From positions 1 to 36,827 of IMG/VR virus record IMGVR_UViG_3300045988_021903: 36,827 bases of DNA; one strand, given 5' to 3'. Source of the DNA: a virus. Below, one piece after another: positions 1 to 36,827 of this stretch; position 1 is the first letter of the stretch; every line of letters begins with the position of its first letter. Under the pieces are notes generated by a model that saw only the letters and a program-made list of their open reading frames with translations, was not told the origin of the DNA and made no database searches. The position numbers and the translations under genes are program-made.

Positions 1-99
1 GATAAGCTTTTCCCGGCCGACTACGAAGATCGCACCGAACAACAACGCGCTGACTTCCTATCCGGATCGCTGGAAGAAGTGGGAACGGTTCAAAAAAAC
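1..99. repeat. Terminal overlap copy 1, identical to 36729..36827; signature of a circular or circularly permuted 36,728-bp genome
   Basis: Base-for-base identity of 1..99 with 36729..36827, read directly from the sequence. Confidence 0.95.
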
Positions 100-306
100 G
101 AGTTCTGTTTAATGGAACTTTGGGTGAATGCATTGGGGCGCCGGAAAGAAGATTATACAAGCGCGAAAGGGCGCGAACTGGCGGCAGCTATGAGACAGCT
201 AGGCGGATGGTACAAAGGAAAGTTAAATAGAACTAAATTGTACGGCCGACAAGTAATTTATATCCGTAAATGGAGCAAGGAAAGCCAAAAATTACTATCT
301 TTGTGA
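1..306 (+). CDS. C-terminal 101 codons of the primase/helicase gene that starts at 34644 (gene wraps the circular junction)
   Basis: Position 1 (= 36729) is a first codon position of the frame opened at 34644. It reads DKLFPADYEDRTEQQRADFLSG...WYKGKLNRTKLYGRQVIYIRKW, with stop TGA at 304..306. The track ORF 79..306 is the internal-ATG remnant. Confidence 0.85.
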   Translation, partial: DKLFPADYEDRTEQQRADFLSGSLEEVGTVQKNEFCLMELWVNALGRRKEDYTSAKGRELAAAMRQLGGWYKGKLNRTKLYGRQVIYIRKWSKESQKLLSL

Positions 307-376
307 TACCGAATTAAAACAATACTTTCTTTTCTAATTTTTAAGGTTAATACTTTTAGGGTGATTTTTCAGTTAA

Positions 377-412
377 AAAGTCTTTCGTAGTGATACGCGA
401 GACTTTATTTTT
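377..412 (+). terminator. Candidate intrinsic terminator after the primase/helicase gene
   Basis: Stem AAAGTCT (377..383) pairs with AGACTTT (400..406). The loop is about 16 nt and is followed by ATTTTT. Confidence 0.4.
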
Positions 413-442
413 GTTAATATACTAAAGTTTTTTGAGAAAAGT

Positions 443-473
443 TTTGGTAGATCATAATTAAGTCGTATCTTTG
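443..473 (+). promoter_or_regulatory. Bacteroidota-type promoter (early cassette copy 1): -33 TTTG 443..446, 19-nt spacer, -7 TATCTTTG 466..473
   Basis: Matches the TTTG/TAnnTTTG consensus with canonical spacing. It is repeated at 2800..2830 and a variant sits at 29434..29463. Confidence 0.75.
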
Positions 474-515
474 AAATGTCAAAAGGAAATAAACCAATTA
501 AAAATTAAAGATATG
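462..515 (+). repeat. 54-nt exact repeat (promoter -7 box + A-rich leader + ATG), copy 1 of 2
   Basis: gtcgtatctttgaaatgtcaaaaggaaataaaccaattaaaaattaaagatatg is identical at 2819..2872. The upstream ttttggtag is also shared, with the same 11-nt gap. Confidence 0.95.
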
Positions 516-797
516 AAAAGTAATCAAGGAATAGTAGACGATAAAGAAATGACAGCCCGCCGCCGCTTTTGGAACAAAAGAGGATTTTTTGGGGAGCCTA
601 CAAAGAAACAACTCGAGCGGGATTCAATGAAAATGCAGAAACTAGTTAAGGCGTTGAAAACCTTTTCCCTTGAGGAAGTTAAGAAAATACGCGCTACAAA
701 TTGGCCGGGTAGATCCTTCACCAATGACATGCACACAGTGCGGAACGCTAGCAAATCAGATTTTAATCATGCGATATCAACCTTTAAAATATTTTAG
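513..797 (+). CDS. Hypothetical protein (94 aa), first gene after early promoter copy 1
   Basis: The ATG at 513 ends the duplicated leader. The track start 471 is a TTG inside the -7 box, so I rejected it. No family recognised. Confidence 0.7.
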   Translation: MKSNQGIVDDKEMTARRRFWNKRGFFGEPTKKQLERDSMKMQKLVKALKTFSLEEVKKIRATNWPGRSFTNDMHTVRNASKSDFNHAISTFKIF

Positions 798-800
798 ATC

Positions 801-1085
801 ATGGATTTAGTAAGAAAAAGAATCGACGAGGAATTCGCCGACAGTGAATGCTTCGTTACCAAGCATATTATTTGTGATTTGGAACTGAAAGTAGTTAGAG
901 TTAAGTGCACCGCTGACGAAATTTATACGAACGGCGAATACTATTGGAGCTTAGATTACATCGTTAACGGTTACGCGGAAACTACCTATAATGAATATGT
1001 AGAGTTTATGTATCGGCAAGCTGTAGAAACTGCAAAGCGAATGGAGAAATTTTCGGGAGTTAAAATTAATATTTGGAGGTATTGA
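801..1085 (+). CDS. Hypothetical protein (94 aa)
   Basis: ORF starts 3 nt after the previous stop, same strand, tight packing. No family recognised. Confidence 0.7.
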   Translation: MDLVRKRIDEEFADSECFVTKHIICDLELKVVRVKCTADEIYTNGEYYWSLDYIVNGYAETTYNEYVEFMYRQAVETAKRMEKFSGVKINIWRY

Positions 1086-1086
1086 T

Positions 1087-1230
1087 ATGAAACAGTACGA
1101 AGTGGTATACGGAAAAGCCAATTGGAGATCACGTATCGGTGTTTGGGCGAAGAGCGTTAAAGACGCCCGCCGCCAAGTAGAAGAGAATTTAAAGAACGGT
1201 GCAACAATCATTAAAATTATAGAGTTATGA
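1087..1230 (+). CDS. Hypothetical small protein (47 aa), below the ORF-track cutoff
   Basis: Read manually: MKQYEVVYGKANWRSRIGVWAKSVKDARRQVEENLKNGATIIKIIEL, stop at 1228..1230. It fills an otherwise non-coding gap exactly. Confidence 0.55.
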   Translation: MKQYEVVYGKANWRSRIGVWAKSVKDARRQVEENLKNGATIIKIIEL

Positions 1231-1313
1231 AACAGTTTATAGTTTACACGTTTTGGGCGATCCTATTTGTATTATTCATTTTGTTGTGCTGCGAGCCGAC
1301 AACTAACATTTAA
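1227..1313 (+). CDS. Hypothetical 28-aa single-pass membrane peptide
   Basis: ATGA overlap with the previous stop. Reads MKQFIVYTFWAILFVLFILLCCEPTTNI, with a hydrophobic core. Read manually. Confidence 0.45.
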   Translation: MKQFIVYTFWAILFVLFILLCCEPTTNI

Positions 1314-1318
1314 AAAAT

Positions 1319-1510
1319 ATGATACAGATACTAAGAGCTAATATAGTAACCACAGCGGGAACTATTGTAAGAGACTACACAGAAGTAGCGGACGAACTAG
1401 GGGTCTACATGGTAGAGGATATAGAGGCGGAACGCCAATGCATCGCCGACTATTACACTTCACAAGGGTACACCGTGAAAAGGGTTAATCTAATGTACGT
1501 AACAAAATGA
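1319..1510 (+). CDS. Hypothetical protein (63 aa)
   Basis: Track ORF, with ATGA overlap to the next gene at 1507. Confidence 0.65.
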   Translation: MIQILRANIVTTAGTIVRDYTEVADELGVYMVEDIEAERQCIADYYTSQGYTVKRVNLMYVTK

Positions 1511-1935
1511 TTTTAGATATTATCTTAGCGGCGGTACTTATCGCGATCGCCGCTTATTATCCAATTAAACTTATAAAATTTTACAGTATGGAAAGTTTTG
1601 AACAAGGCCTGAAGGCCAAAATTACACAGGACTTAAGAGAAGGGAGAGTTTCTACTAACCTTATTTTGATGACGACTGGCGCGGGTGGTTTTCGCCTTAT
1701 GCGTAACCAATTAGATGTTATCTTTGAGTGGATGGTTCAGAATACGAACGCATGGAAAGTGCACACGTACGCAGACGAAAAGATAGTAGTGGTGTTTGCA
1801 CATTCTCCATTCCACCCGGAAGAGTGGGACAATTACGAGGACTACAAACACGTTATGCGCCAAATGTTCGGCGATTACGGAACAAAGGATTTTTTTCACG
1901 TCCCGTACCACTGTGGAAGAATCTGGCCGGATTAG
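1507..1935 (+). CDS. Hypothetical membrane-anchored protein (142 aa)
   Basis: N-terminal hydrophobic segment ILDIILAAVLIAIAAYYPI. No family recognised. It contains a T7 run at 1890..1896 (see findings). Confidence 0.7.
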   Translation: MILDIILAAVLIAIAAYYPIKLIKFYSMESFEQGLKAKITQDLREGRVSTNLILMTTGAGGFRLMRNQLDVIFEWMVQNTNAWKVHTYADEKIVVVFAHSPFHPEEWDNYEDYKHVMRQMFGDYGTKDFFHVPYHCGRIWPD

Positions 1936-2203
1936 GAAAAACCTAGCCGCTATTGACCACCCGATTAATAAGTTTGATTACGTTATCTTCAATCACGAAG
2001 GAATGGAAACTCTAGGAATGATAACGGATATTAGTGTATATAATCACGAGTGCATTGTTCGCATATTTTCCGGACCGAAAAAAGGTATGTTTTACGCGGG
2101 TAACATATCGGAGTTCATAGCGGTAAGCCATGAATCAGCCCTGAAAGAATTGATAAGACAAAAGGAAGAATGGAAAGAAAATAAAAAATACAGCAATGAG
2201 TAA
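1913..2203 (+). CDS. Hypothetical protein with uncertain start (GTG 1913 or ATG 2003, or a fusion to 1507..1935 by a frame shift at the T7 run)
   Basis: The frame is open from 1796 to 2203, but there is no ATG between 1796 and 2003. The downstream part (DHPINKFDYVIFNHEGMETLGMITDISVYNHECIVRIF...) does not overlap another gene. Confidence 0.5.
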   Translation: MEESGRIRKNLAAIDHPINKFDYVIFNHEGMETLGMITDISVYNHECIVRIFSGPKKGMFYAGNISEFIAVSHESALKELIRQKEEWKENKKYSNE

Positions 2204-2465
2204 CAAGAAAAAATTAAAATCAAAGGACGGTGCTACACGGATCACACCGGATAAGTACACAGGAGATTTTTGTGGACGGTTTAAGCTGCAAGTATATGAC
2301 AAGGCTAGCGACAGTTGGAAAGACCTGGAAGGGTGCGGCGGTCTGACATGGACGGAAGCGACCACAGCCCGGAAGAACTTCGTAGCACTACGCAGAGCGT
2401 GCAAAGTGGCAAACAGAGCGAGCCTTAACATTAACGTACCAACGAATGAAGGCAACGGAAACTAG
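2196..2465 (+). CDS. Hypothetical protein (89 aa), weak resemblance to an AP2-type DNA-binding domain
   Basis: ATGAGTAA start/stop overlap. GRFKLQVYDKASDSWKDLEGCGGLTWTEATTARKNF loosely resembles the AP2 pattern (g-w-a-i...lG-f-t-eeA). This is recognition by eye only. Confidence 0.6.
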   Translation: MSNKKKLKSKDGATRITPDKYTGDFCGRFKLQVYDKASDSWKDLEGCGGLTWTEATTARKNFVALRRACKVANRASLNINVPTNEGNGN

Positions 2466-2754
2466 TGAGAAGGTATTCGAGCGTACTATGTCTAAGTACG
2501 TCGAGAGTAAAGGAGGGATGGCAGTTAAACTGCTGTCCCAATTTATTAATGGCTTGCCGGATCGAATGTACTTGTTACCGGGCGGTACGGTTATATTTGT
2601 TGAGTTCAAGTCTACGGGCTGCAAGCCTAGACCAATACAGCGCGTTATACTGGACCGGATCGCCGCGCTCGACTTCAATGTACGTGTAGTGTCGAACCCC
2701 GACGAGTACAACGATTTGAAGGAATTAATAGACTTTTACGTTAACGGACGTTAA
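2446..2754 (+). CDS. VRR-NUC domain nuclease (102 aa)
   Basis: PD-(D/E)XK signature GLPDRMYLLPGGTVIFVEFKSTGCKPRPIQ. Size and context (with SNF2, PolA, DUF2800 and DUF2815) are typical. Confidence 0.8.
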   Translation: MKATETSEKVFERTMSKYVESKGGMAVKLLSQFINGLPDRMYLLPGGTVIFVEFKSTGCKPRPIQRVILDRIAALDFNVRVVSNPDEYNDLKELIDFYVNGR

Positions 2755-2799
2755 CTAAGAACGTTTAATGCAAATCAAAGTTAGGAGTTTACCCTATAT

Positions 2800-2830
2800 T
2801 TTGGTAGTCCGATAACTTGTCGTATCTTTG
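2800..2830 (+). promoter_or_regulatory. Bacteroidota-type promoter (early cassette copy 2): TTTG 2800..2803, 19-nt spacer, TATCTTTG 2823..2830
   Basis: Same architecture and sequence as 443..473. Confidence 0.75.
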
Positions 2831-2872
2831 AAATGTCAAAAGGAAATAAACCAATTAAAAATTAAAGATATG
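2819..2872 (+). repeat. 54-nt exact repeat (promoter -7 box + leader + ATG), copy 2 of 2
   Basis: Identical to 462..515. Confidence 0.95.
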
Positions 2873-3025
2873 TTAGAACTAATAAAAGGATTTGGAGAAT
2901 TTAATAACTGGAGAGGTTGTATAGGCATTTACTTCACGCAGAAAGATTTAAGACCGCTAAAGAAATTAGGCATAACAACCGAGACTAGCCTAAAGGACGC
3001 GTATATTATTTTATCTAAAATATAA
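2870..3025 (+). CDS. Hypothetical protein (51 aa), first gene after early promoter copy 2
   Basis: The ATG at 2870 sits at the end of the duplicated leader. The track start 2828 is a TTG in the -7 box. Confidence 0.6.
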   Translation: MLELIKGFGEFNNWRGCIGIYFTQKDLRPLKKLGITTETSLKDAYIILSKI

Positions 3026-3077
3026 GAATAAATCAATTAACCCGGGCGGGTAACACCGCCCACAACACCCAAAAGAT

Positions 3078-3248
3078 ATGAAAGAGAAACTTTTAGAAGC
3101 AATGAACGCCGGGATATTTAAAGCGCACCTATTATTAGAGTACACAGGTTGTACAGATCTAAACGAGTTTTGCGAGGCGATGCTATCCTTGGTAAGGGAG
3201 AAAAGGATCAGAAGATCAGAAGTTACAGGATATTACGAAGTTATATAA
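3078..3248 (+). CDS. Hypothetical small protein (56 aa), possibly winged-helix-like
   Basis: Read manually: MKEKLLEAMNAGIFKAHLLLEYTGCTDLNEFCEAMLSLVREKRIRRSEVTGYYEVI, stop at 3246..3248. It fills the gap. The overlapping track ORF 3149.. is better started at 3269. Confidence 0.55.
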   Translation: MKEKLLEAMNAGIFKAHLLLEYTGCTDLNEFCEAMLSLVREKRIRRSEVTGYYEVI

Positions 3249-3268
3249 ATCATTTAAAAATTAGAATC

Positions 3269-3700
3269 ATGAAAAAGTTAATCAGTATTTTAGCAGTAGT
3301 TTTGTTATCAGTTAGCGCAATGGCACAAGTATCATCCGCAAGCGGGAGCCTAAAGACGCTTAAGTCTTTCCGCCTGGGAACATGTAAGATCGTAGAAGTA
3401 ACGAAGGGCGACGCGGTAACCTATCAGATCACCGGACAACTAGCCGGGACTAGTTCCCTGGAAATGGACATCGATCTAGGCGACGCAGACGCAGCAGTTA
3501 AGACACTCTTAAGTCTGGCCGAGTACAAACCATCAAGCAGCAACGAGATAGTACACCTTAACAACCCGGCGGGACATACCGCACGTTTCCCAAAGATGGC
3601 GGGTGTGTGGCAGATATTCAGCCCGGGCAATCAGTTCACCGTTAACATCTCACGTAACGAACTTAAGAAGATGGCGGAAGCAATAACCAATAATAAATAA
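3269..3700 (+). CDS. Secreted protein with cleavable signal peptide (143 aa), function unknown
   Basis: MKKLISILAVVLLSVSAMA-QVSS is a classic Sec signal with an AxA cleavage site. The A-rich leader ttaaaaattagaatc sits upstream. Confidence 0.7.
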   Translation: MKKLISILAVVLLSVSAMAQVSSASGSLKTLKSFRLGTCKIVEVTKGDAVTYQITGQLAGTSSLEMDIDLGDADAAVKTLLSLAEYKPSSSNEIVHLNNPAGHTARFPKMAGVWQIFSPGNQFTVNISRNELKKMAEAITNNK

Positions 3701-3707
3701 GATCATC

Positions 3708-4118
3708 ATGGAAGTATATAGAAACAACAACGGGCAATTACTCAAAGTAACAAAAGCCCAAAACGGGCGGATCGTAGCAAAGTGTGAAAATGAAACGAAG
3801 AGTTTCGAGAACGAAAAGCAGTTTAACGTGCACCTGTACAACAAAGGTTTCCACCTTGCAATGACAGACCGAGCCACACTGTTTGCACGCCGCTACGAAG
3901 AAGCCAAAGACTTATCAACGTTTATCGATACGCTCCCCAACAGGGAACTAGCTTTTCAGAAAGACGGATCAATTTACACATGTTGGTTTTTGGAGTTCAA
4001 GCCTAACGGAATGGTAGAAGTTAAGGCTAATACCGATTTCTCATACACCAACGGACTAGGCTATAAAGCCGTGACATTGAACCTTTCAGATTTAATCGTA
4101 ATTCAGGGAGATATTTAA
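3708..4118 (+). CDS. Hypothetical protein (136 aa)
   Basis: Track ORF, tight packing, no family recognised. Confidence 0.7.
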   Translation: MEVYRNNNGQLLKVTKAQNGRIVAKCENETKSFENEKQFNVHLYNKGFHLAMTDRATLFARRYEEAKDLSTFIDTLPNRELAFQKDGSIYTCWFLEFKPNGMVEVKANTDFSYTNGLGYKAVTLNLSDLIVIQGDI

Positions 4119-4120
4119 TT

Positions 4121-4549
4121 ATGGTAGACTTCAACAAGAAACTAAAGGTAGACCGCATCAATCTATTTTGTGATGTGGTTACGAAGATGGCGAACGGAAC
4201 GCCCGCCGAGGGCTACACGATTGGGGACGCTATCAAGCAATTACCCGAGAACCTGCAACAGTATTTAATATCGGAAGTGCCGGACGTAATACTAAGAAGG
4301 GAGTACAGCCGCCGGGAACTACACAAGGGTGACAACGTAGCGTTCGAGGGGGCTGACACAATAGCCGAGGTTTACAAGGAAGAAGTGTTTAACGCCGATA
4401 AGGCGGAAGCCGTGAAGGACTTGCTAGGGATCAAATCAAAGTTCCCCGATATACTGGACGTTATCGCCGAGGTCCTTAAGTGTTTTCCGGAACGGTATAC
4501 GATGGATGATATTTACGATATGTTATATAAAAAGGATTTAGGGTTATGA
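4121..4549 (+). CDS. Hypothetical acidic protein (142 aa)
   Basis: Track ORF, with ATGA overlap to the next gene. No family recognised. Confidence 0.7.
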   Translation: MVDFNKKLKVDRINLFCDVVTKMANGTPAEGYTIGDAIKQLPENLQQYLISEVPDVILRREYSRRELHKGDNVAFEGADTIAEVYKEEVFNADKAEAVKDLLGIKSKFPDILDVIAEVLKCFPERYTMDDIYDMLYKKDLGL

Positions 4550-4764
4550 AAACAATAAGAGTAGACGGGCGTACATACGCCGCGGTGGAAGTAGATGAAA
4601 ACACAATGTGCAAAGGCTGCATCTTTTATACGGTCGGGTGGGACATGAATACGCCACGATGCGCCGCGGTTAATATCCCCGAGCTTCAGTGCGACGCGGA
4701 TAATAGGGAGGACGGAAAGAACGTGATATTTAAATTAATGGCTAACAATGTTACAAAGAAGTAA
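4546..4764 (+). CDS. Small Cys4 protein (72 aa), paralog of 7085..7288
   Basis: The pattern G-x-TY-x-A...C-x-GC-x-F...C...C...N(V/I)IFK is shared with 7085..7288. Confidence 0.7.
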   Translation: MKTIRVDGRTYAAVEVDENTMCKGCIFYTVGWDMNTPRCAAVNIPELQCDADNREDGKNVIFKLMANNVTKK

Positions 4765-6136
4765 TTTACACGGCTATCAGCGTACCGCCGTCGAACACAT
4801 CAAGCAACACCCGGACGCGGCTCTGTTCCTTGATATGGGACTGGGAAAGACGGTGAGCACGCTAACGGCCGTAGCCGATCTAATAAACGAGTTCGAAGTA
4901 ACTAAGGTACTTATAGTAGCGCCTAAACGCGTCGCGGAAATGACTTGGGGCGATGAGATCGATAACTGGACGCATATCCGACACCTTCGTTTGTCAGTCA
5001 TTAAAGGCACCGCCAAACAGCGCGAGATCGCAGCAAGGGCTGACGCAGACGTGTACACGGTTAGCCGGGACAATCTCGTATGGCTTCTGCAAATGTGGGG
5101 CGGGTCTAAAGTTCCCTACGACATGTTAGTACTGGACGAGTTAAGCAGCTTCAAAAATCATCAGTCTAAACGCTTCAAGGCCGCAAAGATTATCCGCCGG
5201 AGTGTTAGCCGGGTGGTGGGTCTGACGGGAACGCCCGCGCCAAACGGACTTATTGACCTGTGGGCGCAAATGTATTTAGTCGATGGAGGGCAAAGACTGG
5301 GAAAGACGATCACCGATTACCGGGCCAACTACTTCAGACCGGGCGCGCAGAACGGAGGTATAGTGTACGAGTACAAACCGCTTGCAACAACCGAGGCGGT
5401 ATTAGGCGAGAAGATAGCCGACATCACGTTATCAATGAAAGCCCTAGACTTCCTAGATATGCCGGAACTTACATACCTCAACAACTACGTAGAGTTATCA
5501 CCAAAGGTGAAGAAGCAGTACGATAAGTTCGAGGAGGATCAAGTACTAGAGCTGTTGCGGGACGCCAACTACGACTACGCCGAGATCACCGCACTAAGCG
5601 CAGCGGCCCTGTCAAACAAACTCTTACAGTTCGCGGGCGGTGCGATCTATGACGCGGAACGGAACGTACATACCGTGCATGATGAGAAGCTAGAGACGTT
5701 GGTAGAGATGGTAGAGGCCGCGAACGGGTCGCCCGTACTGGTGGCGTACAACTTCCAGCACGAGAAAGCGCGCATACTGGAAGCCCTGAAGAGCTTTGGC
5801 GCAGAAGCGCTGGAAGGCGTGGATAGCGTACGCAGGTGGAACGAGGGAAAGATACCCGTCCTAGTGACACACCCGGCTAGCGCGGGGCACGGTCTGAATA
5901 TGCAGAAGGGCGGCAACCGTATAATATGGTACGGTACTACTTGGAGCTTGGAATTATACCAACAGTTCAACGCGCGGTTATGGAGGCAGGGACAAAAGAA
6001 TAGCGTGTTTGTCCATCACATTATTACGCGGGGTACGATTGACGAAAGGGTTATTGGAGCATTGACCGGGAAAGCGGATACGCAAAACGGTTTAATGAAT
6101 ATGGTTAAGGAACTAATTAAAAAATATAGAGTATGA
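4748..6136 (+). CDS. SNF2-family (DEAD/DEAH-like) helicase (462 aa)
   Basis: Motif I DMGLGKT, motif II VLDELSSF, motif III LTGTPAPN, motif V ASAGHGLN and motif VI RLWRQGQ. Confidence 0.88.
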   Translation: MLQRSNLHGYQRTAVEHIKQHPDAALFLDMGLGKTVSTLTAVADLINEFEVTKVLIVAPKRVAEMTWGDEIDNWTHIRHLRLSVIKGTAKQREIAARADADVYTVSRDNLVWLLQMWGGSKVPYDMLVLDELSSFKNHQSKRFKAAKIIRRSVSRVVGLTGTPAPNGLIDLWAQMYLVDGGQRLGKTITDYRANYFRPGAQNGGIVYEYKPLATTEAVLGEKIADITLSMKALDFLDMPELTYLNNYVELSPKVKKQYDKFEEDQVLELLRDANYDYAEITALSAAALSNKLLQFAGGAIYDAERNVHTVHDEKLETLVEMVEAANGSPVLVAYNFQHEKARILEALKSFGAEALEGVDSVRRWNEGKIPVLVTHPASAGHGLNMQKGGNRIIWYGTTWSLELYQQFNARLWRQGQKNSVFVHHIITRGTIDERVIGALTGKADTQNGLMNMVKELIKKYRV

Positions 6137-6858
6137 AATACATGGGTAGTAAGTGGCAGATAGCCAAACATATCCTACCTATCATATTAGAAGGTAGAAA
6201 AGACGGTCAATACTATGTAGAGCCGTTTTGCGGCGGGTGCAATATGATAGATAAAGTACCGGGTAATAGAATAGCTAACGATAGCAACCCTTATTTAATT
6301 GCGATGTGGGAGGCGTTGTCCTGGGGGTGGGACCCGCCAAAGACCATAAGCAGGGAGCATTACCTCGATGTGCGGGCAAGCTATAAACAAAATTCAGATG
6401 AATTCCCGATGCATTATACAGGTTGGGTTGGTTTTACGGGGTCTTTTAACGGCACATTTTTCGGTGCGTATACGGGTCACTCAGTTATGGACGCACGCGA
6501 GGGAGTTATAGATTATATAGGCCGGGCAGCCCGTAATATATTAGCTCAAGTCCCGTTAATAGAAGGGGTGCAATTCACTAATCGAAGCTATAACGATATG
6601 AGTATCCCCCCTAATTCTATTATATATTGCGACCCACCGTATGAGGGCGTTTCAAAATATGCATGCTCAATAGACCACAAAAATTTCTGGGATTGGTGCC
6701 GGGAGAGAGTGGCCGAAGGGCATAAGGTGTTTGTTTCTGAATACAACGCCCCGGACGACTTCGTTTGCGTGTGGGAGCGAAAGTTGAGAGTGTGTGTTAA
6801 ACCCGGTAAAGGTAAACAAGCAGTAGAGAAATTATTTATTCATAAATCAAGAGTATGA
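6133..6858 (+). CDS. Dam-like N6-adenine DNA methyltransferase, D12 class (241 aa)
   Basis: SAM motif EPFCGGCN near the N-terminus and catalytic DPPY at 6631..6642. The gene is visibly more AT-rich than the flanking SNF2 gene. Confidence 0.85.
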   Translation: MKYMGSKWQIAKHILPIILEGRKDGQYYVEPFCGGCNMIDKVPGNRIANDSNPYLIAMWEALSWGWDPPKTISREHYLDVRASYKQNSDEFPMHYTGWVGFTGSFNGTFFGAYTGHSVMDAREGVIDYIGRAARNILAQVPLIEGVQFTNRSYNDMSIPPNSIIYCDPPYEGVSKYACSIDHKNFWDWCRERVAEGHKVFVSEYNAPDDFVCVWERKLRVCVKPGKGKQAVEKLFIHKSRV

Positions 6859-7088
6859 AAAAAGTAAATTACAAAGTGGGTGATATCGTAGAACTGGTAG
6901 ACGGTGTACAATACGTGTATCGCGGACAGAATAGGAAACTAAGATATTATGTGTATGATCCGGTATTGCCGAACAGGTTATCGACATTCTTCACCTTGAC
7001 AGATGAAGAGTGTGTAAAGTATGGTTATAATATAGGTGCGGTTCCGTTTGCCTGGAAAATGGACGCAAACGTAAAATTGGTAAAATGA
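6855..7088 (+). CDS. Hypothetical protein (77 aa)
   Basis: Track ORF with ATGA overlaps on both sides. Confidence 0.65.
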   Translation: MKKVNYKVGDIVELVDGVQYVYRGQNRKLRYYVYDPVLPNRLSTFFTLTDEECVKYGYNIGAVPFAWKMDANVKLVK

Positions 7089-7288
7089 GAAAAGTAAAGC
7101 TTATATTTTTCGAGCCGGGACAGAAGGCCGAGCACGAAGGCGTAACATACATAGCCGAGTTACAGGTAAAAGGCGGGCTATGCGCCGGGTGCGTGTTCAA
7201 CAAGCGCGGCGAGCCGTGCGAATGTCCTAGGGGCTGGGTGTGTGTAGATGTAATAGACAGTAGTAACATAATATTTAAGAAGGTATGA
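7085..7288 (+). CDS. Small Cys-rich protein (67 aa), paralog of 4546..4764
   Basis: GVTYIAELQVKGGLCAGCVFNKRGEPCECPRGWVCVDVIDSSNIIFKK aligns with the 4546 product. Confidence 0.7.
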   Translation: MRKVKLIFFEPGQKAEHEGVTYIAELQVKGGLCAGCVFNKRGEPCECPRGWVCVDVIDSSNIIFKKV

Positions 7289-7545
7289 AAAAGTTAATCA
7301 ATTGGTGGAAAGCGTCTAATCGCTGGAAGCATTTCTTGTTTGCAATCCCGCTTGGCGCGGTGTGTGGCGCTCCGTTCACTACGGGCGTAGGGCTAGGGAT
7401 GGAAGTAAAGGACCATTTGTACGGAGGGAAGGCTGATTTTGTGGACTTCCTTCTAACCGCGGTTGGCGGGGTGATCGGGCACGGCGTTATGTTGGCCGTT
7501 GGTTTGGACTATGTGATAGGGTATTTAATCAATTTAATATTTTAA
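7285..7545 (+). CDS. Small membrane protein (86 aa)
   Basis: Hydrophobic segments FLFAIPLGAVCGAPF and LLTAVGGVIGHGVMLAVGL. Confidence 0.65.
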   Translation: MKKLINWWKASNRWKHFLFAIPLGAVCGAPFTTGVGLGMEVKDHLYGGKADFVDFLLTAVGGVIGHGVMLAVGLDYVIGYLINLIF

Positions 7546-7548
7546 GGT

Positions 7549-7719
7549 ATGGATATAGCAATGATAGCTCTTGTTACGTCAATGGGATTAAGTTTTATCG
7601 GTATGGCAGCGGCAATAGTTTTAGATAAGCCGCGCTTAATAGATTTTTTCTGTTTGACATGTATGGCACTTGGAGGGTTGACCCTTGTGTTATGTTTTAT
7701 AAACCTGTTATTAATTTAA
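7549..7719 (+). CDS. Small two-TM membrane protein (56 aa), below the track cutoff
   Basis: Read manually: MDIAMIALVTSMGLSFIGMAAAIVLDKPRLIDFFCLTCMALGGLTLVLCFINLLLI. Its 3' end and junction (aatttaatattttaag.tatgga) repeat those of the previous gene. Confidence 0.55.
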   Translation: MDIAMIALVTSMGLSFIGMAAAIVLDKPRLIDFFCLTCMALGGLTLVLCFINLLLI

Positions 7720-7730
7720 TATTTTAAGTT

Positions 7731-8036
7731 ATGGAAAGTATGGAACATTTATTCAGAGAACAAGAGATGAGAGAACAAGAAGTAGCGGGCATCAGAACCG
7801 GACGTTTCAAGACCGCACTGTACCGCGCAGAGAAGGCGCAGTATAATATGCGTGTCAAGATAGATAAGGCGGAAGCCGAGCGGGTGATGGTTTATGCCGA
7901 GCGCGTACCGCGTACGGCTAAAGAGATTACGACGATCACGATTTACAGGAAGAGTGAGCCGGAACGGCGAGTGGACCTATCGAGAATTGAGGCGTTGCGT
8001 TTGATCGGTGAACTTAAAGAAGCATTGAAACTATGA
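7731..8036 (+). CDS. Hypothetical protein (101 aa), charged and helical
   Basis: Track ORF, no family recognised. Confidence 0.65.
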   Translation: MESMEHLFREQEMREQEVAGIRTGRFKTALYRAEKAQYNMRVKIDKAEAERVMVYAERVPRTAKEITTITIYRKSEPERRVDLSRIEALRLIGELKEALKL

Positions 8037-8134
8037 GGGAGGAATTTATTAAATGGTTAGGACAAATGGTCCTGGCAATCGCGGCGGGGATCGCGCTAGG
8101 TTGTATTTTAGTATGTATCTTAAATAATTTATAA
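8033..8134 (+). CDS. 33-aa single-pass membrane peptide
   Basis: ATGA overlap with the previous stop. Reads MREEFIKWLGQMVLAIAAGIALGCILVCILNNL, read manually. It ends 1 nt before the next ATG. Confidence 0.45.
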   Translation: MREEFIKWLGQMVLAIAAGIALGCILVCILNNL

Positions 8135-8135
8135 T

Positions 8136-8675
8136 ATGCCAACACCATATATTAAGAAGAAACAAAGAAAGGTGCTGCTTATCGAAGATATGGCACGCGT
8201 TTATAATCTTCATGCGTTTTTCATATTTAACTGGCTCGAAGCTAATAATGTGAAGTACGCCAAGGTGAAGGGCAAACCGTTTCACGCTGTAAATGCCGAG
8301 ATATTCTGCGAGGCGATCCGGGACATAATGTACGCGGCTAGCAAGGTACGGGACGACAGGAATACCCGGACCGATCCCGAACGCATACCGACAGTAGAGA
8401 ACATGTTATACCGTGACAAGGACAAGAAGCGCGTAGGGCCTTACGAGAATGACGATATAGAGAGGCCGATCTACACGAGCGGGGACACCGAGACGAACAA
8501 ATATGGCATAGAAGTTTCAATGCTGTACAGGGTTAATATGTATTGCGACGGTAGCAGGACGCTAGACAAGTTGAACCACCGTACTCTGAGATGGGAAAAC
8601 ATAGAAAGGGCGGAGAAATGGAAATGTAAAGAAATTTTAGACGACTGGAAGGTTTTATACGGGTTGGTTATATAA
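8136..8675 (+). CDS. Hypothetical protein (179 aa), last gene of the early/middle transcription unit; possible DNA-binding regulator
   Basis: Track ORF followed by a strong terminator. The N-terminal segment VLLIEDMARVYNLHAFFIFNWLEANNVKY is HTH-like by eye only. Confidence 0.65.
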   Translation: MPTPYIKKKQRKVLLIEDMARVYNLHAFFIFNWLEANNVKYAKVKGKPFHAVNAEIFCEAIRDIMYAASKVRDDRNTRTDPERIPTVENMLYRDKDKKRVGPYENDDIERPIYTSGDTETNKYGIEVSMLYRVNMYCDGSRTLDKLNHRTLRWENIERAEKWKCKEILDDWKVLYGLVI

Positions 8676-8681
8676 GGATTG

Positions 8682-8716
8682 AGGGGTTAATGTATAAAAA
8701 CGTTAACCCCTTTTTG
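8682..8716 (+). terminator. Rho-independent terminator ending the early/middle unit
   Basis: AGGGGTTAA (8682..8690) pairs with TTAACCCCT (8703..8711), followed by TTTTGTG. Confidence 0.75.
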
Positions 8717-8752
8717 TGTTAAAACCGTTAACACGATTTTGGCGCACTTCTC

Positions 8753-8793
8753 AAAAAACTTTGTGAGAAAAAACTTTGTGAGAGAAAACTTGG
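8753..8793 (+). repeat. 15-nt tandem repeat AAAAAACTTTGTGAG x2 plus a partial third unit
   Basis: Units at 8753..8767 and 8768..8782 are identical. 8783..8793 (agaaaacttgg) is a degenerate third unit. Confidence 0.9.
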
Positions 8794-8806
8794 ATTTTAA
8801 CGGTAT

Positions 8807-8877
8807 TTTGACTAAAAGGCCTGTTTTTGACAAAAAAGTAGTGAAAACGTCTTTGACAACTCAATTTCATGTTTGAC
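8807..8877 (+). repeat. Four spaced TTTGAC boxes (iteron- or operator-like)
   Basis: TTTGAC at 8807, 8826, 8852 and 8872, with spacings of 19, 26 and 20 nt. Confidence 0.8.
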
Positions 8878-8919
8878 GCCTGACCACACTCACAGGACGC
8901 AGAACGCATTTTTCAAGTT

Positions 8920-8951
8920 TTTGATGTCATAGGTTAAAATTTGTATCTTTT
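8920..8951 (+). promoter_or_regulatory. Variant promoter-like box heading repeat element A: TTTG 8920..8923, 20-nt spacer, TATCTTTT 8944..8951
   Basis: Canonical -33 and spacing. The -7 box differs from TAnnTTTG only at its last base. The same arrangement heads element B. Confidence 0.5.
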
Positions 8952-9131
8952 ACACTTAACTCGCTTATTTATAGTACTTTATACTGTAATATAGTGTATT
9001 TGTCATAGATGGAAAGATATATACTAGTGGAGTAACTATTAATAAGTAATAATATAGTTAACATAAATATACTATTGTTATTTTAAATAATTTATTTACG
9101 GTATTTTTTAAATATAATCTATAGGGAAAAC
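8934..9131 (+). repeat. AT-rich non-coding element, copy A (homologous to 29069..29264)
   Basis: 8934..9024 aligns without gaps to 29069..29159 with about 10 mismatches. 9107..9131 aligns to 29240..29264. The spacers are of near-equal length. Confidence 0.9.
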
Positions 9132-9139
9132 GTGTTTTT

Positions 9140-9203
9140 ATCGTTGACATCGTTGACATCGGGCTGAAACGCCCTGTTCATCGGGGTTTTGGGTGTCAAC
9201 GAC
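9140..9203. promoter_or_regulatory. Operator- or pac-like repeat set upstream of terS: tandem ATCGTTGAC x2 plus an inverted copy
   Basis: ATCGTTGAC at 9140..9148 and 9149..9157, with GTCAACGA at 9195..9202. CATCGGG is also repeated, at 9157 and 9179. Confidence 0.6.
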
Positions 9204-9246
9204 AGTTTTGGTAGGTAGAAAGATGGTATTTTGGGCGGAAAAAGCG

Positions 9247-9254
9247 TAATTTTG
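9247..9254 (+). promoter_or_regulatory. -7 box TAATTTTG of the late (terS) promoter
   Basis: Perfect TAnnTTTG 23 nt upstream of the terS ATG. The nearest TTTG elements (9230, 9207) are not at canonical spacing. Confidence 0.55.
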
Positions 9255-9276
9255 TAGAGTTGTAAATAAAAATTAT

Positions 9277-9969
9277 ATGGCTATAAAGAAGAAAAAAGAA
9301 GTTATAGAAACGAAGGAAGCAGTACAGCTGCCAAAGCCCGAGAAGGTCAGGCCGGATTACGCGCACTTTCGTTTAGCTCCCACATACGCGACTACCAAGT
9401 ATTTGGCGGATTCGTTTGAATACACCAAGTGTTACCAAGTCGCCACGGCGCATTTAGGTATGACGCCTATTTGGCAAGAACCAAAGGAACTATGGGAGGC
9501 ATACGCGATATATTCGGCGTGGTGCGAGGCTACGCCCGTTATAACACAGGAGGCAGTCAAGTCCGGAAACATGGCAGGGACGCTCTACGAAGTGCCAAAG
9601 AAGCACCTTCAATCAGAAGGCGAGTTCTGCATGTTCCTAGGCGCTAGCGTCAGTTATCTAAACAGGAGGCGGGCTGCATACGCCGAGAACCTGAAAGAGT
9701 TCGATCTAACGATATGCGCGGACTTTATAGAAGTGATCGACAAGATACGCGAAGCCATCGCACAGGACCTCGATCAGGGCGCGACGGTGGGACAGTTCGA
9801 CGCCAACTACGTTCGTGCGCTACGAGGCATTAAAACGCAGATGGACTACACGTCCAACGGTGAAGCCATCAAGGGCGGTTTGACGGTTAACGTAACCGAT
9901 CCGAAGGTACGCGCGAAGGTTAGCTCGATTAAGAACTTTAAAAAGGATCACAAGGAGGATGATAAATAA
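9277..9969 (+). CDS. terS: Terminase small subunit / DNA-packaging protein (230 aa)
   Basis: Sits immediately upstream of terL and is translationally coupled to it (TAATG). PKELWEAYAIYSAWCEATP resembles gp3-type small terminases. N-terminus is basic. Confidence 0.65.
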   Translation: MAIKKKKEVIETKEAVQLPKPEKVRPDYAHFRLAPTYATTKYLADSFEYTKCYQVATAHLGMTPIWQEPKELWEAYAIYSAWCEATPVITQEAVKSGNMAGTLYEVPKKHLQSEGEFCMFLGASVSYLNRRRAAYAENLKEFDLTICADFIEVIDKIREAIAQDLDQGATVGQFDANYVRALRGIKTQMDYTSNGEAIKGGLTVNVTDPKVRAKVSSIKNFKKDHKEDDK

Positions 9970-11141
9970 TGAATTGCACCTATGTATTTAACAAGATGAT
10001 AGGACCGTTTTGCGACCCCTATATAAGAGGTATAGCAAGTAAGGGTGGTACACGTTCATCTAAGACGTGGAGCGTGCTACAGCTCCTCTATTTGGTTGCT
10101 AACGAAAGCACCGAGCCTCTTATGATCTCGTGTGTTACCGACACGCTCCCGGCCGTGAAGCGCGGAATGTTCCGTGACTTCCAGAATATGCTGTTAGACG
10201 AAGGGGTGTGGGACGACAACGCGCTTAACAAGTCCGACTTGATCTACACGGTGAAACCGGGCGTCTGCATAGAATTCTTTGGGTGTGACAACGCGTCAAA
10301 GGTACACGGTCCGGCCCGAGACATATTGTTCATCAACGAGGCGCAGCGCGTGCCCCGTGAGATATTCAGGCAGCTGGACGTACGTACCACGATCAAGGTT
10401 ATTATTGACTTTAACCCGGTGCGGCGCTTCTGGGGTGAGACGGACTTCACAGGCGACAAGTACGTAACGATCCATTCCACATACAAGGATAACCCGTACT
10501 TGTCCAAGCAGCAGGTAGAGGCGATAGAGCGCAACGCCAAAGACGCTAATTGGTGGCGCGTATACGGTGAAGGGCTGACAGGCGGCCTGGAAGGCCTCGT
10601 ATATCCCCAAATTGAGACGATCGACGCTTTGCCGGAGGATTTAACGGGTGAGGACGTTAAGTTCGTCACAGGGCTTGATTTTGGCTTTCAGAACGACCCG
10701 ACCGCTATTGTCAAAATATACATGCGAGGCATGAACCTGTACATAGACGAAGTGTGTTATGAAACTAAGATGTTAAACCGCACGATCGCCGAGCGGCTTA
10801 AGGACGAAGGACTACACCGTACCATTACGGTATGCGACAACGCCGAGCAGAAGTCTATTATAGAGCTACGCGGCCTAGGCTGTAACACGATCCCCTGTAT
10901 AAAGGGAAAAGGATCGATAAGGGCGGGCATCCAGCAGGTGAAGCAGTTCAATCTGTTTGTAACGAAGAGGAGCACGAACGTACTGGATGAGGCGGACAAT
11001 TACACCTATGTCAAGGACAACCTGACCGACACGTACACCAACGAGCCAGTAGACGCTTACAACCACGCATTGGACGCTGTGCGTTATGGTGTTGACTATC
11101 TTATACGTAAATACCGCCCGAGATACGCAAATAATGATTAG
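9969..11141 (+). CDS. terL: Terminase large subunit, PBSX/Terminase_3-like (390 aa)
   Basis: Walker A-like GIASKGGTRSSKTWS and Walker B DILFINEA. The C-terminal nuclease region has GLDFGFQNDPTAIV and AYNHALDAVRY. Confidence 0.88.
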   Translation: MNCTYVFNKMIGPFCDPYIRGIASKGGTRSSKTWSVLQLLYLVANESTEPLMISCVTDTLPAVKRGMFRDFQNMLLDEGVWDDNALNKSDLIYTVKPGVCIEFFGCDNASKVHGPARDILFINEAQRVPREIFRQLDVRTTIKVIIDFNPVRRFWGETDFTGDKYVTIHSTYKDNPYLSKQQVEAIERNAKDANWWRVYGEGLTGGLEGLVYPQIETIDALPEDLTGEDVKFVTGLDFGFQNDPTAIVKIYMRGMNLYIDEVCYETKMLNRTIAERLKDEGLHRTITVCDNAEQKSIIELRGLGCNTIPCIKGKGSIRAGIQQVKQFNLFVTKRSTNVLDEADNYTYVKDNLTDTYTNEPVDAYNHALDAVRYGVDYLIRKYRPRYANND

Positions 11142-11150
11142 ATTTGCAGC

Positions 11151-11309
11151 ATGAGAAATTTAAGCTTATACGACCGTGTTATGTCTTTGGACGACGGCGA
11201 ACCCGGAACGGTGATTGAGTTAGACGTTTTGGGCGTAGTCGTCCAATTCGATAACGGGTATGAGACATGGCTAGAATATGAAGAACTAGAAATGATTGAA
11301 TATGAGTAA
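11151..11309 (+). CDS. Hypothetical small acidic protein (52 aa), below the track cutoff
   Basis: Read manually: MRNLSLYDRVMSLDDGEPGTVIELDVLGVVVQFDNGYETWLEYEELEMIEYE. It overlaps the next start (ATGAGTAA). Confidence 0.5.
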   Translation: MRNLSLYDRVMSLDDGEPGTVIELDVLGVVVQFDNGYETWLEYEELEMIEYE

Positions 11310-11982
11310 AACAGCGTTTTATGGCGTGGAGTGGTTGATCCTGCAAGAGCAAACCAACTGGAGAGGGAAGATTAAAAACGTTTTCCGCCGCTTGTGGTGG
11401 AAAATTTGTGGGTATTACAACCGCAAACAATTAGAATATATTTGTAACTTGCATCCGAATTACAAGGGCGGCCTAACTTCTGACCAAGCAGCGACACTTA
11501 ACGCGGTGGCAGGGTACGCGAAGGCCGACCCTTTTATTATAAAAAATGGTAAGCTCGTGTACCGTATACCCCGTATCGAGGATGTAACGTTGTGGCAGGT
11601 TATCGAGGCGAGAAGGAGCGAGACGGCAACGGAGAAGGTTACGAAGTGGTGTACGCCCAAAGAGCACAAGCCGGCCGAGTATGCGCCGGATAACGTCTAC
11701 CATTTGCTTTGCGCTACTAAGTATATCAAGGAGCAGATCGAAACGGCGGACGGACTAGAAAAACGGTTGTTCCCTTTCGACGCAGGGAGCACGCCGGAAG
11801 ACGATCCGATCAAGGAGGCGAAGAACGTGCTGACACTCGTACAGGCTACGGCGGAGTTATTCGCCTGTTCGTTCGAGGACGCGAAGCGGATCAACTATCT
11901 GGACGCTATGTTGGCATTGTCAAAGCGGCACGAGGAGAACGAGAAACAAAAGGCAGAGATGAAGAAACATTATAAATCATAA
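11302..11982 (+). CDS. Hypothetical protein (226 aa), probably virion- or packaging-associated
   Basis: ATG at 11302; the track start 11296 is a TTG. No family recognised. Confidence 0.65.
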   Translation: MSKTAFYGVEWLILQEQTNWRGKIKNVFRRLWWKICGYYNRKQLEYICNLHPNYKGGLTSDQAATLNAVAGYAKADPFIIKNGKLVYRIPRIEDVTLWQVIEARRSETATEKVTKWCTPKEHKPAEYAPDNVYHLLCATKYIKEQIETADGLEKRLFPFDAGSTPEDDPIKEAKNVLTLVQATAELFACSFEDAKRINYLDAMLALSKRHEENEKQKAEMKKHYKS

Positions 11983-11986
11983 CGTT

Positions 11987-14392
11987 ATGGGTTTAAAAAA
12001 GTATGAGATTATTACAGTAGGGAGCGACAAGAGAGTACGCGCCCTTCGTTCGTGGCAGGTGGGAGACCGTTACGTCAACATTGGCGACGTGGGCGGTATC
12101 GTGTACGACGAGAAGACATTATCACAGGACGGTGCCTGCTGGCTGTTTAGGGGCAACTTCGGTTTTCCCGGCGCACGCATCGGAGGGGATTCGATCGTAG
12201 ACGTAGCCGAGGCGGCACTAAGCACCACAGGCACGCCCGCCGTAGACATTTTAGGGTCTAGTGTCGTGGTCGGTAGTAAATTACAGTTCGCATTGGATCA
12301 AACATCAGCGGACGCTGTAGTACTGACAGCGGATGACTTTGAACAGGGGGACTACACGTTTGCGGTGGGTGCTAAAGCAGAAAATCAAAAAGTCAATGCT
12401 CCATTGGTAGTGCGGACCAAAAGCCCGATTTTCATGGGCGGCGTCAGTAAAACGCTTAAGATCGATGTACCGGGGTACGCGGTCCAAGCCTTTGGGCTAG
12501 ATGCCGATTTAGTTATAGTTAGCGCAACCGCCAATACAGTAACGGGCGCAGGGGTCACATTATCAACTCCGGCGGCGCAGTATTGCGTTATCCGGTTGCG
12601 CAAAGACCCAATAGCCGCAACAGTCCCGGCAGACGCAACAACGGCGGCTGTTACGTTTACAGGCACTTATGAAACTAAACTTTCAATAGTTGATTCACGT
12701 GTTGAAGTCAACCCTGCAAACGCTACGGGCACGGCAACAATCATACCGGGTGGGACTTATACAATGACAGCCGGCGCGAAATACCCGGAAGCGATCATAA
12801 GAAATTCTAAGGTGTCTATGAACGTTCCGGCGGCTTCTAATAGTGCAATTAGGTTTATGGGTCAGATAATCGGATCGACTGCAATATTAGACGGCACGTC
12901 AGGGAACCTCCGGACGGCCGGGTTATACAGCAGCATTAAAAATCTAACGGTTTCTGGCGTATTAGACTCTGGCACGGGTGTAAGCGCGTATAACATTATC
13001 CAAGCTACGGACTGCGATAATTTCTCCGTATCGCCTACGGTCTTTCCGGGACTGGCGGCAGCCCAAACGGCTAACACGCCTTTCATCTTCCAAGGTTGTA
13101 ACGTTCCGAACGGTAGGTTCTACCATCACGCGAAAATAGCCAACACTTATAAGAACGTTGATTTTGCGTTGGCGCAAGCTGATTTGGGTAAAATGACACC
13201 TGGAGGCCCCCTTGTAAGTTCGGAGGTAGAAGGGATGTATCGATTATTCCGTCCCGATGTGGCCGCCCTTGGCGCGCTAGTTGAGAGTTACGAAAGCGTG
13301 AAAAGTCTTACTATTACAGCGGTTCAAAAATCTCGTGGCATAACCATTTACAAGGACGCCTACTTAAGCGGACTGTTTGACATGGAAGGTACACTCGTGT
13401 TCGGCCACAAAGTACGTAGCCATCCATTGGCACAGGTTCTGAACGTTCAGCCGCGTGCGGTTCAAGGAACTGTTAACACCATAGTTATTGGCGAAACAAT
13501 TACAGGGGTAACAGCAAATGCAAACCGTGTGTGTGTGCCGATCCCGTTCCGTGTTAATGGGGCAAAGGGCCTCACCGTCTTAACACCCCCCGCCGGCTTG
13601 CGAGTATCTGTATTCACGACAGACTTAAACAACGTCATTACATCCGGTACTGGCTGGGTTACCGCGGAAACGTCTCTATCGAGTAGCACGCAACTGCAAT
13701 CGCATTTTGCCTTTGTATTGGTTAGTAAAGTGGGGGACACAGCGATCACACCAGAGGACATTGCAGGCGTTCAAATAGTGGTGTACAACGGTTGTAAGAT
13801 CGTGAACACAGGAGCAACGGCGATTAACATGAAGGGCAATATCCGCGTAGAGGATAACGCTACAATCGTCAACGCTAGCGTTACCGGAACGGGCTACTTT
13901 GGTGGTAATTCTGTGGTGTACTATAATCCCGCTGTTTGGGCGGCCCTTGAATGTACCGGGTCGGCGTTCATGAAGGACAACGCGGTATTCGCGCCTACGT
14001 CGTTGGTCGGGTCTTGTGCGCTTGTTCACATGCAGGACAACGCAAAGTTTATCGGATCGGGTGCTAGAGTTAGTACAGAACTTTCGTTCATCATGAGGGA
14101 CAACGCTATTATCGAGGGGGTCTCTAATACACGGTCGGCTGTGGTTATGTCCGGTAATGCTAAAGTAACGTCTACGGGGGCTATCTCAGCCAATAGTCGC
14201 GGCGTGCTCACAATGAAGGACAACGCTAGTATCGAGGCGGCCACAACCGTTATCGGGGCTATTACACTAGCGGGTAATTACAAGGGTAACGTAGTAAAAA
14301 CGTGGACGGGCAAACGGACTATTACAGACGTAAACGCGCCGGAGTACGACAGCAACGTAAAAACTCAATATGAACATGAACATGACTTTTAA
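11987..14392 (+). CDS. Tail fibre / tailspike-like protein (801 aa) with two copies of a shared ~115-aa module and a C-terminal beta-solenoid repeat region
   Basis: About 20-residue periodicity of x-M-x-D-N-A-x-(I/F) at aa 621, 662, 682, 703, 721 and 743. Module copies at aa 111..228 and 484..600 resemble aa 395..514 of the 15223 product. Confidence 0.6.
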   Translation: MGLKKYEIITVGSDKRVRALRSWQVGDRYVNIGDVGGIVYDEKTLSQDGACWLFRGNFGFPGARIGGDSIVDVAEAALSTTGTPAVDILGSSVVVGSKLQFALDQTSADAVVLTADDFEQGDYTFAVGAKAENQKVNAPLVVRTKSPIFMGGVSKTLKIDVPGYAVQAFGLDADLVIVSATANTVTGAGVTLSTPAAQYCVIRLRKDPIAATVPADATTAAVTFTGTYETKLSIVDSRVEVNPANATGTATIIPGGTYTMTAGAKYPEAIIRNSKVSMNVPAASNSAIRFMGQIIGSTAILDGTSGNLRTAGLYSSIKNLTVSGVLDSGTGVSAYNIIQATDCDNFSVSPTVFPGLAAAQTANTPFIFQGCNVPNGRFYHHAKIANTYKNVDFALAQADLGKMTPGGPLVSSEVEGMYRLFRPDVAALGALVESYESVKSLTITAVQKSRGITIYKDAYLSGLFDMEGTLVFGHKVRSHPLAQVLNVQPRAVQGTVNTIVIGETITGVTANANRVCVPIPFRVNGAKGLTVLTPPAGLRVSVFTTDLNNVITSGTGWVTAETSLSSSTQLQSHFAFVLVSKVGDTAITPEDIAGVQIVVYNGCKIVNTGATAINMKGNIRVEDNATIVNASVTGTGYFGGNSVVYYNPAVWAALECTGSAFMKDNAVFAPTSLVGSCALVHMQDNAKFIGSGARVSTELSFIMRDNAIIEGVSNTRSAVVMSGNAKVTSTGAISANSRGVLTMKDNASIEAATTVIGAITLAGNYKGNVVKTWTGKRTITDVNAPEYDSNVKTQYEHEHDF

Positions 14393-14780
14393 AGGGATAC
14401 TAGATCAGGTTGGAACATGGGGGGCGCAGCATGCGCTTCCCGTATTCTTCGGAGATGAATCTACGCGTAATCGGTTGGCAAACGATATAACGGGTGATTT
14501 TATCTTTGTTGATGTGCCCGGAGGAAGGCAGGACTACAACGACTATGCCGCCGAGGCGTTCTCAATCACCGTGCTTATCCAGGTACTAGGCACTTCGCAC
14601 TACGAGCGTGACGATATGTCCGAGATCGATGTACTAGATAGGACGTTCACAGTCATAACCGACATAGCGAAGAAGGCGGTTTGCCTCTATGAGTCCGAGG
14701 GTGCAGCAGTGGTTAAACGCCAAAACATTTACGACAGTCCAAAATCGGGCTGGGAGATAACACTAAATCTATCTGAATAA
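14370..14780 (+). CDS. Hypothetical virion protein (136 aa), possibly neck or tail-completion
   Basis: Track ORF overlapping the fibre gene end by 23 nt. The function call rests on size and context only. Confidence 0.6.
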   Translation: MNMNMTFKGILDQVGTWGAQHALPVFFGDESTRNRLANDITGDFIFVDVPGGRQDYNDYAAEAFSITVLIQVLGTSHYERDDMSEIDVLDRTFTVITDIAKKAVCLYESEGAAVVKRQNIYDSPKSGWEITLNLSE

Positions 14781-15226
14781 TGGCACGTAACGCGATGTTG
14801 GAAATAGAGGTGCTGCTAACCAAGCTACGGGACGACATAGAAGCGTCTTACAAGGCTAAAGGGCTGATGGCATCCGGTAACTTTGCCAAAGAACTAAAGT
14901 TGGTTGTAGGCGGCAATAACGCCCGTATCACCGCACCGCGATATGTCGGAGCTATGGAAGGCGGACGCATTGCGGGAAAACGCCCACCGTTGTGGATCAT
15001 ACGTAAATGGATCGAGGACAAGAACAGGCAAGGCGCGAACATACCGCTAACCGCTGCATATCCGATCGCGAAAGCTATCGGAGAGTTCGGGATAAAAGTA
15101 CCAAACAGCCACAACCCCGGCGGCGTGGTGTCGGACGTACTCAACCCTGCAAGGGTCTTGAAGTTACAAAACGAGATAGTAACTATAATTAGATATGCCA
15201 TTATTGACACTTTAAATATTAAATGA
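14780..15226 (+). CDS. Hypothetical virion protein (148 aa), possibly HK97 gp10-like neck protein
   Basis: Track ORF with a TAATG junction. The segment GNNARITAPRYVGAMEGGR...PLWIIRKWI resembles gp10-type proteins by eye. Confidence 0.55.
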   Translation: MARNAMLEIEVLLTKLRDDIEASYKAKGLMASGNFAKELKLVVGGNNARITAPRYVGAMEGGRIAGKRPPLWIIRKWIEDKNRQGANIPLTAAYPIAKAIGEFGIKVPNSHNPGGVVSDVLNPARVLKLQNEIVTIIRYAIIDTLNIK

Positions 15227-17442
15227 TGAATATATACATACCGATAGCAGATGTAACACTAACCGACGGGCAAACCTATGACGGGCAATTACCCGTGTGG
15301 GCTACGCGCCCGCTAATGGTGAAGGTGACAACGGGCACAAACGAGCCTGTGAATATTACTGTGAGGAACAGCGGATCACCCGTTAAAACGGTAACTTTGC
15401 CCTATCAGCAGTACGGGATGGAAATAGACCTATCCTTTGCCGCCCCTTTGCTTAAGCGCGCCGACCGTAACAAGTCGCAGGGTACGCCGTGGTTTATGCA
15501 ACAGGAGCTATTGTTTTGGGTTGATGATCCGGCGGACTATATAACTATTCCGGTATTCCATTGTGATCTTACATACTGGGACACGCTAGGAGTAGATGCC
15601 GCCCTTCCCCAACCGCCGAAACCGCGCATACCGGGGCAGACGCTAGACATATTCTTCCCCTACATTATACACCCGTCTGACGCGTTATCCGTTGAGGTTG
15701 AACCCGTGACGGGTGCGCCTAGTTCGGCGATATTCCCTACTACCTATGTACTGGGAAACACTATCGATATAACGTATATAAAGAAGTTGACAATTAAAAA
15801 CATTTGGGGTAACGGGCTGGACCAAGTGATTAACTATGAAGACCGCCTAATGTCTGACGCTATCTATGATACCGGGCTTCAATGCGCTTTGCGTGCTAGA
15901 TGGAACATGCGCAATGGTCAATGGTTTTGGGCTGCATTTAAGGATTACTTTTGGTCTAATAAGTTCACCCCTATCCGCGGTCGTGGAGGCGTAACAGAGC
16001 AGGCCGAAATCACTATAAACCTAGAGTACGGCGAAGAGTGGTACAACGTCTACCAAGAGTTGTTGGTATCGTCTAACGTCGTGTTCGAGTTGAACATACC
16101 GGGTATAAACCAATACCAATCGAAACGCTTTAGAGCCGAGGTCGTGGGCGACACTGGCGCAAGATGGTCAAACAGTACTAAGACGTACAGACAGCAGGTA
16201 AGGTTCAAGACAACGGAACTACAAGACAACTACATGTTTCCACTTTCACCGGACCAACCGTCTACACCGTCGATCGCGTTTACAGCACAGAAAAACCCGT
16301 GGACGGTAGGCCCGGCACCTGCGGTAGGAATTACTAACAGCATATACAGCAACGCGGCATGGGAGGTGCAAAGCGGGCCTAGCTGGCTTACTGTGACAAA
16401 TGGCACGACGCTATTAACGCCGGACGACTTCGAGAAGGGGGGAGCCAATGTAGCGGTAGGTATCTCGTGGGACGCGGCAAAGAACAACAATTCGCGAGTA
16501 GTAAGATGCAAAAAGCTATATAACACGATGAGAGAGATATACCGCATTATCTCATATGTTCCGGGTTATAGGGTCATATTCGTTTATCTCAACGAACTGG
16601 GTATAATAACCGGAGGGGGGAGTTCATACCCTATCAACGGCCAAGTTAACACTAATACAGCTCCTAGGATAGCGGTTATGTTCCATCGGGAAGACCTTGC
16701 CGATATGTCACCTTCTGAAGTTAGTGCTATAAACGCCTATTGGGGAAAACGTTATCACCAATTCCCCGCGGGTAATTCTAATCTCACCGCGACGGTATCC
16801 GCCAACACGGGTGAAGCAAGAACGGGTAACATAGTCCTGAAGAGTTTAGCAGGGGCTACAACGTACAATATAGCCGTTACACAAGCCGGGGTTTCGGGTA
16901 ACGTATCGGTTGATACCCCGACGATCGCAGTGGGGTACGTTAATTTACCTGTTTCCGTTAATGTAACTTCGCTTGGCGCGTGGTCTGTGTCGCAGCGGGA
17001 TATGTGGATCACTCCGAGCGTTACAACAGGCCCGAACGGAACAACCGCCGTAACGTTAACGATCGCAGACAACACGAGTAACGACGCGCGTACCGGAACA
17101 ATAACGTTCCGCAATGGCCAAACCAATGATATAGCAGTAGTTACAGTTAACCAAGGGGGCCTACCGCAATCTATCCTTCTTAGTCCTCTTAGGATCACCG
17201 GACCTAAAGCTGGGGGAAATGTAACCAAAGAGGTCATAGTAATAAGCCAGCATAGTTGGGTGATGGGTAGCGCGCCTAGCTGGGTAGCAACTAGCCCCGC
17301 AGCAGGGGCGGAGGGTCAGACGGTTATAACAGTAACGTACGACACGCCGAACAACACAGGCGTAAAACGCAGCGGGTATTTGAGACTTGAGAATACGACT
17401 ACGCATGAGATCGCAATTTGTTTAATTGAACAGGAGGGATAA
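15223..17442 (+). CDS. BACON-repeat virion protein (739 aa), putative tail or receptor-binding component
   Basis: Two intact C-terminal BACON-like domains, e.g. GAWSVSQRDMWITPSVTTGPNGTTAVTLTIADNTSNDARTGTITF...VTVNQGG and HSWVMGSAPSWVATSPAAGAEGQTVITVTYDTPNNTGVKRSGYLRL. A third is split by an insertion. Confidence 0.75.
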   Translation: MMNIYIPIADVTLTDGQTYDGQLPVWATRPLMVKVTTGTNEPVNITVRNSGSPVKTVTLPYQQYGMEIDLSFAAPLLKRADRNKSQGTPWFMQQELLFWVDDPADYITIPVFHCDLTYWDTLGVDAALPQPPKPRIPGQTLDIFFPYIIHPSDALSVEVEPVTGAPSSAIFPTTYVLGNTIDITYIKKLTIKNIWGNGLDQVINYEDRLMSDAIYDTGLQCALRARWNMRNGQWFWAAFKDYFWSNKFTPIRGRGGVTEQAEITINLEYGEEWYNVYQELLVSSNVVFELNIPGINQYQSKRFRAEVVGDTGARWSNSTKTYRQQVRFKTTELQDNYMFPLSPDQPSTPSIAFTAQKNPWTVGPAPAVGITNSIYSNAAWEVQSGPSWLTVTNGTTLLTPDDFEKGGANVAVGISWDAAKNNNSRVVRCKKLYNTMREIYRIISYVPGYRVIFVYLNELGIITGGGSSYPINGQVNTNTAPRIAVMFHREDLADMSPSEVSAINAYWGKRYHQFPAGNSNLTATVSANTGEARTGNIVLKSLAGATTYNIAVTQAGVSGNVSVDTPTIAVGYVNLPVSVNVTSLGAWSVSQRDMWITPSVTTGPNGTTAVTLTIADNTSNDARTGTITFRNGQTNDIAVVTVNQGGLPQSILLSPLRITGPKAGGNVTKEVIVISQHSWVMGSAPSWVATSPAAGAEGQTVITVTYDTPNNTGVKRSGYLRLENTTTHEIAICLIEQEG
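16255..17439 (+). other. BACON-like domain array within the 739-aa protein (one split plus two intact domains)
   Basis: Covers aa 345..739. W-x-v-x-S...W(L/I/V)...G...v-t-v...N....R-(t/s)-G signatures read from the translation. Confidence 0.7.
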
Positions 17443-17444
17443 AA

Positions 17445-19184
17445 ATGAAAATAGTATCATTAAGAGTTAACGGTAACGACATAGACGGACTAGATAACGC
17501 AACGGTCAAAATCACATTAAACAACATTTCCCCGGTTACTATGACCGGGGACAGCGTAGCGTTTAGTGCTACGGTAAAAGTGCCTAGAACGCCCAACAAT
17601 GACCGGACGTTCATAGGGCTAAACAAGGGGATTCTAAACTGTGAGCATTACATAGCCGAGGTATTAATAGCGTCTATTCCGTTCAAGTATTACGATTATG
17701 TGTCTGACGAGCCTACGCAGTTCTACGCTAAGGTATCAGCGTCTCAAACGGAGTACACTGTCAACTTGATCGAGAGTACAGACAAGTGGGCCGACGTTAG
17801 TTTACCAATATCTGCGCCACCCGTTTACAGGGCGGTACAGGGTGGGGAGGTAGCCATCAGCGCGGCCGACCTTTCCGAACTAGTAAGACGATACGTCACG
17901 TTTCCGCAAGGCGTGCTCCCGGCGATACACCCGGAGACGAGCGACGGAACAACCGTGCCGGACGCGTTATCGCAACAGGCCTCTATCATGGTGAAACGGC
18001 GCGATCTTACATGGCAGGGAGACGTAGCGACGGGATCGACAAAGCTAGTACCGCAGAACTACACGAAAGGGCGCGGAGGGTACATATATCCCCAAAAAGC
18101 TACCATTGTGATGGATAACGCTAGTATATATGCGAACGCTAGTTTCTTTGGAGATAGACCGGGCAGATTGCCCGCGGGGTTCTTTATTGCATCCGGGGAG
18201 GGACAAGCGTTCTACTTGATCGTAGAGTATGTTGGCGCGCCGCTTATTCCGGGTACTAGGCCGGGCACGATCCAATTACAGGGCAACATATCAGGTATCG
18301 GGCGCTCTGTTTCATTCTACGGGACGTTGACGGATCGCATTTGGATTTACCGCTCGGTTATCAATCAACAAATGACAGTGTACCCCAAACAGGACTCGCA
18401 CATACAGTTAGTCGCTACTATCTTAGGAGAGACCCGTAACGACTACTTTAAGTTTCCTGACGGTTACTCGCCGGAGGAAGTTATTAAGTGCGGAGAGGGT
18501 AAAATAGTCTATGATGCAGCAATTGCACCCGAGCCTAAAACTGTTTACGCTCAACCGGCGGACTTCCCCTATAACGACGTAAAAAAGCTAGTTGATGATA
18601 TGTGTACGGCATGGCATTGGAGGAAAATTTACCGCAATGGTACGTTACATATAGAGCCGATAGTAGATGCCGACCTACGTGATGGTACGTCGGCGGCATG
18701 GGCGCATATACACGACTGGAGCGACAAGCTGCGTAGTGTCGAGACGGTAGACGTTCCCGACGAATTCGCGGACCAATACGTTTGTACGGTCGGTTCGGAA
18801 AAATTCAGTTACAGCAACGGGCCCGGAACGGTAACACCCGTTAAAGAGGCGTACAAGTCTGGCGTTAAATACACGTATGATCGGATGGTGTTTCCGAATA
18901 TGGCGCTTACCAGTATATTCACCGCACCATCACCTAGCCCGTACATCGTCTACACACACTTCATATATTACCCGTACATAAACCGGCATTTCAAGATGTT
19001 CAGATCACGCGTACAGGTGAAGATAAAAGCGCAACTAGAATACGCGGACGTTGAAAACCTTAAATTAGGGGATGCGTACTACTTTTCGCAGCTGAATAGT
19101 TGTTTCTACATTAAATCTCTAGGCGAATATGACGTAGCAACCGGGAATTGTAAGCTATCTTTGTACAAAATGGATTTAAAGTAA
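17445..19184 (+). CDS. Tail protein (579 aa), distal-tail (Dit)-like N-terminus
   Basis: MKIVSLRVNGNDIDGLDNATVKITLNNISP resembles siphovirus tail-component N-termini. It is adjacent to the tape measure gene. Confidence 0.5.
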   Translation: MKIVSLRVNGNDIDGLDNATVKITLNNISPVTMTGDSVAFSATVKVPRTPNNDRTFIGLNKGILNCEHYIAEVLIASIPFKYYDYVSDEPTQFYAKVSASQTEYTVNLIESTDKWADVSLPISAPPVYRAVQGGEVAISAADLSELVRRYVTFPQGVLPAIHPETSDGTTVPDALSQQASIMVKRRDLTWQGDVATGSTKLVPQNYTKGRGGYIYPQKATIVMDNASIYANASFFGDRPGRLPAGFFIASGEGQAFYLIVEYVGAPLIPGTRPGTIQLQGNISGIGRSVSFYGTLTDRIWIYRSVINQQMTVYPKQDSHIQLVATILGETRNDYFKFPDGYSPEEVIKCGEGKIVYDAAIAPEPKTVYAQPADFPYNDVKKLVDDMCTAWHWRKIYRNGTLHIEPIVDADLRDGTSAAWAHIHDWSDKLRSVETVDVPDEFADQYVCTVGSEKFSYSNGPGTVTPVKEAYKSGVKYTYDRMVFPNMALTSIFTAPSPSPYIVYTHFIYYPYINRHFKMFRSRVQVKIKAQLEYADVENLKLGDAYYFSQLNSCFYIKSLGEYDVATGNCKLSLYKMDLK

Positions 19185-19190
19185 ATTAAT

Positions 19191-21704
19191 ATGGCGGATC
19201 AAGTAACACTATTAGACCTTAATTTCGGCACGTCTGAAGCCGAGAAAGGACTAGACGCGTTAATAGCTAAGAGTATGTCCCTTGCAAAGACTAAAAAGGA
19301 TTTGCAAGCGGCCTACGCTTCTGAAAAGAAGGAGCTAGACGCGTTAAATCAGAATTACGCGGACGGTCTTATACAGCAGGACAAGTACGACGCGACGGTT
19401 AAGAAGCTGAATAAGTCTCTGATTGAGACGCAAAAAGCGATACTGGACAATACCGAGGCGAACAAGCAGAACAACGCCGAGATCAAGTCTACAAAAACGC
19501 TTCTCGACAATGAGGCTACGAGCGTTAACGCTTTGCGTGCACAGTTGGCGCAGAACACCACGGAGCTAAACAAGATGAGCGAGGCGCAACGGACCACTAG
19601 CAAAGAGGGGCAAGACCTAACCGAGCAGACCAAGGCGTTATCGGACAAGCTTAAGGAGCTGGAAAAGTCGGTAGGCGACAACCGCCGTAACGTTGGTAAC
19701 TACGCCGAGAGTGTTAAAGACGGTATACTTCAAACGCAGGGGCTGACCGGGGGCACTGGCGCGCTAGTGGGACAGATGAAAGGCGGCATCGCCGGGGTGC
19801 AGGCCTTCAACGCTGCATTAAAGGCCAACCCTATTATTTTTGTTGTGTCTCTCGTCTTAACGCTTATCGGCATTATTGAAAAGCTGATGAAACGCAACAG
19901 CGAGTTAGCGACTAGCCTGCAAGCGGCGTTCGCTCCGTTTAAAGTGATTTTCGGGCGTTTGCTGGACTGGATAACCGGATTGTTTGAAGGTGTGGCGTTC
20001 TTGCTTGAAAACCTTGCTAAAGCCGTTACATGGCTCTTGGATAAGCTAGGGCTTATCAGTGAAGAGACGAAGAGAGCCGCGGCGGAAGGTGCCCGGCTGG
20101 CAGGCGAAACGCAGAAGATTTACCAAGCTGAAACGGCGGCACTCGTACCTATGGCACAGATGCGGCGCGAGATGGAAGAACTTAAGACCCTTGCAGCCGA
20201 CCAAAACAAATCAGCGGCGGAGCGTACAAAATTGCTAGAACGGGCTAGGGAAAAGTTGCACGCTATCCGTGATATGGAGTTGTCGGTACTGGACGCTAAG
20301 TACAAGCAAATCAAAGCCGAGAACCAATTAGGCTATACAAGCGACGAGGACGCACGGAAAGAACAGGAAGCCCTTGCAGCGCTGGAAGCAGCGCGCGCCC
20401 GATACGCTACACAAGAGAAAGAAATGGCGGGGCAGGTGTCCGGCTTCATAAAGCAAGAGAGGGACAAGCAAGCGCAGTACGCACAGGCGGCAGCGGCGAA
20501 AAAAGCGAAGGCAGCAGAAGACGCGGCGAAGCGGGAAGCAGACGCGCAAAAGAAGGCACAGGACGCTATCAAGGCGGCACAGGACGCGCAAATGAAGAAG
20601 TACAACGAAGCGGTTACCGCAATGCAGCTGGACATAGCACAGCGCGAAATAGAAGGGGCTAACATCTCGTTACAGGAACTCCAAGCGGTCAATGATAAAA
20701 AGATCGAGATAGAGACGTACAGACGCGCACAGGGTTTGATTGGAGAACAGGAGTATATTAACAACGTTCGCCAACTCGAGTTGGAATACGCCGCGGAGGC
20801 CAAGGCCCGGAAGGACGAGGAAGATCAGAAGGAAAGAGACCGTCAAGCGCTCAACATGGAGAACGACCGCGCGCTAGCTGATATGAAAATGAACAATGAT
20901 TTGGAAAGCCAACTTGCGAGACTGGACGCGCAGAAGGCTGCCGAGATCGCGAACGCGGAAGCGATCGGAGCGGAAACAACCGCAATAACCGAACGTTTCG
21001 AGATAATGAAGGACGAGCTTAAGCGGAAGTACTATAACGCGCAATTGGAAATGGCAGCGGGCACAGCCGGACAACTCTCTAGCTTACTGGGCGAAGAGAG
21101 CGCGGCGGGCAAAGCATTTGCCACGGCGCAGGCTCTTATCAATACTTATTTGGGCGCGTCTAAAGCACTGGCGCAGGGCGGTATATGGGGTATCGCGCAG
21201 GCGGCTATCGTAGTGGCGGCGGGTATGAAGAACGTTATGAGCATCAACAAAACCAAAGAGCCGGACACCAAGATCAAAACGAGCGTTAAGAAATACGCGA
21301 AGGGCGGACAGATTTACGGAGCTAGCCATGCGGCCGGGGGTGTAACGTTCACCGGATCAAACGGGCAACAGTTCGAGGCCGAGGGTGGAGAAAACATGTA
21401 CATTTTGAACCGGAAGGCCTCCGGCGCGATTAACGCGTTATCAGCCCTTAACATGGAGTACGGCGGGCGTTCGTTCGGTTCGTCCGGTGTGTATCGGTAC
21501 GCCAACGGCGGGAAAATAGACGTAGGCGGCGGTGCGAGCATGCAGTTACCTAGTAATTTTAGCCTATCAAATGACAGCTTGCGAAAATTAGCGGCGATTA
21601 TGTACGATTCAGTGGCTAGCGTTCCCGCTCCACGGGTGGCAGTTACCGACATAGACGAGGGTCAACAACAATATAACAGTGTACAAGTAGCGGCTAGCCT
21701 ATAA
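19191..21704 (+). CDS. Tape measure protein (837 aa)
   Basis: Long coiled-coil, Ala/Lys/Glu/Gln-rich sequence. Internal hydrophobic segments PIIFVVSLVLTLIGII and GIWGIAQAAIVVAAGM. Gly-rich C-terminus. Confidence 0.75.
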   Translation: MADQVTLLDLNFGTSEAEKGLDALIAKSMSLAKTKKDLQAAYASEKKELDALNQNYADGLIQQDKYDATVKKLNKSLIETQKAILDNTEANKQNNAEIKSTKTLLDNEATSVNALRAQLAQNTTELNKMSEAQRTTSKEGQDLTEQTKALSDKLKELEKSVGDNRRNVGNYAESVKDGILQTQGLTGGTGALVGQMKGGIAGVQAFNAALKANPIIFVVSLVLTLIGIIEKLMKRNSELATSLQAAFAPFKVIFGRLLDWITGLFEGVAFLLENLAKAVTWLLDKLGLISEETKRAAAEGARLAGETQKIYQAETAALVPMAQMRREMEELKTLAADQNKSAAERTKLLERAREKLHAIRDMELSVLDAKYKQIKAENQLGYTSDEDARKEQEALAALEAARARYATQEKEMAGQVSGFIKQERDKQAQYAQAAAAKKAKAAEDAAKREADAQKKAQDAIKAAQDAQMKKYNEAVTAMQLDIAQREIEGANISLQELQAVNDKKIEIETYRRAQGLIGEQEYINNVRQLELEYAAEAKARKDEEDQKERDRQALNMENDRALADMKMNNDLESQLARLDAQKAAEIANAEAIGAETTAITERFEIMKDELKRKYYNAQLEMAAGTAGQLSSLLGEESAAGKAFATAQALINTYLGASKALAQGGIWGIAQAAIVVAAGMKNVMSINKTKEPDTKIKTSVKKYAKGGQIYGASHAAGGVTFTGSNGQQFEAEGGENMYILNRKASGAINALSALNMEYGGRSFGSSGVYRYANGGKIDVGGGASMQLPSNFSLSNDSLRKLAAIMYDSVASVPAPRVAVTDIDEGQQQYNSVQVAASL

Positions 21705-21721
21705 ATCATAGGTAAAGCCGC
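21690..21721 (+). other. Two-tier hairpin spanning the tape-measure stop codon
   Basis: GCGGCT (21690..21695) pairs with AGCCGC (21716..21721), and CCTAT (21698..21702) pairs with ATAGG (21708..21712). There is no U-tract. Confidence 0.35.
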
Positions 21722-21743
21722 GGCTTCGTGCCATTAAATAATA

Positions 21744-21751
21744 TATCTTTG
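21744..21751 (+). promoter_or_regulatory. Internal promoter -7 box TATCTTTG upstream of the head genes
   Basis: Perfect TAnnTTTG 21 nt upstream of ATG 21772. The -33 position reads TTCG. Confidence 0.55.
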
Positions 21752-21771
21752 TACCAATAATACAGTAATAT

Positions 21772-22803
21772 ATGAAAATATTTGAAAAGTTACGCATTAT
21801 AGAAGCCGGGGAAACCGCAAACTACTATGAAGAAGGGGGAAAGACTTATAAATTAGTCATCTCTGCTAGTGCTTTCCCGTCTCTAGTGGCTTTAGGTAAT
21901 TCCCGGCCTATTCACGCACGCCGCACTCATAACGGCGCAGACTTGCTTGACGGGTATATAGGGCATTTTGCCGACTTCACACACGACGAAAATGCCGTTT
22001 ACGCTGATCTGGTTATGTCTGAAGCTTTGGAAAGCGCGTATCCTAGCGAGTATAATTTTATGGTTGCTATGATTGAGAAAGAGCCGGAGCTACTAGGCGT
22101 ATCGGTTAATCAGTCTGATGTTAAACAATTGGATGAAGAAGCGCAAACCGCAACCGTAATAGAAGTAAGAGAGTTATTTAGTGCCGATTTGGTGGGACTT
22201 CCCGCGGCTACTAGTTCTTTATTTAATAACAATTTAAACAAATTATCAATGAGTAAATTTTGGACGAAATTAGCCGAGCTGGTTAAATCAACTAAGCTGG
22301 CTAGGGAAACCGTCACAACCAAAGAAGGAAAAGAGCTTGTTATTATCGCACAAGGCGAGCAGGCGGCTCTAGGTGACGAAGTACAGGACGCCGAAGGCAA
22401 ACCCGTAGAAGACGGTGATTATTACATTTCGATCGGTGAAGGCGAGGACATGATTATTTCAGTCGTAGCCGGGAAGATTTCCGACGTTAAAGAAGTGGAA
22501 AGCGAAGCTAAGCCCGAGGAAGAAAAGCCGGAAGAGTTAGCAACCGAGGAAGAAAAGCCGGAAGAAAAGCCGGAAGAGGAAGAGAAGAAAACCCCTACAC
22601 CGGAAGAACTTGCAGCGATCCGCAAAGAGGTTACTGAGTTGAAGAAAACCGTGTCTGATCTCAAAACGCAGTTAAGCAAGCGTACTGGTACACCAGCAGC
22701 AGCAAAAACAGAGCTGAAGACCGAAACTAAGACCGGAACGAAATTGAGCCGTGAAGAGGTTCAGAAGGCCGCAGCAGAAATGCGTAAAAAATTCAAATAT
22801 TAA
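21772..22803 (+). CDS. Prohead serine protease fused to a scaffolding domain (343 aa; S78 / P2 gpO-like)
   Basis: N-terminal IHARRTHNG...LDGYIGHF, LLGVSVNQ and ELFSADLVGLPAATSS resemble the His/Ser and C-terminal motifs of prohead proteases. The C-terminal half is an acidic coiled coil with EEKPEE repeats. It sits directly upstream of the capsid gene. Confidence 0.6.
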   Translation: MKIFEKLRIIEAGETANYYEEGGKTYKLVISASAFPSLVALGNSRPIHARRTHNGADLLDGYIGHFADFTHDENAVYADLVMSEALESAYPSEYNFMVAMIEKEPELLGVSVNQSDVKQLDEEAQTATVIEVRELFSADLVGLPAATSSLFNNNLNKLSMSKFWTKLAELVKSTKLARETVTTKEGKELVIIAQGEQAALGDEVQDAEGKPVEDGDYYISIGEGEDMIISVVAGKISDVKEVESEAKPEEEKPEELATEEEKPEEKPEEEEKKTPTPEELAAIRKEVTELKKTVSDLKTQLSKRTGTPAAAKTELKTETKTGTKLSREEVQKAAAEMRKKFKY

Positions 22804-22823
22804 TCTATTAAAACATTAAAATT

Positions 22824-23780
22824 ATGGCATTTACATTTAGCGATTTAAACAAATTGAATATCGACAGCCTAGCCGATGTTATTTCTTTGACACTTGGGCT
22901 GGAGGGCGAATTGTCCAACGGCGTAACCGTGTTGGCAGGTATTGAGAAGGGCAAACCTATCTTGACTTTCACAGCAACAGACAAAGCGGTAAGACGTTCC
23001 GCGGGTTGTGATAGCGAATACAAGTACAGTTCTTTGCAGGACAAGGTTAAATACTACGATCACGCACAGATTGAGTTGCCTATCGTGGTTTGTCTGCAAG
23101 ACTTGTGGGGCAAAATGGTTGCAAAAGGTGTTCACCTTTCGGCTGATTTCGACCAAACACAGTTGGCAGCGTTCATGCAGAATGAAATTCTGAAAGTTCT
23201 TGAAGCTGATATGTTACGTCTCGTATGGTTGGACGGTCTGAAAGCAGCTGATACAGCGGGTGTATACACCGTGTTTAAAAACGGTGGTATCATCAAGCAA
23301 ATGCAGGCATCAACCGAATCTATTAAGGCCCTTGTTCCTTCTGGAGCTGGTGCTAACGTTTTGGAGTGTCTGAAATGGTGTATCGACAATCAGCGCGCCG
23401 ATCAATTGGATGATTCAGAATTTTATGTAACTAGCAACATTATGCGCGCTTACAAGGACTTGGTAGAGGCGAAAGACAACCATTTGGCACAAGCTAACAT
23501 GGAGAATGGCAAACCGGCGTACTACTTCGAAGGTTACAAGGTGAACGAGTTGAGACACGTATCTAACAGCGCTAAGGGCGACGCTTTGACAGTTCAGTCT
23601 TTCATTGCTTTCTCTCCGAAAACTAACATTCAGTTGGCTCTTGAAGATGCAAGTTTGACTATTGATCCGTTCATCCGCGATGCTAAAGACCGTAAGTATT
23701 ACAGTACTACAGTTTTTGCGGCTGATGCTATGCTTGCAGTTCCGGAGTATATGAAATTGTGCACCGCAGCAAATGTTTAA
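22824..23780 (+). CDS. Major capsid protein (318 aa)
   Basis: Follows the protease/scaffold gene, and the size fits an HK97-fold MCP. The fold was not verified. Confidence 0.6.
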   Translation: MAFTFSDLNKLNIDSLADVISLTLGLEGELSNGVTVLAGIEKGKPILTFTATDKAVRRSAGCDSEYKYSSLQDKVKYYDHAQIELPIVVCLQDLWGKMVAKGVHLSADFDQTQLAAFMQNEILKVLEADMLRLVWLDGLKAADTAGVYTVFKNGGIIKQMQASTESIKALVPSGAGANVLECLKWCIDNQRADQLDDSEFYVTSNIMRAYKDLVEAKDNHLAQANMENGKPAYYFEGYKVNELRHVSNSAKGDALTVQSFIAFSPKTNIQLALEDASLTIDPFIRDAKDRKYYSTTVFAADAMLAVPEYMKLCTAANV

Positions 23781-23799
23781 TAATTAAAACAAAGTTTAA

Positions 23800-24333
23800 A
23801 TGGCTTGTATAAAGACATTAGATAAAGCAATTACCTACGACTGCCAAGCTGGCAGCGTAGGTATCGCTGAAATGTATCTGATTAACTTCGACGACGTAAC
23901 GGCCACAACCGAAGGTGTTTTGTCAGATGTGCTGACGGTAACCCTAAAATCGGGGGCAAAAACTGTCCCGGTTGATGCGTACAAGAACGGCGCAAAATTG
24001 ACGGAAGCTCTAAAGCTATCAGATGTTTCGGCAGGTTTGGATCAGACTATCATGTTTACACTCTATGATAAGGCCGCAAATAGTCGGGCGATTATTAGGG
24101 CACTAATGAGCGGGCGTTTTATGGCAGCGGTTAAGCTGAATGATATTAACGCTGTAAAACAGTTGGTAGGTTATAAATGTGGGCTTGAAATTTCTCAAGC
24201 TGATACGGATTCTAGTGCGGCAGGTGGTTTTACTACGATCACTATTAAAACGCCGGATGACGCTAGAGGGGAAAACCGATGGGGGCTGAACGATACAGCA
24301 TGGAACACTATTGTTTCTGCAAAACTAGTTTAA
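23800..24333 (+). CDS. Structural paralog 1 of 3 (177 aa); candidate tail tube or decoration protein
   Basis: MACIKTLDKAITYDC...GGFTTITIKTP is shared with the next two genes. Confidence 0.7.
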   Translation: MACIKTLDKAITYDCQAGSVGIAEMYLINFDDVTATTEGVLSDVLTVTLKSGAKTVPVDAYKNGAKLTEALKLSDVSAGLDQTIMFTLYDKAANSRAIIRALMSGRFMAAVKLNDINAVKQLVGYKCGLEISQADTDSSAAGGFTTITIKTPDDARGENRWGLNDTAWNTIVSAKLV

Positions 24334-24336
24334 AAT

Positions 24337-24870
24337 ATGGGATGCTTAAATAAATTAAATAAGGCGATCTTAGTAGATTGCGACGGAGGGGCGGCGGGTA
24401 TATCCGAAATGCTTCTTATCAATTTCGCGGATATTGCGTCAAAGAGCGTAGCGGGCGGTACTGCAACTATAACGCTAGCCGCTGGCACTAAGGCCGTGTT
24501 GGTTGAGAGTAACAAGAAGGGTGTAAACGCTACGGAGGAAATAAAAACAAATGATAACGCGCCAACAGCATTAACGCAGGCGGTTATGTTCACACTGTAT
24601 CAAGGCAACGTAAACGGAACTCTGATTGTGAATCAGATTCTAAACGGTACATTTTTAGCGCTTGTTAAAACTAAGGCGGGAAGAATTCGGGTATACGGGT
24701 ATAATTACGGTTTGAATGCGACTGCTATTTCGGAGGATCTGAACGCGAACGGCGGTTTTACCACGATCACGCTATCGACATCAGAAAATGTTATTGGCGA
24801 GACTCGACTAACCTTTGCGAATGGTGATTATAGTACATTGAGAGCCGCGGCTATCGTAACAGAATCATAA
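24337..24870 (+). CDS. Structural paralog 2 of 3 (177 aa)
   Basis: MGCLNKLNKAILVDC...MFTLY...GGFTTITLST, colinear with paralogs 1 and 3. Confidence 0.7.
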   Translation: MGCLNKLNKAILVDCDGGAAGISEMLLINFADIASKSVAGGTATITLAAGTKAVLVESNKKGVNATEEIKTNDNAPTALTQAVMFTLYQGNVNGTLIVNQILNGTFLALVKTKAGRIRVYGYNYGLNATAISEDLNANGGFTTITLSTSENVIGETRLTFANGDYSTLRAAAIVTES

Positions 24871-24883
24871 AGGAGGATATTAT

Positions 24884-25426
24884 ATGGCATGTTTTAAAAA
24901 ATTAACAAGTGATATTAGTTTCGATTGTACAAATCTTGGAAACGTCGGGGGTACAGGAGAAGTTGATGAAGCGATCATTATAAATTCTTCCGACATATCC
25001 ACTATTTCGGAGACGGTAAACGTGGGAACTATTACTATGTTACCGGGCACCAAAGGATATGTAATTAACTCTGTTAACAACTCTGTGATGTATCAAGACG
25101 CTATTAAAGTGAATGATACAACCCCGCCGGGAGAAGATCAAAGCGTAGTTTTGAAAATGCTAAGAGCACCGGGCAGCTTATCCGGGTATCGCGCAATATT
25201 GACACAGCTATTAACGGGGAATTTCCGGGTAGCTTTCAGATCGAAATCAGGCGAATATTTCCTAGCAGGTGCGTTTTGCGGTTTAGAAGCGTCAGACCTT
25301 GCAACCGATTCAAGCACTGGCGGCATTTCAACGGTGACACTTAAAACGCCGGAAGCGGCTACGGGCGATAAACTTTTAACGCTAGCTAAGGCAGATTATG
25401 ACGGTCTAAAGATACCGAAAGTTTAA
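24884..25426 (+). CDS. Structural paralog 3 of 3 (180 aa)
   Basis: MACFKKLTSDISFDC...GGISTVTLKTP. This is the most divergent copy. Confidence 0.7.
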   Translation: MACFKKLTSDISFDCTNLGNVGGTGEVDEAIIINSSDISTISETVNVGTITMLPGTKGYVINSVNNSVMYQDAIKVNDTTPPGEDQSVVLKMLRAPGSLSGYRAILTQLLTGNFRVAFRSKSGEYFLAGAFCGLEASDLATDSSTGGISTVTLKTPEAATGDKLLTLAKADYDGLKIPKV

Positions 25427-25448
25427 TAAATTAAAAACAATTTAAAAG

Positions 25449-25964
25449 ATGGAAAAAATTACAGATATAGGGCAGATCGTTTCATTGTGTCAAACAATGA
25501 CTAATCTAAAATTGGATATTGTGTGCGGTGCGGATCGCCTGTTTGCACAACGTTGGTATGAAGAACGCTATTTGACAGGTGTACACACCCGCTATGTGAT
25601 GAAGCCGGGGTTGTTTATCAACTCGATTGAGGACGGAAGAGTGTACCGCGCTTTCAACACAAGCGACGAGAAGGCCGTGGAGTTCATGGACATGAATGAG
25701 AATTACAAGGACTATTTTATAGACTTGCAAGCAGAACCGGAAGCGCCTGTAGAAGGTGAACCGGAAGCGCCTGTAGAAGGCGAACCGGAAGCAGATCCAG
25801 AAGCCGTTCAAGTAATGGCAGCTGATGAACCGGAGATGACCGAAGAAGAGATCGCCGCGGCTAAACGTAGCGAAGCGGCTAAAAAGGCCGCGGCTACTAG
25901 AGCAGCAAACAAGGCAGCGGCAGAAGCCGAAGCAGCCGAGGGTCTTAAGGAGTTCGAAGAGTAA
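25449..25964 (+). CDS. Hypothetical acidic protein (171 aa) with an EPEAPVEG tandem repeat and an Ala/Lys-rich tail
   Basis: Track ORF. The 24-nt in-frame repeat lies at 25734..25793. Confidence 0.65.
   Translation: MEKITDIGQIVSLCQTMTNLKLDIVCGADRLFAQRWYEERYLTGVHTRYVMKPGLFINSIEDGRVYRAFNTSDEKAVEFMDMNENYKDYFIDLQAEPEAPVEGEPEAPVEGEPEADPEAVQVMAADEPEMTEEEIAAAKRSEAAKKAAATRAANKAAAEAEAAEGLKEFEE
25734..25793 (+). repeat. 24-nt in-frame tandem repeat x2.5 (EPEAPVEG)
   Basis: gaaccggaagcgcctgtagaagg(t/c) at 25734 and 25758, with a partial unit at 25782. Confidence 0.9.
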
Positions 25965-25983
25965 TATTTAAAAATGTAAATCA

Positions 25984-27135
25984 ATGATCGCAGCAAAGAA
26001 AATAGAGTTAATAGTACGTAGGGCACTAAATTTAGTGCCCCGTACTTCGGAAGGGGTGGTTAGTTACGATGTAGACAACTTGTACCCGCAACGTATCGCG
26101 AATCTTATCGACGCTAGCAAAACCGCTACGGCGTGTTGCGACAAGGCAAAGGAAAATATCATTTGCGAGGGCTTTGTTAACGAAGAATTTGCAGCGAGAA
26201 CTAACGAGCACGGGCAGGACATGAACGACGTTTTAGAGTTCGTAGCCGACGAGATACCGAGATATAGAGGTTACGCGTTAATAGTACAATATGGCGGCGA
26301 TGGTCGCCCTTTGTACTGTTATCCCGTTCCGTTCGGTTATGTTCGTGCCGTTCTTAACGAGGACTACAAACGCGATTCAATCGTACGGAAATGGCGTGTA
26401 TTTGATAACTGGGAACGCGAGATGCTGAAGGACACGAACGTTAAAACGGGTGTTGTTTATCCTAACTTCAACCCGAAAAACTTTTGGAAAGAGTGTGAAG
26501 AGTACGGAGGTATTGAAAACCATCCGGGACAACTCTATTACGCTAACTTCTCAAACCGTCGCCCTTATCCGATCAGCCCGTTTCACGCGGTACAGCCCGA
26601 AATGGGAGCAGAACACGGGAACGCCTTGTATGTCGAGAACGTTCTGGCGCGTGGATTCCACGCCTGTAGCGTCGTATCGCATGGGATGTTCCAGAGCGAT
26701 CAGGAGCAAAACGAATTCCGGGACGCTATTACCGAAATGATGGGGGTAGAAGGAACTGGCGCGGTTCTCACGGTAAGAGACGATAATGTAGGTATTACAG
26801 AGAAGCCCTTTATCCGGGTGGATCAAATCGGTACGCCTATCGATTCCGATCTGTATAAATCATATTGCGAGCCATTGCGGAAAGACATCGCTATTTCTTG
26901 CTTCACTATTCCGATCCCGCTTATTGATTCGTCATTGATCAGCTTCTCGAACGCGTCGGGCGAAGTGGTTAAGGAAATGCAGCGCGTTTACCGCCGCTCT
27001 TTGTCGCGCGTCCGTGATAAGATTTCCCGCGACCTAGCCTATATATTCGACATAGACCCGGAACTAACTAAGATTAAAAACGATTTGGAAGGCGATGCGG
27101 ATAATGTACCCGCCGACCAAGTAATAACAGATTAA
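25984..27135 (+). CDS. Portal-like protein (383 aa)
   Basis: The size and several segments (YPQRIANLIDASK..., GYALIVQYGGDG..., MMGVEGTGAVLTV) resemble portal proteins by eye. No other portal candidate exists in the genome. Confidence 0.5.
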   Translation: MIAAKKIELIVRRALNLVPRTSEGVVSYDVDNLYPQRIANLIDASKTATACCDKAKENIICEGFVNEEFAARTNEHGQDMNDVLEFVADEIPRYRGYALIVQYGGDGRPLYCYPVPFGYVRAVLNEDYKRDSIVRKWRVFDNWEREMLKDTNVKTGVVYPNFNPKNFWKECEEYGGIENHPGQLYYANFSNRRPYPISPFHAVQPEMGAEHGNALYVENVLARGFHACSVVSHGMFQSDQEQNEFRDAITEMMGVEGTGAVLTVRDDNVGITEKPFIRVDQIGTPIDSDLYKSYCEPLRKDIAISCFTIPIPLIDSSLISFSNASGEVVKEMQRVYRRSLSRVRDKISRDLAYIFDIDPELTKIKNDLEGDADNVPADQVITD

Positions 27136-27136
27136 T

Positions 27137-27574
27137 ATGGCATACCCGATCCAATTACTACGAGATTTGTTTACGATCGCGAAGGACGTTAAAGATAGCG
27201 ACATCGAAAAAGCTTTTTACGAAGCCGACATGCTTGACATGTCGCCGCAACTTCACCGATCTTATGAAGAGATACCGCCGGAATACTTAGTTGATTCCCC
27301 GGCGCTTACAGGAGCTAATAAGGTATTATGCTACTATGCCTTTGCCCGTTACTCGCAGACAAGCGAGCAGCAGAGCACGGCGAGCGGCCTAAAAATACAA
27401 AACTATAATGGCAGCTACGTTCTAGCTGATGATAACAAAGCGAGACGGTTTGAAGCCGAACGCGGGAAAGCTGATTTATTTATAGTCCCGTTAATCAAGG
27501 CGTTTAAAACCGCCGGACTGATTAAAGAGGAATGTTCACACAGGGTACAATCTAGGATATGTTTAATAAAATAA
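27137..27574 (+). CDS. Hypothetical virion protein (145 aa), possible head-tail adaptor
   Basis: Starts 1 nt after the portal-like gene. The function call rests on context only. Confidence 0.6.
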   Translation: MAYPIQLLRDLFTIAKDVKDSDIEKAFYEADMLDMSPQLHRSYEEIPPEYLVDSPALTGANKVLCYYAFARYSQTSEQQSTASGLKIQNYNGSYVLADDNKARRFEAERGKADLFIVPLIKAFKTAGLIKEECSHRVQSRICLIK

Positions 27575-28101
27575 TGGATGGAGTTTTTGATACGGCGCGT
27601 GTCGCGTCTTTAGCTTTCCTGCTAACAGTTACTAATGATGTGATGACTTTCTTCGTCCTGACAATCTTGTTCGGCACGTTGAATTTTATAGTAGGACTTA
27701 TTGCAGGTTTACGGGCTGGTGAAAAATACAGCCACAAAAAGGCTTTCCACGCCTTTTTCGAGTATGCGATCGCGGCGATTGTGATTCTATTCACGGCGGC
27801 AGGCGCACGGCTTATAGAGCCGGAAGGGAACTATACGGACTTATTACGATTACTTACAACGCTTTTCGCGCTGGTGTATTCCAAGAATATTATCCGTAAC
27901 TTTAAAAAGATCCAACCGGATAACGAATTTATAGCGGTACTGGATATTCTGATTAATACAAAATATTTGGACTTTATAAAAAATTTGAAAAATGCGAAAT
28001 TTCACAATTCAAGAGCTAACCGCATCAACGACGGCGGCGGCGAAGAAGATCAACAACGATCCGACACCGGAAGCAGCAGAGAATCTGAAGCTGTTAGTTG
28101 A
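27559..28101 (+). CDS. Holin-like multi-TM membrane protein (180 aa; alternative start ATG 27574)
   Basis: Three or four hydrophobic segments and a charged C-terminal tail. It sits immediately upstream of, and overlaps, the endolysin gene. Confidence 0.6.
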   Translation: MFNKIMDGVFDTARVASLAFLLTVTNDVMTFFVLTILFGTLNFIVGLIAGLRAGEKYSHKKAFHAFFEYAIAAIVILFTAAGARLIEPEGNYTDLLRLLTTLFALVYSKNIIRNFKKIQPDNEFIAVLDILINTKYLDFIKNLKNAKFHNSRANRINDGGGEEDQQRSDTGSSRESEAVS

Positions 28102-28390
28102 TAACGTGCTAGACCCTCTTAGGGACGCGTACGGCAAGCCGATCCGGGTTAATAGCGGATATAGATCACCCGCGCTAAACGCGGCGGTGAGAGGTTCTAA
28201 AACGTCGCAGCACTTGAAGGGGCAAGCGGCGGACATTACAGCGGGAAGCAAACAGGAGAATAAGAAACTCTTTGAACTGGCACAGGAACTCAATTTGCCG
28301 TATTGCCAGCTTATCGACGAGAAGAATTTTTCATGGGTGCATATCTCATATGATAAGAACAACGTGAAACGTCAAATTCTGCACCTATGA
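27992..28390 (+). CDS. Endolysin, peptidase M15A-type zinc D-Ala-D-Ala carboxypeptidase-like (132 aa)
   Basis: FTIQELTAS...INNDP...RVNSGYRSPALNAAVRGSKTSQHLKGQAADI...WVHISY carries the H-x6-D...H zinc ligands. Confidence 0.85.
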   Translation: MRNFTIQELTASTTAAAKKINNDPTPEAAENLKLLVDNVLDPLRDAYGKPIRVNSGYRSPALNAAVRGSKTSQHLKGQAADITAGSKQENKKLFELAQELNLPYCQLIDEKNFSWVHISYDKNNVKRQILHL

Positions 28391-28974
28391 AAATAACATT
28401 AAATAAGATATTGGTGTGTTTAGCGGTCCTTCTAGCCATTTTGCTGTACGCGTCGTACAAGACAGTACAGAAACAAAGAAAAGAGCTAGAAAGGCAGGAA
28501 AACAACCTCACCGCGCTTAACACCGAGGCCATAGCATTCAAGACTACGGCAGGAGATTATGCGGAAAAGGCCAGGCAGCTAAAGCTAGAGAAGGACGAGC
28601 TAGAACTATATAACGCTGATCTATATAATAAGGTACGCGAGGCGGGAATAAAGATACGGGAGCTTAAGAACGCTACAAGGGCCGAGACAGTTACCAAGGT
28701 GGACACTGTGGTTAAGACGGAATACCGGGACGGGAACAGAGAAAACCGATTTGCGCACTATTTTGACGGATGGAACGATATACAAGTCGAAGCCCGGCCG
28801 GACACAACAATTATAAAATCTAGTAGTGTTGACACGATCGACGTGATCGGATCAGTCAAACAAAAGCGGTTTTTATTCTTTCGGATCGGAAAACCGAAAC
28901 AAACGATAACCGTATCGAACAAAAACCCAAAATCTAAAATACACGTAGAATTCTCAGCAGAATTCGACAAATAA
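28387..28974 (+). CDS. Membrane-anchored coiled-coil protein (195 aa), spanin-like lysis accessory
   Basis: N-terminal TM segment ILVCLAVLLAILLYA followed by a coiled coil. ATGA overlap with the endolysin gene. It is the last gene of the late unit. Confidence 0.55.
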   Translation: MKITLNKILVCLAVLLAILLYASYKTVQKQRKELERQENNLTALNTEAIAFKTTAGDYAEKARQLKLEKDELELYNADLYNKVREAGIKIRELKNATRAETVTKVDTVVKTEYRDGNRENRFAHYFDGWNDIQVEARPDTTIIKSSSVDTIDVIGSVKQKRFLFFRIGKPKQTITVSNKNPKSKIHVEFSAEFDK

Positions 28975-29024
28975 CGCCTTTCATCTTTTATAAACGACCT
29001 TTCATCTTTCGCACTTGAAAACTC

Positions 29025-29056
29025 AAAACGCTGATTCTTAACGAGTTGGCGTTTTT
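29025..29056 (+). terminator. Candidate terminator ending the late unit
   Basis: AAAACGCTGA (29025..29034) pairs with TTGGCGTTTT (29046..29055), including two G-U pairs. The loop is 11 nt and a T-run follows. Confidence 0.5.
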
Positions 29057-29086
29057 GCTTGTGAATGATTAAAATTTGTATCTTTC
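29054..29086 (+). promoter_or_regulatory. Variant promoter-like box heading repeat element B: TTTG 29054..29057, 21-nt spacer, TATCTTTC 29079..29086
   Basis: Same arrangement as 8920..8951. Confidence 0.5.
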
Positions 29087-29264
29087 GCACTTAACTCACT
29101 AATAACTAGTACTTTATCATATAATATAGTGTATTTGTCAAAGATGGAAAGATGATATATAAGGCTAACAGATAAATATTAGATAATCTATAAAATATGT
29201 AAATATATGAATTAATATGTGAATGAATTTATAGAAATATTTAAATATAAACTAATAGAGAAAC
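29069..29264 (+). repeat. AT-rich non-coding element, copy B (homologous to 8934..9131)
   Basis: See copy A. The offset is a constant 20,135 nt over the first ~90 nt and 20,133 nt at the second conserved block. Confidence 0.9.
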
Positions 29265-29433
29265 TATCATATATCTTTCACACTCCGCCCGTTTTTGCCA
29301 CTTAACTAGCTGATACGCACACAGTTAGGGCGTGAAACATCCGCTTAAAAAGGGCTATTTACCATTGACACCGTTACTAAACCTTCAAAACCGTTAATCA
29401 GAGTTAAAATACTAAAGTTTTTTGGGAAATAGT

Positions 29434-29463
29434 TTTGTAGTTCAAAATAAAGCTGTACCTTTG
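29434..29463 (+). promoter_or_regulatory. Bacteroidota-type promoter (early cassette copy 3, diverged): TTTG 29434..29437, 18-nt spacer, TACCTTTG 29456..29463
   Basis: The whole stretch 29409..29470 aligns with 419..480 (atactaaagttttttg.gaaa..gtttt.gtag...). Confidence 0.7.
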
Positions 29464-29479
29464 TAACATCGAAAGAGAA

Positions 29480-29665
29480 ATGAGAGCGCCGCCAATCGTA
29501 ACCAAAGGGCGCGAGACAGGAAACACGGATGGTATCCTAGTTCATTTGAAAAGACGGTGCGGTATCCGCTTAATTGAAGCTATAAAGCCTGAATCTCGAT
29601 CGATAAAACAACTGAAAAGCCTACTAAATTTGTTGAACTATTCCGATACCGGAGAATCGTTTTAA
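29480..29665 (+). CDS. Hypothetical basic protein (61 aa), or alternatively an untranslated leader
   Basis: The ORF fills the 200-nt space between the promoter and the next gene almost exactly. No family recognised. Confidence 0.4.
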   Translation: MRAPPIVTKGRETGNTDGILVHLKRRCGIRLIEAIKPESRSIKQLKSLLNLLNYSDTGESF

Positions 29666-29677
29666 ACATTACTAGAT

Positions 29678-30007
29678 ATGGCAGCAATAGACATTTATAA
29701 GTTAGAAGCGTTCTTTTACAAGATTATACGGGAGAAGGTTAAAGCGTGCAAAACGATAGGCGAGGCTACAATGCTATATGGCTATCCGGGCAATTCGAAA
29801 ATGGTGTTCGAAGATTTGCAACGAGAAGAAGAAGCCGGAAAAAAGTTTAAGTATAAAATTCGGGGCTTTATAATTCCACACGCCAAACGTTACGAAACTA
29901 TTTTCGAACAGGCCCGGCGCGCCGCTTATTCCGATCACGTACAAACTTATCGAACGACTGACAAATTGAGTTTTAAATTTAATGAAAAGATGAAATGGAA
30001 AAAGTAG
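29678..30007 (+). CDS. Hypothetical protein (109 aa)
   Basis: Track ORF, no family recognised. Confidence 0.65.
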   Translation: MAAIDIYKLEAFFYKIIREKVKACKTIGEATMLYGYPGNSKMVFEDLQREEEAGKKFKYKIRGFIIPHAKRYETIFEQARRAAYSDHVQTYRTTDKLSFKFNEKMKWKK

Positions 30008-30174
30008 AACTTATCACAGTGGCGGAAGCCGCCCGGTTAGCGGAATGCACCGAAAATGCCATACGCTACCAACTCAACGCCGGAAAGCTGACACGGTACG
30101 AGAACGGCACGGGCAAAATCAGAGTTAGCAAAGAAGAACTAGTAGAAACAATTTTTAATTTTAAGAAAAAATGA
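29995..30174 (+). CDS. Helix-turn-helix DNA-binding protein (59 aa, MerR/excisionase-type HTH), below the track cutoff
   Basis: Read manually: MEKVELITVAEAARLAECTENAIRYQLNAGKLTRYENGTGKIRVSKEELVETIFNFKKK. ATGA overlap with the next gene. Confidence 0.65.
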   Translation: MEKVELITVAEAARLAECTENAIRYQLNAGKLTRYENGTGKIRVSKEELVETIFNFKKK

Positions 30175-30686
30175 AAGTAGTAATCGAATTAATCGGAAAT
30201 GAGAGTAAACAGGATTTGTTGGCAACGTCTAACTATTTGCGCGAGCTGGCGGGAGAAGCCGTACCGGAAGCAACGGAACGTAAAACCGATCTTGACAAGT
30301 TAGCGGACGCGGTTGTAGAAGCAACAAAGGTGAAGGACGAAGAGAAGCCTAAAACAGTGGCCGAGATGGTAGAATCTGAACGCGCAAAGACCCGCGCTAG
30401 ACGTGCCGCGAAACCTGCACCGATCGAAGAGCCTGCAAAGGTAGAAGAGCCTGCAAAGGCAGAAGAGCCTGCAAAGGCAGAAGAACCTGCAAAGGTTGAA
30501 GAACCCGAAACGGATGCAGCATCTTATACGATCGACGATTGCAAGTCCTGGGCTATGAAGGCACTAAACGCTAAGAAACGCCCGATTGTACAAGAAGCAT
30601 TTGAAAGCGTAGGCGCGTCTAGTTTCCCGACGTTGAAGGAGGAGATGTTTAACGATTTTGTTGCATACATTTCAAGCCGTTTATGA
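30171..30686 (+). CDS. Hypothetical acidic protein (171 aa) with an EEPAK(V/A) tandem repeat
   Basis: Track ORF. The 18-nt in-frame repeat lies at 30426..30509. Confidence 0.7.
   Translation: MKVVIELIGNESKQDLLATSNYLRELAGEAVPEATERKTDLDKLADAVVEATKVKDEEKPKTVAEMVESERAKTRARRAAKPAPIEEPAKVEEPAKAEEPAKAEEPAKVEEPETDAASYTIDDCKSWAMKALNAKKRPIVQEAFESVGASSFPTLKEEMFNDFVAYISSRL
30426..30509 (+). repeat. 18-nt in-frame tandem repeat x4.7 (EEPAKV/A)
   Basis: Units gaagagcctgcaaagg.. start at 30426, 30444, 30462 and 30480, with a partial unit at 30498. Confidence 0.9.
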
Positions 30687-31849
30687 TGGGACACGCAGAT
30701 AGAGACCACGCGATTTTATCGCCGAGTAGCGCGAAACGATGGATAAATTGTACTCCATCGGCGCTACTAGCCGAAGCCGCCGGAAGCAAATCGAGCGTTT
30801 ACGCGGAAGAAGGCACACTGGCCCACGAAATAGCCGAACACGCTTTGGATTATTACATAAGAGGCTTATACGACCCGATCGTCGACGAAGAGTTACCCGT
30901 CAACGATGAGCACATCAAAAACCCGCTGTTTAATACCGACATGGCAAATTATATCCGCGACTATTGCGATTATGTTATTGGCGAAGGGTACGAGATGGCT
31001 AGGGCGGACGGTTTTAGCGAAATGTTCCTAGAGAGAAAGGTAGACATTACAGACTACGCACCGGATTCGTTCGGATCGGTAGACGTAACACTGGTATCTG
31101 ACAAGACGATACACATTATAGATCTGAAGTACGGCGCAGGCGTTAAGGTGTTTGCAGATCATAACGAGCAAATGATGTTGTATGCTTTGGGAGCTTTGAA
31201 GGCGGCAGCGTCGCAGAACATAACCAATATTCGAATGACGATCGCACAAGTCAGATTAGACCACTACGACACGTTTGAGATGTCAAAGGGTGAGTTACTC
31301 GACTGGGCGGAGAAAGTCCTGAAACCGGCCGCAAAAGCAGCAATACAGGGCAAAGGGAAACAGGTTATTGGAAGTTGGTGCGGTTTTTGTCCGGTTAAAG
31401 CCCAATGCAGGGCGCAACGTGACGCAGTACTTGCAGACTTCGACGAAAAGCCCGAACCCCTGTTATTATCTGACGAAGAAGTAACCGACCTTATCGGTAA
31501 GATCGACACGTATAAGAGCTGGATCGAATCAGTAAATAAGTACGTCTACGATAGAGCGATACAGGGGCATAAATGGGAGGGCTACAAGCTAGTAGCCGGC
31601 CGGTCAAGCCGAGTTATCAAGGACGAAGCAAAGGTACGGCAGGCACTCCTAAACGAGTTCCTAGAGGACGAAGTACTAAACATCAAGCTAAAGGGTATCG
31701 GAGATCTCGAAAAACTGTTAGGTAAAAAAGTATTTAGCGCAAGATTTGGAGACGCGATTGAATCGCGGCCCGGTGCGCCGAAACTAGTGCCGGAAAGCGC
31801 TAAGGGAGTAGAATACAGCCCGCTTTGCGACTTCGACATAGAAGGCTAA
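30683..31849 (+). CDS. DUF2800-type PD-(D/E)XK (Cas4/RecB-like) nuclease (388 aa)
   Basis: HAILSPSSAKRWINCTPS...YAEEGTLAHEIAE at the N-terminus, catalytic SVDV...IIDLKYG, and C-terminal cysteines CGFCPVKAQC. Confidence 0.8.
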   Translation: MMGHADRDHAILSPSSAKRWINCTPSALLAEAAGSKSSVYAEEGTLAHEIAEHALDYYIRGLYDPIVDEELPVNDEHIKNPLFNTDMANYIRDYCDYVIGEGYEMARADGFSEMFLERKVDITDYAPDSFGSVDVTLVSDKTIHIIDLKYGAGVKVFADHNEQMMLYALGALKAAASQNITNIRMTIAQVRLDHYDTFEMSKGELLDWAEKVLKPAAKAAIQGKGKQVIGSWCGFCPVKAQCRAQRDAVLADFDEKPEPLLLSDEEVTDLIGKIDTYKSWIESVNKYVYDRAIQGHKWEGYKLVAGRSSRVIKDEAKVRQALLNEFLEDEVLNIKLKGIGDLEKLLGKKVFSARFGDAIESRPGAPKLVPESAKGVEYSPLCDFDIEG

Positions 31850-31885
31850 CGGAAGTTAAAAAACAATTAAAGAATGTATAAACGG

Positions 31886-31915
31886 TTTGAAGTTTAAAAT
31901 AAAGCAATATCTTTG
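31886..31915 (+). promoter_or_regulatory. Bacteroidota-type promoter for the SSB gene: TTTG 31886..31889, 18-nt spacer, TATCTTTG 31908..31915
   Basis: Consensus match. The track ORF start 31913 is the TTG of this -7 box. Confidence 0.7.
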
Positions 31916-31945
31916 AACCGAAAACAAATTAAAATCTTAAAAATT

Positions 31946-32515
31946 ATGAGTAGAAAATTGATTTTAAAAAACGTGCGTTTCTCTTATGTAAGAGTTTTCG
32001 AAGCCGAACAGTATCAAGGCGTAGGTGAATTTCATTACAGTGTAACTTTGTTGATCCCCAAAACTGATACGGCTTTGATTAAGCAAATCAATGACGCGGT
32101 TAAGGCAGAAGCACAGGATTATTTTTCAAGGGACCCGAAATTCAAGGGACGCGTACCGGAAAATTACAAAAGCCCGTTACGGGATGGTGATGCGCCGGAG
32201 AAAGAAGGACAAGCCGGGTATGAAGGATGTTACTACATTACGGCGAAGCGCAAAGAGGAACACGGGAAACCGATCGTAATCGACAAGGGTAAACGCCCGA
32301 TCACAGTGAAAGAAGATTTGTATTCCGGATGTTGGGGAGTAGCTTCCATCTCAATCTACGGTTACAACATGAGTGCCGACAACCGCGGTATAACCTCCGG
32401 ATTGAACGGGATACAAAAAGTAACCGATGACGATAGACTGGACGGCGGATCAAGCGTCAACGACTTCGAAAATATGGAGGACGAAAACGACGACCCGTTC
32501 GGAATGAACGCATAA
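31946..32515 (+). CDS. DUF2815-type (T7 gp2.5-like) single-stranded DNA-binding protein (189 aa)
   Basis: LILKNVRFSYVRVFEA N-terminus. Acidic C-terminal tail DFENMEDENDDPFGMNA with an aromatic residue. It lies between the DUF2800 and PolA genes. Confidence 0.75.
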   Translation: MSRKLILKNVRFSYVRVFEAEQYQGVGEFHYSVTLLIPKTDTALIKQINDAVKAEAQDYFSRDPKFKGRVPENYKSPLRDGDAPEKEGQAGYEGCYYITAKRKEEHGKPIVIDKGKRPITVKEDLYSGCWGVASISIYGYNMSADNRGITSGLNGIQKVTDDDRLDGGSSVNDFENMEDENDDPFGMNA

Positions 32516-32589
32516 AACAATTATTTCAAGTATAAACAATTAAATTAATTATTAATCAATCTCGTTAAAACAGGTGTAAAATGATTCTC

Positions 32590-32627
32590 AAAAGCCGTGC
32601 CGAGTAGAAGCGGCGCGGCTTTTAACT
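32590..32627 (+). terminator. Rho-independent terminator between the SSB and polymerase genes
   Basis: AAAGCCGTGCCG (32591..32602) pairs with CGGCGCGGCTTT (32611..32622), including one G-U pair, followed by TTAACTTT. Confidence 0.65.
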
Positions 32628-32644
32628 TTAAAACCCCTAAAAAC

Positions 32645-34642
32645 ATGAAACCGATTTATATAGATTTTGAAACATTTTCCGGTGAGGATATTAAGAGCGG
32701 CGGGGCGTACCGATATACGCAATCGCCCGACTTCGAGATACTTCTTATCGGTTACGCGATCGAAGACGGAGACGTTAATATTATTGATATGACGCAGCCC
32801 GGATCGATCATAAAATTCGCCGCGTTTGCCCGTCTCATCTCTTCGCCCCAATATACGATAGTGGCACACAATGCCCAATTTGAACGCCTGTGTTTGAAGG
32901 CGTATAAGGTAGACATTCCTGCGGAGCGTTTCCTATGTACCGCAACTATGGCATTATACGCCGGATTCCCCGAAAGCTTGGGAAACCTTTCCAAAGCATT
33001 GGACTTGAAAGAAGGCAAGAAGGGTACAGGGCTAGCCCTTATAAAGTTCTTTTGCCAATATCAGAAGCCGACCAAAGCGAACCCGGAAGAGTACCGGAAC
33101 TTGTCAAAAGATTATCCGGAAAAGTGGGAGGAATTTATAGACTACCTTCGTTATGATATTCTTTCAGAACGTGAAGCACTGGCACGCCTAGATTATTGCA
33201 AGTTCCCACAGTCGGAAATAGACCTGTACAGGCTGGATCAAGACATTAACGACAACGGTATAGCCGTAGACATGGAACTAGCAGAACGCGCGGACGCCCT
33301 CAACGAGGAGTTTTGCGAGGAGCTGAAGAACCGGATTAAAACTAAGTACGGCATATCCTCTTTAAAGTCCACAATGCAACTAAAGGACTTTGTAATGATC
33401 CAAACCGGAAAGTCTTTCGATTCGTTCCGCAAAGAGGACATAGAGCAGATTATGCAGGAATGCGACAACGAACGAGTAGACGAGGTTTTGAACGCCCGGA
33501 AGATCATAAACAAGACTAGTAACGCCAAGTATACCGCGATGCGCAATTGCGTGTGCTTCGATGGACGGGTACACGGTTTGTACCGTTTCTATGGAGCGGG
33601 CCGTACTGGAAGATGGGCCGGTAGACTAGTCCAAATGCAGAACTTGCCGCGTAACTACATACACGACCTGGACGGCGCACGCGATAATGTTAAACACATG
33701 TGTTTGGCAGACTTTGAAACGTTTTGGGGAAATGTGCCTGACACGCTATCGCAGCTTATCAGAACAACGTTCGTAGCGCCCGCCGGCACTGTATTCCACG
33801 TTGCCGATTATTCGGCTATTGAAGCCCGTGTACTGGCGTGCCTATGCCGTGAAGATTGGCGTATTGAAGCGTTCCGCAACGGGAAAGATATCTACGTAGT
33901 GTCTGCAAGTATGACATTTAGTTTGCCCGAGGATCAATGCGGAAAAGGTACTCATTACCGCCAACAGGGTAAAGTGACAGAGCTAGCGCTAGGTTATGCC
34001 GGTTGGGTGGGTGCTATGGCTGCGATGGACTACGAGAATGCGATTGACCCGTCGTTGTACAAGGATATCATATTGAGATGGCGCGCGGCTTCTCCACGAA
34101 TAGTTGAGTTTTGGGAGGCGCTGGACAGCCGGGCGAAACTCTGTATTCGTAACAAGAAAGACGTGGAGGTTATCCGGTACGGTGTACACGTTTGTACTTT
34201 TCAATGGTTTAAAGAAAACAATTCTCTAGCAATTTTATTACCTTCGGGCCGTCGTTTGTTTTACCCGTTTTGCCGGATCGCCACAAAAAGCGTGAACGGA
34301 CGAGACAGGGAGGTTATAACATACAAGGGGCAGACCAATGGAATCTGGGTGAGTCTAGACACCTACGGCGGAAAGCTAGCCGAGAATATTACGCAGGCAA
34401 TCAGCCGTGACCTTTTGGCATACGGTATGCAAGAAATTGTAAAACGTTACCCGGCTGTTAAAATCGTGGGACATATCCACGACGAAACCGTTAACGAGAC
34501 CCCGCTAGATGTTTTTGGCGAGCCGACCGTATCACTAAGTGAGATTTGCGAAGCTATGGCCGCTACACCAAAATGGGCCGACCCGTTCGGTATTCCGCTA
34601 AAGGCAGAAGGATTTACTAGTAATTATTATAAGAAAGATTAA
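32645..34642 (+). CDS. Family A DNA polymerase with 3'-5' exonuclease domain (665 aa)
   Basis: Exo I DFET at 32663. Motif A DYSAIEARVLA at 33806. Motif B RQQGKVTELALGYAG. Motif C HIHDE at 34472. The ATG at 32645 follows the terminator; the track start 32597 is a GTG inside the hairpin. Confidence 0.9.
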   Translation: MKPIYIDFETFSGEDIKSGGAYRYTQSPDFEILLIGYAIEDGDVNIIDMTQPGSIIKFAAFARLISSPQYTIVAHNAQFERLCLKAYKVDIPAERFLCTATMALYAGFPESLGNLSKALDLKEGKKGTGLALIKFFCQYQKPTKANPEEYRNLSKDYPEKWEEFIDYLRYDILSEREALARLDYCKFPQSEIDLYRLDQDINDNGIAVDMELAERADALNEEFCEELKNRIKTKYGISSLKSTMQLKDFVMIQTGKSFDSFRKEDIEQIMQECDNERVDEVLNARKIINKTSNAKYTAMRNCVCFDGRVHGLYRFYGAGRTGRWAGRLVQMQNLPRNYIHDLDGARDNVKHMCLADFETFWGNVPDTLSQLIRTTFVAPAGTVFHVADYSAIEARVLACLCREDWRIEAFRNGKDIYVVSASMTFSLPEDQCGKGTHYRQQGKVTELALGYAGWVGAMAAMDYENAIDPSLYKDIILRWRAASPRIVEFWEALDSRAKLCIRNKKDVEVIRYGVHVCTFQWFKENNSLAILLPSGRRLFYPFCRIATKSVNGRDREVITYKGQTNGIWVSLDTYGGKLAENITQAISRDLLAYGMQEIVKRYPAVKIVGHIHDETVNETPLDVFGEPTVSLSEICEAMAATPKWADPFGIPLKAEGFTSNYYKKD

Positions 34643-34643
34643 C

Positions 34644-36827
34644 ATGGAAAAATACACCTTATCGCTTGCAGGTTCTTCGGCTTCATTGAAGTGGAAAGCC
34701 GTACGTATGACTTGGGAAGCATTTTTGGAAAGACTAGGAACGCCCGTTATCACTAACGAAACGGTACGCGAGTTCGATAGACTGGACAAGCCCGCTAAAT
34801 CATCCTTGAAGGACGTGGGCGGATTCATGGCTGGCGAGCTTTCCGGCCCGCAAAGACTTAAAAAGGCCGTTATGTCCCGTTCAATGATCACGCTAGATGT
34901 AGACTTCGGAGATGATCTTTTCCCGTTCGATTTTGCAGATCGTTTTCCGGGTGTGGCGGCAGCTATTTATACCACTAGATCAGACCGTCCCGGATCACGC
35001 CGTTACCGTCTTATTATGCCGTTTAAGGAAGAGGTTACGGACGTTACTATGTACGAAGCCGCGGCGCGTAAAGTAGCCGAGTTGTTAGGTATTGATCTAT
35101 TCGATAAAACAACGTTCCAACCGGAACGTATGATGTACTGGCAATCTCTTTCCAAAGATCAAACCGGACTATTCGAAGTATTCGAAGGTGAGCCGATCAG
35201 CGCGGAGTATCTAATAGGTTTGTACGGAGACAATGAAGAATGGCGCGACGTGCGCAAATGGGCGTTCCATTCAGAAGTAGAACGTGATACCCGTGCCGTT
35301 ATTAGTAAAGAGATGGCGAAAGACCCCCGCGATAAAGGGGGTTTGGTAGGCGCTTTTTGCCGCTCGTACACGATACAGGCAGCAATAGACAAATACCTTT
35401 CAGACGTTTACACAGAAGCGGAAAACGGCCGCTATACGTACGTTCTTGGATCGGGTGCGGCTGGCTTAGTTGTGTATGACGACGTACTTTGTTTTTCTCA
35501 CCACTCAACCGACCCGATAGGAGACGGACACGCATACAACGCTTATGATTTGGTACGTGTGCACAAGTTCGGGCACCTGGGTAAGGAAGACAGCACCCGC
35601 GAGATGAACAAGCTAATTTGCGCCGATAAAGAATGCGTTAAGGATATGGTAGCCGTGGACGATGATCTAGCCGACTTCGAGGAGTACACGGACGATGTTA
35701 AGAGCGACGCGCAGACCGCCGAGGAACTTGTTTGGGACTTGGATAAAAAAGGCGATAAGCTGTGCACCGTGCGTAACTTCGTTAACGCTTTCAAATGTGA
35801 CCCGCTATTAAATGATCTGCTAGCTTATGACTTGTTTCTCGATACGATCGTGTACACCCGTACGCCGTTCTTCTCGAAAGACATCAAGAAGGGTGATATG
35901 TTGGACGACACAGCAGTAGCAATTATCCGTGGACGTATAGAGGATTTGCACGGTATTTATAATGACAGCAAATTAAACGATGCACTGGAAAAGGTTTGCA
36001 GTGAAAACGCTTTCCACCCTATCAAAAAATATCTAGAGGCGCAAAGGTGGGACGGCGTGAAACGTATTGATAATTTCTTAGTTGAATACATGGGCGCAGA
36101 ACCTAGTATATACGTTTCTGAGGCGTTCCGTAAAATGTTGGTTGCGGCTGTTGCTAGAGTTTATGAGCCGGGCCGCAAATTTGATACGGCGCTTGTTATG
36201 TATTCAGGACAGGGCGCGGGAAAGTCCACGCTTATACAGGCGTTGTCTAAAGGGTGGTTCAACGATTCATTAACGGACGTGTCCGGGCAAAAAGCATACG
36301 AGGCGATACAACATGCTTGGATCGTGGAGCTAGCCGAGTTGTCAGCCCTTCGCCGTTCGGACGTGGAAGCCACGAAGAACTTTATTAGCAAGCGTGAAGA
36401 TACGTATCGTAGTGCATACGCCCGCCGGGTAAAGACACACCGCCGACAATGTGTATTTTTCGGGTCTACAAATGATGATGAGTTTTTGAAGGACAAGACC
36501 GGCAACCGCCGTTTCTTTCCGATCGAGGTTTGCGCCAACAAGAACACGCACAAACTTTTTGAAAAGTCTTTCGAGGCGGTGGTAGACCAACTTTGGGCGG
36601 AAGCAATGGAGCTGTACATGTTGGGTGAAAGCCTTGTTTTGTCTGACGAAGCCGAAGCGATTGCCAACGAGGGACGTGAAGAATTTACAGAAGAAAGTCC
36701 GCTAGTAGGTATTATAGAAAACTACGTAGATAAGCTTTTCCCGGCCGACTACGAAGATCGCACCGAACAACAACGCGCTGACTTCCTATCCGGATCGCTG
36801 GAAGAAGTGGGAACGGTTCAAAAAAAC
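34644..36827 (+). CDS. Bifunctional AEP-type primase / VirE (D5-like) helicase; open at the window end and continuing in 1..306 (796 aa in total)
   Basis: Not in the ORF track because there is no stop before the window end. MITLDVDFGDD (34884) is the AEP DxD motif, followed by FSHHSTDP...NAYDLVRVHKFG. Walker A GQGAGKST is at 36207..36230. The frame is continuous with 1..306. Confidence 0.85.
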   Translation, partial: MEKYTLSLAGSSASLKWKAVRMTWEAFLERLGTPVITNETVREFDRLDKPAKSSLKDVGGFMAGELSGPQRLKKAVMSRSMITLDVDFGDDLFPFDFADRFPGVAAAIYTTRSDRPGSRRYRLIMPFKEEVTDVTMYEAAARKVAELLGIDLFDKTTFQPERMMYWQSLSKDQTGLFEVFEGEPISAEYLIGLYGDNEEWRDVRKWAFHSEVERDTRAVISKEMAKDPRDKGGLVGAFCRSYTIQAAIDKYLSDVYTEAENGRYTYVLGSGAAGLVVYDDVLCFSHHSTDPIGDGHAYNAYDLVRVHKFGHLGKEDSTREMNKLICADKECVKDMVAVDDDLADFEEYTDDVKSDAQTAEELVWDLDKKGDKLCTVRNFVNAFKCDPLLNDLLAYDLFLDTIVYTRTPFFSKDIKKGDMLDDTAVAIIRGRIEDLHGIYNDSKLNDALEKVCSENAFHPIKKYLEAQRWDGVKRIDNFLVEYMGAEPSIYVSEAFRKMLVAAVARVYEPGRKFDTALVMYSGQGAGKSTLIQALSKGWFNDSLTDVSGQKAYEAIQHAWIVELAELSALRRSDVEATKNFISKREDTYRSAYARRVKTHRRQCVFFGSTNDDEFLKDKTGNRRFFPIEVCANKNTHKLFEKSFEAVVDQLWAEAMELYMLGESLVLSDEAEAIANEGREEFTEESPLVGIIENYVDKLFPADYEDRTEQQRADFLSGSLEEVGTVQKN
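36729..36827. repeat. Terminal overlap copy 2, identical to 1..99
   Basis: Same 99 nt as the window start (gataagcttttcccggccgac...ggttcaaaaaaac). Confidence 0.95.

Follow-up and report, generated by a model that had tools for sequence, protein, structure and literature searches.

The 36,827-nt viral sequence analysed here (IMG/VR record IMGVR_UViG_3300045988_021903, referred to in full length as the window) contains an A+T-rich non-coding element in two copies, which raises the question of what function requires the same element at two boundaries between gene modules of a phage. Copy A separates the early module from terS, the gene for the terminase small subunit, and copy B follows the late module and precedes the first early promoter. 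Both are oriented like all genes of the genome, and the gaps holding them are indeed the two largest non-coding stretches of the genome. Copy A ends upstream of terS, at a distance of ~50-140 nt from the gene start.

The duplication itself, as put forward in the original prediction, proved to be real and far above chance. A repeat search within the genome aligned 8918-9018 with 29053-29153 without gaps (101 nt, 82% identity), while BLASTN of the genome against itself aligned 8917-9129 with 29051-29263 at 73.4% identity over 222 columns (E = 4e-25), making the pair the strongest internal repeat except for the early-promoter repeats; the core 19-mer occurs exactly twice in the window, versus 0.02 expected occurrences. 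Some details had to be corrected: 8934-9024 and 29069-29159 differ at 17 of 91 ungapped positions instead of at about 10 of 90, the extra mismatches at the end being due to a 1-nt indel after GAAAGAT, while a second block (9107-9131 and 29240-29264) can be aligned as proposed, with 6 mismatches in 25 nt. The homologous unit extends past the borders originally assigned to it on both sides, and the extended unit contains repeated motifs of 8-9 nt that had been overlooked. The spacers between the two aligned blocks are of nearly equal length (82 and 80 nt) and very A+T-rich (16% G+C), as described before; the TTTG-N20/21 motif heading each copy was recovered by a promoter scan at 8920-8951 and 29054-29086, and the absence of a conserved reading frame was borne out (MERYILVE-stop versus MER-stop), the small ORFs annotated in relatives not being kept.

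The repeated motifs, termed iterons in the following, conform to the consensus G-T/G-N-AA-N-GAT (8-9 nt) and are placed in opposite orientations across a spacer of ~120 nt in each copy, with extra copies outside. In copy A, a left pair on the plus strand (TGTCATAGAT-GGAAAGAT, 9001-9018), identified with a regular expression in 16 genomes, is followed by the A+T-rich spacer (9019-9139, from a G+C scan), a putative DNA-unwinding element, and by a right pair on the minus strand, consisting of GTCAACGAT twice (9140-9157) and thus opposite to the left one. In the five relatives L021, L019, L018, L017, and L025, this right arm is a perfect inverted copy of the left pair over 17-22 nt. Pattern scans revealed the right pair as well as a further plus-strand iteron, GTCAACGAC (9195-9203), which is complementary to 9140-9157; a complementarity of 9-13 bp between these two sites is kept in nearly all genomes, in at least eight sequence versions. 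An additional iteron-like site, GTAGAAAGATGG (9215-9226, plus strand), is a co-varying direct repeat, and a conserved small hairpin, CTGAAAC-loop-GTTTYRG, is predicted by RNAalifold at 9163-9197 (plus strand, columns 220-248). Upstream of copy A, pattern scans detected the outlying iteron-like sites GTCAAAGAC (8849-8857, minus strand), whose G/T state tracks the iteron type of the genome in an alignment of 32 genomes, and CATGTTTGAC (~8869-8878), which is weaker. The motif heading copy A, TTTG-N20-TATCTTTT (8920-8951, plus strand), is of the Bacteroides -33/-7 type with one mismatch and may act as a promoter; the iteron scan showed that its -7 box is at the same time an iteron on the minus strand, GTAAAAGAT (8945-8953). 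The sequence GATTAAAATTTGTATCTTT is fully or almost fully conserved among the relatives in copies A and B alike, apart from a few single-base exceptions, and the left block at 8952-9000 (ACTTAAC...TAATATAGTGTATTTG), which aligns between copies A and B, shows a mean pairwise identity of 0.87-0.92 among 32 genomes. The terS gene has a perfect -7 box of its own (TAATTTTG, 9247-9254) at normal distance from its ATG, as judged from the promoter scan and from reading the sequence.

Copy B follows the same plan, with the promoter-like motif TTTG-N21-TATCTTTC (29054-29086, plus strand, promoter scan), a left iteron pair, TGTCAAAGAT-GGAAAGAT (29136-29153, plus strand), found by the same regular expression in 16 genomes, an A+T-rich spacer that is again a putative unwinding element (29154-29272, G+C scan), and a single clear site on the right side, GTGAAAGAT (29273-29281, minus strand, pattern scan). 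The segment 29183-29242 reaches identities of 0.93-0.99 among 34 genomes, above those of the flanking genes. Two outlying iteron-like sites upstream, CCTTTCATCTTTTAT and CCTTTCATCTTTCGCAC (28979-29016, minus strand), are inverted relative to the core of copy B; the second of them matches the inverted core perfectly over 15 nt in L020 and L022 and has changed to CATCTTTTAC together with the core in L025. Another outlying site downstream, CCATTGACAC (29362-29371, minus strand), became apparent from an alignment of 15 genomes and reads CATTTACAC in genomes of the TGTAAA type. Reading of the sequence further revealed a probable intrinsic terminator of the late operon at 29029-29056 (plus strand), consisting of a 9-bp stem with G-U pairs followed by TTTTT, which belongs to the context outside the presumed origin; the T residues at its end overlap with the -33 TTTG of copy B, and the block shows identities of 0.95-0.96 among 34 genomes. 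For the first early gene, the promoter scan yielded a perfect promoter at 29434. In its left block, copy B occurs in two forms, one of them identical to the form of copy A, which suggests gene conversion between the copies.

Both the iterons and the A+T-rich spacers stand out from the rest of the genome. The iteron pattern matches at 41 places in the genome, and ten of these fall within the two gaps, which make up 3% of the genome (p = 3e-7); ~8-10 candidate iterons are found in and around copy A and ~6 around copy B. The 80-nt segments starting at 9037 and 29172 tie for the genome minimum with 10% G+C, compared to 17.5% in the next-lowest segment and a genome average of 46%. Within genomes, the sites change in concert: in a set of 32 genomes, co-variation was observed for the inverted pairs core/right arm and right arm/9195 site (p < 2e-4) as well as for the direct pairs core/9195, core/9215, and 9195/9215 (p = 2e-4 for each of the direct pairs, including those of the 9215-9226 repeat with the core and with 9195-9203). 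Moreover, copies A and B agree in their TGTCAA or TGTAAA state in all of the 16 complete genomes and in most of the IMG/VR contigs. Because the repeats change together as direct and as inverted pairs and over a distance of 20 kb, they appear to be binding sites for one protein rather than parts of one RNA stem.

A view on the relatives shows that the element is maintained in place. The conservation search suggested along with the original prediction retrieved both copies from ~45 genomes of related Bacteroides phages, always in the same two locations and in the same orientation, and the non-coding element is as conserved as the flanking genes (32 genomes for copy A, 34 for copy B). In distant relatives of 33 kb, nhmmer with a profile of the core did not find the element; as judged from direct reading of their gaps, these follow the same plan with other repeats. 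The Bacteroides uniformis phage BU3-1, whose homologue of the DUF6549 protein preceding copy B (28387-28971) is ~38% identical, carries a 229-nt duplicate (83% identity) at the same two boundaries, and its iteron TGCACAG occurs 11 times in the genome, 10 of them within the two clusters. This conservation at the level of the flanking genes and the recurrence of the two-copy layout with other sequences in a distant lineage lend good support to the initial view of a functional cis element that is not the product of drift. Outside of the phage group, the core 19-mer matches only one unrelated family of large IMG/VR contigs (L004, L007, L009, L010, L012, L013, and L015); these were rejected as relatives, as only 21-25 nt are common, located in the promoter region of a gene for a T4 gp32-like SSB, and the match is probably due to chance. 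No origin is annotated in the GenBank records examined, and none is mentioned in the published account of the proposed 'Bacteroiduroviridae'.

A candidate for the protein recognizing the iterons is the fused primase-helicase of 796 amino acids, whose plus-strand gene crosses the ends of the circular window (34644-36827, continuing at 1-306). It contains a VapE-like domain (Pfam PF05272, E = 4e-76, residues 464-682), matches helicases over its full length and primases over residues 4-359 in the PHROGs, and is related to SaPI1 Rep1 (7pds_A) over residues 386-711 (phmmer, E = 2.2e-73). Its C-terminal 101 residues, encoded at 1-306 on the plus strand, are predicted by AlphaFold2 to form a winged-helix DNA-binding domain (pLDDT 88.5) with the topology H-S-H-H-S-wing-S, for which Foldseek returned 7pds chains as top matches (TM 0.67-0.69, probability 1.0), followed by winged-helix DNA binders. 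The codon at 247-249 specifies Arg at residue 778 of 796, located at the tip of the β-hairpin wing in the predicted structure. Among 16 genomes, only 7 of 9620 variable sites segregate perfectly with the iteron type, five of them in the elements and two in this one codon, which thereby holds the sole coding positions in perfect segregation; positions of terS or terL segregating with the iteron type were not found in the same genomes. Positions 9004 and 9012 in the left pair of copy A segregate perfectly with the Arg/non-Arg codon, position 29139 in the left pair of copy B likewise segregates with it, and position 9155 in the right arm of copy A segregates with the iteron type. Because 14% of the site patterns recur more than 5 kb apart in these mosaic genomes, perfect co-segregation over long distances is not rare, and the scan of 16 genomes is weak by itself. 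In the larger set of 43 informative genomes, TGTCAA goes along with Arg in 18 cases and with no other residue, and TGTAAA with a non-Arg residue (Ala, Ser, Val, or Gln) in 24 cases and with Arg in one, so the rule holds in 42 of 43 (p = 3e-11 in a naive Fisher test that ignores shared ancestry). The exception is contig 038600, which combines Arg with TGTAAA; two genomes contain mixed copies. The three contigs 047290, 036744, and 020353 are identical in the last 45 residues except for residue 778, and their iteron types differ to match. Arg corresponds to a G:C pair and the other residues to an A:T pair in the two units of the core alike, a co-variation suggesting that the winged-helix tail contacts the DNA.

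As iteron-like repeats flank an A+T-rich spacer and co-vary with the tail of the primase-helicase, we consider it likely that the two elements represent a duplicated replication origin of the Rep/iteron type, served by a self-loading helicase like the SaPI Reps; the kind of origin would then be a known one, and its presence in two copies unusual. A pair of origins or unwinding elements had been among the candidates named at the outset, and it is now the best supported of them, although not on account of the overlapping AT palindromes invoked at that time; the initial lean toward a role at the DNA level is likewise in line with the evidence. In the proposed mechanism, the C-terminal winged helix of the primase-helicase would read the iterons, the protein would assemble on both sides of the spacer, melt it, load itself onto the DNA, and prime synthesis, while the residue at the wing tip (Arg778 in the window) would help to set which iteron variant is recognized. 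The promoter-like motif of host type reads into each copy and may help to activate it. Two features do not fit easily: the right arm of copy A in the window (GTCAACGAT) is unlike the left arm (GTCATAGAT / GGAAAGAT), so that one protein would need to accept both, and the iteron core resembles the host -7 box (TAnnTTTG, e.g., TATCTTTG), such that some of the 'iterons' may in reality be promoter elements. The GC skew, which rises monotonically in a genome with all genes on one strand, is uninformative on the location of an origin, and no iteron cluster was found downstream of the primase-helicase gene, which ends at 306.

The closest known counterparts are the origins of the Staphylococcus aureus pathogenicity islands (SaPIs), whose Rep proteins bind iterons of 5-6 nt via a C-terminal winged helix and whose origins contain 6-12 iterons around an AT-rich centre, with at least two iterons per side in opposite directions (PMC9371898). 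This arrangement is fully realized in copy A and partly in copy B, with two sites on the left and one clear site on the right. The phage shares with the SaPI system (PDB 7PDS, 7OLA; PMC9371898) a homologous initiator with a VapE-like ATPase core and a C-terminal winged helix, the fusion of primase and helicase known from SaPI5 PriRep5, and short iterons opposed around an AT-rich centre; in addition, the lineage-specific iteron sequence matched to the C-terminal domain of the initiator appears to have a parallel here, as far as can be told from in silico pairing. It differs in having two copies per genome instead of one origin, located 7.6-8.7 kb from the rep gene instead of immediately downstream of it, iterons of 8-9 nt with a spacer of ~120 nt, and a conserved promoter-like motif plus a conserved block of ~50 nt in each copy. 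Moreover, SaPIs are satellite islands of Gram-positive bacteria, whereas the phage described here is a virulent Bacteroides siphophage. Two origins, oriL and oriR, are present in phage SPP1 (PMC6316719), where the two elements are likewise kilobases apart and combine repeats with an AT-rich unwinding element (PMC6316719, PMC3485210), one phage-encoded origin-binding protein binds both, as may also be the case here, and one origin occupies an intergenic stretch of the late region in a genome with almost all genes on one strand. In contrast, the SPP1 initiator gp38 needs the loader gp39 and the DnaB-type helicase gp40, a set absent from the annotated relatives, and a single primase-helicase is proposed to take this role here; oriL is located inside gene 38, whereas both copies are intergenic here, and the SPP1 origins show no sequence relationship to the elements.

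A further parallel is offered by the satellite phage P4, in which ori and crr are separate cis regions with the same short repeats, recognized by the C-terminal winged helix of the fused primase-helicase alpha. There, crr is an enhancer-like partner and not a full copy of the origin, and the repeat sequence and details of the helicase family differ from those observed here.

Other functions of the elements have to be weighed against an origin. A phage regulator may act at the early and late boundaries, with the repeats as its operators or as decoy -7 boxes; this regulator, possibly the primase-helicase tail or another protein, would control the motif inside each copy and the read-through to terS or the early genes, with the AT-rich stretch serving for DNA bending instead of unwinding. 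Such a transcription-control platform could also be a second role beside that of an origin; as the main function we regard it as rather unlikely. It would account for the exact placement at module boundaries, for the conserved TTTG-N20/21-TAnnTTT(T/C/G) motif in gene direction in both copies, which reaches the perfect consensus in some relatives, and for the overlap of the iteron core with a -7-like sequence (the four genomic occurrences of ATCTTT[CT][AG]CAC all fall into the gaps), and the right arm of copy A together with the 9195 site forms a stem followed by TTTT that could attenuate transcription. However, the -7 box of terS and the early promoter at 29434 are perfect, so the modules do not need the motif inside the elements, the co-varying protein is a homologue of replication initiators and no known regulator, and an extremely AT-rich centre with inverted flanking sites is the layout of a SaPI origin. 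A leader or small RNA starting at the promoter-like motif, which reads into both copies, and acting in cis as an attenuator or in a put-like antitermination, as originally considered, appears very improbable. In phage HK022, the two put sites are indeed non-coding copies downstream of promoters along transcription, as here, but they act as folded RNA with two conserved stem-loops, and no such common or conserved structure was found in the elements. The RNA of copy A folds somewhat better than shuffled sequences (z = -2.37), whereas that of copy B behaves like them (z = -0.21), indicating that the copies do not share an RNA structure; Rfam gave no match at the gathering threshold or at E ≤ 1 on either strand, and the RNAalifold consensus fold over 330 nt is weak (-13 kcal/mol, covariation term -1.2, double changes in 2 of 36 pairs). 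In the hairpin at 9163-9197, C/U and A/G exchanges occur that preserve G-U pairs, but in L041 the stem is kept with an inverted loop. Mismatches between the right arm and the 9195 site are more often G-U than A-C (15 versus 5), but most of these 15 trace back to one inherited position, and between core and right arm the two kinds are balanced (16 versus 13). Co-variation is equally strong among direct and inverted repeats, and an RNA fold gives no reason for the joint change of sites 20 kb apart and of a protein codon. A single long RNA or DNA hairpin of the core with the right arm, suggested by changes that seemed compensatory by eye (CATAG/CTATG versus CAAAG/CTTTG), was dropped as the main explanation on the same grounds, the arm being moreover diverged in the window. 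No tRNA or tmRNA was found.

Like the RNA, a packaging signal and a mobile element are poorly supported. A pac or cos region with binding sites for the terminase small subunit would fit the position of copy A, which adjoins terS (~50-140 nt before the start), and cosB or pac regions likewise surround bent AT-rich DNA with repeats of either orientation; furthermore, the GenBank record of phage BKO1-1 begins inside gap A, at a place equivalent to window position 8812. This record start lies upstream of the duplicated unit, though, no basis for its choice was found, and the published account gives no termini. Together with the existence of a second, equally conserved copy at the other end of the late module, 20 kb from the first, which all relatives and the distant lineage possess, and with the lack of terS or terL positions following the iteron type, this renders a packaging site highly improbable. 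That a miniature inverted-repeat mobile element or duplicated junk landed in the two gaps is hardly credible: several relatives do show perfect terminal-like inverted repeats of 17-22 nt ~115 nt apart in copy A, and there are two copies per genome, but position and orientation are fixed in the ~45 relatives and even in the distant lineage where the sequence is otherwise replaced, the element is at least as conserved as its coding flanks, and the similarity between the copies reaches well beyond the inverted repeats. Copies of the 19-mer outside the phage group are limited to the one unrelated family mentioned above, and neither an element at variable positions nor one in unrelated genomes with target-site duplications was seen. 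A diversity-generating retroelement was discarded because the mismatches are not adenine-specific, and an invertible promoter because the repeats are direct. On its minus strand, the core also contains a sigma-70-like TTGACA-N17-TATAAA, which was set aside because the primary sigma factor of Bacteroides is not known to use this consensus.

If the elements are origins, the two copies may mark out an early and a late replichore on the circular genome, whose genes all lie on one strand, with the initiator bound at the next copy acting as a programmed fork barrier, an extension which we regard as doubtful. Each origin would then fire along the direction of transcription, avoiding head-on encounters of replication and transcription, a stall at the second copy could turn synthesis toward concatemers, as has been proposed for oriR of SPP1, and melting beside terS would couple late expression and packaging to replication. 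The division into replichores fits the data because the copies have the same sense, occupy exact module boundaries, and keep this plan in two lineages with different iterons.

Two candidate origins are thus provided with exact coordinates, together with their probable initiator, its DNA-reading domain, and a predicted specificity residue, Arg778, which is expected to set the preference for one base pair. If this assignment is correct, the Rep/iteron mechanism of SaPIs reaches from satellites of Gram-positive bacteria to virulent phages of Bacteroidota, and a conserved two-origin plan at module boundaries would bear on the coordination of replication with late transcription and packaging in small phages. 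The respective phage group is abundant in the human gut and easily cultured, and most of its genes are without assigned function; the elements described here might be used as phage-dependent replicons, or to provide specificity modules in the engineering of Bacteroides phages.

The exact recurrence of bases 1-99 at 36729-36827, a 99-nt terminal overlap, indicates that the window is a circularly closed assembly and thus a complete phage genome of ~36.7 kb, all genes of which lie on the plus strand. Its gap A (8676-9276) is matched at 82-92% identity by 19 GenBank phages of Bacteroides ovatus, B. kribbi, and B. koreensis, which form group 3 of the proposed 'Bacteroiduroviridae' (PMC12694917). 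As judged from the annotation of GenBank relatives, an early/replication module (HTH protein, DUF2800 nuclease, SSB, DNA polymerase A, VapE-type primase-helicase, VRR-NUC, SNF2-type helicase, and methylases) is followed by gap A, terS, terL, the structural and lysis genes, gap B (28975-29479), and then the early genes again. The early operon is closed by a strong intrinsic terminator at 8681-8716 (GGGGTTAA...TTAACCCC, then TTTTT), which is replaced in relatives by another stem sequence at the same place, a compensatory replacement. The early region carries four perfect Bacteroides-type promoters, TTTG-N18/19-TA(T/C)CTTTG (413-515, 2770-2872, 29403-29481, and 31886-31915), with extended upstream and leader sequence in common, 462-515 being identical to 2819-2872. 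In-frame tandem repeats, five of 18 nt in ORF 30171-30686 (at 30396-30513) and three of 24 nt in ORF 25449-25964 (at 25729-25803), encode Pro/Ala/Glu/Lys-rich linkers.

The predicted duplication of an AT-rich non-coding element, with copy A in gap A and copy B in gap B, is real: 8918-9018 aligns without gaps to 29053-29153 at 82% identity, and BLASTN widens the match to 8917-9129 versus 29051-29263 (73% over 222 columns, E=4e-25). The original prediction of ~10 mismatches was too low (17 of 91 ungapped positions, partly caused by a 1-nt indel); the rest of the description was accurate, with spacers of 82 and 80 nt at 16% G+C, promoter-like heads, and no conserved ORF. The element is also conserved in relatives, a core profile detecting it at both positions in every close relative (~45 genomes/contigs), and its non-coding sequence is conserved to the same degree as the genes on either side. 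In copy B, identity across 34 genomes reaches 0.98-0.99 in part of the spacer. Its near-invariant stretch 29183-29242 (0.93-0.99 over 34 genomes) exceeds coding DNA in conservation and shows an ATATG..AAT pattern with a period of ~11 nt; as this constraint is stronger than mere AT-richness would impose, the spacer may be bound by a second factor or, in single-stranded form, by the initiator. The left block of copy B (29096-29106) occurs in two forms, ACTAATAACTAGT and the copy A form GCTTATTTATAGT (same block in L006, L020, L022, L001, L023, L025, and L027), which suggests that copy A has served as donor in gene conversion of copy B. In gap A, the upstream half (8748-8847), within which the GenBank record of phage BKO1-1 begins, is without a duplicate in gap B; it contains two tandem copies of AAAAACTTTGTGAGA (8753-8785) and the near-invariant GTTTTTGACAAAAAAGTAG (0.95 identity), and may act as a packaging signal or as a site for a regulator of late genes. 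Unrelated phage contigs of 13-144 kb (L009:2060-2200; likewise L004, L007, L010, L012, L013, and L015) share 21-25 nt with the core (TATCAT..AATATAGTGTATTTGTCAA) ahead of a gene for a T4 gp32-like SSB; this identity, which reads TTGACA-N17-TACAAT on that strand, is probably due to chance.

Alignments of 32 A and 34 B copies yielded a short motif, approximately G-T/G-N-AA-N-GAT (e.g., GTCAAAGAT, GGAAAGAT, and GTCAACGAT), which extends past the boundaries originally predicted. In copy A, two tandem plus-strand units stand directly left of the spacer (9001-9018, the core) and two minus-strand units directly right of it (9140-9157, the right arm), with further iterons on the plus strand at 9195-9203 and 9215-9226 and on the minus strand at 8945-8953 and 8849-8857. 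The left pair recurs in copy B (29136-29153), which has a single unit on the right (29273-29281) and outlying iterons at 28979-29016 and 29362-29371. The two gaps represent 3% of the genome, yet contain 10 of the 41 genome-wide pattern matches (p=3e-7), and the two 80-nt segments of lowest G+C content in the genome fall in the two spacers (10%, the next lowest having 17.5%).

By eye, the left and right arms resemble an RNA stem with compensatory changes, and several relatives contain perfect inverted repeats of 17-22 nt. However, every pair of boxes co-varies within genomes (p=2e-4 each, permutation test over 32 genomes), including same-orientation boxes, which are unable to pair with each other. 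This behavior, the balanced G-U and A-C mismatches between core and right arm (16 versus 13), a weak RNAalifold consensus, folding of the copy B RNA no better than that of shuffled sequence (z=-0.21), and an Rfam search of the element without a match at E<=1 together speak against such a stem. Change in concert at many sites, regardless of orientation and across two loci, is instead the hallmark of binding sites for one lineage-specific protein; the iterons of copy A share their state (TGTCAA or TGTAAA) with those of copy B in 16 of 16 complete genomes, despite the 20 kb between them. The sole conserved small hairpin (near 9172-9190) has an inverted loop in L041 (IMG/VR contig 3300045988_038600, 865-1194), where CGCCCTGTTCATCGGGG is changed to CCCCGATGAACAGGGCG and the CTGAAAC/GTTTCAG stem is retained.

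When 16 complete genomes were aligned to the window and screened for positions segregating perfectly with the iteron type, seven were found: 9004, 9012, 9134, 9155, and 29139 in the elements, plus 247 and 248, which belong to a single codon, that of residue 778 in the 796-aa primase-helicase ORF crossing the circular junction (34644-36728 plus 1-306). TGTCAA genomes encode Arg at this residue, TGTAAA genomes Ala or Ser. With IMG/VR contigs added, 18 cases of Arg/TGTCAA and 24 of non-Arg (A, S, V, Q)/TGTAAA stand beside one exception and two mixed genomes (naive Fisher p=3e-11). In both core units, genomes with Arg have a G:C pair where those with other residues have A:T, and certain tails differ over their last 45 residues at 778 alone, with iteron types differing to match. 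The single exception is L041, which may be a recent recombinant, as the inverted loop occurs in the same contig. Since the genomes are mosaic, 14% of site patterns recurring >5 kb away, the 16-genome scan alone is not decisive, and the weight of the link lies in the codon location, the chemistry, and the replication in more genomes. Pfam places a VapE-like domain at residues 464-682, PHROGs indicate a helicase over the full length and a primase at the N-terminus, and the sole PDB relative is 7PDS (E=2e-73), SaPI1 Rep1 with DNA (PMC9371898). The last 101 residues are modeled by AlphaFold2 as a winged helix (pLDDT 88.5) with residue 778 at the tip of the beta-hairpin wing, and Foldseek matches this tail best to 7PDS chains (TM 0.67-0.69), then to classic winged-helix DNA binders.

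The best-supported reading of the two elements is that of a replication origin of the Rep/iteron type, present twice. In SaPIs, the Reps act both as self-loading helicases and as replication initiators, their C-terminal winged helix reading iterons of 5-6 nt; the SaPI origins comprise 6-12 iterons around an AT-rich center, with at least two on either side that point in opposite directions, and SaPI5 has a primase-Rep fusion (PMC9371898). The phage elements resemble these origins in layout and the phage protein resembles the Reps in architecture, whereas copy number, iteron length, and host all differ, and adjacency to rep, a descriptive feature of the SaPI family, is not seen. By mechanism and initiator family, this is a putative SaPI-type origin, and we infer binding, melting, and initiation at the elements, as well as the reason for two copies. 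A precedent for two origins per genome is SPP1, in which gp38 binds both oriL and oriR, two elements ~13 kb apart and alike in plan. Forks that stall at oriR when it is occupied by gp38 are proposed to set off the change to concatemer synthesis (PMC6316719, PMC3485210).

In distant relatives, with ~38% identity in the DUF6549 protein preceding copy B (28387-28971), the core profile does not detect the element, but the equivalent gap shows the same construction with another repeat (TGCACAG/CTGTGCA) around an AT patch, at two matching places per genome in 11 of 13 such B. uniformis phages from GenBank. Bacteroides phage BU3-1 (PQ571283) has two copies of 229 nt with 83% identity, one upstream of terS and one after the last late gene. 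The 7-mer occurs 11 times in this genome, 10 of them within these copies. This origin-like plan occupies 2101-2695 and 19360-19986, with the iteron TGCACAG(AT); the plus-strand ORF gp24 annotated inside the element (19553-19777) is probably spurious, and the wing of the primase-helicase reads GIGRSRGF. The two-copy plan at module boundaries therefore predates the iteron sequence. The conserved promoter-like motif heading each copy may function as a true promoter and drive transcription into the origin. It is not needed by either downstream module, as a perfect -7 box of its own precedes terS (9247-9254) and a perfect promoter at 29434 serves the first early gene. The -7 box of the motif doubles as a minus-strand iteron. 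The element is not described in the paper on the proposed 'Bacteroiduroviridae' (PMC12694917), and the GenBank records examined carry no annotated origin. The origin reading would overturn nothing, but would fill a gap for an abundant family of gut phages in a concrete and testable manner.
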